UHGV virus genome: UHGV-0193479
From: a virus
Reading direction: 5' to 3' (one strand)
DNA: 14,009 nucleotides
This document shows, piece after piece, positions 1 to 14,009 of this stretch. The notes under the pieces are model-generated. The model had not been told where the DNA came from, did no database searches, and was given only the letters and a program-made list of their open reading frames with translations. The translations under genes were made by a program, and so were the position numbers. Numbering within the stretch: the first letter of the stretch is position 1; each line of letters opens with the position of its first letter.

Positions 1-194
1 TGACCGTCTGGGATGGTGCTCATGCTGGCGCGGCAATGGGCATCCTGGCTGTAACCGCAGACCAGAACAGCGCGGAACTGGCATATTACAAATCTGGCTC
101 TTTCCGTATTGAAGATGTCCTCTGGCCATCTGCCGTCATCGACGACAACATTAAACGTAACGCGTTCGCCGGTACTGCAATCAGCATCGTTTAA
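1..194 (+). CDS. D: Head decoration protein, lambda gpD-like (5'-truncated by window edge; reading frame begins at nt 3)
   Basis: Frame from nt 3 translates to [63 protein letters not shown], collinear with the C-terminus of lambda gpD as recalled (…FAGTAISIV). Stop TAA at 192..194. Position immediately upstream of the major capsid gene matches lambda order. Confidence 0.88.
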
Positions 195-223
195 TCCGCA
201 TTTCTACAACCATCATCATTCAT

Positions 224-248
224 AAAAGCCGCTTGCGCGGCTTTTTTT
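224..248 (+). terminator. Intrinsic terminator-like hairpin between D and E
   Basis: Seen in sequence: AAAAGCCGC-TTGC-GCGGCTTTTTTT; 6-bp GC stem (227..232 / 237..242), extendable by A:T pairs, followed by a 7-T run (242..248). Confidence 0.6.
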
Positions 249-261
249 ACGGGAAAAATCT

Positions 262-1287
262 ATGTCCGTTTACACCACTGCCCAACTGCTGGCGGTCAAT
301 GAGAAGAAATTCAAATTCGATCCGCTTTTCCTGCGTATCTTTTTCCGCGAAACCTATCCCTTCAGTACAGAGAAGGTTTACCTGTCGCAAATTCCTGGCC
401 TGGTCAATATGGCGCTTTACGTCTCGCCGATTGTCTCCGGCAAAGTGATCCGCTCCCGTGGCGGCAGCACGTCTGAATTCACGCCGGGTTATGTGAAGCC
501 GAAACACGAAGTTAACCCACTGATGACTCTCCGCCGCCTGCCGGATGAGGATCCGCAGAATCTCGCTGACCCGGTCTATCGCCGTCGCCGCATTATCCTT
601 CAGAACATGAAGGATGAAGAGCTGGCGATTGCTCAGGTCGAAGAGAAACAGGCTGTTTCGGCGGTGCTCAGCGGTAAATACACCATGACCGGGGAAGCGT
701 TCGAGCCTGTTGAAGTCGATATGGGCCGCAGCGCTGGTAACAACATTGTCCAGGCCGGTGCGGCTGCATGGTCAACCCGCGACAAAGAAACGTATGACCC
801 GACCGATGACATTGAAGCCTACGCGCTCAACGCCAGCGGTGTGGTCAACATCATTGTGTTCGATCCGAAAGGCTGGGCGCTGTTCCGTTCCTTCAAGGCT
901 GTTGAGAAGAAGCTGGATACGCGTCGTGGTTCTAACTCTGAGCTGGAAACTGCCGTGAAAGACCTGGGTATGGCTGTTTCATACAAGGGGATGTTTGGCG
1001 ATGTGGCCATCGTGGTGTACTCCGGCCAGTACGTCGAAAACGACGTCAAAAAGAATTATCTGCCGGACCTGACAATGGTGCTGGGGAATACCCAGGCTCG
1101 TGGCCTGCGTACCTATGGCTGCATTCTTGATGCTGATGCCCAGCGCGAAGGTATCAATGCCTCGACACGCTACCCGAAAAACTGGGTGCAGTCGGGGGAT
1201 CCGGCGCGCGAATTCACCATGATTCAGTCAGCTCCGCTGATGCTGCTGCCAGACCCTGACGCATTCGTCTCCGTCAAACTGGCATAA
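262..1287 (+). CDS. E: Major capsid protein, lambda gpE-like
   Basis: 341-aa ORF; near-collinear with lambda gpE as recalled (MSMYTTAQLLAANEQKFKFDPLFLRLFF… / …TMIQSAPLMLLADPDEFVSVQLA). RBS-like GGGAAAA upstream of ATG 262. Confidence 0.97.
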   Translation: MSVYTTAQLLAVNEKKFKFDPLFLRIFFRETYPFSTEKVYLSQIPGLVNMALYVSPIVSGKVIRSRGGSTSEFTPGYVKPKHEVNPLMTLRRLPDEDPQNLADPVYRRRRIILQNMKDEELAIAQVEEKQAVSAVLSGKYTMTGEAFEPVEVDMGRSAGNNIVQAGAAAWSTRDKETYDPTDDIEAYALNASGVVNIIVFDPKGWALFRSFKAVEKKLDTRRGSNSELETAVKDLGMAVSYKGMFGDVAIVVYSGQYVENDVKKNYLPDLTMVLGNTQARGLRTYGCILDADAQREGINASTRYPKNWVQSGDPAREFTMIQSAPLMLLPDPDAFVSVKLA

Positions 1288-1296
1288 CTTCCCCCA

Positions 1297-1320
1297 GTGG
1301 CCCTGTCGGGCCACCTTTCT
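1297..1320 (+). promoter_or_regulatory. GC-rich hairpin 3' of capsid gene with interrupted U-tract (possible partial terminator or mRNA 3' stabiliser)
   Basis: Seen in sequence: GTGGCCC-TGTC-GGGCCAC (7-bp perfect stem, 1297..1303 / 1308..1314) followed by CTTTCT. Lies in the E-FI intergenic region. Confidence 0.4.
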
Positions 1321-1332
1321 GGAGTATTTCCC

Positions 1333-1749
1333 ATGACAGAAAAAGAAAAGCTGGTCGCCCGCCTGAATGAACTTGGGACCCAGCTTAACCGCGAGGTCAG
1401 TACCAGCGGCACCATTCAGGAACTGACGATGCGTATTGCTGAGCTTGAAGAGGAACTGGATGGCAATGCCGGGTCAGTTGACGGTGAAAACGGCGTGCAG
1501 AATGCTTCCGACAGCACCGACAGCACCGACAGCACCGACAACAATGTTGCTAACGTGGCAAAAGTAAAAACGGAATCGGCCACAACGGGTGACCTGGTAT
1601 CAGTAGAAACGCTGGCCACCCTGCATATTGACGCTCTGCATGCCACGCGTAACGAGCCGGTATCTATCGTAGAGCCTGGTGTGATTATCCGCGTATCTGA
1701 ACAGGATGCCGACGACTTGATCGCAAAGGGGCTGGCTTTCGAAGTCTGA
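1333..1749 (+). CDS. FI: DNA-packaging / head assembly protein, lambda gpFI-like
   Basis: Translation MTEKEKLVARLNELGTQLNREVSTSGTIQELTMRIAELEEELD… and C-terminal …LHIDALHATRNEPVSIVEPG… resemble lambda FI (MTKDELIARLRSLGEQLNRDVSLTGTKEELALRVAELKEELDD…LHTDALHATRDEPVAF…). Start chosen at ATG 1333 (GGAG at 1321..1324, 8-nt spacer) rather than the upstream in-frame ATG 1297, which lies inside the hairpin. Confidence 0.88.
   Translation: MTEKEKLVARLNELGTQLNREVSTSGTIQELTMRIAELEEELDGNAGSVDGENGVQNASDSTDSTDSTDNNVANVAKVKTESATTGDLVSVETLATLHIDALHATRNEPVSIVEPGVIIRVSEQDADDLIAKGLAFEV
1510..1540 (+). repeat. Tandem 9-bp repeat (GACAGCACC x3 plus a partial copy) inside FI, encoding (DST)3D
   Basis: Seen in sequence at 1510..1536 as three perfect copies, followed by GACAACAAT. 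Falls in the acidic, low-complexity linker of FI. Confidence 0.85.
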
Positions 1750-1759
1750 AGGGGGCCAC

Positions 1760-2113
1760 ATGGCTGATTTCGATAATCTCTTTGACGAGGCCATGTCGCG
1801 AGCTGATAGCGCTATCCGTGGTGTGATGGGCACAGAGGCAAAGGTGATGTCAGGCGCTTTGTCAGGTGCCACCCTGGTCGGTGTATTCGATGATCCAGAA
1901 AATATCGGATATGCCGGTGCCGGGATTCGTGTTGAAGGAACCAGCCCGACCCTGTTTGTGGAAACCGCCACTGTCAGGCAGCTGCAGCGTATGGACACGC
2001 TGACGATTAACGGTCGGCAATTCTGGGTTGAACGTATTGGTCCGGATGACTGTGGCTCCTGTCATATCTGTCTGGGTAACGGCTCTCCACCTGCATCTTC
2101 GCGTCGCCGTTAA
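1760..2113 (+). CDS. FII: Head-tail joining protein, lambda gpFII-like
   Basis: 117 aa; MADFDNLFDEAMSRADSAIRG…VFDDPENIGYAG…DDCGSCHICLGNGSPPASSRRR closely parallels lambda FII (MADFDNLFDAAIARADETIRG…DDGGSCHLWLGRGVPPAVNRRR). RBS AGGGGG upstream. Confidence 0.95.
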   Translation: MADFDNLFDEAMSRADSAIRGVMGTEAKVMSGALSGATLVGVFDDPENIGYAGAGIRVEGTSPTLFVETATVRQLQRMDTLTINGRQFWVERIGPDDCGSCHICLGNGSPPASSRRR

Positions 2114-2122
2114 GGAGCGCAT

Positions 2123-2677
2123 ATGTCCATAAAAGGCCTTGAACAGGCCATAGAAAACCTTAACAGCATCAGCAAAACGGCTGTTCCGCGGGCATCGGCG
2201 CAGGCCGTTAACCGCGTGGCAAACCGGGCCGTCAGCCGCAGCGTGGCAGTCGTATCAAAAGATACGCGCGTACCGCGAAAACTGGTAAAGCAACGCGCCA
2301 GGGTGAAGAGTGCGACGGTCAATAGACCTCGTGCACTTATCCGGGTAAACCGGGGAAATTTACCGGCCATTAAACTCGGTACCGCAAGCGTGCGACTTTC
2401 CCGCAGAAAACGGGACAAGAAAGGGGCCAACAGCGTTCTGCGCATAGGGCCATTTCGTTTTCCGGGCGGCTTTATCCAGCAACTTAAAAATGGTCGCTGG
2501 CATGTCATGAGGCGGACTTCAAAACCTCGTTACCCCATTGAAGTGGTCAGCATCCCGCTGGCAGCTCCATTAACTACGGCATTTAAAGAAGAACTGCCGA
2601 AGCTCATGGAGTCAGATATGCCCAAAGAGCTCCGGGCATCCCTTACCAACCAACTCAGGTTAATTCTGACACGATGA
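2123..2677 (+). CDS. Z: Minor tail protein Z (tail completion), lambda gpZ-like
   Basis: 184 aa; MSIKGLEQAIENLNSISKTAVP…FIQQLKNGRWHVM…PLTTAFK… matches lambda Z (MAIKGLEQAVENLSRISKTAVP…FIQQLKNGRWHVMQR…). RBS AAGGAG at 2113..2118. Confidence 0.95.
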   Translation: MSIKGLEQAIENLNSISKTAVPRASAQAVNRVANRAVSRSVAVVSKDTRVPRKLVKQRARVKSATVNRPRALIRVNRGNLPAIKLGTASVRLSRRKRDKKGANSVLRIGPFRFPGGFIQQLKNGRWHVMRRTSKPRYPIEVVSIPLAAPLTTAFKEELPKLMESDMPKELRASLTNQLRLILTR

Positions 2678-3072
2678 AACACAGCGATATTCGCAAGGTG
2701 ATTATTGACGCGCTGGAAAGCGCGATTGGTACTGATGTCATTTATTTTGACGGCAGACCTGCAGTGCTCGAAGAGGGTGATTTTCCCGCTGTTGCCGTCT
2801 ACCTGACAGATGCGGAATACACAGGGGAAGAACTGGACGCCGATAGCTGGCAGGCCATTCTGCATATCGAAGTCTTTCTTGAGGCTCAGGTACCTGATTC
2901 TGATCTGGATGACTGGATGGAGACGAGAGTGTATCCGGTTCTCGCAGAGGTTCCGGGGCTTGAATCTCTTATCACCACAATGGTTCAGCAGGGCTATGAC
3001 TACCAGCGCGATGACGATATGGCGCTGTGGAGTTCTGCCGACCTGAAATATTCCATTACTTACGACATGTGA
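2674..3072 (+). CDS. U: Tail terminator protein, lambda gpU-like
   Basis: 132 aa; [16 protein letters not shown]…[45 protein letters not shown]… matches lambda U (MKHTELRAAVLDALEK…[45 protein letters not shown]…). ATGA overlap with Z stop indicates translational coupling. Confidence 0.95.
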
Positions 3073-3079
3073 GGACCCT

Positions 3080-3817
3080 ATGGCCACACCAAACCCGCTG
3101 GCACCAACAAAAGGTGCTGGTACCACCCTCTGGGTTTACACCGGAACTGGTGATCCATACGCCAATCCGCTTTCAGACGTTGACTGGCTGCGCCTGGCAA
3201 AGATTAAAGACCTGCAGCCCGGAGAACTGACAGCTGAATCGGAAGATGACACCTACATCGATGATGAGAATGCCGACTGGACATCAACGATGCAGGGGCA
3301 GAAATCAGCCGGTGAAACAAACCTGACGCTCGCATGGATGCCGGAGGATTCCGGTCAGCAGGACCTGGTGAACTGGTTCGATGAAGGCACCGTGAAGGGG
3401 TATAAAATCAAATATCCGAATGGTGTTGTCGATGTCTTTAAGGGCTGGGTGAGCAGTCTCGGCAAGACCATCTCGTCTAAAGAGGTCATGACCCGCACGG
3501 CAAAAATCACCAACAACGGCAAACCATCACTGGCAGAAGACAGTGGTGCCGCGCCGATTGCTGTCACGGGGATCAGCCTGGATAAATCCACTGCAGCTGT
3601 TGCGGTCGGTGAAACTGTGCAACTGGTTGTATCTGTTCTTCCGGCCAGTGCGTCAGATAAATCCTTCCGCGTATCGTCAGCTGACCGGGCCAAAGCCACA
3701 GTTACGGCTAACGGTAACACACTGACGGTCACCGGCGTGGCGGCAGGCACCGTCGAAATCATCGTTATGAGCAATGACGGTAACTTTGTGGCGATCTGCA
3801 AAGTCACTGTTTCCTGA
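3080..3817 (+). CDS. V: Major tail tube protein, lambda gpV-like, with C-terminal Ig-like (Big_2-type) domain
   Basis: 245 aa; [44 protein letters not shown]… matches lambda V ([44 protein letters not shown]…). C-terminal …[37 protein letters not shown]… parallels the lambda V Ig-like domain. Confidence 0.95.
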
Positions 3818-3821
3818 TAAC

Positions 3822-3837
3822 CGGGGCGCGAGCCCCG
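3822..3837 (+). promoter_or_regulatory. All-GC hairpin in V-G intergenic region (no U-tract; possible attenuator or mRNA stabiliser)
   Basis: Seen in sequence: CGGGGC-GCGA-GCCCCG (6-bp G:C stem, GCGA tetraloop of GNRA type), followed by TTCCCCCGGAG containing the G gene RBS. Confidence 0.4.
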
Positions 3838-3853
3838 TTCCCCCGGAGTAATT

Positions 3854-4276
3854 ATGTTTCTAAAGAGCGAACTGCTTGAATGCAACGGCAGCAGCGTCAC
3901 ATTGTTCCAGCTTTCGGCGCTTCAGCGTATTGAATACCTCGAATACCTGAAGCAGCTGGAGGCAGTTGAAGCTGGCGATTTTCAGGCGGCCATCACCCTC
4001 ACCGTAAAAAGTGGGGCGTTCCTCGTGGCGATGTCACTCTGGCACGGCCACGAACTGAAAGGCTCCCAGGGAGAAAATGCGGCGGCGGAAGTGGCAAAGA
4101 TTCAGGATGAGGTCATGCAGTCATGGCCGACCGAACTGGTTGCCGAAGCGGAATATAAGGTGAAACTCCTGTCCGGGATGATTGCGCCTGTCATTGAAGA
4201 ACCGACTTCATCCGGTGAAGAACGTAATGATCCCGCTGAACCCGTTACTGCGGAAAAGTCCTCGCCAGTGAGCTGA
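3854..4276 (+). CDS. G: Tail assembly chaperone, lambda gpG-like
   Basis: 140 aa; MFLKSELLECNGSSVTLFQLSALQRIEYL…GAFLVAMSLWHGHE…PAEPVTAEKSSPVS matches lambda G (MFLKTESFEHNGVTVTLSELSALQRIEHL…GAFLVAMSLWHNH…PAEPVSAGKCSTVS). Confidence 0.93.
   Translation: MFLKSELLECNGSSVTLFQLSALQRIEYLEYLKQLEAVEAGDFQAAITLTVKSGAFLVAMSLWHGHELKGSQGENAAAEVAKIQDEVMQSWPTELVAEAEYKVKLLSGMIAPVIEEPTSSGEERNDPAEPVTAEKSSPVS
4252..4258 (+). other. Candidate -1 programmed ribosomal frameshift heptamer (GGAAAAG) for G-T fusion protein
   Basis: T reading frame is the -1 frame relative to G and is open from 4240 (after TGA 4237..4239) while G ends at 4276. The only slippery-like motif in the 4240..4276 overlap is G GAA AAG at the codons corresponding to the lambda G GGA AAG site (A-E-K here vs A-G-K in lambda, from memory). 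Confidence 0.5.
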
Positions 4277-4284
4277 AATTTGCC

Positions 4285-4605
4285 ATGAAACTGGCGCGTG
4301 AGTTCGGTCGCCCGGACTGGCGTGCCATGCTTGCTGGCATGTCCTCTACGGAGTACGGCGACTGGAAAATCTTCTACCAGGACAATTACTTTCATGATGC
4401 GCAGCTGGACGCACATTTCTCCGGCTTGCTCTACACCATCTCAACCCTGTTTTTTGCCGATCCGGAGTTAACCCCGGACAGTTTCAGCATTCTTTCCTCT
4501 GCACCGGAAGCCATCGACATCGATGATCCGGATGACGATACGCTGATGGCGAAGGCTGCAGGTATTTCAGGAGGCGTGCGCTATGGCCCAGACGGCAGTC
4601 GGTGA
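4285..4605 (+). CDS. T: Tail assembly protein T-like; probably expressed mainly as a G-T fusion by -1 frameshift, approx. join(3854..4258,4258..4605)
   Basis: 106-aa ORF from first ATG, in the -1 frame relative to G and immediately downstream. Position between G and the tape measure gene matches the conserved G/GT arrangement of lambdoid phages. 3' end overlaps H start by 23 nt. Confidence 0.85.
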   Translation: MKLAREFGRPDWRAMLAGMSSTEYGDWKIFYQDNYFHDAQLDAHFSGLLYTISTLFFADPELTPDSFSILSSAPEAIDIDDPDDDTLMAKAAGISGGVRYGPDGSR

Positions 4606-7099
4606 TCTGGTCGTTAACCTTGACGTTAACTCGACAAAATTCAACGAGCAGCTCAGCTACGTCAAAAAAGAATTAAAACAGACCGGCAATACGGCAAACG
4701 ATGAAGCGTTACGTATCCAGCAGTCCTTCAGCCGCCAGGAGAACGCCGCGCGTAAGGCCGGTATTTCAGTGGGTCAGTATAACGCAGCGATGCGTATGCT
4801 CCCGGCGCAGTTTACTGACGTGGCCACGCAGCTGGCGGGTGGGCAGAACCCCTGGCTGATTCTGCTTCAGCAGGGCGGTCAGGTTAAGGACTCCTTTGGC
4901 GGGATCATTCCGACATTCCGGGCGTTGCTGGGGACGATTTCCCCGTTGATGGTCGGCATTGGTGCATTGTCCGTTGCAACGGGCGCGTTGTTCTATGCCT
5001 GGTACCAGGGCTCTTCCACTCTGTCTGATTTCAACAAAACGCTGGTACTGTCGGGGAACACAGCCGGACTGACAGCTGACCGCATGCTGGCACTGGCGCG
5101 GAACGGACAGGCAGCGGGGCTAACGTTCAACCAGACCAGTGAAGCCCTGACCGAGCTTATCAATGCAGGTGTGCGTACTGGCTCGCGCTTTGATGAAATG
5201 AGCCAGGCGGTGGCGCGGTTTACTGATGCCTCCGGCGTGCCGGTGGAGAAAGTCGCTGCAGCCTACGGCAAGCTCGCAACTGACCCGACATCGGGCCTGA
5301 TCGCGATGGCCCAGCAGTTCCATAACGTTACCGCAGAACAGATTGCCCATGTGGCGCAGCTGCAGCGTGCCGGTGATGAGGCTGGCGCACTGCAGGCGGC
5401 TAACGAGGCGGCTACAGCCGGATTCAACGATCAGACCAAAGCCATCCGCGACAATATGGGGACGATAGAGTCTTCAGCGGACTCCCTGAAGCGCGCCTTC
5501 AAGTCGATGTGGGATGCAGCCCTCGATATTGGCCGACCTGACACCGCGCAGGAGATGGTGGCAAAAGCCGAAGCCGCGTTCAAAAAAGCTGATGAAATCT
5601 GGAACCTGCGTAAAGGTGACCGATATGTCAATGCTGAGGCTCGCGCCCGATTCTGGAATGACCGCGAAACGGCCAGGCTTGCGCTGGATATGGCGCAGCA
5701 GCAGGCGGGAATTGCCAGGGCGAACGAAGAGAATGCATCGCGCGAAGCGGCTGCGGAATCGGATCGCCAGAAGTATGCTGCGCAGGCACAGGCAAACTAT
5801 GCCAAAACGCAGACGGCACTGGAGAAATACACGGCCAGGCAGAGCGAGCTCAACAAGGCGCTGAAAGAGGGGCGGATCCTCCAGGCTGACTACAACATCA
5901 ACCTGGCTGCCGCGAAAAAAGAGTACGAAGACACCCTTAAAAAGCCGAAGAAGACCCCGGCAATCAGAACCCCCGCAGGTGCCCGTGCCACCGATACGGC
6001 CAGTGCCCAGACGCTGGAGCTACAGACACAGCTGCGCACCCTGCAGGAGCATAAGAGCATCAATGACACCATCAGCCAGCAGCGTCAGGAGCTGTGGCGT
6101 CAGCAGTCCCGCTTTACGGTTCTGGAAGAGGCCGCGAAGACCCGAACGCTTTCTGCTGAGGAAAAATCCCTGCTGGCCAGTAAAAGTGAGGTGCTTTCCC
6201 GTGCGGAGCTGAATGCGAAGCTTGGCGATCAGATAGTGGCGCAGGAGCGGCTTAACCGCCTGCAGGATACGTCCCAAAAATACGTCACGCAGATCGGCGA
6301 GAAAACCCGAGCCCTTGCGGAAAGTGCTGGTATGAGCAGTCGTGCAGCACAACGCCGCAATGAGGAGGCCCAGCTTCTTCAGGGCTGGAAAAATGGTGGC
6401 GGTTCGGAGAACGACGCTGGTTATCAGAATGAGCTGCAGGCGCTGCAGGCGTATTACGCCGAGCAGGATAAGCTGCGGGACGACTGGCAATCCGGGGCCA
6501 AATCCGCATGGGCAGATTATGTTGATTCCGCTTCAGATGCTTATGGCCAGATGAAGTCGGTTGCCACCAGTACGTTTGATGGCATCGGGCAGAATATGGC
6601 AGACATGCTGACACGCGGAAAGGCTGACTGGGCTGACTTTACCCGCTCCACGCTCTCCATGCTGACACAAATTCTGCTGAAGCAGGCAATGACCGGACTG
6701 GTAGATTCAGCCTCCACGGCGCTGGGGTTTGCCAGCGGGGGATTCACCGGTTCGGGTGGGAAATATGAACCCGCAGGTGTCGTTCACCGTGGCGAATTTG
6801 TTTTCACCAAAGAGGCTACCAGTCGGATCGGCGTCGGCAATCTTTACCGGATGATGAAAGGCTATGCCACGGGAGGGTATGTCGGGGGCGGTGGTACAGG
6901 CCCGGCTGCAGCACCTTTCGGTGTCAGTGTATATGCCCCGGTGACGGTCGAGAATGCTTCCGGTAACGCACAGCAGCAAAACGACGGAGACAGGCTGGGT
7001 AAGGCGTATGAGCAGGTGATTAATAAATCTGTCAACGAGGGTATCGCCAGGGCAATCCAGCCCGGTGGGCTTATCTGGAATGCGACCAATCGCAGGTAA
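4583..7099 (+). CDS. H: Tail tape measure protein, lambda gpH-like
   Basis: 838 aa; VGDLVV…AGISVGQYNAAMRMLPAQFTDVATQLAGGQNPWLILLQQGGQVKDSFGG… and C-terminal GGFTGSGGKYEPAGVVHRGEFVFTKEATSRIGVGNLYRMMKGYATGGYVG match lambda H over essentially the full length (lambda H recalled as 853 aa). RBS AGGAGG at 4569..4574. Confidence 0.97.
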   Translation: MAQTAVGDLVVNLDVNSTKFNEQLSYVKKELKQTGNTANDEALRIQQSFSRQENAARKAGISVGQYNAAMRMLPAQFTDVATQLAGGQNPWLILLQQGGQVKDSFGGIIPTFRALLGTISPLMVGIGALSVATGALFYAWYQGSSTLSDFNKTLVLSGNTAGLTADRMLALARNGQAAGLTFNQTSEALTELINAGVRTGSRFDEMSQAVARFTDASGVPVEKVAAAYGKLATDPTSGLIAMAQQFHNVTAEQIAHVAQLQRAGDEAGALQAANEAATAGFNDQTKAIRDNMGTIESSADSLKRAFKSMWDAALDIGRPDTAQEMVAKAEAAFKKADEIWNLRKGDRYVNAEARARFWNDRETARLALDMAQQQAGIARANEENASREAAAESDRQKYAAQAQANYAKTQTALEKYTARQSELNKALKEGRILQADYNINLAAAKKEYEDTLKKPKKTPAIRTPAGARATDTASAQTLELQTQLRTLQEHKSINDTISQQRQELWRQQSRFTVLEEAAKTRTLSAEEKSLLASKSEVLSRAELNAKLGDQIVAQERLNRLQDTSQKYVTQIGEKTRALAESAGMSSRAAQRRNEEAQLLQGWKNGGGSENDAGYQNELQALQAYYAEQDKLRDDWQSGAKSAWADYVDSASDAYGQMKSVATSTFDGIGQNMADMLTRGKADWADFTRSTLSMLTQILLKQAMTGLVDSASTALGFASGGFTGSGGKYEPAGVVHRGEFVFTKEATSRIGVGNLYRMMKGYATGGYVGGGGTGPAAAPFGVSVYAPVTVENASGNAQQQNDGDRLGKAYEQVINKSVNEGIARAIQPGGLIWNATNRR

Positions 7100-7104
7100 C
7101 AGTT

Positions 7105-7452
7105 ATGACGATAGAAACATTCCCCTGGGGCATTAAGGTTTCCAGCCAGCCCACCGAGGGAAGCAAAGACACAGTCAGGAAGGTTCAGTTCGGCGACGGG
7201 TACGCACAGGTGAGCGGCTCCGGCCTGAATGATGAGATTCGTACCTATGAATATTCCTTTTCAGGGGATCCGACTACAGCGAATGAAATTCACGCTTTCC
7301 TTCGGCGGCATAAAGTGAAGTCGTTTATTTTCACTCCGCCTTTCGGCGATACCGCGCTGTGGCGTGTCGAGGCTGACACGCTCAAAAAGGTGGTTAAAAA
7401 CGTAAAAGTGATAACCGTAACCGCAACGTTTGAACAGGCATTTGCACCATGA
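7105..7452 (+). CDS. M: Minor tail protein M, lambda gpM-like
   Basis: 115 aa; …VRKVQFGDGYAQ…GLN…TY…SF…TPP… parallels lambda M (…VRKVRFGDGYSQRAPAGLNANLKTYSV…SFLWTPPYE…). Position directly after H. Confidence 0.92.
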   Translation: MTIETFPWGIKVSSQPTEGSKDTVRKVQFGDGYAQVSGSGLNDEIRTYEYSFSGDPTTANEIHAFLRRHKVKSFIFTPPFGDTALWRVEADTLKKVVKNVKVITVTATFEQAFAP

Positions 7453-8204
7453 GTCTTAATGCTGATTATCAAAAACTCGAGCCGGGCAATGAAGTCCGGC
7501 TTTTTTCTGTCGATGGCACGGCGTTCGGTATGTCAGATGTACTCCGCTTCCACGCACATAACATCGCGCATACCCCGGAAGAGATTGAGGCTGCAGGCGG
7601 GGATGAGAATAAACTTCCAGCGAAGTCCATCTGGTGGCAGGGTGAGGAGTATAAAGCCTGGCCGTGTCAGATTGAGGGGATCGAGGCTTCAACCTCGGGA
7701 AGTAGTGCCCAGCCAAAACTTTCGGTTGCTAACCTCGACAGTTCGATCACCGCGCTTTGCCTGGCTTACGACGATATGCTGCAGGCGAAGGTGACGATAC
7801 ATGACACCCTTGGTAAGTATCTCGATGCGAGAAACTTCACCGGAGGCAATCCGACAGCCGATCCGACCCAGGAGAAGCTGAAGGTTTTCTACATCGATGC
7901 AAAGAGCAGTGAAACCAATGAAGTTGTTGAGTTCACACTATCCAGCCCTATGGATCTGCAGGGGCTGATGATACCTACCCGCCAGCTTCATTCTCTGTGC
8001 ACATGGTGCATCCGGAACAAGTACCGAACCGGCGATGGCTGCGACTATGCCGGTACGCGCTATTTCGACAAAAACAACAACCCGGTAAGCGATCCGTCGC
8101 TGGATGAATGCAACGGCACGCTGACGGCCTGCAAACTCCGATTCGGCGAAGATAACGAACTCTCGTTTGGTGGCTTCCCGGGCACGTCTTTGATCAGGAG
8201 TTGA
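7449..8204 (+). CDS. L: Minor tail protein L, lambda gpL-like (C-terminal Cys cluster consistent with the [4Fe-4S] site)
   Basis: 251 aa; ATGA overlap with M stop. C-terminal cysteines CTWC…DGCDYAG…DECNGTLTACKLRF correspond to the lambda L motif …CTWTYRGDECGY…DKCSKCLSGCKFR (recalled). Confidence 0.93.
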   Translation: MSLNADYQKLEPGNEVRLFSVDGTAFGMSDVLRFHAHNIAHTPEEIEAAGGDENKLPAKSIWWQGEEYKAWPCQIEGIEASTSGSSAQPKLSVANLDSSITALCLAYDDMLQAKVTIHDTLGKYLDARNFTGGNPTADPTQEKLKVFYIDAKSSETNEVVEFTLSSPMDLQGLMIPTRQLHSLCTWCIRNKYRTGDGCDYAGTRYFDKNNNPVSDPSLDECNGTLTACKLRFGEDNELSFGGFPGTSLIRS

Positions 8205-8205
8205 T

Positions 8206-8916
8206 ATGCGTCAGAAAACCATCGATGCGATTATGGCGCATGCTGCAGCTGAATATCCTCATGAGTGTTGCGGCGTGGTGGCGCAGAAAAGCCGCGTTGA
8301 ACGTTATTTCCCGTGCCGGAATCTTGCCGAGGCGCCGGAGGACAATTTTGTCCTTTGCCCCGAAGACTACGCAGCTGCTGAGGACTGGGGAACGGTGATC
8401 GCCATCGTTCACAGTCACCCTGACGCCACAACGCAACCGAGCGAACTGGATAAAGCGCAATGCGACGCAACGCTTTTACCCTGGCATATTGTGAGCTGGC
8501 CGGAGGGGGATTTACGCACCATCCAGCCGCGCGGAGAACTGCCGCTGCTGGAGCGTCCGTTTGTGCTTGGACACTTCGACTGCTGGGGGCTGGTAATGAG
8601 CTATTTTCGGCAAACGCATGGTATCGAACTCCACGATTACCGGGTTGATTATCCCTGGTGGGAAAACGAATATCCGGACAACTTCTATCAGGATTGCTGG
8701 TATGAGTGCGGTTTCCGGGAATTCGACGGGCCACCGAAACCCGGCGATATGGTGATCATGCAGGTCCAGGCTGATAAGTGGAACCACGCGGGAATTCTGC
8801 TGGAGGGAAATATGCTGCTGCACCACCTGTACGGACATCTGAGCCAGCGCGTGCCGTATGGTGGCTACTGGCAGGAAAGGACGATGAAGATCGTCAGATA
8901 TAAAACGCTTCTATAG
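8206..8916 (+). CDS. K: Tail assembly protein K-like; N-terminal JAB/MPN (JAMM) metalloprotease motif plus C-terminal NlpC/P60-type Cys-His peptidase domain
   Basis: 236 aa; JAMM signature E…HSHPDATTQPSELD (E-x(n)-H-x-H-x7-S-x2-D) and downstream DCWGLV…H typical of NlpC/P60. Position between L and I as in lambda. RBS AGGAG at 8197..8201. Confidence 0.93.
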   Translation: MRQKTIDAIMAHAAAEYPHECCGVVAQKSRVERYFPCRNLAEAPEDNFVLCPEDYAAAEDWGTVIAIVHSHPDATTQPSELDKAQCDATLLPWHIVSWPEGDLRTIQPRGELPLLERPFVLGHFDCWGLVMSYFRQTHGIELHDYRVDYPWWENEYPDNFYQDCWYECGFREFDGPPKPGDMVIMQVQADKWNHAGILLEGNMLLHHLYGHLSQRVPYGGYWQERTMKIVRYKTLL

Positions 8917-8937
8917 CCCACTCAGGTGGGTTTTTTT
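8917..8937 (+). terminator. Rho-independent terminator after K
   Basis: Seen in sequence: CCCAC-TCAG-GTGGG followed by TTTTTTT (8931..8937), starting directly after the K stop codon (TAG 8914..8916). Confidence 0.7.
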
Positions 8938-9081
8938 AAACCCCGCATTTCACCGCGCACCGCACGCGCAATTCAAACCAAGAACCTTTCAGGATGCACC
9001 TTGAGGAACCGGCTGGCTGTCGGAGCCTTCTTGGGGCCGTTTTCCTGTGCGACAAGGTTCATCACTAAAAGGTAATCCGAT

Positions 9082-9591
9082 ATGCAATATCCAACCGTAT
9101 CTGTAAACGGCGTATCAGTTCGTGTCGATAACGAAGGACGTTATAATCTTAATGATCTCCACGCCGCAGCGGTGGCTGAAGGCAAAGCCACTGAATCACA
9201 GCGACCAGGTGAGTTTCTCAAAACCAAGCAAGTAAGGCGATTTGTTCAAGCCTTGAGCGATGCGAAGAAAATCGCATCGGTTATGACAATTAAGGGGGGA
9301 CCATTTCAGGGCTCCTGGGGGCTTGAACTTATCGCTATACGCTATGCAGCCTGGCTCAATCCGCTTTTTGAAATCAAAGTCTATGAGACATTTCAAATGC
9401 TAATGCGTCGCGGGTTCGATGCCATGTCTCGCTTGAATAAAATCGACCATGTGATTAACACCGAAACCAAAGCGATCAGCCAGTGCGCCAGCCAGATGGC
9501 CAAGTGGGGTGTTGGTGGCCGCAAGCGGCTTCTACACACAGCACGGGAGCGTGTAGCTGATGAAGTACAGATGTATCTCCCCGGTATTTAA
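9082..9591 (+). CDS. KilA-N domain protein (cargo/moron gene, function unknown)
   Basis: 169 aa. N-terminal region …VSVRVDNEGRYNLNDLHAAA…RPGEFLKTKQVRRFVQAL…GSWGLELIAIRYAAWLNPLFEIKV… fits the KilA-N pattern (I/V-R-x-D-x-x-G-x-x-NLNDLHKA…WL…K). Inserted between K and I, where lambda has no gene. Confidence 0.7.
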   Translation: MQYPTVSVNGVSVRVDNEGRYNLNDLHAAAVAEGKATESQRPGEFLKTKQVRRFVQALSDAKKIASVMTIKGGPFQGSWGLELIAIRYAAWLNPLFEIKVYETFQMLMRRGFDAMSRLNKIDHVINTETKAISQCASQMAKWGVGGRKRLLHTARERVADEVQMYLPGI

Positions 9592-9679
9592 AGGGCGCGT
9601 GAACCAAGATAACATTCGGTTTTGCTACCGCTCGATCCCTGCTACTCTTTTGGCAAAATTGACCAAAGGGGATAGGGAT

Positions 9680-10093
9680 ATGAAAAGAATTTTAGTTTTT
9701 ACCTCCATCTTAATGGTTGCCGGTTGTGCAACTAAGCCGGTGACAAATGAACAAGCACAGGATGTTCCTGCAAAACAGGTTATCAGCAATACACTGCTAG
9801 TAAAAAAAGAAGGGACTGGCAAGGTAATAATCAAACGAGACTCTGGTTTTATGGGCAGCGCCTGCATGACCCGAGTTTATGTTGATGGCAAGGAGGTCGC
9901 AGACTTAGATACAGCTCAAAAGGTAACGGTCTATCCCAAAATTGGAGATCATATCTTTAGCGCTTGGCCCAAAGGTATGTGTGGCGGAGGCATGAGCGAA
10001 CAGTCGGGTAAGGTGACAGATACTGGGGTTTTGATGTTTAGAGTTGGTTACGGAACCAACGGTGATTTTGGTATCTACCCTACAGCATTTTGA
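9680..10093 (+). CDS. Predicted lipoprotein (cargo/moron gene); signal peptide with lipobox VAG|C, Ala at +2
   Basis: 137 aa from ATG 9680: MKRILVFTSILMVAGCATKP… has n-region MKR, hydrophobic h-region and lipobox V-A-G-C. GGGGA RBS-like purine run upstream. The ORF-track start 9560 overlaps the KilA-N gene 3' end in another frame and precedes the signal peptide, so 9680 is preferred. Confidence 0.72.
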   Translation: MKRILVFTSILMVAGCATKPVTNEQAQDVPAKQVISNTLLVKKEGTGKVIIKRDSGFMGSACMTRVYVDGKEVADLDTAQKVTVYPKIGDHIFSAWPKGMCGGGMSEQSGKVTDTGVLMFRVGYGTNGDFGIYPTAF

Positions 10094-10112
10094 ATGCAGC
10101 AATTATATATAA

Positions 10113-10135
10113 CCTCGCTCAGGCGGGGTTTTTTA
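10113..10135 (+). terminator. Rho-independent terminator after lipoprotein gene
   Basis: Seen in sequence: CCTCGC-TCAG-GCGGGG (6-bp stem with one G-U wobble) followed by TTTTTTATT; 20 nt after the lipoprotein stop and 17 nt before the I start. Confidence 0.7.
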
Positions 10136-10151
10136 TTATTAAGAGGTTTAT

Positions 10152-10742
10152 ATGTCTGAAGCAATGACTCGAATTGAGCTCGGCGGCGAACCCGGTAAAA
10201 TATTTGGTAAAACTCATTGGCGACTTATCAGTAAAGTTTCTGAAGCAGGTGTAGCACTCGCAAAAACAATCACCGGGTTTGAAAGTTATATGGTAAACAG
10301 CAAGCGCCGCGGACTAACCTTTGCCATTTTTAAAGGAAAGAAAAACATAGGAGTTGATGACCTAGGTTTTCCGGTAACTGGTGAAGTGGTCAGGATTGTA
10401 CCGGTTATCATCGGAAGCAAAAAGGCTGGTTTACTTCAGACAATATTGGGTGCTGTTATTGTTGCAGTAGGTGCCATTGCTACATTTGGTTTTGCCCAGG
10501 CTTGGGGTGTAAATGTAATGATGGCTGGTGGAGCTATGATGGCGGGTGGCGTCGTCCAGATGTTATCTCCTCAGCCAACCGGATTAGCCAGCAAACAAAG
10601 TGCAGATAACCGTGCATCGTATGCGTTTGGCGGGGTAACCAACACTGCAGCGCAAGGCTACCCAGTGCCTCTGCTTTATGGTAAGCGTCGAATCGGCGGA
10701 GCGATTATTTCTGCCGGAATTTATGTCGAAGATCAACAGTAA
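10152..10742 (+). CDS. I: Tail assembly protein I-like (lambda gpI family)
   Basis: 196 aa; glycine/alanine-rich hydrophobic segment GAVIVAVGAIATFGFAQAWG…MMAGGAMMAGGVVQMLSPQP and C-terminal …PVPLLYGKRRIGG… parallel lambda I (…GAAAIAGSFFTAG…LGGVAQMLAPK…VLPVLYGEMRVGS…). Position between K and J. Clearly more divergent from lambda and more AT-rich than the flanking tail genes. Confidence 0.88.
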   Translation: MSEAMTRIELGGEPGKIFGKTHWRLISKVSEAGVALAKTITGFESYMVNSKRRGLTFAIFKGKKNIGVDDLGFPVTGEVVRIVPVIIGSKKAGLLQTILGAVIVAVGAIATFGFAQAWGVNVMMAGGAMMAGGVVQMLSPQPTGLASKQSADNRASYAFGGVTNTAAQGYPVPLLYGKRRIGGAIISAGIYVEDQQ

Positions 10743-10779
10743 ATTAATTAACTTATTAGCTGATAGGCAGGAGAAAACT

Positions 10780-11097
10780 ATGACTTTAGAAGAGCGCATG
10801 AGCATGCTTGAGGCAACCATCGCGAGCCTGCAGGTGGAGATAGCAGAGCTGCATAACCCGGCAATCGTCAATTCCGCCATTCAGAACGCACTACGGCCAG
10901 GTGGCGCTATTCATTCGACCATCACCGGTAATGGCTGGAGTTTGCGAGTAAAGGAGGGAAAGATTTCGCAGGGTGATGCAGGGGTTTTCGGTGGAACGGT
11001 AACAGCGGCCCAGAATGAGGCCGCTAAAACTCATGAAGAAATATTCAATGAAAAGCTCGATTTAATTATTTCTTTGATGCCACCTCTAAAACTTTAA
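10780..11097 (+). CDS. Hypothetical small protein (105 aa), predicted N-terminal coiled coil; cargo ORF between I and J
   Basis: ATG 10780 preceded by AGGAG (10769..10773). MTLEERMSMLEATIASLQVEIAELH… has heptad-like pattern. No similarity to a lambda protein recognised. The ORF-track start 10678 would overlap the I gene 3' end and is less likely. Confidence 0.5.
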   Translation: MTLEERMSMLEATIASLQVEIAELHNPAIVNSAIQNALRPGGAIHSTITGNGWSLRVKEGKISQGDAGVFGGTVTAAQNEAAKTHEEIFNEKLDLIISLMPPLKL

Positions 11098-11326
11098 GGA
11101 TGCGCGTGAACGCATCAATTGTGTGCGGATCATTACGTGCAGCTGATTCTGGGATTTTTGCTTGCCCTGCCTGATAGTTTTTAGTCAGAGCATCGAGTGC
11201 GCCTGGCCGGGCAATGTCCAGTAATTTCACAATGTCCGATAGAATCAGGCCAGTTGCAATTTCATGCGTAAGCAGCTTTTGTTTAAGCTCTGCCACTTCT
11301 TTTTCCAGTTCTAACATCGAACCCAT
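11066..11326 (-). CDS. Hypothetical small protein (86 aa), predicted N-terminal coiled coil; antisense to the late operon
   Basis: Minus-strand ORF MGSMLELEKEVAELKQKLLTHEIA… with a strong RBS on the minus strand (AAGGAG, 6-nt spacer, ATG at complement of 11324..11326). 3' end overlaps the convergent + ORF by 32 nt. Only convincing minus-strand gene in the window. Confidence 0.55.
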   Translation of the reverse strand: MGSMLELEKEVAELKQKLLTHEIATGLILSDIVKLLDIARPGALDALTKNYQAGQAKIPESAARNDPHTIDAFTRILKVLEVASKK

Positions 11327-11457
11327 TTACTTCTCCTTTTTCCAGAGGTAATCAGCCATTCCACCTGTTATGAGTTCACCAGCGTCCCACCGCTGGCGGG
11401 CTGAATCCACAACATAACCAGGTGTTTAGATTTTTAACATCCTGATATTCAGACAGT

Positions 11458-11480
11458 AGCCACCTTTGGGTGGCTTTTTT
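11458..11480 (+). terminator. Rho-independent terminator immediately upstream of J
   Basis: Seen in sequence: AGCCACC-TTTG-GGTGGCT followed by TTTTTT (7-bp perfect stem); ends 11 nt before the J start codon. Orientation-specific: on the minus strand the A-run precedes the hairpin. Confidence 0.6.
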
Positions 11481-11491
11481 ATGGGCGCAAT

Positions 11492-14009
11492 ATGGCTACA
11501 GATAAAGTGTTAAAAGGCCGCAAGGGCGGCAGCTCAAGTTCCCGAACCCCTACCGAACAGCCTGATGATCTGCAATCTGTAGCGAAGGCAAAAATCCTCG
11601 TTGCGCTTGGGGAAGGGGAGTTTGCTGGACAGCTCACCGGCAAAGATATCTACCTGGACGGAACAGCGCTGGAGAATGCTGACGGCTCCCAAAACTTCAG
11701 CGGGGTAACGTGGGAGTTTCGCGCGGGAACGCAGGCGCAAAAATATATTCAGGGTATTCCCGGTACCGAAAACGAGATCAGCGTAGGAACTGAGGTATCA
11801 AGTGCCACAGCCTGGACGCGCACGTTTACCAATACGCAGCTTTCAGCAGTTCGCCTGCGTCTTAAATGGCCCTCGCTTTTCAAACAGGAAGACGACGGCG
11901 ATCTGGTGGGTTACTCGGTCAATTATGCGATTGACCTGCAGACTGACGGCGGCACATGGCAGACGGTACTCAATACCAGCGTGACCGGCAAAACGACGTC
12001 TGGTTATGAGCGCAGCCACCGTATCGATTTACCGCAGGCTGGCAGCACATGGACAATACGTCTGCGTAAGATTACCTCTGACGCCAACAGCGCGAAGATC
12101 GGCGACACGATGATGCTGCAGAGCTTCACCGAGGTGATTGACGCCAAACTGCGCTACCCGAACACCGCGCTGCTCTACGTCGAATTCGACTCAAGCCAGT
12201 TCAACGGCTCTATTCCTCAAATTTCATGCGAACCGCGCGGCCGCGTTATCCGCGTTCCAGATACCTACGACCCTGAAACCCGCACTTATAGCGGTACATG
12301 GACCGGTGCGTTTAAGTGGGCATGGACGGATAACCCTGCGTGGATTTTTTACGACCTGGTTGTTTCTGACCGGTTCGGCCTTGGGCACCGTTTGACCGCT
12401 GCGAATATTGATAAATGGACGCTTTATCAGGTTGCTCAGTATTGTGATCAGATGGTACCAGACGGCAAAGGGGGCAACGGTACAGAACCACGCTATACCT
12501 GCAACGTGTACATTCAGGACCGGAACGACGCCTACACAGTCCTGCGTGATTTTGCCGCTATCTTCCGTGGCATGACCTACTGGGGCGGGGATCAGATTGT
12601 GGCCCTGGCTGACATGCCGCGCGATGTTGATTACAGCTATACGCGCGCTAACGTTGTTGGCGGTCGCTTCACCTATTCGAGCAGCACCACGAAAAGCCGC
12701 TACACCACAGCGCTGGTTTCATGGTCAGACCCGGGTAACGCTTATGCCGACGCGATGGAGCCGGTATTTGAGCAGGCGCTGGTGGCGCGGTACGGCTTCA
12801 ATCAGCTGGAAATGACAGCCATCGGCTGCACCAGGCAGTCAGAGGCGAACCGAAAGGGGCGCTGGGGTATTCTCACCAATAACAAGGATCGCGTTGTTTC
12901 GTTTGATGTCGGGCTGGACGGAAACATTCCGCAGCCGGGCTACATCATCGCCGTGGCAGACGAGCTGCTTTCCGGAAAGGTTATGGGCGGCCGCATCAGC
13001 GCCGTTAACGGTCGCGTTATCAAACTTGACCGCGTAGCTGATGCAGCACCAGGTGATCGCCTTATTCTCAACCTGCCTTCCGGAGCGTCGCAGAGCAGGA
13101 CCATTCAGGCCGTGAACGGGGAATCAGTCACAGTCACCACGGCATACAGTGAGACGCCACAGGCCGAAGCTGTTTGGGTGGTTGAATCTGACGAGCTTTA
13201 CGCGCAGCAGTATCGTGTTGTCAGCGTTTCCGATAACAATGATGGCACTTTCTCGATTACCGGCGCTTTGCACGATCCGGATAAATATGCGCGTATCGAT
13301 ACCGGTGCCATTATCGACCAGCGGCCAATAAGTGTAATTCCGCCCGGTAATCAGTCCCCGCCAGCTAATATCGCGATCAGTTCGTTTTCTGTCGTTCAGC
13401 AGAATATCAGCGTTGAGACCATGCGCGTCAGCTGGGACCAGGCGAAAAATGCTATCGCGTATGAGGCACAGTGGCGTCGCAATGACGGGAACTGGGTGAA
13501 TGTGCCGCGCAGCTCCACCACGTCATTCGATGTTCCGGGGATTTATGCAGGACGCTACCTGGTTCGCGTGCGTGCCATCAATGCCGCCGAAATTTCATCT
13601 GGGTGGGGCTATTCAGAAGAGAAAACGTTGACGGGTAAAGTGGGAAACCCACCGAAGCCGGTTGGCTTCATCGCTTCTGAAAACGTGGTATTCGGTATCG
13701 AGCTGAACTGGGGATTCCCGGCGAATACCGAAGACACGCTGAAGACGGAAATTCAGTACAGCCTGACCGGTAGCGAAGATGATGCAATGCTGCTGGCCGA
13801 TGTGCCTTATCCGCAGCGCAAATATCAGCAGATGGGTCTTAAGGCAGGGCAGATTTTCTGGTATCGCGCGCAACTGGTCGACAGAACGGGAAACGAGTCC
13901 GGGTATACCGACTGGGTGCGAGGTCAGGCCAGCATCGATGTTTCCGATATCACCGATGTGATCCTGGAGGAGATCAAAGACTCCGCTACGTTTAAAGATC
14001 TGATTGAGA
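11492..14009 (+). CDS. J: Central tail fibre / host specificity protein, lambda gpJ-like (3'-truncated by window edge)
   Basis: Open frame from ATG 11492 to the window end with no stop (checked at start, middle and end), about 839 codons. …VAKAKILVALGEGEFAG…, …LRYPNTALLYVEFDSSQFNG…, …RTYSGTWTGAFKWAWTDNPAWIFYDLV…, …YQVAQYCDQMVPDGKGGNGTEPRYTCNVYIQ… are collinear with lambda J (…CYPNTALVGVQVDSEQFG…, …RQYSGIWDGTFKPAYSNNMAWCLWDML…, …GQYCDQSVPDGFGGTEPRITCNAYL…). Absent from the ORF track only because it has no stop in the window. Confidence 0.95.
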   Translation, partial: MATDKVLKGRKGGSSSSRTPTEQPDDLQSVAKAKILVALGEGEFAGQLTGKDIYLDGTALENADGSQNFSGVTWEFRAGTQAQKYIQGIPGTENEISVGTEVSSATAWTRTFTNTQLSAVRLRLKWPSLFKQEDDGDLVGYSVNYAIDLQTDGGTWQTVLNTSVTGKTTSGYERSHRIDLPQAGSTWTIRLRKITSDANSAKIGDTMMLQSFTEVIDAKLRYPNTALLYVEFDSSQFNGSIPQISCEPRGRVIRVPDTYDPETRTYSGTWTGAFKWAWTDNPAWIFYDLVVSDRFGLGHRLTAANIDKWTLYQVAQYCDQMVPDGKGGNGTEPRYTCNVYIQDRNDAYTVLRDFAAIFRGMTYWGGDQIVALADMPRDVDYSYTRANVVGGRFTYSSSTTKSRYTTALVSWSDPGNAYADAMEPVFEQALVARYGFNQLEMTAIGCTRQSEANRKGRWGILTNNKDRVVSFDVGLDGNIPQPGYIIAVADELLSGKVMGGRISAVNGRVIKLDRVADAAPGDRLILNLPSGASQSRTIQAVNGESVTVTTAYSETPQAEAVWVVESDELYAQQYRVVSVSDNNDGTFSITGALHDPDKYARIDTGAIIDQRPISVIPPGNQSPPANIAISSFSVVQQNISVETMRVSWDQAKNAIAYEAQWRRNDGNWVNVPRSSTTSFDVPGIYAGRYLVRVRAINAAEISSGWGYSEEKTLTGKVGNPPKPVGFIASENVVFGIELNWGFPANTEDTLKTEIQYSLTGSEDDAMLLADVPYPQRKYQQMGLKAGQIFWYRAQLVDRTGNESGYTDWVRGQASIDVSDITDVILEEIKDSATFKDLIE

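Follow-up and report, generated by a model that had tools for sequence, protein, structure and literature searches.

The heptamer G_GAA_AAG as the predicted -1 frameshift site of the G/GT tail assembly chaperone genes in an N15/HK225-like Escherichia coli prophage

The window, that is, the whole stretch of 14,009 nt from the UHGV virus genome UHGV-0193479 that was analysed, carries a lambda-like head-tail module, including the major capsid protein E, FI, the head-tail attachment protein, Z, U, V, G, T, H, M, L, and K. Two overlapping open reading frames (ORFs) are flanked by the genes of the major tail protein and the tape measure protein, and the gene order is V-G-T-H. The gene of the major tail tube protein V (3080..3817, + strand; Pfam Phage_TTP_12 and Big_2) lies directly upstream of G. 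The gene of the tape measure protein H (4583..7099, + strand; Pfam TMP_2 and Tape_meas_lam_C) lies directly downstream and overlaps the end of T. No signals were returned when the region 3700-4700 was scanned for promoters and terminators.

Further along the tail operon, an insert (8917..10151) separates tail gene K (8206..8916, JAB and NlpC/P60) from the next tail ORF (10152..). The phage search gave no match of this insert to N15 or HK225, and patchy matches of 78-96% were seen to genes of Salmonella, Klebsiella, and Escherichia phages. The insert contains a terminator-like hairpin, CCCACTCAGGTGGG and then a T run, at about 8918-8939, an ORF of 169 aa with a KilA-N domain (9082..9591), and an ORF of 177 aa with no Pfam match (9560..10093). 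It looks like a moron in the tail operon.

Gene G (3854..4276, + strand) encodes the 0-frame product, a tail assembly chaperone of 140 aa (PF06894 Phage_TAC_2, E = 4.4e-53), and the annotations of the identical E. coli prophage, HK225, mEp237, and N15 all name this product gpG. The G protein ends in ...PAEPVTAEKSSPVS at the stop codon TGA (4274-4276). In the -1 frame, a TGA occupies 4237-4239, and from 4240 onwards no stop is met before the one at 4603-4605. Both frames, that of G and the -1 (T) frame, are open together in a single stretch, the 37 nt at 4240..4276 (+ strand) bounded by the -1 frame TGA at 4237-4239 and by the G stop, so any -1 shift that makes GT must fall there. The initial annotation had placed T in the -1 frame relative to G and had given the same 37-nt overlap; the translations and the positions of the stops confirmed both. 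The T part (4258..4605, + strand) consists of 115 codons and a stop and matches PF06223 Phage_tail_T (E = 1.5e-12). The predicted GT fusion joins 3854..4258 to 4258..4605, base 4258 being read twice. It would comprise G residues 1-135 followed by VLASELKFAMK..., written ...PVTAEK-VLASELKFAMKLAREFGRPDW... across the junction, and its translated length is 250 aa, in agreement with the earlier estimate of about 250 aa. In a tblastn search, 57 IMG/VR loci matched the 250-aa fusion over residues 1-250.

The G frame reads GCG GAA AAG at 4250-4258. By direct reading, the slippery heptamer G_GAA_AAG (4252..4258, + strand) is the sole in-frame Z_ZZN or X_XXY_YYZ-like motif within the overlap 4240..4276. 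It was identified from the sequence, from its homology to the lambda heptamer GGGAAAG, and from its identity with an annotated feature of N15. The window site aligns base for base with GCG GGA AAG at the proven lambda slip site; the single difference is at position 3 of the heptamer, which is G in lambda and A in the window. The earlier proposal that this is the site equivalent to the lambda slip site is thereby borne out. The heptamer reads G-G-A / A-A-A / G, in which base 3 is A and not G; it is not a canonical X_XXY_YYZ site, as had been pointed out before, and falls in the G_GA non-canonical subclass of -1 sites. As a bare 7-mer, GGAAAAG is unremarkable: the window has 2 copies of it, and 2.15 would be expected. 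Because the string count is at chance level, the case for the site rests on its position, its frame, and its conservation across relatives.

The G-T segment is 100% identical to that of chromosomal E. coli prophages, e.g., in strain MB06232, and the identical segment was found in 31 of 5,426 complete E. coli genomes. Its nucleotide identity is 95.3% to HK225, 94.5% to N15, and 91.2% to mEp237. In the N15 record (AF064539), a misc_feature at 10027..10033 marks GGAAAAG as "slippery sequence for -1 translational frameshift", and this feature aligns exactly with 4252..4258. The G-T slip site is therefore already known: over twenty years have passed since its orthologue was annotated in N15. The prophage is an N15/HK225-like one of E. 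coli, and the site is the ordinary G/GT -1 frameshift site of its tail assembly chaperone genes. The novelty that the initial annotation had implied for the variant heptamer does not stand, since the orthologous heptamer is annotated in N15 and GGAAAAG is the commonest form by diversity.

The annotation of T differs among records. In E. coli MB06232 (locus L004 of the survey, NZ_CM129885.1 2076407..2076721, which corresponds to 4285..4599 of the window), PGAP gives T as a pseudogene, "incomplete; missing C-terminus", without a ribosomal-slippage join. The "GT" CDS of HK225 and that of mEp237 are just the ATG-initiated T ORF. The pseudogene call and the short "GT" CDS are annotation artefacts of the frameshift.

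Related G-T loci were gathered from IMG/VR and from GTDB species-representative genomes, and the survey comprised about 260 loci with 58 distinct 36-nt contexts. The GTDB prophage hosts include Trabulsiella, Citrobacter, Enterobacter, Kluyvera, Pseudocitrobacter, Superficieibacter, Entomohabitans, Pluralibacter, Kosakonia, Rahnella, Klebsiella, and Escherichia, and the identity of the fusion protein to that of the window goes down to about 50%. The initial annotation had proposed that G-T overlaps of related phages be aligned to see which heptamers are conserved; in this alignment AAAG is unchanged in all 58 contexts, and GGAAAAG, which is widespread, occupies 49 of them. GGGAAAG was found in 6 distinct contexts and is limited to the lambda cluster, i.e., lambda and its near relatives, including those in E. 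albertii. GGCAAAG and AGAAAAG were each found in 1 distinct context. Judged from these alignments, GGAAAAG appears to be the main form of the family by sequence diversity and the lambda heptamer a minority form, with the caveat that two of the survey searches were seeded with window-like sequences. Among the relatives, the G/T overlap measures between 25 and 82 nt, with the position of the G stop varying; the heptamer lies inside the overlap every time, and the T frame is intact in all relatives examined.

The two rare variants both retain intact G and T frames. GGCAAAG (GCG GCA AAG) is carried by L039/L204 (IMGVR_UViG_3300048929_000058) and AGAAAAG (GCA GAA AAG) by L229 (IMGVR_UViG_2648501177_000013), and A_AAG is all that these heptamers keep. 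These lineages show that the P-site requirement is strong, not absolute, and that A_AAG is the indispensable core. The two variants would be useful natural test cases for the P-site contribution. In four other, diverged loci (L070, L075, L094, and L099), one codon lies between the heptamer and the G stop (GGAAAAG NNN followed by TGA, TAA, or TAG). This spacing recalls the G_GAU_UUU site of pea enation mosaic virus, in which the stop is 3 nt 3' of the shift site and its change to a sense codon drastically affects frameshifting (PMC5009743).

Short contigs with lambda-type G-T were also present in GTDB assemblies of unrelated taxa (L080-L092, L096-L097, and L101-L103), including Kitasatospora, Oceanobacillus, Neobacillus, Shewanella, Leeuwenhoekiella, Paenibacillus, and others. 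Several of these contigs are labelled with a coverage near 1x or below, and those that bear the slip site have a context identical to lambda's. They most likely represent lambda DNA contamination of the assemblies.

Selection on the heptamer was assessed by counting parsimony changes on a neighbour-joining tree built from 44 distinct homologues. No change fell on positions 1, 2, 4, 5, 6, and 7 of the heptamer, and the three preceding third-codon positions had 15, 11, and 11 on the same tree. Synonymous changes numbered 0, 0, and 0 at A133, E134, and K135 vs. 8, 5, 12, 8, and 6 at codons 128-132; the other codons of G average 6-7 such changes each. Purifying selection acts on the heptamer nucleotides. 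Base 1 of the heptamer is G in 57 of the 58 contexts (44/44 in the first survey), and the codon that carries it in the 44 homologues is GCG (37), CTG (4), GTG (2), or CCG (1). Since the -1 frame is untranslated upstream of the shift, no other constraint acts on this base. The tRNAs reading GAA (tRNA-Glu), GGA (tRNA-Gly), and GCA (tRNA-Ala) all have C at anticodon position 36. After a -1 slip, C36 can pair only with G at position 1, and P-site re-pairing is therefore the best explanation for the conservation of base 1. This conservation favours tandem slippage over slippage in the A site only.

The flanking sequence was searched for a stimulator of the dnaX or IS type, for which a conserved hairpin or pseudoknot would be expected 5-9 nt downstream of the heptamer, or an SD-like element 6-17 nt upstream of it. 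A 7-bp stem, CGCCAGT (4263-4269) / ACTGGCG (4290-4296), with a folding energy of -10.3 kcal/mol, begins 4 nt past the heptamer and is shared by close relatives. A role as stimulator is not supported: its covariation is no better than that of controls, its MFE is no better than that of shuffles (folding z-scores of about -1.4 to +1), the diverged GGAAAAG loci L065, L070, L071, L074, L075, L099, and L100 have lost it, and in lambda it is weakened or lost. A 15-bp hairpin at 4292..4327, which is mutually exclusive with this stem, lies inside the T coding region and starts 34 nt past the heptamer (-26.8 kcal/mol, fragment z = -2.6). The hairpin can fold in lambda too, and one C-G to G-C swap looked compensatory. 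It likewise lacks support, as its variation across 44 sequences is mostly pair-breaking with no covariation, and its synonymous change of 4.0 per codon equals the 4.1-4.4 seen elsewhere in T. Conservation of the coding sequence LAREFGRPDWRAM probably gives rise to this hairpin as a by-product. No SD-like element is visible in the sequence upstream of the heptamer, and an Rfam scan gave no match. No conserved stimulator is detectable at this locus, as described for lambda; we know of no stimulator of the lambda G/GT site.

The reading that we favour, with a probability of roughly 80%, is a programmed -1 ribosomal frameshift at the lambda-family G/T genes of an N15/HK225-like E. coli prophage, in which a few ribosomes slip in tandem and produce a GT of 250 aa. 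E. coli has one tRNA-Lys, whose anticodon mnm5s2UUU pairs better with AAA than with AAG, and the anticodon of tRNA-Glu is mnm5s2UUC. The majority of ribosomes would reach the G stop and yield the 140-aa chaperone. A small share would move back one base on G_GAA_AAG (4252-4258), where the A-site tRNA-Lys would re-pair from AAG to AAA and the P-site tRNA-Glu from GAA to GGA, the first and third pairs being kept and G standing opposite U35 in the middle. This re-pairing scheme, with its second-position mismatch in the P site, had been put forward in the initial annotation and was upheld. The slipped ribosomes would go on in the T frame from GTC (4258) to make the 250-aa GT. By analogy with lambda, the G part of the fusion may bind the tape measure protein, and the T part may recruit the tail tube protein.

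Published assays bear on how efficient such a site may be. Working with a reconstituted E. coli system, Peng et al. (2019, PMC6924986) compared G GGA AAG with AUG GAA AAG, the latter as the "less slippery" sequence. With wild-type EF-G, AUG GAA AAG gave mostly the 0-frame peptide, and EF-G domain-4 mutants caused more slippage on both the GAA AAG and the GGA AAG sequences (PMC6924986). In vivo, Z_ZZN tetramers without a stimulator gave a mean of 0.147% frameshifting vs. 0.112% for no-motif controls, and addition of the IS3 pseudoknot brought the best tetramers to as much as 5.6%, A_AAG being top-ranked (Sharma et al., 2014, PMC4066793). The searchable literature yielded no direct experiment on GGAAAAG in a phage. 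An efficiency unlike lambda's, one of the alternatives in the initial annotation, is plausible in view of the in vitro comparison (PMC6924986). We infer that the frameshift efficiency of the site is at or below that of lambda, a few per cent or lower, and that slippage needs no stimulator; a very low GT:G ratio may be compatible with the evidence.

Tandem slippage has to be weighed against a mechanism in which tRNA-Lys slips alone on A_AAG, either in the A site or in the P site after translocation. In that case tRNA-Glu would take no part in re-pairing, and heptamer bases 1-3 would be irrelevant. Such slippage would accord with AAAG being the only part invariant in all 58 contexts and with the occurrence of the GGCAAAG and AGAAAAG variants with intact frames, and the latter two, found in L039/L204 and L229, also count against tandem slippage in that they weaken P-site re-pairing further. 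The conservation of base 1 points the other way: the base occupies a fourfold-degenerate third position, is G in 57 of the 58 contexts over four codon families, and has 0 changes vs. 11-15 at neighbouring third positions. The low activity of A_AAG by itself cuts in both directions. Without a stimulator the tetramer is near background (0.15% vs. 0.11%, PMC4066793) and none was found here, which speaks against slippage of a single tRNA; the same need for an added pseudoknot, together with the lack of a detected conserved stimulator, is also a difficulty for the tandem slip. On balance, we consider slippage of tRNA-Lys alone improbable. The suggestion of the initial annotation that A-site slippage dominates holds in part: AAAG is the unchanging core, but G is retained as base 1 at a synonymous site too, which points to re-pairing of the P-site tRNA.

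Other routes to the T product, or its loss, seem far less probable still than slippage of tRNA-Lys alone. T might be made as a separate protein, without a fusion, from ATG 4285, which opens a 106-aa ORF and is where HK225, mEp237, and PGAP place the T start. In lambda and most relatives, however, this codon reads CTG, and L070 and L095 have TTG and CTC, respectively; T thus has no start codon of its own that is conserved across the family. Furthermore, no SD-like sequence precedes ATG 4285, the T-frame residues VLASELKFA upstream of it are conserved back to the heptamer, and the lambda homologue is made only as GT, as stated in the passage of PMC5009743 that cites Levin et al. (1993). We give a separately initiated T very little credence. 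The initial annotation had also left room for a fusion "made another way", which is unlikely for the same variation of ATG 4285 and because the run of four A at the site is too short for transcriptional slippage. Transcriptional slippage requires long homopolymer runs, and it was rejected as a candidate. The G-to-A change might instead have crippled the site, so that frameshifting would be negligible and either the tail module would be defective or trace amounts of GT would suffice. G GAA AAG is indeed poorly slippery in vitro (PMC6924986), and PGAP calls T a pseudogene in the identical prophage. Against a crippled site, N15, HK225, and mEp237 are viable plaque-forming phages with the same heptamer, strong purifying selection acts on the heptamer in many genera, and the T frame is intact everywhere; this explanation is accordingly very hard to sustain.

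With tandem slippage retained as the preferred reading, a broader proposal can be stated, which we regard as tentative and rather doubtful: in the lambda/N15 gpG-gpT family, the ancestral or majority form of the slip site would be G_GAA_AAG and not lambda's G_GGA_AAG, and bacterial ribosomes in vivo would slip on it in tandem, tolerating the middle G·U without a stimulator. If this were true, either the GT:G ratio would be set unlike that of lambda, or slippage would be helped by an enhancer that has gone unrecognised, such as the nascent peptide or the weak stem that begins 4 nt past the heptamer. Bacteria would then offer a natural case that falls outside the X_XXY_YYZ rule set and that motif-based searches therefore miss. 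The comparison predicts that a synonymous change of G 4252 should lower frameshifting, if the P-site middle G·U re-pairing contributes. The GT:G ratio in N15 or HK225 relative to lambda bears on how tightly the chaperone ratio is constrained. What the comparison contributes is that GGAAAAG is predominant and strongly selected, that the G at base 1 argues for a tandem slip, and that no stimulator is conserved. It is also of practical relevance, as automatic annotation (PGAP) still mislabels T as a truncated pseudogene and searches restricted to X_XXY_YYZ miss this class of sites.

Among known systems, the closest are genes 14/15 of N15 and the G/GT genes of HK225 and mEp237, which are orthologous and have the identical heptamer at the same position. 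Compared with N15, there are few substitutions around the site, e.g., TCC against CCC right after the heptamer, and the window represents a chromosomal E. coli prophage, whereas N15 is a linear plasmid-prophage. The lambda G/GT system is more distant. Its frameshift at G_GGA_AAG has reportedly been the subject of work by Levin, Hendrix and Casjens in 1993 and by Xu, Hendrix and Duda in 2004, 2013 and 2014. The two systems have homologous G and T (fusion identity 53%), the same gene order, -1 direction, and codon position, and the same A-site event, in which tRNA-Lys moves from AAG to AAA. They differ in the P-site codon, which is GAA (Glu) in the window and GGA (Gly) in lambda, and in its re-pairing, with G·U in the middle position in the window and a third-position wobble in lambda; the T part of the window is also 29 aa shorter than lambda's. 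The G:GT ratio in lambda is about 30:1 (PMC5009743).

The A_AAG tetramer and the A_AAA_AAG sites of dnaX and IS elements resemble the window site in that they too depend on the one tRNA-Lys of E. coli and its preference for AAA over AAG. At dnaX and IS sites, the slippery sequence is accompanied by an SD-like element upstream, by a hairpin or pseudoknot downstream, or by both, whereas none is conserved at the window site. Beyond bacteria, eukaryotic RNA viruses have -1 heptamers with G_GA as their P-site half, which form a recognised non-canonical class (Atkins et al., 2016, PMC5009743), and G_GAU_UUU sites occur in umbraviruses, dianthoviruses, mesoniviruses, and insect-specific flaviviruses (PMC5009743). 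The viral G_GAN_NNN sites and the window site depart from X_XX in the same way, with a second-position G opposite an anticodon U. The viral sites work with eukaryotic ribosomes and tRNA-Asp and need strong downstream structures, whereas the window site would work with bacterial ribosomes and tRNA-Glu, with no stimulator detected. The window site is the bacterial counterpart of the viral G_GA sites.

Follow-up and report, generated by a model that had tools for sequence, protein, structure and literature searches.

The DNA inserted between the tail genes K and I in the 14,009-nucleotide stretch analysed here (the window) appears to contain a new RNA motif, outside Rfam. This motif is a 133 nt structured mRNA leader located at positions 8952–9084 on the plus strand, matched by its covariance model with 131.5 bits (E 6e-31). 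Covariation among its copies shows a double-pseudoknotted RNA predicted to sequester the Shine-Dalgarno sequence of the KilA-N gene. The leader matters more than the cassette in which it was found, which is ordinary, being one more cargo load in the best-known lambdoid moron site.

The insert lies in a tail operon of the lambda/HK97 type and is flanked by the tail tip gene K (8206–8916, plus strand, with JAB and NlpC/P60 domains, Pfam PF14464 and PF00877), which also aligned with K of HK97, HK022, mEp390 and CharmingMan, and by the tail assembly gene I (10,152–10,742, plus strand; phrog_32, E 3e-68). The latter is a 196 aa allele with 73% identity to I of CharmingMan, and according to the locus context table this allele accompanies the lipoprotein gene across relatives. 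The K–I gap measures 1235 bp here compared to approximately 320 bp in HK97, HK022 and mEp234, in which both the KilA-N and the lipoprotein genes are absent. The original prediction of about 1.2 kb of extra DNA, made of cargo and not of universal tail components, was thus borne out, with the terminators and both genes positioned correctly to within a few bases. The gap is the canonical moron site of HK97 and HK022 and not an unusual location, and gp20 of both phages, encoded in the K–I gap, is annotated as a moron product in GenBank. The reading as accessory cargo also fits the composition, which differs from that of the neighbouring genes: the G+C content was 0.41–0.47 across positions 9550–10,450 versus 0.52–0.58 in K and J. 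The low-G+C trough takes in gene I as well, so the mosaic block exceeds the cassette. The complete cassette was found in a single one of 5426 complete Escherichia coli genomes (NZ_LR536431.1, 100% identity). The I–J gap of the window contains a pair of ORFs, one forward and one reverse, plus a terminator. These ORFs were considered as homologues of HK97 gp22 and gp23, and BLASTP similarity was nil.

Two intrinsic terminators delimit the insert, both on the plus strand. The first, t1 (8915–8939), possesses a 7 bp G+C-rich stem (8915–8932) with a 4 nt loop followed by seven T (fold of −10.3 kcal/mol, z −2.8). The second, t2 (10,111–10,136), shows an 8 bp stem (10,111–10,130) followed by six T (−12.3 kcal/mol, z −4.5, equalled by none of 200 shuffles). 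The terminator scan as a whole was not enriched, with 18 sites compared to 14 ± 3.7 expected from shuffles; t1, t2 and a third site at 11,458–11,475 were among the top scorers and fell exactly in intergenic gaps. A terminator-like hairpin with a T-run lies at most 70 nt upstream of the leader in 76 of its 93 distinct copies, and t1 is on this ground taken as a 5′ component of the KilA-N module, presumably its insulator, and not as the end of the transcription unit of K. The second terminator closes the lipoprotein module on its 3′ side; in the alignment it is also seen in phages carrying the lipoprotein gene alone. The KilA-N gene itself is without a downstream terminator, the hairpins of the following spacer carrying no T-run, while the lipoprotein gene has t2. 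An annotation habit is corrected here: a terminator just before such a gene belongs to the gene's own control module and does not mark the end of the preceding operon.

The 144 nt preceding the KilA-N gene look empty but actually correspond to the conserved leader, whose predicted fold comprises two pseudoknots and a three-way junction. Helix P0 (8955–8958 with 8966–8969) is followed by the long helix P1, made of P1a (8985–8989 with 9068–9072), P1b (8993–8996 with 9060–9063) and P1c (8998–9003 with 9053–9058), then by P2 (9004–9008 with 9042–9046), P3 (9009–9012 with 9020–9023) and P4 (9025–9027 with 9035–9037). The loop of P0 pairs at a distance to form pseudoknot PK-A (8961–8964 with 9048–9051), and the linker pairs with the loop of P4 to form PK-B (8978–8983 with 9029–9034). 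The Shine-Dalgarno AAGG (9069–9072) is paired inside P1a, and the ATG start codon of KilA-N, at position 9082, is located downstream of the helices.

When 38 diverse leaders were aligned with MAFFT alone, 86.2% of the cells were paired versus 34–51% in controls with slid partners, and compensatory changes were seen in 27 pairs versus 13–17. The observed values were reached by none of 500 shuffles; the leader sequences are akin, so that shuffles overstate the significance, and sliding the partners gives the fairer comparison. Among 86 distinct leaders aligned with the model, the proportion rose to 90.2% (28–49% in slid controls), with compensatory changes at 33 of the 41 pairs. PK-A and PK-B had been left out of the covariance model used to align the copies. 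In these 86 copies PK-A was 95.6% paired, one pair being split into 45 GC, 22 AU and 7 UA, and PK-B was 88.9% paired, with covariation in all six pairs. P1a, containing the Shine-Dalgarno, reached 98.8%, P3 86% and P4 80%. The many G-U pairs establish that the leader strand is the sense strand. Folded as a single sequence, the window copy did not significantly exceed shuffles in stability (z −1.55), and the case for the structure rests on covariation. An alternative in which the CCGG at 9009–9012 pairs with a distal CCGT or CCGG instead of the proximal TCGG was rejected, as it was 72% paired, below P3 and P4. The distal pairing can be formed in many leader sequences, and a switch between both pairings is possible. 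Judged by its sequence, the leader combines a conserved, covarying, aptamer-like fold with an expression platform, as is the case in riboswitches. It points to a tight silencing of KilA-N, and not to its autonomous expression from the prophage.

The leader was present in 307 phage records and in 879 of the 5426 complete E. coli genomes, about one in six, reaching 10 copies per genome in O157:H7 strains. It was also found in prophages of Salmonella, Klebsiella and other Enterobacterales. Its setting is the late operon of temperate phages of enterobacteria, always directly before antirepressor-type genes, and it forms a joint at which different genes recombine. Seven unrelated families follow it: KilA-N, KilA-N+P63C, Rha+ORF11CD3, P22_AR_N+ORF11CD3, HNH_3, Rha and ANT/KilAC. 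In Shiga-toxin phages it precedes an Ant gene between R and Rz. A search of the whole window against Rfam 15, with isrK, C4 and the catalogued riboswitches and ribozymes among its families, gave no match at E ≤ 1, and a search of positions 8890–9110 with lax filters and E ≤ 10 gave noise only; the best relevant match, isrK, reached 13.6 bits where 50 are required, and it covered the terminator hairpin alone. The leader was described nowhere in the literature searched, to which most subscription journals were external, so this absence is not a proof. The Tree 2014 paper and those on Pas-sRNA, 24B_1 and IsrK do not mention it.

The KilA-N gene (9082–9591, plus strand) encodes a 169 aa protein. 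Residues 9–109 match Pfam PF04383 (E 2.6e-15, 56.6 bits versus a cut-off of 23.8), and the protein also matches phrog_129, a "transcriptional regulator" (E 8.5e-55). The C-terminal part, of approximately 60 aa, has no family match. Its resemblance by eye to the ORF11CD3 domain of Rha and Ant versions was supported neither by BLASTP nor by Pfam. No relatives with a solved structure were found, and among the PADLOC defence models a 15-bit match to PDC-S22 was the only one and is not meaningful. The leader ends at the ATG in 79 of 80 homologous KilA-N loci, and it is common to P22_AR_N, ANT/KilAC and Rha genes. From its family and its position, the KilA-N protein is a candidate antirepressor-type regulator. 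KilA-N is a domain family, and the antirepressor role is a prediction from sequence. No target repressor was found within the window. At two loci (L266 and L283), the K–lipoprotein junction holds instead a unit similar to immI of P22, with two Arc-like repressors and a Bro-N/P22_AR_C antirepressor.

The original prediction saw in the insert the moron architecture. The canonical gap, the extra DNA between genes adjacent in relatives (including relatives with the lipoprotein gene only), and the composition agree with this. A downstream terminator is present for the lipoprotein gene but not for KilA-N alone; an own promoter was sought and none was found. No sigma-70-like site was detected in 8917–10,151 by a consensus scan, which leaves other promoter types possible, and this agrees with the earlier remark that 8938–9081 lacks a sigma-70 consensus. 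No LexA box was found in the cassette. An autonomous moron, in which a promoter in 8938–9081 would drive both genes from the repressed prophage as one conversion or defence operon between two terminators, is therefore unlikely. It would suit the canonical site, the G+C content below that of the flanks, the downstream terminator and the lack of a convincing terminator between the two genes, and a few leader variants do possess a TATAAT in their linker. Against it stand the absence of a promoter-like site in the cassette, the sequestered KilA-N Shine-Dalgarno and the finding that natural loci can carry one gene without the other. Moreover the supposed promoter region is itself RNA structure: its 5′-most elements covary with downstream bases, so P0 and its loop must be transcribed. 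The TATAAT is perfect and lies in the P0–P1 linker of the variants in question (L339, L346 and L365); it is possible that an internal promoter there would give a truncated, translatable mRNA.

The 88 nt spacer between the two genes (9592–9679, plus strand), of the length originally given, holds at 9634–9650 a degenerate remnant of the 3′ end of K (GATCCCTGCTACT), as seen by comparison with CharmingMan, mEp390 and two loci without the KilA-N gene (L261 and L263). Positions 9634–9679 represent the leader and ribosome-binding site of the lipoprotein gene, and a hairpin in the spacer pairs with its Shine-Dalgarno. The spacer folds at −32.8 kcal/mol (z −3.7). The gene (9680–10,093, plus strand) encodes a 137 aa lipoprotein precursor (phrog_890, E 2e-51), whose N-terminus, MKRILVFTSILMVAGC, consists of a signal peptide and a lipobox of the pattern [LVI][ASTVI][GAS]C, ending in LMVAGC. 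The lipobox Cys16 is invariant in 33 homologues, and two further cysteines are conserved. The residue at position +2 directs the sorting of lipoproteins according to the established Lol rule, and the alanine found here predicts a destination in the outer membrane. All of the 108 homologues were either unnamed or called "lipoprotein". The AF2 model shows an eight-stranded beta-sandwich (pLDDT 88.6), with generic matches only when compared to known folds.

We favour, with some confidence, an organization of the insert into two independently mobile modules stacked in the K–I hot spot. The original idea of a single two-gene cassette was contradicted by the context of the lipoprotein gene. Among 77 loci with this gene, approximately 47 show the order L-K-lipoprotein-I(-J) and only five the order K-leader-KilA-N-lipoprotein-I. 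Lipoproteins 100% identical to that of the window are encoded with the KilA-N unit at three loci (L259, L260 and L262) and without it at L261 and L263. A lone lipoprotein gene starts 33 nt after the stop codon of K, with no terminator upstream. Comparison with relatives, proposed earlier as a means to set the limits of the insertion, was run and places the KilA-N unit from about 8906 to about 9633/9634, and the last codons of K (about 8906–8916) differ from those of K alleles directly abutting the lipoprotein gene. Module B (about 9634–10,136), consisting of the lipoprotein gene, its ribosome-binding site hairpin and t2, would be the older and usual resident, and module A (about 8906–9633), with the terminator, the 133 nt leader and the KilA-N gene, a secondary insertion. 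The locus comparisons show the two modules to be independent.

Alternatively, the two genes could work together as a two-component unit, such as a regulator with an envelope effector of exclusion or defence, in which the lipoprotein would be swappable. An ORF with a lipobox is located within 300 nt downstream in at least 30 of the 80 KilA-N loci, with at least six N-terminal types, and at two loci (L321 and L325) these genes are again neighbours, with their order reversed. Such a unit is nevertheless rather improbable, as the lipoprotein is without KilA-N at most loci, identical copies included, and other leader-type genes (Rha, HNH_3 or KilA-N+P63C) are found upstream of the same lipoprotein; PADLOC also gave no meaningful match. 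In two further lipoprotein families the gene also usually stands alone: no more than 20 of 57 loci in one and 16 of 80 in the other have a leader-type gene upstream, and four different gene types occupy that place. Lipoprotein genes are common morons generally, which makes it expected that the two should lie side by side in a hot spot used by both. An obligate pairing was rejected in view of the locus context counts. The frequency of some lipoprotein family downstream of KilA-N (30 or more of 80 loci) may mean that a functional link is underrated.

It is very improbable that the conservation of 8952–9081 reflects something other than RNA structure, either a recombination or operator site in DNA, as the palindromic GCGC-N7-GCGC of P0 and the role as a recombination joint might suggest, or a leader peptide of 24–25 codons coupling translation in the manner of orf45 at the IsrK locus of Gifsy-1, as might the 24-codon ORF of the window copy (ATG at 8993, TAA at 9065 overlapping the Shine-Dalgarno) and ORFs of similar length in many others, since only RNA pairing explains the long-range compensatory changes and the G-U pairs, and coupling by a leader peptide was dropped because 26 of the 93 distinct copies lack an ATG in the region, the ORF differs in length and stop position among copies, single-base indels are common, and isrK-orf45 of Gifsy-1 shows no sequence similarity, nor an Rfam score near its threshold.

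Returning to the RNA reading, we suggest, tentatively, that the 133 nt leader may represent a new class of sensory RNA, riboswitch-like or possibly self-processing, which would gate the translation of antirepressor-type genes in late operons. The compact double pseudoknot, the seven protein families, the 2–10 copies per genome and the absence of an autoregulatory logic are compatible with this suggestion. A constitutive silencer, or a binding site for a protein or an sRNA, fits equally, and the evidence does not separate them from a sensory RNA.

We propose the following model. Modules A and B, presumably promoterless, would be transcribed with the late operon by a Q-modified polymerase passing t1 and t2; this transcription and the read-through are deduced from position. 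In the lysogen, t1 would stop stray transcription. On whatever transcripts contain it, the folded leader would hold KilA-N translation off until some cue (a ligand, a protein, an RNA or a processing event) opens P1. KilA-N could then work as a DNA-binding or antirepressor-like regulator. The lipoprotein would have its role in the envelope, where exclusion or the masking of a receptor is plausible; both roles are suggested by family and position. The silencing and release of antirepressor-type genes in late operons bears on prophage induction, on the release of Shiga toxin and on the cross-talk between co-resident prophages. If the sensory RNA hypothesis is true, Shiga-toxin, P22-like and lambda/HK97-like phages gain an unrecognized input to decisions on induction, cross-talk or superinfection. 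The control question concerns a defined 133 nt element with predicted helices, which makes it testable by simple reporter and probing experiments.

The insert can be compared to several known systems. According to the work of Juhala and colleagues in 2000, the morons gp20, gp22 and gp23 of HK97 and HK022 reportedly occupy the K–I and I–J gaps. The insertion points in the tail operon are identical, and in both cases extra DNA of deviant composition ends with a factor-independent terminator. The genes are unrelated, the content of the K–I gap differs and no promoter was found in the window; unlike in HK97 and HK022, its K–I gap stacks two modules, and one of these begins with a terminator and includes an RNA leader. 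In phage P22, the immI region (mnt-arc-ant, with the sar antisense RNA) is embedded in the late operon. The window similarly has an antirepressor-type gene inside a late operon, where silence on late transcripts is needed, and the immI-like unit of L266 and L283 (Arc, Arc, Bro-N/P22_AR_C) is found at exactly the K–lipoprotein junction. Unlike immI, the window possesses neither Mnt and Arc repressors nor an antisense RNA, its protein is a KilA-N and not the P22 Ant, and silencing is proposed to occur through a cis-acting folded leader. Cor (phi80, N15 and HK022) and Llp (T5) are phage exclusion lipoproteins. As with these, a small lipoprotein is encoded here among or next to the tail and host-range genes of a temperate siphophage; in contrast, Pfam, NCBIfam and PHROG gave no Cor or Llp match and annotate it only as "lipoprotein", and the same prophage has a separate annotated cor gene downstream of J.

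In Gifsy prophages, terminators also precede LexA-controlled antirepressor units (PMC3121763), and in the IsrK-orf45-anrP locus of Gifsy-1 a structured leader keeps an antirepressor-like gene translationally inactive (PMC4825925). The order of terminator, structured leader and gene in a prophage late region is shared with this locus. The layout is only analogous, and homology with isrK/orf45 was rejected for lack of sequence or Rfam similarity. Unlike in Gifsy-1, there is no upstream sRNA gene, as t1 abuts the stop codon of K, no small ORF is conserved (26 of 93 distinct copies have none, and it varies among the others), and the fold is a double pseudoknot, not a set of alternative hairpins for which switching by a trans-acting sRNA has been demonstrated. 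The comparison with translational riboswitches involves a different set of features. The genes downstream of the leader are phage regulators and not those of a metabolic pathway, and an Rfam match is missing. As in riboswitches, a multi-helix fold with tertiary pairings lies directly upstream of a closing helix containing the Shine-Dalgarno, and the leader is modular, independent of the protein family encoded downstream.

The window came from a lambda-like prophage, of which it covered the head-tail region, with genes E, FI, FII, Z, U, V, G/T, H (4583–7099), M, L, K, I and J. The DNA of the tail-tip genes K and J was 91–96% identical to that of phages HK97, HK022 and the mEp phages. The cassette segment was found with 100% identity in a prophage adjoining yecD/aspS on the E. 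coli chromosome NZ_LR536431.1; among 5426 complete genomes of this species, no other contained the whole cassette. Gene K ended at position 8916, where terminator t1 formed a 7-bp G+C-rich hairpin (stem 8915–8932, then seven T; −10.3 kcal/mol, z −2.8). Then came the KilA-N ORF (9082–9591, Pfam E 2.6e-15), an 88-nt spacer, the lipoprotein ORF (9680–10093, lipobox LMVAGC, match to phrog_890), terminator t2, an 8-bp hairpin (stem 10111–10130, then six T; −12.3 kcal/mol, z −4.5), and the start of gene I at 10152. The two terminators, the two genes and their 88-nt spacing were all located where the original prediction had put them, and the lack of a strong sigma70 consensus that it had noted in 8938–9081 agreed with a promoter scan, which gave no site within 8917–10151. 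The top-scoring terminator-like hairpin of the whole scan was at 7479–7502 (9 pairs, then a T-run), in the start of gene L and overlapping the M/L junction; either chance or an internal attenuator may account for it.

GenBank lists gp20, in the K–I gap of HK97 and HK022, as a "moron gene product"; in their I–J gap are gp22 ("moron") and the reverse-oriented gp23 ("reverse moron"). Because an annotated moron occupies the K–I gap of these phages, cargo at this position is a textbook case and no oddity; as a moron cassette, the present one is an ordinary new example of an already known kind. The I–J gap of the window repeated the gp22/gp23 layout, with a forward ORF (10780–11097, + strand, phrog_22477) overlapped by a reverse ORF (11066–11326, − strand, phrog_23209), plus a terminator (11458–11475) just upstream of the start of J at 11494. 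Neither ORF showed sequence similarity to HK97 gp22 or gp23.

The moron reading stood as regards accessory cargo at the K–I site, but the single two-gene cassette resolved into two separable modules. Among 77 viral-contig loci fetched, each encoding a lipoprotein relative (58–100% identity), approximately 47 had the gene order L-K-lipoprotein-I(-J), with the lipoprotein gene starting 33 nt past the K stop and no intervening terminator. The order of the window, K-terminator-leader-KilA-N-lipoprotein-I, was seen in only five. Lipoproteins 100% identical to that of the window existed both with the KilA-N unit (loci L259, L260 and L262) and without it (L261 and L263), which argues against one joint cassette. 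At the same K–I position, the isolated phages mEp390 and CharmingMan encode a distantly homologous protein (32% identity); both its leader, about 40 nt long (ACCAAAGGGGATAGGGATATG), and its downstream terminator are shared with the window. In the window, homology to the K end and the lipoprotein leader restarted at approximately 9634 with a degenerate copy of the final K codons (GATCCCTGCTACT). As the homology resumes at this point, the KilA-N unit is, by sequence comparison, a secondary insertion of about 730 bp (approximately 8906–9633) upstream of a resident lipoprotein-terminator module. A G+C trough (0.41–0.47) at 9550–10750 spanned the lipoprotein gene and gene I, and a 196-aa I allele co-occurred with the lipoprotein across loci, so that the mosaic block is larger than the cassette originally outlined.

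Elsewhere, the lipoprotein gene was located after I, upstream of L, or after gene D of P2-like phages (73% identity). In the stretch 9634–9679, its Shine-Dalgarno sequence lay within a hairpin. The 5′ arm of this hairpin is formed, in the relatives, by the final codons of K, an arrangement which suggests that translation of the lipoprotein is coupled to that of K. The window retained this hairpin (9592–9680, z −3.7) though K no longer ends there.

A functional link between the KilA-N protein and the lipoprotein could be imagined from the striking proportion of KilA-N loci (at least 30 of 80) having within 300 nt downstream a lipoprotein gene, these lipoproteins being of at least six unrelated N-terminal types. 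Two other lipoprotein families, however, mostly stood alone, without a leader-type gene in 37 of 57 and 64 of 80 loci, and where such a gene was present upstream it varied (KilA-N, Rha, HNH_3 or KilA-N+P63C). In our reading, modules of two kinds use the same hot spots, and a functional link is improbable.

The 108 lipoprotein homologues, distributed across Enterobacterales and Vibrio, were all unnamed, and a Pfam domain was found in none of them. The AF2 model was an eight-stranded beta-sandwich (pLDDT 88.6), two cysteines were conserved, and structure searches with the lipoprotein returned generic beta-sandwiches only. By the established Lol rule, sorting to the outer membrane is predicted from the Ala at +2. 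An exclusion or receptor-masking role could only be guessed from the analogy with Cor and Llp; a cor gene is separately annotated in the same prophage.

The seemingly empty 144 nt upstream of the KilA-N gene correspond to a leader (8952–9084), which was not confined to this gene. A BLAST search of 8933–9090 against phage genomes matched 307 records. Every match stopped at a start codon, and the gene that followed varied. The leader preceded the Ant gene between R and Rz in Shiga-toxin phages (VT2-Sakai, PA2, Phi24B d_ant), Rha genes downstream of Rz, KilA-N genes after Rz in P22-like Salmonella phages (ST64B sb54, ST104 orf45), KilA-N+P63C genes among Klebsiella phage tail genes, and an HNH_3 gene in phage Dewey. 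Protein clustering over 153 copies gave seven unrelated downstream families: KilA-N, KilA-N+P63C, Rha+ORF11CD3, P22_AR_N+ORF11CD3, HNH_3, Rha and ANT/KilAC. Judged from these families, it is genes of the antirepressor/Bro/KilA/Rha class that share the leader. Because it ended at the ATG in 79 of the 80 loci encoding relatives of the window KilA-N protein, and 76 of the 93 distinct copies had a terminator-like hairpin with a T-run no more than 70 nt upstream, the mobile unit comprises the terminator, the leader and the gene. The first eight or so codons (M-x-Y-P-T-V/I...; 9082–9111 in the window) were common to leader-preceded KilA-N and Rha genes, and BLAST matches continued for about 30 nt into this coding region; on both grounds, the ATG may not be the end of the mobile unit or of the RNA element. 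In the KilA-N loci (L336–L415), clusters of tail genes were the usual location of the unit, which came after tail assembly chaperones (DUF6246, Phage_TAC_1), major tail proteins, K or Rz, frequently with a small lipoprotein gene downstream.

The leader distribution is wide and medically relevant. It was present at 2968 places in 879 of the 5426 complete E. coli genomes, mostly O157:H7 (median 3, maximum 10 per genome), and also in Salmonella, Klebsiella, Citrobacter, Serratia, Erwinia, Tatumella, Arsenophonus and other Enterobacterales. Several phages had two or three copies. The prophage of the window carried a second, reduced terminator-plus-leader copy in front of a 206-aa ORF with a Phage_Tail_Tip domain (locus L004, region 4340–5108, leader 4373–4490; 59 bits with the covariance model described below). 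This copy was situated between the lysis genes and terS, at a distance of 6.7 kb upstream from the window start. The C-terminal motif NALKPGGAI of this ORF recurred in the window ORF 10780–11097.

The leader matched nothing in Rfam 15, and no description of it was found in the searchable literature, which leaves out most subscription journals. A 24-codon ORF inside it was not conserved. Close copies were too similar to inform on pairing; in divergent copies upstream of KilA-N homologues, most positions differed and the pairing was retained. Thirty-eight diverse leaders were aligned with MAFFT without fitting to any structure. Tested with a 42-pair model, this alignment had 86.2% of its cells paired, compared to 34–51% with partners slid by 1–3 columns, and both sides had changed in 27 pairs, compared to 13–17 in the slid controls; none of 500 shuffles reached the observed values. 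A covariance model made from the nested helices only, leaving out the pseudoknots, recovered 105 leader copies in 100 sources. In the model alignment (86 distinct rows), 90.2% of cells paired (28–49% in slid controls), with compensatory change in 33 of 41 pairs. Both pseudoknots, absent from the model, ranked among the best-supported helices. In PK-A, the loop of the P0 5′-hairpin pairs with TGNG between P2 and P1c (95.6% paired; one pair splits GC 45, AU 22, UA 7). In PK-B, the linker before P1 pairs with the P4 hairpin loop (88.9% paired, 6 of 6 pairs covarying; one pair splits AU 31, CG 29, UA 16). The frequent G-U pairs indicate that the sense strand folds. The outermost part of P1 joins CCUUU (8985–8989) to AAAGG (9068–9072), paired in 98.8% across copies, and this AAAGG is the Shine-Dalgarno sequence, 10 nt before the ATG. 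Folded alone, the window copy gave the nested helices with a stability that was not unusual (z −1.55), so the evidence for the fold is comparative. On that evidence, the leader is a folded RNA that sequesters the ribosome-binding site of the KilA-N gene.

Sequence comparison establishes the modular anatomy, the fold and the ribosome-binding-site sequestration, and we propose the following control. As no promoter was found and the module was always within late operons, it would be transcribed by Q-modified polymerase passing its terminator by read-through. The same terminator would, in the lysogen, shield the module from stray transcription, and the folded leader would hold translation off until something opens P1. 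Autoregulation by the downstream product is unlikely because the leader is common to seven protein families. As the cue, one may consider a factor supplied by the host or a phage, a small molecule, processing of the RNA, or an internal promoter. A perfect TATAAT hexamer was visible in the P0–P1 linker of some divergent leaders (L339, L346, L365). It is possible that it marks an internal promoter, whose mRNA would lack the 5′ arm of the inhibitory fold.

The Gifsy-1 IsrK/orf45 leader has a layout like that of the leader described here but no similarity to it, and this identity was rejected. The cassette contained no LexA box. At the K–lipoprotein junction of two loci (L266, 1599–4000; L283, 1662–3943), the KilA-N unit was replaced by a 2.4-kb P22 immI-like unit. 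In this unit, a divergent Arc-like repressor is accompanied by another Arc-like protein, by a Bro-N/P22_AR_C antirepressor and by one more ORF, about 250–270 aa long. Gifsy antirepressor units likewise have terminators upstream (PMC3121763). By analogy with both, the KilA-N unit fits the reading of an antirepressor-type module whose control device would be an RNA rather than Mnt/Arc/sar or LexA. The leader itself constitutes a new family within a generally known kind of RNA, the cis-acting leaders that sequester a Shine-Dalgarno sequence, with an unusually elaborate fold.

Follow-up and report, generated by a model that had tools for sequence, protein, structure and literature searches.

An AT-rich block lies between K and J in the tail-tip module of virus genome UHGV-0193479, an HK97-like prophage. 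It is best explained, with a probability of about 85%, as two independent moron slots flanking gene I together with the N-terminal three quarters of I itself, which are intrinsically low in GC and diverge fast. The window, by which we mean the whole stretch of 14,009 nucleotides that was analysed, carries here a tail-tip module of the HK97/HK022 type; the M-J set is HK97-type, and E-H are lambda-type (44-89% to lambda). Morons are extra DNA between genes that lie side by side in related phages (Juhala et al. 2000, cited in PMC3594210), with a base composition unlike that of their neighbours, their own promoter and terminator, and expression from the repressed prophage (PMC3594210). In the window, both slots hold extra DNA of deviating GC, and a terminator hairpin closes the K-I cargo. 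The evidence comes from composition, gene identities, breakpoints, the independent assortment of the slots, the pattern across the family, the hairpins, and covariation in a leader.

Composition of the K-J Interval

The stretch 9080-11330, which the earlier note had judged AT-rich by eye, has a computed GC content of 0.465, the rest of the window 0.547; for the interval from the K stop codon to the J start (8917-11491), the values are 0.470 inside and 0.549 outside. The lowest-GC 2251-bp window in the sequence starts at 9265, whereas every window of this size outside the block reaches at least 0.527. The two slots have a GC of 0.473 (K-I) and 0.466 (I-J), well below K and J (table 1). Two-breakpoint segmentation has its optimum at about 9040-11515 (9051-11500 on a coarser grid), with a log-likelihood gain of 29.1; the maximum under the null, 300 shuffles of 100-bp blocks, was 14.0, and none of the 300 reached the observed value. 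Backbone genes vary too (M 0.506, U 0.504), as might be expected if the dip were due to chance or to amino-acid composition, but the shuffles, the concentration of the shift at third codon positions (GC3 0.37-0.49 vs 0.51-0.65), and the deviant codon usage (p = 1e-36, synonymous-codon chi-square against pooled backbone genes) leave such an artefact a negligible probability. Codon usage is deviant in all five block genes, most strongly in the lipoprotein gene and I (chi2/df about 3.3 vs 0.9-2.1 in backbone genes). The observations support a compositionally foreign block, and on this point the visual estimate holds by sliding-window GC and codon usage alike.

Table 1. Coordinates and Composition of Features in the K-J Interval and Its Flanks
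Feature	Position	Strand	GC	GC3	Basis and remarks
K (JAB/MPN + NlpC/P60)	8206..8916	+	0.551	0.629	PF14464, PF00877; phrog_30; backbone, proposed left recombination anchor
GC-rich hairpin with T-run over K stop codon	8915..8939	+			Terminator-like; left end of KilA-N cassette
Conserved KilA-N leader, ~150 nt	8940..9081	+			Fold z-score -2.3; alignment
KilA-N domain protein, 169 aa	9082..9591	+	0.490	0.476	PF04383; phrog_129
Lipoprotein, 137 aa	9680..10093	+	0.442	0.406	Lipobox LMVAG followed by C; phrog_890 'lipoprotein'
Hairpin (10111-10130) with T-run	10111..10136	+			Intrinsic-terminator-like; closes K-I cargo, just 5' of I RBS
I, whole gene			0.467	0.365	Lowest GC3 in the window
I, variable N-terminal 150 codons	10152..10601	+		0.35	100% identical to L011
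I, conserved C-terminal 46 codons	10602..10742	+			HK97/HK022 type, 98-100% nt; backbone-like anchor between slots
Frame containing orf105	10771..11097		0.480	0.486	
orf105	10780..11097	+			phrog_22477, E = 3e-75; forward ORF of I-J cargo
orf86, 'reverse moron'	11066..11326	-	0.448	0.402	phrog_23209, E = 6e-59
Non-coding element 5' of orf86	11327..11457	-			TAnnnT, CCTGATATT box, structured ~80-nt leader
Hairpin with T-run before J	11458..11481	+			Backbone; right boundary of I-J insertion site
J (partial, 839 aa)	11492..14009	+	0.548	0.614	PF24801, PF13550; phrog_31, phrog_2589; backbone, proposed right anchor

Breakpoints among Close Relatives

The block is found in parts among its closest relatives. 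Pseudocitrobacter L011 carries the same KilA-N gene, lipoprotein gene and 5' three quarters of I at 99-100% identity, with an empty I-J slot: identity is 99-100% over 9000-10600 and 78-90% over 10600-10757, and 10758-11458 is absent. Escherichia coli L002 and L003 share the I 3' end, orf105, orf86 and J at about 100% and combine them with YebO and another I allele (8891-10600 unrelated or at 50-80%, 10600-13200 at about 100%). L030 pairs YebO with an empty I-J slot, and E. coli L001 has the complete architecture, differing inside the block only in I, over 250 bp (10350-10600). The left joint falls at about 8890-8928 and the right joint at 11459, and further joints lie inside the block, near 10350, near 10600, and at 10757; the final ~25 nt of K differ by cargo type, and alignments to L002, L004, L005, and L012 stop at 8888-8891.

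These joints bear directly on the proposal of the earlier note that the entire K-J interval came in as one piece from a relative of lower GC, leaving joints near 8940 and 11330..11490 and nowhere else. The outer joints are real, GC is low in every gene of the block (0.44-0.49), and L001 carries the arrangement complete, all of which speaks for a single acquisition. Nevertheless, relatives whose K and J are 93-100% identical carry every cargo combination, the internal breakpoints cut the block, the KilA-N gene is nested beside an older lipoprotein gene, and I has an HK97-type 3' end. Nor was a donor of low GC found among 59 loci: the lowest J GC values are 0.48 (L023) and 0.51 (L027), both loci having only distant I and lipoprotein homologues, and none of the loci examined with a backbone of 46-47% GC carries the block. 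The closest lipoprotein and I relatives come from hosts of 52-57% GC. We thus regard acquisition as one unit as highly improbable.

The Two Slots across the Family

The family comprises 49 related loci picked for their likeness to the I protein of the window, a biased sample, although the bias should make a more divergent I harder to find. The K-I slot (8917-10151, 1235 bp here) is filled in 43 of the 49 loci (median 533 bp, GC 0.41), and its empty sites measure 4-43 bp (L026, L039, L050, L057, L058, and L065). The I-J slot (10743-11457, within a gap of 749 bp here) is filled in 18, also at a GC of 0.41; the other 31 loci, including L011 with its 99% I identity, have empty sites of 54-116 bp. 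Occupancy of the two slots is independent (Fisher p = 1, 49 loci). Both are AT-rich, at about 41% GC, whatever their cargo, the GC of I is below that of K and that of J in 46 of 49 loci, and the hosts concerned have 50-57% GC. Since slot AT-richness and a low-GC I are family-wide, they neither date nor unify the acquisition.

The same pattern raises an alternative, that selection or mutational bias keeps accessory and weakly constrained sequence AT-rich, with no need of a recent foreign origin; targeting by the xenogeneic silencer H-NS, low or lysogen-specific expression, and relaxed codon selection are possible causes, and the N-terminal part of I would be low in GC through weak constraint, not import. 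The constant slot GC in many genera and the low GC of I agree with this, as do the median GC3 values of 0.43 for the N-terminal and 0.52 for the C-terminal part of I. In the solved lambda tail-tip chains 9e7m, gpI is present as a C-terminal piece only, which fits a less constrained N-terminus, and no amelioration is seen despite the wide distribution. Still, selection or bias leaves unexplained why identity drops from 100% to 50-80% in prophages that are otherwise nearly the same. Such sharp switches require recombination, so that selection or bias would complement the mosaic of two slots without replacing it, and as an explanation in its own right we consider it unlikely.

Gene I

Gene I matches phrog_32 (E = 3e-68), lies between K and J and resembles solved tail assembly proteins: it matches PDB 25vf_9 over its full length (E = 2e-55) and lambda gpI (8iyk_I, E = 4e-12) in its C-terminal region, with PF06805 (Lambda_tail_I) at 13.6 bits, under the 23.8 cut-off. 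Lambda gpI (PDB 8iyk, 9e7m) and its HK97-type homologues (PDB 25vf, 9l9p) are thus homologous to it and share its position. The claim that I is the tail protein most divergent from lambda is nominally correct (27.6% amino acid identity, against 37 for M, 33 for L, 32 for K, and 33 for J), but only by a negligible margin, since M-J as a set are of the HK97 type, and lambda was of little use as a comparator. Against HK97-type relatives, on the other hand, I is a real outlier, at about 66-76% nucleotide identity where L, K, and J reach 90-95%. Its identity falls below that of both K and J in 44 of 49 loci, and the mean pairwise distance across the family is 0.38 for its N-terminal 150 residues, compared with 0.23 for K and 0.19 for J.

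The history of I differs from that of its neighbours, as the earlier note had supposed. Pairwise distances of K and J are correlated at a Mantel r of 0.95, those of the I N-terminal 150 residues with K and J at only 0.67-0.69, and the corresponding figures for the close set are 0.77 and 0.34-0.40; the C-terminal part of I follows K and J at 0.91-0.92. In fact, I is chimeric, with a 5' part of the L011 type and a 3' end of the HK97 type. The variable 5' part lies with the K-I cargo between two anchors and would therefore often be swapped together with it, which would account for the decoupling of I from K and J.

Cargo of the K-I Slot

The gene identities proposed earlier (KilA-N, I, and the minus-strand small ORF, here orf86) are borne out by domain and family matches. 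For KilA-N, PF04383 matches residues 9-109 at 56.6 bits (cut-off 23.8). Among the loci examined the gene occurs only in L001, L011, Buttiauxella L036, and a P22-like phage locus (L009, UPF_BP1); KilA-N genes of other P22-like/Salmonella phages (ST104, SE1, and ST64B) are 68-71% identical in nucleotides. A hairpin equivalent to that over the K stop codon precedes the leader in L036 and UPF_BP1, and the ~71% nucleotide match to UPF_BP1 begins at 8928, covering hairpin and leader. UPF_BP1, the single phage locus from which the P22-like context was taken, thus shares gene, hairpin, and leader, but carries them with the lysis genes on one side and the small terminase gene on the other, whereas here they occupy the K-I tail slot. 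In about 19 loci examined, homologues of the lipoprotein sit alone in the slot without KilA-N, the gene then beginning about 40 nt after the K stop. The KilA-N cassette is a second, nested insertion, placed upstream of a lipoprotein gene that occupied the slot before it. A scan for the sigma-70 consensus found no site upstream of either gene, its sole site lying inside I; -35/-10 boxes placed by eye 5' of the two genes were unconvincing and were dropped. Given this result and the closeness of the lipoprotein gene to K, the cargo may simply be co-transcribed with the late operon instead of forming a self-contained unit expressed from the prophage.

The lipoprotein N-terminus, MKRILVFTSILMVAG followed by C, reads as a signal peptide and lipobox cysteine. 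That cysteine, C16, is invariant in 35 homologues, and the Pfam match to LPAM_1 is sub-threshold (15.2 vs 20 bits). The predicted fold is a generic beta-sandwich of 137 residues. Most filled K-I slots carry lipobox proteins of several unrelated families directly before I, and hairpins precede I in six of seven occupied slots inspected but in neither of the ~15-bp empty slots of L026 and L039. We infer that the lipoprotein is a candidate envelope or superinfection-exclusion factor, by analogy with siphophage lipoproteins whose genes neighbour those for receptor binding: T5 Llp and the Cor proteins of phi80, N15, and HK022, which act on FhuA, and Rtp45, which acts on LptD, all with a superinfection-exclusion function (PMC9586334, PMC12685063, PMC3594210). 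The likeness is one of position and protein class only, namely a small lipoprotein with signal peptide and lipobox, in or beside the tail-tip/host-specificity cluster; Rtp45 measures ~6 kDa (PMC12685063), and the lipoprotein here is larger. No homology to the characterised Llp, Cor, or Rtp45 was found in sequence or fold, and at E <= 1 the lipoprotein had no sequence similarity to solved chains, with Rtp45 (9RPS, cited in PMC12685063) in the PDB. Searches of the block proteins with PADLOC gave a weak KilA-N match alone (E 0.0023) and none for the lipoprotein; NCBIfam gave no match for the five block proteins.

Cargo of the I-J Slot

The I-J slot holds two convergent genes, orf86 running against orf105 with a 32-nt overlap. 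The start of orf105 was corrected from 10771 to the ATG at 10780, and RefSeq calls the same 318-bp ORF in L002. Weak homologues of orf86 are HK633_067 (30%, 1e-7) and mEp213_072 (28%, 3e-6), and no terminator was found downstream of it on the minus strand. Antisense, independently transcribed genes are reported to be typical of prophage accessory loci (PMC7067206). The hairpin before J is found in almost all empty I-J sites inspected, being absent in L040 and L050, both from Morganella, and lambda has a comparable one.

The non-coding element upstream of orf86 is conserved, with 21 full-length instances among the loci examined. Its -10-like TAnnnT (TATGTT, from 11416 to 11411), about 85 nt before the orf86 start, is invariant in 17 of 17 sequences, as is the CCTGATATT box across the aligned elements; a search for a -35 partner of the TAnnnT gave no clear match. 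In the leader, a UCAGCC/GGCUGA stem encloses an 8-bp covarying stem, with 94.5% of cells paired and a covariation of 0.165 versus 0.109 when shuffled (0 of 500). The RNAalifold consensus has an energy of -29.4 kcal/mol for the minus strand and of -18.7 for the plus strand. This better minus fold, and U-G wobbles that pair on the minus strand alone, spoke for a leader on that strand, and we rejected an sRNA that would run along the plus strand to the 11458 hairpin. Rfam had no match above gathering in 11327-11481 (rseX-like, plus strand, 29 vs 50 bits, E = 0.77), and at E <= 1 two sub-threshold matches, rseX-like and Trp-leader-like, in 8700-11700.

The element, of ~130 nt, may be an undescribed portable expression module for reverse morons, made up of TAnnnT, the CCTGATATT box and a 5' leader with its covarying stem within a stem. 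It may have been reused before unrelated small ORFs at no fewer than three sites (at least I-J, M-L, and post-Rz) in lambdoid/ES18-like late operons, and may serve as a homology anchor for cargo swaps. The near-universal presence of unrelated lipoproteins just before I suggests a tail-tip-linked class of exclusion or receptor-masking proteins, with which the N-terminal part of I appears to hitchhike. We put forward these readings of the element and the lipoproteins tentatively, with less than even confidence.

Evolutionary Model and Comparison with Known Morons

We suggest the following history. The first slot would have held a resident lipoprotein gene, of a kind usual there in most relatives, closed by its terminator hairpin; a KilA-N cassette of hairpin, leader, and gene would later have entered upstream of it. 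The second slot would have received the convergent pair between the I stop codon and the backbone hairpin before J, with orf86 probably driven from the promoter-like element with its structured leader. Homologous recombination would swap the cargo, with conserved stretches as anchors, namely K, the final ~140 bp of I, and the leader of the reverse gene together with the hairpin and the J 5' end. We would expect the cassettes to be transcribed in the lysogen, with the hairpins insulating them, and late transcription to pass these hairpins under Q-type antitermination; the lipoprotein may have its action in the envelope, for instance through receptor masking.

The locus shows cleanly how accessory genes are gained and reshuffled in lambdoid tail operons, with two fixed slots, conserved anchors, a nested insertion, and breakpoints mapped within tens of bases. 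It also illustrates that a uniform compositional island can hold pieces with different histories, so that GC alone is no proof of a single acquisition. Two candidates are flagged, a widespread lipoprotein family beside host-specificity genes and a promoter/leader element for antisense accessory genes. Current understanding is not overturned.

In the GenBank records of HK97 and HK022, genes of the K-I and I-J slots are annotated as 'moron product' or 'reverse moron product', the latter being the label of HK97 gp23 in the I-J slot; a literature search returned nothing for 'reverse moron' and nothing relevant for HK022 srb. The morons of these two phages are reportedly the subject of Juhala et al. 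2000 (J Mol Biol 299:27). HK022 gp20 (K-I) and the gp22/gp23 genes of HK97 and HK022 ('srb' in the latter; I-J) occupy the same two insertion sites within a homologous L-K-I-J module. Also in common are AT-rich cargo, a terminator hairpin before I, a convergent forward/reverse ORF pair in the I-J slot and an element of ~150 nt 5' of the reverse gene. In sequence, neither orf105 nor orf86 significantly resembles gp22/gp23 of HK97 or gp22/srb of HK022, although the layout is the same. In the K-I slot, KilA-N and the 137-aa lipoprotein take the place of the 74-aa YebO-like protein, and the slot is doubly occupied, the KilA-N cassette being nested beside the lipoprotein gene. The N-terminal part of I is another allele, with an amino acid identity of about 55%. 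The AT-rich block is thus ordinary moron mosaicism, a phenomenon described for HK97 and HK022 in 2000, with new cargo.

The AT-Rich Block between K and J

The interval between the tail genes K and J, consisting of a K-I slot, gene I and an I-J slot, had been described in an earlier note as an AT-rich block at 9080-11330, and GC content, segmentation, GC3 and codon usage all bear this out. In the sliding profile GC stays low from ~8850 to ~11650 in one continuous trough, which is deepest (0.41) over 10051-10350; the backbone runs at 0.51-0.62. GC is 0.465 over 9080-11330 versus 0.547 in the rest of the window, and 0.470 versus 0.549 outside when the interval is taken from the K stop to the J start (8917-11491). 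The two breakpoints that fit best are 9040 and 11515 (9051 and 11500 on a coarser grid), with a log-likelihood gain of 29.1 against a maximum of 14.0 in 300 shuffles of 100-bp blocks; the coordinates first proposed were accurate to within about 50-180 bp. The shift lies at synonymous sites: GC3 is 0.476 in KilA-N, 0.406 in the lipoprotein gene, 0.365 in I, 0.49 in orf105 and 0.402 in orf86, compared with 0.629 and 0.614 in the flanking K and J, and synonymous-codon usage of the pooled block genes departs from that of the backbone (p = 1e-36). The AT-rich block is real and significant. A smaller second dip (0.467) occurs at 151-450, just upstream of and into the start of E. The start codon assigned to orf105, an ATG at 10780, agrees with the RefSeq call in L002, a related E. 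coli locus.

Coordinates of features in the window and, where named, in related loci
Feature	Locus	Coordinates	Strand	Remarks
E, major capsid gene	window	262-1287
K	window	8206-8916	+	JAB + NlpC/P60
KilA-N hairpin/T-run and ~150-nt leader	window	8915-9081
The same	L009 (UPF_BP1)	3980-4160
The same	L036	2810-2975
KilA-N protein	window	9082-9591	+	PF04383
Lipoprotein	window	9680-10093	+	lipobox LMVAG/C; phrog_890
I	window	10152-10742	+	phrog_32; PDB 25vf_9, E = 2e-55; lambda gpI, E = 4e-12
orf105, small forward ORF	window	10780-11097	+	phrog_22477
orf86, small reverse ORF	window	11066-11326	-	phrog_23209
Reverse-gene element	window	11327-11481	-	~130-150 nt, non-coding
Element copies	L006	4169-4318
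	L007	4269-4424
	L070	1343-1495
	L071	1297-1450
	L072	1487-1642
J (partial), host-specificity protein	window	from 11492	+
Strong intergenic hairpins with T-runs	window	8915-8932, 10111-10130, 11458-11475
K-I slots with lipobox proteins (examples)	L004	3005-3400
	L005	2950-3465
	L012, L013, L033, L034, L056
K-I slot without gene	L050	4458-4500

A Composite Origin

Alignment to relatives confirmed joints close to both predicted edges of the block, on the left at ~8890-8928 and on the right at 11459; acquisition of the whole K-J interval as one unit, also proposed, did not survive the same comparison. An E. coli locus of the same architecture, L001, is 100% identical across the block except at 10350-10600 (50-82%). 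L002 and L003, also from E. coli, are 93-100% identical to the window up to 8891 and 99-100% identical from ~10600 to 13200 (covering the final 140 bp of I, the orf105/orf86 pair and the beginning of J), and carry between 8891 and 10600 a YebO-family gene and a different I allele. The Pseudocitrobacter faecalis locus L011 is 99-100% identical over 9000-10600, a stretch that takes in KilA-N, the lipoprotein gene and the first three quarters of I, and 78-90% identical over 10600-10757; it lacks 10758-11458, so that the backbone hairpin and J come straight after its I stop codon. In L030, YebO occurs together with an empty I-J slot, and K and J are 96% and 99% identical to those of the window. 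Thus, all four cargo combinations exist on near-identical backbones. Joints map at about 8890-8928, about 10350, about 10600 and 10757/11459, and the I gene of the window is chimeric, its 5' part being of L011 type and its 3' end of HK97/HK022 type (98-100%). These alignments lead us to reject single-unit acquisition and to regard the block as composite. Short divergent patches (70-92%) amid 100% identity also separate the window from L001 at 6800-7100 (H 3' end), 8100-8400 (L/K junction) and 13200-14009 (mid-J), a pattern that indicates fine-scale, gene-conversion-like exchange.

The Divergent History of I

A genome scan with the I protein yielded 59 loci, 49 of them with matches for L, K, I and J. 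The K-I slot is filled in 43 of the 49 (median 533 bp) and the I-J slot in 18, both at a GC of 0.41, and occupancy of the two is independent (Fisher p = 1; 49 loci). I is lower in GC than both K and J in 46/49 (medians 0.496 vs 0.557 and 0.553; Wilcoxon p = 1e-9) and less identical to the window than either in 44/49. The suspicion that I has a history unlike that of K and J is upheld by Mantel correlations of pairwise distances, specifically for its first 150 residues (I-N). Across all loci r is 0.95 for K-J; with K or J, the 46 C-terminal residues of I reach 0.91-0.92 and I-N 0.67-0.69; among the 41 closest loci the value for I-N is 0.34-0.40 versus 0.77 for K-J. Pairwise distance averages 0.38 in I 1-150 and 0.13 in I 151-196, compared with 0.23 in K and 0.19 in J. 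In the solved tip chains of 9e7m, lambda gpI is represented by its C-terminal piece, in keeping with a stronger constraint on that part. This pattern holds throughout the family, whose hosts have 50-57% GC. Low GC and high divergence are therefore old properties of I that reside in its N-terminal part; they do not signal a recent joint import in the window. No low-GC donor was found among the collected loci. Enterobacterial-type I and J (83-92% aa) were also met in L063, a 617-bp contig of Deinococcus petrolearius, and L013, a 52-kb contig of Limoniibacter endophyticus; these assemblies are likely contaminated.

Residents of the K-I Slot

Among the 49 related loci, most filled K-I slots hold one or two lipobox proteins, from several mutually unrelated families, just upstream of I and usually with a terminator hairpin behind them; HK022-type slots have a YebO-like membrane protein instead. 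Homologues of the lipoprotein of the window (29-74% aa) lie directly upstream of I, without KilA-N, in ~19 compared loci, and lipobox proteins of unrelated sequence take the same position in others, including L004 and L005. Of the compared loci, only the window, L001, L011 and L036 (Buttiauxella) carry KilA-N in the slot, in L036 upstream of a different lipoprotein family. The gene also occurs, at 68-71% nt identity, in P22-like and other Salmonella phages; in UPF_BP1, the one P22-like locus looked at, it has the lysis genes on one side and the terminase gene on the other, and the similarity includes the upstream hairpin and 150-nt leader as well. Since lipoprotein homologues occur without KilA-N, and KilA-N in other contexts, KilA-N is a separate cassette inserted beside an older slot resident. 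In three genomic settings, those of the window, UPF_BP1 and L036, the gene is accompanied by the hairpin/T-run and the conserved ~150-nt leader. The leader folds somewhat better than shuffles (z = -2.3), and no promoter consensus was found in it. The lipoprotein family is widespread in Enterobacterales and lacks a Pfam domain; the protein resembles neither a solved chain nor a PADLOC model, and is confidently predicted as a lipid-anchored beta-sandwich (pLDDT 89.6) with generic structural neighbours only. A GC-rich hairpin stands just before I in 6/7 filled K-I slots inspected, and is absent from the ~15-bp empty slots of L026 and L039. The 43-bp slot of L050 (Morganella morganii) has a terminator-like hairpin and no gene, and is either a remnant of lost cargo or an empty landing pad.

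A Conserved Element 5' of the Reverse Genes

The 130-nt stretch that separates the orf86 start from the J hairpin recurs, at 75-80% conservation, 5' of small reverse ORFs elsewhere: HK97, HK022 and L004 have it in the I-J slot, HK633 and mEp213 after Rz, and Salmonella phage Oslo between M and L. Behind this element, the ORFs are weakly, or not detectably, related to one another. The compared loci contain 21 full-length copies. Two motifs are invariant across an alignment of 17 sequences: a TAnnnT hexamer (TATGTT at 11416-11411 on the minus strand) and a CCTGATATT box. The consensus folds at -29.4 kcal/mol on the minus strand versus -18.7 on the plus strand. Its outer stem, UCAGCC/GGCUGA, is invariant, and the 8-bp stem inside it shows compensatory and U-G changes; 94.5% of all cells are paired, and covariation is 0.165 versus 0.109 in shuffles (0/500) and <=0.079 with partners slid. 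No Rfam family matched. We read the element as a putative promoter and structured 5' leader of the reverse gene; independently transcribed genes that run antisense to lytic ones have been reported as a typical feature of prophage accessory loci (PMC7067206).

A Model of Exchange and Expression

Crossover points recur in three conserved stretches: K as far as ~8890, the final 140 bp of I, and the segment running from ~11335 across the hairpin into J. Judging from the breakpoint map, a crossover pair in K and the I 3' end would swap the K-I cargo and the I 5' part together, because both lie between these two anchors, as in the window versus L002; the I-J cargo would be replaced in an exchange of its own, bounded by the I 3' end and the J-proximal anchor. 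The tendency of I-N to travel with the K-I cargo is the partial truth in the single-unit idea. The three hairpins would confine lysogen transcription starting inside the cassettes, and late transcription would have to pass them on its way to I and J. Such read-through is to be expected of Q-type antiterminated late operons in lambdoid phages, and is established for lambda. No consensus promoter was found for KilA-N or the lipoprotein gene, and in lipoprotein-only relatives that gene begins ~40 nt after K; co-transcription of the K-I cargo with the late operon is thus possible.

Comparison with Lambda, HK97 and HK022

At the amino acid level E is 89% identical to its lambda counterpart and FI through H are 44-67% identical; the tip genes score lower, with M at 37%, L and J at 33%, K at 32% and I at 28%. 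I is thus nominally the most divergent tail protein, as first claimed, but the whole M-J set is of another type, and lambda is the wrong yardstick for the divergence of I. DNA searches link L, K and J to the HK97/HK022/mEp235 group at 90-95% identity; against those phages I is the outlier (66-76% nt identity). A larger mosaic joint, between lambda-type E-H and HK97-type tip genes, lies at ~7100-7450 (M and the M/L boundary); DNA homology to HK022, mEp235 and L011 begins at 7423-7435, just before the L start codon, and that to HK97 itself later, at ~7723.

The lipoprotein invites comparison with the exclusion lipoproteins Llp, Cor and Rtp45 (PMC9586334, PMC12685063, PMC3594210), which it resembles in its siting by host-specificity genes and in the recurrence of unrelated lipoproteins in the slot; the likeness is an analogy of position and protein class only, not homology. 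This lipoprotein pattern and the conserved reverse-gene leader are the only parts that may merit follow-up. Morons are defined as obvious additions relative to related phages, with a GC content unlike that of their neighbours and their own promoter and terminator (PMC3594210), and in the GenBank records of HK97 and HK022 the genes at these same two positions are labelled 'moron product' and 'reverse moron product'. The block exemplifies the moron mosaicism that was first described in HK97 and HK022, here with new cargo (KilA-N and the lipoprotein; orf105/orf86) and a chimeric I gene.

Follow-up and report, generated by a model that had tools for sequence, protein, structure and literature searches.

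A KilA-N gene among the tail genes of a lambdoid prophage lies on a late-operon cassette with a terminator and a pseudoknotted leader RNA

What is a gene for a regulator-like protein doing among the tail genes of a lambdoid prophage, and how could its expression be controlled there? The gene (9082-9591, + strand) encodes a KilA-N/ORF11CD3-like protein of 169 aa. It lies in a window of 14,009 nucleotides, which is the whole stretch of DNA analysed (UHGV virus genome UHGV-0193479); coordinates below refer to this window. The first-pass annotation had recognized a KilA-N domain, found its position in a tail operon unusual and offered several roles for the product: a regulator of the adjacent lipoprotein gene, an antirepressor-like or host-toxic factor, or a part of an exclusion or defence module.

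The KilA-N protein and its place in late operons

A lambdoid prophage in E. coli isolate VREC0864 is 100% identical to the window, and its site adjoins yecD/aspS. According to open reading frames and Pfam, PHROG and RefSeq assignments, the gene order of the window is that of the lambda late operon. The major capsid gene E (262-1287) is followed by FI, FII, Z and U, the tail tube gene V (3080-3817) by G/T, and the tape measure gene H (4583-7099) by M, L and K; J starts at 11492 and runs past the window end. Two extra genes are located between K and I, and two more between I and J. The K-I insert is bounded upstream by tail gene K (8206-8916, + strand; Prok-JAB and NlpC/P60 peptidase by Pfam, PHROG and RefSeq) and downstream by tail assembly gene I (10152-10742, + strand; phrog_32, E 3e-68, and RefSeq). 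Its G+C content is 0.41-0.50, versus 0.52-0.58 in the flanking genes.

The second insert, between I and J (10678-11475), also has a G+C content below that of the flanking genes. It comprises an ORF of 124 or 139 aa (10723 or 10678 to 11097, + strand; phrog_22477), a convergent ORF of 86 aa (11066-11326, − strand; phrog_23209) and a terminator-like hairpin (11458-11475) just 5' of the J start. The tail chaperone ORFs G and T (3854-4605) are read in different frames, and a GGAAAAG stretch (4251-4257) stands close to where G ends. T is labelled a pseudogene in RefSeq; the arrangement looks like the usual programmed frameshift and not decay.

The domain call of the first-pass annotation was correct, and the peptides that it quoted occur in the protein. 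Pfam places PF04383 (KilA-N) at aa 9-109 (9106-9408) with 56.6 bits against a curated cut-off of 23.8 (E 2.6e-15), PHROG 129 matches the whole 169-aa protein, and the product is already named KilA-N domain-containing protein in RefSeq. In the AlphaFold2 model (pLDDT 81) aa 5-92 form a beta-beta-alpha-alpha-alpha-beta-beta-alpha domain, followed by a long helix (aa 94-142) and a second helix (aa 146-165). The predicted fold is of the KilA-N/APSES alpha+beta type, and the Mbp1 APSES domain was matched. A search of PDB sequences gave no relative of the protein. Since dN/dS is 0.03-0.07 in both halves against 12 homologues (synonymous sites being saturated), both domains are under purifying selection, and 9082-9591 is a real gene under strong purifying selection.

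The C-terminal 60 aa or so had been described as lacking any recognizable feature; this part can now be interpreted. Pfam gave no direct ORF11CD3 (PF10549) match for the window protein, and a search of its C-terminal 65 aa against 1.84 billion representatives returned only 19 matches, most of them to fragments of this family and none to an informative fusion. A homologue from PhiR49_1, annotated as 'KilA-N-ORF11CD3' (XSB42956.1, 165 aa), aligns to aa 13-169 of the window protein (29% identity, E 2e-17), and its own C-terminal 53 aa (aa 109-161) match PF10549 with E 2.4e-13. The C-termini of the two proteins alone align with E 8e-5. Because of this alignment and the PF10549 match of the homologue, the helical hairpin at aa ~116-169 (9427-9588) is read as a divergent ORF11CD3 domain, probably too divergent for Pfam scoring. 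The same two-domain layout and size are found in the KilA-N-ORF11CD3 protein Sb54 of ST64B, which shares 68.6% identity with the window protein. The genes of PhiR49_1 and ST64B follow Rz in the late region, whereas the window copy stands between K and I.

Surprise at the tail location was overstated. An IMG/VR scan yielded 80 loci encoding relatives with 73-100% identity, and in all 80 the gene lies in a late tail or lysis cluster, co-oriented with the structural or lysis genes. Its upstream neighbour is K in nine loci by tblastn (clustering of upstream neighbours puts eight of them together); elsewhere it is a V-type tail tube protein, a tail sheath protein, a tape measure protein, Rz or endolysin. 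In 31 loci the gene is preceded by tail assembly chaperones and a 221-aa protein, itself located after the major tail protein. Among named phages, the gene follows the lysis genes in ST64B (Sb54), UPF_BP1 and PhiR49_1 and stands between the tail tube region and the tape measure gene in Klebsiella phage 2b LV-2017 and Salmonella phage 29485. Given the late neighbours in the related loci and in these phages, the KilA-N family is a late-operon insert, and the window protein adds one more member, at a position usual for the family, to a group already known and annotated.

The leader RNA and the genes that follow it

The 165 nt from the K stop codon to the KilA-N start codon are conserved as DNA in 307 phage records, where they precede different genes. 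They contain a structured RNA leader of ~120 nt (8955-9073, + strand; covariance-model match 8938-9084), located 5' of the coding region and outside the span to which the first-pass annotation was confined. The leader folds as a three-way junction with a covarying loop-bulge pseudoknot. Its elements on the + strand are the P1 mini-hairpin (GCGC 8955-8958/GCGC 8966-8969), the basal helix P2 (ACCUUU 8984-8989/AAAGGU 9068-9073, the latter holding the Shine-Dalgarno sequence), a helix GAUG 8993-8996/CAUC 9060-9063, P3 (CCUUG 8999-9003/CAAGG 9053-9057), P4 (AGGA 9004-9007/UCCU 9043-9046) and the apical P5 (9009-9023) and P6 (9025-9037). The pseudoknot joins the loop CGCAC (8961-8965) to the bulge GUGCG (9047-9051).

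A covariance model built from nine sequences (R1) scores the window leader at 147.7 bits. It gave 58 matches in 56 of 57 sources (two sources with two copies, L046 with none), all on the + strand, each directly 5' of a start codon and nowhere else. Among 49 distinct leaders, standard pairs occupy 92.9% of cells, versus 40-45% with slid partners; changes on both sides occur in 24 of the 35 model pairs, and the covariation score is 0.47 versus 0.06-0.11 in slid controls, figures that are inflated because the alignment was fitted to the model, the pseudoknot excepted. The pseudoknot is absent from the model. It is nevertheless paired in 96.2% of cells, with changes on both sides in five of five pairs, and each of the 16 distinct loop/bulge combinations can form 5 or more contiguous base pairs: besides CGCAC/GUGCG of the window, they include CACAC/GUGUG, CUCAC/GUGAG, UCUCC/GGAGA, CGCGU/ACGCG and UGCCC/GGGCA. 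The pseudoknot is the strongest evidence for a structured leader RNA. RNAalifold on a plain MAFFT alignment of 36 leaders recovered 2 pairs because the leader types are out of register, a problem that the nine-sequence covariance model solved.

The predicted paired probability of the Shine-Dalgarno sequence is 1.0 in the window and 0.89 on average across the 49 leaders. A leader peptide was considered and rejected: the open frame differs among leader types, type B has stops in all frames, and no ORF is conserved across the types. With E values up to 1 allowed, Rfam 15 models matched neither the window nor the leaders of six divergent loci, and no description of the leader was retrieved when papers were searched for its sequence strings or by topic.

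Different genes follow the leader. They encode KilA-N proteins, KilA-N+P63C proteins, P22_AR_N+ORF11CD3 proteins ('ant' of 933W and other Stx phages, between R and Rz), Phage_pRha, AntA, HNH_3 endonuclease and one uncharacterized family. The leader also precedes the PhiR49_1 and Sb54 genes (38.5 and 133.5 bits, respectively). Of 5426 complete E. coli genomes, 875 (16%) contain the leader, at 2960 sites in all and with up to 10 copies in one genome; O157:H7 genomes carry it in every case among the matches listed, again in up to 10 copies, adjoining the lysis and Shiga-toxin late region. Its hosts are phages of Escherichia, Salmonella, Klebsiella, Hafnia and others; the IMG/VR leader scan was queried with the leader type of the window. 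Leader type and cargo are shuffled across loci: at one locus a protein 96% identical to that of the window follows a leader of only 45% identity, and at another the protein is 76% and the leader 93% identical. One leader serves unrelated antirepressor-type genes. The cassette found in late operons combines a terminator, a pseudoknotted leader that sequesters the Shine-Dalgarno sequence, and an antirepressor-type gene that can be exchanged.

Several single loci deserve mention. In the same prophage, outside the window, a second leader (L001:4375-4507, 58 bits) has the same pseudoknot, CGCAC/GUGCG; next comes an ORF of 206 aa that weakly matches Phage_Tail_Tip and stands between the lysis genes and the small terminase gene. 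In phage Dewey (L002:3001-4190), as in ECP1, an HNH_3 endonuclease gene stands between the leader and the KilA-N-ORF11CD3 gene, i.e., a homing-type gene took over the leader position. In BTP1 (L220:38560-38710) the CDS annotated as 'rha anti-repressor' (38644-39249) shares its first ~65 nt with the leader match; translation probably begins further downstream than annotated, the likely start codon being the ATG at the match's 3' end. On the minus strand of Gifsy-1 (L217:33278-33390), directly after the isrJ sRNA terminator and before tRNA-Arg, there is a weak, shortened leader-like match (10 bits, E 0.9, not significant), which may be a decayed copy.

Blocking of an antirepressor-type gene at its ribosome-binding site by RNA pairing, as predicted for this leader, is known from P1/P7 c4 RNA, Gifsy-1 isrK and P22 sar. 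In these systems, however, the block is an antisense or trans-acting RNA, whereas in the window it would be an intramolecular pseudoknotted fold. The Rfam families C4, c4-a1b1 and isrK match Gifsy-1 but not the window leader, nor does the isrJ model. Homology to the isrK/anrP locus of Gifsy-1 was rejected, as this is a c4-type system to which R1 has no match. In that phage a terminator precedes the translationally silent anrP message (PMC4825925).

If the fold occludes the ribosome-binding site, there would have to be some route by which translation is switched on. The leader could be a sensor or operator and not a passive brake; its pseudoknotted fold would then be remodelled, and the ribosome-binding site freed, by a small ligand, a protein of phage or host, RNase III or an RNA acting in trans. 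The three-way junction, the covarying pseudoknot, the nearly invariant GCGC/GCGC stem of P1 and several conserved unpaired positions exceed the needs of occlusion, and nucleotide conservation in the leader is higher than at synonymous sites of the adjacent gene. The near-absence of variation in P1 suggests that its sequence, not only its shape, is recognized. By its complex conserved fold, covariation and link to the ribosome-binding site, the leader resembles riboswitch-like cis-regulatory elements, the ligand being hypothetical. However, no candidate ligand or partner emerged and the cargo genes are non-metabolic. The cargo proteins are unlikely to regulate their own synthesis, belonging as they do to unrelated families; a domain common to all of them, tried as a basis for autoregulation, was rejected, as the families lack profile similarity and the P63C, AntA and HNH cargoes lack ORF11CD3. 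A search for a complementary trans-acting RNA in the 41-kb prophage region returned only chance-level matches, none of them convincing. A sensing function is considered rather improbable. It would make the leader an undescribed class of responsive riboregulator of temperate enterobacterial phages, in which a signal remodels the pseudoknot and frees translation of the antirepressor-type gene, timing its release in multi-prophage cells; this extension is equally speculative. Such a signal might come from a metabolite, a late protein of the phage, RNase III or an RNA.

Expression and possible role of the gene

The first element of the cassette is an intrinsic-terminator-like hairpin, AGCCCAC-TCAG-GTGGGTT followed by 7 T (8915-8937, + strand), which overlaps the K stop codon. 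Of 112 distinct leaders, 91 have a terminator-like hairpin with a T-run on their 5' side, usually at a distance of 15-19 nt from P1. A second hairpin of this kind, AACCTCGC-TCAG-GCGGGGTT with a T-run (10111-10136, + strand), closes the insert just 5' of the ribosome-binding site of gene I. This terminator 3' of the lipoprotein gene (CCTCGC-TCAG-GCGGGG-T6-AT) is similar to the pre-leader consensus of other phages, GCCTCGC...GCGGGGC-T6-AT; terminators common to cassettes could be recombination boundaries for swapping.

No sigma-70-like site was detected between 8917 and 9081, which is a weak result because the scan was simple. Type-B leaders (L004:3940-3965; e.g., L013, L016 and L050) have a perfect or near-perfect TATAAT in the spacer between P1 and P2, such as CGTTATAATCC, so a start site of their own is possible for some copies; transcription from inside these leaders might remove P1 and the pseudoknot. 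The window's leader has no TATAAT between P1 and P2.

Extra DNA between conserved late genes, a lower G+C content and a 3' terminator are features that the insert shares with lambdoid morons (e.g., lom, bor and cor): it separates genes that are adjacent elsewhere, and the hairpin at 10111-10136 lies downstream. Unlike morons, it has a terminator at its 5' end, and the simple scan detected no promoter of its own. Judged by the predicted signals, this arrangement favours late expression over expression in the lysogen. In BTP1, where a leader match precedes rha, only bstA, cI, pid, gtrA and gtrC were reported as highly expressed in the lysogen across 22 conditions (PMC7067206). For the KilA-N gene, late timing is suggested by the upstream terminator, by the absence of a predicted promoter and by RNA-seq data of a different phage (BTP1).

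In our best explanation, to which we assign a probability of about one half, the gene encodes an antirepressor-type regulator that is transcribed late, gated at translation and carried on a mobile cassette between K and I. The terminator at 8915-8937 would stop RNA polymerase unmodified by Q, so that the gene would be transcribed only within the Q-antiterminated late transcript. The folded leader would then keep translation low or conditional, and a potentially harmful regulator would thereby be silent in the lysogen. During lytic growth the protein, judged by the company it keeps, could act as an antirepressor-like factor, binding repressors or their DNA sites, of its own prophage or of co-resident ones, so that lytic commitment would be reinforced or broadcast. 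The downstream lipoprotein would be a separate insert, of a kind that includes superinfection-exclusion proteins such as Cor.

The antirepressor-like activity, proposed because the leader is common to Ant, Rha and AntA genes, because the C-terminus is of the ORF11CD3 type as in Stx-phage Ant, and in view of a deletion in Phi24B, is a tentative part of this explanation, to which we would give less than an even chance; it would consist in reinforcing or spreading lytic commitment. Ant of Stx phages (933W ant, Phi24B 'd_ant', between R and Rz) shares with the window gene the leader RNA (82.7% nucleotide identity), the ORF11CD3-type C-terminus and the late-operon place. It differs in its N-terminus, which is P22_AR_N instead of KilA-N, and the window protein and 933W Ant have no detectable similarity. 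This Ant is regarded as a putative antirepressor, and for 'd_ant' of Phi24B, the leader-linked gene, control by a small RNA pairing inside the gene was proposed, the leader being unmentioned (PMC4426718). Deletion of an ant gene of Phi24B lowered late-promoter activity after induction (PMC3064807), though the ant of that study may be another copy than the leader-linked one.

In domain content the window protein differs from both P22-type Ant and P1 KilA: Pfam finds KilA-N as its sole domain, with P22_AR_N and ANT domains absent, and KilA-C/ANT (PF03374) unmatched at E up to 1. KilA-N is a DNA-binding fold, whereas classical P22 Ant targets a protein. Among the roles suggested in the first-pass annotation, the antirepressor-like one remains the best supported, through the leader and the ORF11CD3-type C-terminus held in common with Ant; the defence role has less in its favour.

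An unlikely alternative is a host-killing or shutoff protein like KilA of P1, made late, for which the leader would only limit toxicity. The N-terminal domains of the two proteins are homologous (32.7% identity over aa 8-104, E 3e-9), and double silencing by a terminator and a hidden ribosome-binding site fits a toxic product. P1 KilA, however, is defined by host killing, is encoded in the C1-controlled kilA-repL operon and has the KilA-C/ANT domain that is missing here; moreover, a late product has a short time to act before host lysis.

Prophage defence of the BstA kind is also unlikely, to much the same degree. Here the protein would be made in the lysogen, recognize invading phage DNA and abort infection, with the lipoprotein as a superinfection-exclusion partner. 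BstA of BTP1 is likewise the product of a prophage accessory gene and has an N-terminal KilA-N-type domain (PMC8585504). Lipoproteins are frequent after the KilA-N gene, one of them being a homologue of the Cor superinfection-exclusion protein (phrog_1119, E 1e-32), and host-benefit genes are common among tail-region inserts. On the other hand, BLASTP against BTP1 BstA is not significant (E 0.51). BstA has 307 aa and its gene adjoins cI in the immunity region, is co-transcribed with cI and is highly expressed in lysogens, whereas the window gene stands between K and I, away from the repressor. PADLOC gave the KilA-N protein one weak, partial match (PDC-S22, E 0.0023), and NCBIfam was unhelpful. 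The upstream terminator and the hidden ribosome-binding site are ill suited to constitutive expression in the lysogen, and the genes reported as highly expressed in BTP1 lysogens do not include the leader-linked rha.

The neighbouring lipoprotein and the significance of the cassette

The lipoprotein gene (9680-10093, + strand) encodes 137 aa with the lipobox LMVAGC and belongs to phrog_890, an uncharacterized family spread over Enterobacterales, Xenorhabdus, Yersinia and Vibrio. In Klebsiella prophages the same lipoprotein gene stands alone between K and I, 41 nt after K and without the KilA-N unit (1326 blocks listed), and other loci have different content at this junction; in Yersinia prophages it is located between T and the tape measure gene. 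About 45 nt 5' of its start codon move together with it. The KilA-N gene, in turn, is followed by members of at least nine unrelated small lipoprotein families, including the Cor homologue, or elsewhere directly by tail genes. By a crude count, a lipoprotein follows a leader-linked gene in roughly one quarter of contexts, against a background of ~3% of ORFs. The lipoprotein is thus an independent insert and not an obligate partner of the KilA-N gene; the slot 3' of the KilA-N gene attracts lipoprotein inserts, with no fixed pair. A transcriptional regulator dedicated to the lipoprotein gene, as had been suggested, is very improbable: in the window as well as in six related loci, the two genes stand side by side in the same orientation, and lipoproteins are enriched in this position, but the lipoprotein occurs alone at K-I in Klebsiella and at another tail junction in Yersinia, carries its own upstream region, and the neighbours of the KilA-N gene vary.

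The protein alone is ordinary; the cassette, chiefly its widespread pseudoknotted leader, appears to be undescribed. In late operons, a single structured RNA with no match in Rfam stands before at least five unrelated families of antirepressor-type genes. The 'antirepressor' genes found in late regions are not misplaced early genes, which corrects a habit of annotation. If the leader gates the translation of antirepressors, it would bear on prophage cross-induction and hence on the biology of Shiga-toxin phages.

Follow-up and report, generated by a model that had tools for sequence, protein, structure and literature searches.

A lambdoid prophage carries, between its tail genes K and I, a small gene for a predicted outer membrane lipoprotein, and the account to which we lend slightly better than even credence is that this gene travels as a mobile moron cassette whose product protects the lysogen by way of a conserved component of the cell envelope. 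The gene occupies positions 9680 to 10093 (plus strand) of the window, by which we mean the entire 14,009-nucleotide (nt) stretch of viral DNA that was analyzed, and encodes a protein of 137 amino acids (aa) that belongs to PHROG 890. As prophage accessory genes go, it is of an ordinary kind: a moron-encoded envelope lipoprotein whose family is very widespread.

The window covers the late region of this lambdoid prophage. The major capsid protein gene (262 to 1287) is followed by head-tail joining genes, the gene for tail tube V with its Big_2 end (3080 to 3817), the G/T genes, the tape measure gene H (4583 to 7099), M and L, and tail gene K (8206 to 8916), whose product carries JAB and NlpC/P60 domains. 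Directly 3' of K stands a terminator-like hairpin with a T-run (8915 to 8932, plus strand; 7-bp stem, -10.3 kcal/mol, z -2.1), which is the left border of an accessory insert comprising a KilA-N domain gene (9082 to 9591, plus strand; Pfam KilA-N E value of 2.6e-15; phrog_129) and the lipoprotein gene. Tail gene I (10152 to 10742) and two small open reading frames (ORFs) come next, and then J, which begins at 11492 and runs off the end of the window, ruling out the idea that J is missing or decayed. The KilA-N gene is a separate accessory gene in the same K-I gap and does not form part of the lipoprotein cassette; it is missing from most of the loci in which the lipoprotein gene lies between K and I, and it stands 3' of the lipoprotein gene in two others (L066 and L070). 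Over its entire length the window is 97.6% identical to a prophage of Escherichia coli VREC0864, the annotation of which has the same gene order and places a cor gene 3' of J. Pseudocitrobacter faecalis DSM 27453 carries an identical lipoprotein and closely similar K, KilA-N, I, and J genes. The tape measure there is a different one, which shows the region to be mosaic.

The open frame containing the lipoprotein gene extends from 9560 to 10093, and the 137-aa product has its conserved start at the internal ATG of this frame (9680), as all full-length homologues begin at a Met that matches this codon. A Shine-Dalgarno-like AGGGGA, read from the sequence, lies 7 nt 5' of the ATG (9667 to 9672, plus strand), and an alignment of upstream regions revealed that the GGGATAGGGAT block at the ribosome-binding site is kept across insertion contexts. 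The upstream in-frame ATG at 9560 overlaps the KilA-N gene, and its use accounts for the versions of 171 to 193 aa reported by some gene callers (for example, P0001, with 177 aa).

The N terminus reads MKRILVFTSILMVAG followed by CATKP. The predicted signal peptide (residues 1 to 15) and Cys16, the predicted site of lipidation, together span 9680 to 9727 (plus strand), with the Cys16 codon at 9725 to 9727. All the parts of a lipoprotein signal are present, namely, an n-region with K2 and R3 (M-K-R), a hydrophobic core (ILVFTSILM), and a V-A-G-C lipobox ending at Cys16. Pfam LPAM_1 matches residues 1 to 17 with a score below its cutoff (15.2 versus 20 bits). Alignment of 32 homologues showed Cys16 in every one of them and a conservation of at least 90% for each of G15, A17, T18, and P20. 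Ala17 and Thr18 occupy the +2 and +3 positions, so that the Lol avoidance signal, an Asp at +2, is absent; the +2 sorting rule is established for E. coli. From these features, lipidation and an outer membrane location are very probable. The original prediction of an outer membrane lipoprotein whose signal has Ala at +2 thus agrees with the lipobox, the invariant Cys16, the conserved A17, and the +2 rule. It had also counted three further Cys residues in the mature part, where there are two: the whole protein contains three (C16, C62, and C101). Neither C62 nor C101 varies within the close family, as would suit a disulfide formed in the periplasm. The mature lipoprotein would consist of 122 aa, with a mass of about 13 kDa and a predicted pI of 8.5.

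The protein had been described as one that could not be placed in a known family. We found that it matches the PHROG 890 profile, named "lipoprotein," from end to end (E value of 2.1e-51, 174 bits; residues 1 to 137 on profile positions 1 to 136 of 136), and this is its sole PHROG match at an E value of ≤0.01. The homologues in phages HK639 and mEp390 are annotated as "lipoprotein"; the window protein is 65% identical to HK639 gp16, 39% identical to gp31 of Vibrio phage H20, and 32% identical to mEp390 gp17. Another member is gp47 of the Klebsiella phage-plasmid pJN2-26. PHROG 890 members have in common their length, the lipobox, the two Cys residues, and the motifs KRD, CGGG..E, and RxGYG, and the window protein differs from the others in nothing substantive.

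The family is both large and strongly conserved. The window lipoprotein has 108 close relatives, and a profile search against 1.84 billion cluster representatives (clusters at 50% identity) returned 1,574 at an E value of ≤1e-3 and 875 at ≤1e-10, nearly all of them 130 to 145 aa long. Longer family members (161 to 291 aa) contain no informative extra domain, and most look like miscalled starts. Across the mature part of 57 alleles the median dN/dS is 0.066, indicating strong purifying selection. The invariant positions are K52-R53-D54, G56, G59, C62, G99, C101, G103, E107, R121, G123-Y124-G125, and the C-terminal F137, and they hold in Enterobacterales, Vibrio, Nitrosospira, Geomonas, and deltaproteobacterial metagenome-assembled genomes (MAGs), so that conservation spans the Gamma-, Beta-, and Deltaproteobacteria. 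A single Klebsiella allele occurs on 679 contigs. Given the PHROG 890 match, the 108 relatives, the 1,574 cluster representatives, and the low dN/dS, this is a real, constrained gene, far beyond a chance ORF.

Beyond PHROG 890, the window protein scored above the cutoff for nothing in Pfam, NCBIfam, and PADLOC scans. No PADLOC-DB 2.0 family matched it at an E value of ≤0.1, and a sequence search of PDB chains gave no match at an E value of ≤10. A remote relationship to DUF2846 (PF11008), whose members are likewise small and often annotated as lipoproteins, is suggested by matches in 12 of 53 distant relatives (approximately residues 41 to 127; best E value of 1.3e-7). The scores itemized for relatives were 18 to 23 bits against a gathering cutoff of 34.3 bits, and the window protein itself fell short of that cutoff, with no match to DUF2846 at an E value of ≤0.1. 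Bd1399, the one DUF2846 protein discussed in the literature, has since been moved to DUF4360 (PMC10792529). In the literature on phage morons and lipoproteins, DUF2846, and HK639-, mEp390-, and H20-like phages, we found no functional study of any PHROG 890 member. The window protein is a new member of a catalogued family that has a descriptive name only.

An AlphaFold2 model built from the 32-sequence alignment was confident (pLDDT of 89, pTM of 0.82) and consists of a signal helix followed by an eight-strand β-sandwich, with the N-terminal segment (residues 17 to 47) ordered as well. Structure prediction, which had been put forward as a check on the gene's role, gave a transthyretin-like architecture, but this predicted fold is generic; it would indicate a binding module and nothing further. 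In the Foldseek search against the PDB, no FhuA-Llp entry was among the best 50 matches. TssJ and other small transthyretin-like outer membrane lipoproteins are counted among the closest known systems.

We then considered where the gene is found, using about 110 loci with a family gene, onto which the tail proteins of the window were mapped. The lipoprotein gene is co-oriented with the tail genes throughout, and the slots that it fills are not equivalent, amounting to five or more positions in the tail operon. Most frequent is the slot between K and I (62 loci, including the window, mEp390, and Pseudomonas aeruginosa phages), followed by that between H and M (14 loci, the HK639 type) and that between I and J (5 loci: L030 to L033 and L054). 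The gene lies between M and L at one locus (L082), and in Yersinia prophages it lies between T and H, which is the classical moron slot of HK97 gp15. In the HK97-like phages compared, only gene I matches in this region, and the lipoprotein gene is absent from most lambdoid phages. At one locus with the gene in the K-I gap (L076), it adjoins a colicin M homologue (Pfam E value of 6e-65) and a YebF-like gene.

Family members also occur well outside tail operons. In the H20-like phages of Vibrio anguillarum, a gap of 15 nt separates the stop codon of a cI-type repressor gene from the start of the lipoprotein gene, which is on the same strand. As this gap leaves no room for separate signals, the position resembles the rexAB-like slot that has been described after cI (PMC7067206). 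A P2-like prophage has the gene at its end, after gene D, and SSU5-like phage-plasmids have it in the maintenance region; we counted 435 plasmid records with a family gene, mostly nonmobilizable Klebsiella and E. coli replicons of ~110 kb. In Vibrio alginolyticus the gene lies in an integrase-plus-Rep element of ~5 kb, in a metagenomic island it stands beside Prim-Pol and Mrr genes, and in Nitrosospira it is immediately 5' of a SIR2 and HerA pair. The association with defense genes comprises three loci.

Alignment of the 90 nt 5' of the start codon across four different slots gave a candidate promoter for the gene. Apart from the ribosome-binding block, the sole invariant upstream positions are the TG, TA, and T of the motif TGnTAnnnT, and the 14 upstream regions in the alignment, which represent four insertion contexts, all have TG, T-12, A-11, and T-7. 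An extended -10 promoter recognized by sigma-70 is defined by exactly these positions, with the TG at -15/-14. The predicted element of the window (TGcTACTCT, 9640 to 9648, plus strand) has its TG at 9640 to 9641 and its hexamer, TACTCT, at 9643 to 9648, 32 nt before the ATG; the TAGGAT found at other loci is a stronger hexamer. Of 54 distinct upstream regions, 44 have the motif between -50 and -30, represented by 12 sequence variants; none of the 217 distinct upstream regions of genes I, J, K, L, and M from the same loci has it at that distance. A strict two-hexamer sigma-70 scan found no promoter 5' of the lipoprotein gene because the -35 region is poor, and the motif, an in silico prediction, emerged solely from the cross-context alignment.

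The 3' side of the gene is equally well marked. An intrinsic terminator lies 17 nt after the stop codon (10111 to 10140, plus strand), with an 8-bp GC-rich stem at 10111 to 10130 followed by TTTTTATTATT (-12.9 kcal/mol, z -3.2). A hairpin and T-run within 5 to 40 nt of the stop were present in 60 of 75 distinct contexts regardless of insertion site. Upstream of the gene, a degenerate hairpin at 9596 to 9640 is unstable in the window (z 0.18), and the equivalent in three other loci (L011, L027, and L060) is a clear terminator. Since the window has no stable terminator between them, the KilA-N and lipoprotein genes may be cotranscribed. The GC content of the lipoprotein gene is 0.442, compared to 0.51 to 0.58 for the tail genes.

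Morons have been described as genes in or beside late operons that come with a promoter and a terminator of their own, a deviant GC content, and a patchy distribution (PMC3594210). Taken together, the promoter motif (a predicted one), the terminator, the deviant composition, and the movement of the gene among slots conform to this textbook definition. The same features, along with the position after cI in H20, bear out the accessory, lysogenic-conversion type of organization that had been proposed for the gene. HK97 gp15 and lambda bor, lom, and rexAB have the architecture predicted for the lipoprotein cassette, and two of its positions coincide with theirs, the Yersinia prophages having it in the exact gp15 slot and the H20 phages in the rexAB-like one. 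The proteins themselves are unrelated: gp15 is an inner membrane protein, Lom is a β-barrel, and Bor belongs to a different lipoprotein family. The promoter motif and the post-cI position in H20 make it likely that the gene is expressed in lysogens. In many loci with the gene between K and I, it begins only ~35 nt after K, so that late cotranscription alone could explain its expression.

The location of the gene beside tail genes had suggested a role like those of Cor, Llp, or Bor. Cor (of phages phi80, N15, and HK022) and T5 Llp are superinfection exclusion lipoproteins that inactivate FhuA, and Llp does so by binding FhuA from the periplasmic side (PMC9586334). They resemble the window protein in being phage-encoded, periplasm-facing outer membrane lipoproteins with genes beside those for tail or receptor-binding proteins, the location of the window protein being a predicted one. 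If the likeness extended to mechanism, the lipoprotein would jam the periplasmic face of the phage's own receptor, preventing both superinfection and the loss of progeny to cell debris. The genomic position beside tail tip genes, the documented binding of FhuA by Llp, and late cotranscription with the tail genes, which would suit the protection of progeny, all speak for such a role. By homology, the part of the comparison that concerns Cor is confined to the signal peptide. When the family alignment was compared by hhalign with the Cor of L001, only 18 signal peptide columns aligned (probability of 33%), and the mature domain of this Cor has ~60 aa, about half the 122 aa of the window protein. 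We could rule out membership in the Cor family, as the mature domain has no homology to Cor. Membership in the Bor/Iss family was ruled out as well; the protein has no Pfam Lambda_Bor match at an E value of ≤0.1, which upholds the earlier remark that its mature part is unlike Bor.

A protein that blocks the phage's own receptor would be expected to track the receptor-binding end of J, and the family alleles do not do so. In a comparison of the 39 loci at which the K, I, J, and lipoprotein genes are all complete, the identity of the lipoprotein correlated with that of K and I (Spearman coefficient of 0.67 for each) far better than with that of the C-terminal 250 aa of J (0.16). Lipoproteins that are at least 97% identical were found with J C termini that are 33 to 100% identical to one another (median of 53%). 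In the closest relative of the window, the cor gene 3' of J already provides an FhuA blocker; cor stands in this position in only seven loci, this relative included. In addition, the hosts of PHROG 890 span a range far wider than that of the FhuA-dependent phages and share no specific receptor, and family genes are present in a P2-like myovirus, in the maintenance regions of phage-plasmids, and in nonphage islands. The decoupling from J is compatible with the blocking of a receptor used by other phages. We concluded that an accessory gene of the lysogeny type is what the data describe, but that blocking of the phage's own receptor is disfavored by the decoupling from J, the cor gene of the closest relative, and the purifying selection; we regard receptor jamming as improbable. 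Together with the conservation across proteobacterial classes, the decoupling from J, the co-occurrence with cor, and a dN/dS of 0.07 favor a conserved target over a phage-specific surface receptor.

Given these results, we propose a self-contained cassette in which the lipoprotein gene would be preceded by a weak extended -10 promoter and a ribosome-binding site and followed by an intrinsic terminator; recombination may have carried this cassette from one temperate phage or other mobile element to another. The lipoprotein would be exported by Sec and lipidated on Cys16 and, without an Asp at +2, would be sent by the Lol system to the outer membrane, where a compact β-sandwich of ~105 aa, probably held by a C62-C101 disulfide, would face the periplasm. 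In lysogens, it would be made from its own promoter or, in the Vibrio H20 phages, from the repressor transcript, and late in infection it would also be made by read-through of the tail operon. Our best guess is that the lipoprotein binds some conserved component of the envelope and that this component is not the surface receptor of the phage itself. Such binding would shield the lysogen from attack through the envelope, most probably by stopping other phages from entering once they have adsorbed and possibly also by countering agents active in the periplasm, bacteriocins among them. Protection is favored because nearly all carriers of the gene are temperate phages or mobile elements, because the gp15 and post-cI slots are known for exclusion genes, and because defense genes adjoin it in the few nonphage loci examined. 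A protective or exclusion function, judged as a claim of its own, seems to us a serious candidate that falls somewhat short of an even chance.

The main rival to protection is that the gene is a lysogenic conversion factor in the manner of bor or lom, contributing to host fitness or virulence through serum resistance, adhesion, permeability, or stress tolerance and having no role in competition between phages. The cassette features and the envelope location fit this explanation equally well, strong purifying selection would suit a conserved host target, and the gene is very common in clinical Enterobacterales, as illustrated by the Klebsiella allele on 679 contigs and the 435 plasmid records. 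The protein bears no similarity to Bor or Lom, however, and the family is found equally in environmental Nitrosospira, Geomonas, deltaproteobacterial MAGs, and marine Vibrio phages, in which serum resistance would be irrelevant. Its nonphage neighbors, moreover, are of the defense type and are not virulence genes. We therefore consider a fitness role to be unlikely, if still deserving of serious attention. An orphan immunity protein directed against a toxin that acts in the periplasm (for instance, a bacteriocin, an effector of type VI secretion, or a muramidase of phage or host origin) is a minor rival. A small, periplasm-facing β-sandwich lipoprotein (as predicted) on mobile elements would be appropriate for such a task, and the colicin M homologue and YebF-like gene at L076 are in keeping with it, yet we rate its probability as low, a little under that of receptor jamming.

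The remaining alternative is that the protein serves the phage cycle itself, as an o-spanin-like component of lysis or as a factor in tail assembly or structure. Co-orientation with the tail operon, in which the gene is embedded in most loci, would be expected of such a protein, and o-spanins are likewise outer membrane lipoproteins (PMC6139136). Absence from most lambdoid phages, five or more nonequivalent positions, and presence in nonphage elements are all difficult to reconcile with a phage-cycle function of either kind. An exported lipoprotein cannot take part in the assembly of tails in the cytoplasm, and we rejected a tail structural protein on the grounds that the product is exported, the gene is optional, and its position is unstable. 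We likewise rejected the o-spanin reading: the gene has no adjacent i-spanin or membrane protein partner (its neighbors being K or KilA-N and I), it lies outside the lysis cassette, its product is modeled as a folded β-sandwich and not as a short, extended o-spanin, and HK639 and mEp390 are listed with two-component spanins of their own (PMC6139136). A phage-cycle role of any sort is accordingly very improbable.

If we return to protection of the lysogen as the preferred reading, its broadest form would make PHROG 890 a very widespread and hitherto unrecognized class of exclusion or defense lipoproteins that sit on the inner face of the outer membrane, act on a conserved component, and block genome delivery by diverse phages or other envelope-crossing weapons, with the cassette spreading among tail operons, immunity regions, phage-plasmids, satellites, and defense islands across the Proteobacteria. 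We put this generalization forward tentatively and think it rather unlikely to hold in full.

Whichever function applies, the biology itself is unsurprising, and the abundance, conservation, clean cassette, and small size of the gene make it a good and inexpensive experimental target. Genes of this sort can also be recognized within late operons by a simple mark, the combination of a conserved extended -10 motif and a terminator. What a lysogen can withstand in the way of phages, bacteriocins, and host defenses is decided by prophage accessory genes that act on the envelope. PHROG 890 is unusually common: it comprises about 1,570 clusters and is found on hundreds of phage-plasmids of Klebsiella and E. 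coli and in many prophages of clinical Enterobacterales. If host fitness turns out to be what the lipoprotein serves, its gene would join the conversion genes of the bor or lom type. Should it instead impose a general block on entry, it would represent a mechanism apart from the receptor jamming of Cor and Llp and would bear on which phages are chosen for therapy against Klebsiella, Enterobacter, and E. coli.

The region around the lipoprotein cassette is mosaic. When window positions 8206-10742 were compared with two related prophages, the KilA-N and lipoprotein genes were 100% identical to those of L001 (Escherichia coli VREC0864), whereas gene I was only 89% identical. Against a Pseudocitrobacter prophage (L084), identity was 97 to 100% from K to J, but only about 25% in the tape measure gene.

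In the window, the lipoprotein gene shares the K-I gap with a KilA-N domain gene (9082-9591, plus strand; Pfam E value 2.6e-15; phrog_129, "transcriptional regulator"). Most loci with the lipoprotein gene between K and I do not have the KilA-N gene, and in two others (L066 and L070) it lies 3' of the lipoprotein gene; it is cargo separate from the latter. No promoter was recognized in the 150 nt scanned upstream of the KilA-N gene. Because an in-frame ATG lies upstream of the lipoprotein start (window 9560-9679), some automatic gene callers report the lipoprotein as 171 to 193 aa, and these extended calls overlap the KilA-N gene. The 177-aa representative of the lipoprotein's 90% cluster, P0001, is a mis-start of this type. 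At the other end of the gene, the last three codons (window 10082-10090, plus strand) encode T-A-F. In a 32-sequence alignment of closer relatives the terminal Phe never varies, and the Thr-Ala before it is at least 90% conserved; this ending may have a purely structural role or may be a tail that another factor, such as a PDZ protease or BAM, recognizes.

Across the loci carrying relatives of the lipoprotein, the tail-operon gaps that hold its gene behave as accessory-gene hotspots. Other cargo occupies such gaps in L027 (5174-8001), L011 (2041-4447), L080 and L091 (both 2076-8001), L060 (8411-9664), L071 (8411-9825), and phage HK639 (5891-6909). Examples of cargo include a cI-like helix-turn-helix repressor with antirepressor-like genes, a Fic/DOC protein, a YafO-family toxin (according to the HK639 annotation), a 769-aa fiber-like protein, and small lipoproteins that belong to a second family (L076, 1543-1926; L080, 7541-7990). 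In L076 (IMGVR_UViG_3300048929_000477, 1543-3266), what separates K from the lipoprotein gene is in effect a bacteriocin module within a prophage tail operon. It contains a 270-aa colicin M homologue (Pfam Colicin_M, E value 6e-65), a divergently oriented YebF-like gene (E value 4e-14) that may confer immunity to this homologue, and a further small lipoprotein.

The I-J interval of the window looks like a second accessory insert, with two small ORFs, one at 10678-11097 (plus strand) and one running antisense to the late operon at 11066-11326 (minus strand), followed by a terminator-like hairpin with a T-run just 5' of J (11458-11475). The two ORFs match phrog_22477 and phrog_23209, to which no function is assigned, and among the loci examined the minus-strand ORF is present only in L001 and L007.

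In Nitrosospira multiformis Nl18 (L092, 8790-12323), genes for a SIR2_2-domain protein and a HerA/DUF87 ATPase lie directly 3' of the family member. These two genes make up the SIR2-HerA antiphage system, and the setting is therefore a defense island rather than a prophage tail. In L001, the closest relative of the window, the gene for the exclusion lipoprotein Cor is found 3' of J (19138-19371), past the point corresponding to the window end. It is therefore likely that phages of this type depend on FhuA and have two different envelope lipoproteins.

Follow-up and report, generated by a model that had tools for sequence, protein, structure and literature searches.

Recent work has shown that genes running backwards through phage late operons can act as prophage defences with late antidotes, although examples are few and each was obtained through genetics. 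In Pseudomonas phage JBD26, the 83-aa protein Tab is encoded on the minus strand within the late operon, is expressed constitutively in the lysogen from its own promoter, and binds the tape measure protein, which blocks tail assembly and yields tailless particles; anti-Tab (gp30) is encoded on the plus strand of the late operon (PMC10884400). The taiEcA gene of phage phi80 is likewise transcribed against the Q-dependent late operon, in which atiEcA resides, and Q-driven late transcription lowers the Tai level, an arrangement termed a "noncontiguous operon" (PMC11364771). Tha of Staphylococcus aureus prophages has been cited beside this idea (PMC11087260). Finally, STnc6030 of the Salmonella prophage BTP1 is an antisense RNA situated inside late genes that excludes BTP1 (PMC7067206).

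Pairs of small genes with a similar layout are annotated in several phage genomes. HK97 (AF069529) carries, in the slot between tail genes I and J, gp22 ("moron product") on the plus strand and gp23 ("reverse moron product") on the minus strand, which converge and overlap. HK022 (AF069308) has gp22 and gp23 ("srb") in the same slot, mEp506 has a 49-aa forward gene and a reverse gene labelled DUF2594 there, and ES18 (AY736146) has gp24/gp25 ("possible moron") between M and L. As originally defined, a moron is transcribed independently, with its own promoter and terminator. We found no functional study in the literature of the pairs of HK97, HK022, mEp506 or ES18, gp23 and srb included.

We analyzed a 14,009-nt stretch of the viral genome UHGV-0193479 (hereafter the window). 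Its late operon is lambda/HK97-like and lies entirely on the plus strand, with the capsid gene, the tape measure gene, M, L, K, I and J. Between I and J are two small ORFs, a forward one (A) and a reverse one (B); their coordinates, together with those of the other features discussed below, are summarized in Table 1. In the ORF list the frame of A is open from 10678, and the ATG at 10780 gives 105 aa, while that of B gives 86 aa from an ATG start. RefSeq places the start of A at 10723 (124 aa), but every homologue begins with MTLE, corresponding to 10780, and that start is therefore favored. An earlier note on this DNA had described the two ORFs as convergent and overlapping by 32 nt, with good ribosome-binding sites and heptad-like N-termini. 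The coordinates confirm the overlap, each site lies 6 nt from its ATG, and both N-termini are helical in the AlphaFold (AF2) models. The note had also called B the only opposite-strand gene, which is correct for conserved genes; further minus-strand ORFs exist inside the plus-strand genes. Antisense ORFs of 60-198 aa are in fact numerous in the window, so that ORF length by itself is within chance and proves nothing. Because both are conserved, as detailed below, A and B are protein-coding genes.

Table 1. Positions of genes, signals and predicted RNA elements in the window
Feature	Position	Strand	Details
Tape measure gene	4583-7099	+	
K	8206-8916	+	
I	10152-10742	+	
Cassette left end	10759..10773	+	Small hairpin (degenerate GCC-GNRA-GGC here), then AGGAG of A
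A ribosome-binding site, AGGAG	10769-10773	+	6 nt 5' of ATG 10780
Gene A, forward moron	10780..11097	+	105 aa; N-terminal coiled-coil helix, low-confidence middle, C-terminal helix 85-99
Inverted repeat GCGGCC-N8-GGCCGC	11005..11024		Within A, between conserved middle (VTAAxNEAA) and cargo-linked C-terminal module
3'-end overlap of A and B	11066..11097		32 nt; ORF coordinates
Gene B, reverse moron	11066..11326	-	86 aa; three helices 2-39, 43-56, 67-84; invariant NDPH motif
Predicted 5' leader RNA of B	11327..11406	-	Alignments, RNAalifold, pair counts, covariance model
B Shine-Dalgarno sequence, AAGGAG	11333..11338	-	6 nt before ATG (11326-11324); predicted to pair with CCUCU arm in minimum-free-energy fold
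Leader helix H1	11366-11361 pairs 11348-11343	-	SD-like AGAGG-type arm with anti-SD-like CCUCU arm
Leader helix H2	11398-11391 pairs 11384-11377	-	8-bp stem, loop GGUGGGA
-10-like hexamer, TATGTT	11411..11416	-	T, A and final T invariant in 69 leaders (columns T74, A75, T79)
Conserved DNA upstream of leader	11417..11457	.	CTACTGTCTGAATATCAGG...CCTGG; alignment
Cassette right-end intrinsic terminator	11458..11481	+	GCCACC-TTTG-GGTGGC + T6; 10 nt before J start 11492
J	start 11492	+	

Homologues of B fall into 13 clusters of 100-43% identity from Escherichia, Citrobacter and metagenomes, and their alignment contains 16 invariant columns, including N65-D66-P67-H68. With identical and saturated pairs set aside, two pairs were left, and these gave dN/dS values of 0.17-0.24. 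The AF2 model of B is confident (pLDDT 88) and consists of three helices, with neither a membrane segment nor a nuclease fold. A profile search of 1.84 billion (1.84e9) representative proteins returned just 12 relatives, indicating that the family is narrow. In PHROGs it is phrog_23209, function unknown, and profile-profile comparison (hhalign, 97.7%) linked it to HK633 gp67 and to the mEp213 and ES18 gp25-like reverse-gene proteins. The probability of a relationship to the DUF2594-like reverse genes was 1% by profile-profile comparison. The DUF2594 label of the mEp506 reverse gene (YecF-like, PF10769) was accordingly rejected for B, which has no Pfam match, as was homology to HK97 gp23 or HK022 gp23, to which B shows no detectable similarity. 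Even the DUF2594-like cargo proteins found elsewhere score below the PF10769 cut-off. No terminator for the B transcript was found in the window.

Close homologues of gene A form 4 clusters, and its family as a whole comprises at least 138 (phrog_22477 in PHROGs, function unknown). The family members, all named "hypothetical", come from Citrobacter, Salmonella, Enterobacter, Leclercia, Escherichia and relatives. The A protein is a mosaic. Its N-terminal coiled coil (MTLEERMSMLE...) exists in few variants, which assort independently of the B variant, and the alignment shows a conserved middle, GWxLR...GDAGxFGGxVTAAxNxAA, followed by a C-terminal module whose versions match the neighboring B variant. 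The motif of this module, AAK[TS]HEE[IL]F.EKLD.I.SL[ML]PPLK[LV], displays conservative amino-acid variation, also upstream of the overlap with B, and indels in A are in frame. Constraint on A is weak (pN/pS 0.45-0.94); in two divergent pairs analyzed with a frame control, pN/pS was 0.56-0.59 in frame compared to 0.81-0.98 out of frame. The AF2 model is poor overall (pLDDT 58); a confident N-terminal helix (residues 3-25) and a C-terminal helix flank a middle of low confidence. The inverted repeat between the conserved middle and the C-terminal module may be a recombination joint, or may form a 3' structure of the B transcript. In the late operon I directly precedes A, and our scan of the window revealed neither a terminator nor a promoter-like site between them.

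The earlier note had also placed the pair in a moron position, and comparison of related genomes agrees. A cassette identical to that of the window was found by DNA search in three Escherichia coli chromosomes. In HK75, HK446, HK106, mEp235 and others, and likewise in some E. coli genomes, the flanks alone match, with the end of I lying ~124 bp from the start of J in the phage records. As HK75, HK446 and mEp235 match in the flanks only, they are without the cassette. The best explanation is that 10759-11481 constitutes one mobile accessory cassette set between tail genes I and J. Its ends are conserved: on the left, the ribosome site and the first dozen or so codons of A; on the right, the leader described below and a plus-strand terminator. 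Phages exchange its interior, which comprises the C-terminal helix of A and the reverse gene. In 32 distinct cassettes the block AGCCGAAAGGCAGGAGAnnnTT-ATGACTTTAGAA shows nucleotide-level conservation, and the DNA round the start of A (AGCCGAAAGGCAGGAGAnnnTT ATG ACT TTA GAA ... GTTGAAGCGCTGGA) retains nucleotide-level conservation for ~55-60 nt and then diverges. The right-end terminator is present in most cassettes, with compensatory changes, and the HK97 and ES18 records annotate a terminator. Many cassettes also have a plus-strand terminator just 5' of A.

Further copies were collected with an 18-nt pattern from the leader, and over 120 IMG/VR contigs are among the matches listed. A reverse ORF begins 56-61 nt past the pattern, on the strand opposite the late operon, in most of the 127 listed loci in which an ORF was found. 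The leader was found upstream of every reverse gene examined. Among the loci listed, which belong to Enterobacteriaceae phages, these reverse genes represent about 20 unrelated families, mostly of 65-100 aa with a few of 154-210 aa. Pfam domains were found in just two of these families (DUF1883 and a retropepsin-like aspartyl protease), many others are ORFans, and PADLOC returned no defence-model match for any cargo family behind the leader. A convergent forward ORF is present at 106 of the 126 listed leader loci; 78 of these 106 ORFs belong to the A family, which is partnered with at least 13 cargo families. At the remaining 20 loci, HK633 among them, the forward ORF is absent, and an antidote is therefore not universal.

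Copies of the cassette occupy at least five sites in late operons. Besides the I-J slot of the window, before J, these are the interval between the tape measure gene and M (H-M; locus L006), the M-L interval used in ES18 and in many IMG/VR loci, that from the tape measure gene to a distal tail gene (loci L010 and L011), and that between the lysis and terminase genes (HK633, mEp213 and mEp043). By a rough census, ~1/4 of the copies adjoin lysis genes near the genome end. A scan of 185,579 genomes with the leader pattern gave mostly chance matches in GC-rich genomes. Of 80 listed contigs checked with the covariance model described below, clear passes came from Enterobacter and Citrobacter only, with one weak match in Zophobihabitans.

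The most conserved feature of the cassette, which the earlier note did not recognize, is non-coding. The 165 nt between the start of the reverse gene and the next late gene align across HK97, HK022, mEp506, ES18 and the window, and for an alignment of 69 non-redundant leaders RNAalifold and the counting of explicit pairs both point to three elements: the helices H2 and H1, and an invariant UCAGCC (11404-11399) complementary to the invariant GGCUGA in the H1 loop (11357-11352). In H1, five of the six pairs show changes on both sides. Across the alignment 88.3% of the cells are paired, compared to 27-47% after sliding of the partners. Each of the five pairing measures exceeded those of 500 of 500 shuffles. 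G-U pairs further distinguish the strands. Pair 105-122 is standard in 67 of 69 leaders when read on the minus strand (U-G, U-A or C-G) but in 28 of 69 when read on the plus strand, and pair 140-161 is standard in 59 and 32, respectively. Since the base pairs work on the strand of B only, the RNA belongs to the reverse gene as its 5' leader.

A covariance model derived from 63 leaders identified one copy in the window, at 11321-11419 on the minus strand (91 bits, E 2.3e-22), scored ES18 at 91.7 bits, and also recovered HK633, mEp213, and Enterobacter and Citrobacter genomes. It did not find the leader in phi80 or JBD26. Rfam returned nothing for the leader, either at gathering thresholds or in E-value mode, and RefSeq has nothing annotated there. 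Sub-threshold Rfam matches on the plus strand to rseX (29 bits against a gathering threshold of 50) and to MicA were rejected because they are driven by the terminator and, according to the G-U analysis, fall on the wrong strand. Taken together, the structured leader and the two-ended cassette with its about 20 cargo families are the new part of this work: we found no description of either in Rfam, RefSeq annotation or the literature, although the original HK97/HK022 and ES18 papers may contain a passing remark on the common upstream sequence.

For the leader of the window, predicted at 83 nt, the fold (-27.4 kcal/mol, z -2.5) has the UCAGCC:GGCUGA pairing enclosing H2, with the CCUCU arm paired to the ribosome site. 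A ribosome site that is more than 50% paired, within a predicted SD-sequestering hairpin, occurs in only 41 of the 69 leaders. As CCUCU is able to pair with the upstream SD-like arm in H1 instead of the ribosome site, it is plausible from these predicted folds that the leader acts as a translational switch. Two other readings of the same RNA, both suggested by eye, were discarded. The GCGGTGG of the H2 loop is only a partial match to the ops element of RfaH, and a mini-ORF in the H1 loop (MADYL) has its SD too near the ATG, with covariation that fits a stem and not a coding sequence.

We likewise considered whether B has its own promoter in 11327..11457, as the earlier note had supposed. A control region is indeed present there, with ~100 nt of conserved sequence that comprise the leader and an invariant TAnnnT (11416-11411), from which transcription of the minus strand would likely start at about 11403-11406. 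A consensus scan of the window called no sigma-70 promoter, the -35 region is poor, and by eye the -10 alone is convincing. Because this simple scan found nothing there, we infer the promoter of B from the conserved hexamer and its surroundings. The DNA immediately upstream, 11417..11457, is probably a promoter or operator, as judged from its conservation; the CAGG/CCTG inverted repeat within it shows little covariation, with one pair changed on both sides, and in one locus (L066) just the part from CCTGGTTATGTT onward is kept. A LexA box seen by eye in TACTGT...CAGG was rejected, as its spacing is wrong and it is not conserved in every variant.

Based on this organization, we tentatively propose, at somewhat less than even chance, that the prophage expresses B as an effector, most likely one directed against phages, with A as its late-expressed self-immunity partner. 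The cassette would then be a gene transcribed backwards within the late operon, in the sense of a noncontiguous operon. As B has an upstream control region of its own, it could be made in the lysogen, where it alone of the two would be produced, from its own promoter, with the leader setting or gating its translation: CCUCU paired with the upstream SD-like arm would leave the ribosome site free, and CCUCU paired with the true ribosome site would close it. Since A lacks a promoter-like site and directly follows I, it would be made only from Q-antiterminated late transcripts, so that A protein would appear only after induction, when Q-modified transcription reads through the gene. The late mRNA would be fully antisense to the B mRNA, and pairing of the two transcripts, together with the leader, could provide additional control. 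B would exert an anti-phage or exclusion function, perhaps against virion or tail assembly, and A would serve as self-immunity factor, as in Tab/anti-Tab and Tai/Ati, with its C-terminal helix, which travels with the B type, neutralizing B. The constant association of this helix with the B type is consistent with binding of an antidote to its cognate effector, but it could also be plain physical linkage, as the genes are adjacent and overlapping.

We also consider it possible, if on balance doubtful, that the leader represents a new class of cis-regulatory RNA which, with the conserved N-terminal module of A, forms a portable expression platform for a hypervariable set of small prophage-expressed effectors from at least 20 families. 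Such a platform would keep effectors on in lysogens, and off or neutralized in the phage's own late phase.

The strongest rival to the effector/immunity reading, though in our estimate an unlikely one, is that B serves lysogenic conversion, host modulation or anti-defence and plays no part in excluding other phages. A constitutive promoter would drive its expression, either in the lysogen or immediately upon entry of the DNA, and A would be an unrelated small late protein which shares the cassette. The composition of the cargo is in its favor, as the families behind the leader are very diverse, ranging from DUF1883 and the retropepsin-like protease to many ORFans, and none matches a PADLOC defence model; so too are the cassettes that have no forward partner and the quarter or so that adjoin lysis genes. 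Against it speak the C-terminal module of A, which strictly tracks the B variant while the N-terminus recombines freely, and the convergent plus/minus geometry, which is that of a proven defence/antidote pair.

It is less probable still that the functional product is RNA, with the leftward transcript pairing to the late mRNA of the resident or of a superinfecting related phage and triggering its decay, in the manner of STnc6030 in BTP1 (PMC7067206). The earlier note was right that, given its strand, a B transcript would be antisense to late mRNA; it is necessarily complementary to that mRNA across A, and possibly into I. The effect of the phi80 late transcript on the Tai level (PMC11364771) offers a parallel, and conservation within the cassette is highest in its non-coding parts. 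On the other side stand the signs of constraint on the B protein, namely a dN/dS of ~0.2, the invariant NDPH, a confident three-helix model and a strong ribosome-binding site, as well as the fact that the leader keeps a ribosome site at a fixed distance before about 20 different ORFs. Antisense action may well add to the function of the protein rather than replace it.

A classical toxin-antitoxin or addiction pair that stabilizes the prophage, with B as toxin and A as antitoxin or the reverse, appears very unlikely. Two small adjacent genes with co-segregating variants would suit such a pair, and the authors of the Tab study remark on an addiction-like logic (PMC10884400). However, the genes converge, which makes co-transcription impossible, A has no promoter-like site from which it could be expressed in the lysogen, and neither Pfam, NCBI-type names nor PADLOC yields a match to a toxin-antitoxin family; the absence of a membrane segment and of a nuclease fold from B also speaks against it. 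The list offered in the earlier note (toxin-antitoxin-like, abortive infection, anti-defence or regulatory) was broad enough not to be mistaken, and the evidence narrows it: a Tab/anti-Tab-like pair fits best, and a classical toxin-antitoxin operon is improbable because the genes are convergent, not co-transcribed and without a match to any toxin or antitoxin family. That the ORFs arose by chance or are remnants of a disrupted tail gene is a negligible prospect, despite the many antisense ORFs of similar length in the window, given that both genes persist across genera, with indels that stay in frame and motifs that are retained, that intact cassettes occupy five different operon positions, and that neither protein resembles I, J or any tail family. 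The earlier note was justified in treating both as genuine ORFs; besides the leader, it had missed the annotation of HK97, HK022 and ES18 and the two-ended nature of the cassette.

The leader and the conserved start of the forward gene together mark more than 120 listed cassettes encoding about 20 unrelated small proteins, among them the long-known orphan genes of HK97, HK022 and ES18. Were the defence/antidote reading true, the leader would offer an easy way to search by sequence for further pairs in siphophages of Enterobacteriaceae, and would point to an RNA-level control step beyond what the Tab and Tai studies described. Should the defence reading fail, the leader remains a well-supported structured RNA motif without an Rfam family, and one that needs an explanation.

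With respect to known systems, searches with A and B returned nothing in the PADLOC defence library or in Pfam, nothing meaningful among PDB sequences, and no similarity by BLASTP to any of Tab, anti-Tab, Tai and Ati. In the viral and PDB libraries, Foldseek likewise found no structure below E 0.1, as expected for a small helical protein. The pair proteins of HK97, HK022, mEp506 and ES18 likewise bear no detectable resemblance to A or B. In view of this lack of sequence homology to both the HK97-type pairs and Tab/anti-Tab, function is read here from architecture. In that respect Tab/anti-Tab is close: a small minus-strand gene adjoins a plus-strand partner in the late operon, and the JBD26 record shows both genes in convergent orientation, their 3' ends overlapping by 47 nt, compared to 32 nt for A and B. 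JBD26 differs in having no leader, in belonging to another host clade, and in the position of the pair, between terS and terL. Tai/Ati shares the idea of the layout, with a defence gene set against the late operon and a counter-defence gene within it, and its site between lysis and terminase genes is one that the leader cassette occupies as well, in HK633, mEp213 and mEp043. However, TaiEcA is a 204-aa protein unrelated to B, phi80 lacks the leader, and tai and ati are divergent genes that overlap at their 5' ends, whereas A and B converge. STnc6030, expressed from the prophage, resembles the predicted B transcript in being antisense to late structural genes, but it is a non-coding RNA of ~500-800 nt from a P22-like phage, whereas the antisense transcript of the window would carry a conserved ORF. 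The hotspots of P2-like phages and P4 satellites similarly present conserved flanks round highly variable accessory and defence cargo, although there the cargo consists of large, recognizable defence systems without a shared RNA leader (PMC9122126); the cargo of the cassette described here is mostly small, reverse-oriented and placed inside the late operon. The closest correspondence is to HK97, HK022 and ES18, in which a small forward ORF converges on a small reverse ORF with overlapping 3' ends, a homologous leader lies upstream of the reverse gene, and a plus-strand terminator precedes the next late gene. The HK97 and HK022 pairs occupy the very I-J slot used in the window, whereas that of ES18 lies between M and L. 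Taken together, these shared features identify A and B as a further member of the HK97-type forward/reverse moron arrangement.

The first ~20 codons of B, the reverse small gene of the cassette between tail genes I and J (MGSMLELEKEVAELK, window 11270-11326), are identical even in relatives whose overall identity is just 43-44% (P0012 and P0013), and near-identical in the 81-aa protein of leader locus L006, which is itself barely related to B. Since this stretch is kept in distant relatives of B, the conserved block of the leader, the predicted structured 5' RNA of B, runs on into the B open reading frame. Upstream, the leader of locus L066 (9954-10122) is retained only from the -10-like hexamer (CCTGGTTATGTT) onward; the DNA preceding it is unrelated, and the B gene of this cassette is identical to that of the window. 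The L066 sequence hints that the minimal functional unit begins at the -10.

On the + (late-operon) strand, window 11393-11481 gave weak Rfam matches to MicA and to the Hfq-binding sRNA rseX (29 bits vs a gathering score of 50, E 0.13), both of which end at the + strand terminator. The rseX match is full-length. Both matches are probably terminator-driven, and G-U asymmetry favours an RNA on the opposite (-) strand; a + strand sRNA is the less likely reading.

RefSeq begins A, the forward small gene, at an ATG at 10723, yielding a 124-aa product that overlaps the 3' end of I. This start is probably wrong, because all A homologues begin at MTLE (10780) behind AGGAG. An inverted repeat within A sits precisely where the conserved middle of the protein gives way to the C-terminal module that is linked to the cargo; this repeat could represent a recombination joint or a structure at the 3' end of the B transcript.

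In some phages a single genome has two leader cassettes that differ in cargo, the reverse gene behind the leader, as found at L021 and in Salmonella phage SPN3UB (H121). The leader at L047 (1165-1333) has a truncated H1 stem and is directly followed by the OrfA of an IS3-family transposase; thus, this cassette was disrupted by an insertion sequence. Besides the A/B cassette, the window contains a further moron in the K-I interval (8915-10130), which encodes a KilA-N domain protein and a lipoprotein.

Features of the window and of a two-cassette locus
Feature	Coordinates	Strand	Remarks
KilA-N domain protein	9082-9591	+	Pfam 2.6e-15
Lipoprotein	9680-10093	+	phrog_890
Terminators flanking K-I moron on both sides	8915-8932 and 10111-10130	+	
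Inverted repeat GCGGCC-N8-GGCCGC	11005-11024		within A
L021 leader cassettes	2240-2408 and 4292-4460		cargo: retropepsin-like protease, DUF2594-like protein

Many 'unrelated' reverse proteins (L012-L131) share a loose pattern, in which an N-terminal amphipathic helix is followed by L-x-P or D-x-x-P and then by further helices. B, HK633 gp67, ES18 gp25, HK97 gp23 and the DUF2594-like proteins all display it. Judged from this pattern, some reverse cargo proteins may be very distant members of one helical superfamily; the sole confirmed kinship is that of B with the HK633/ES18-like group.
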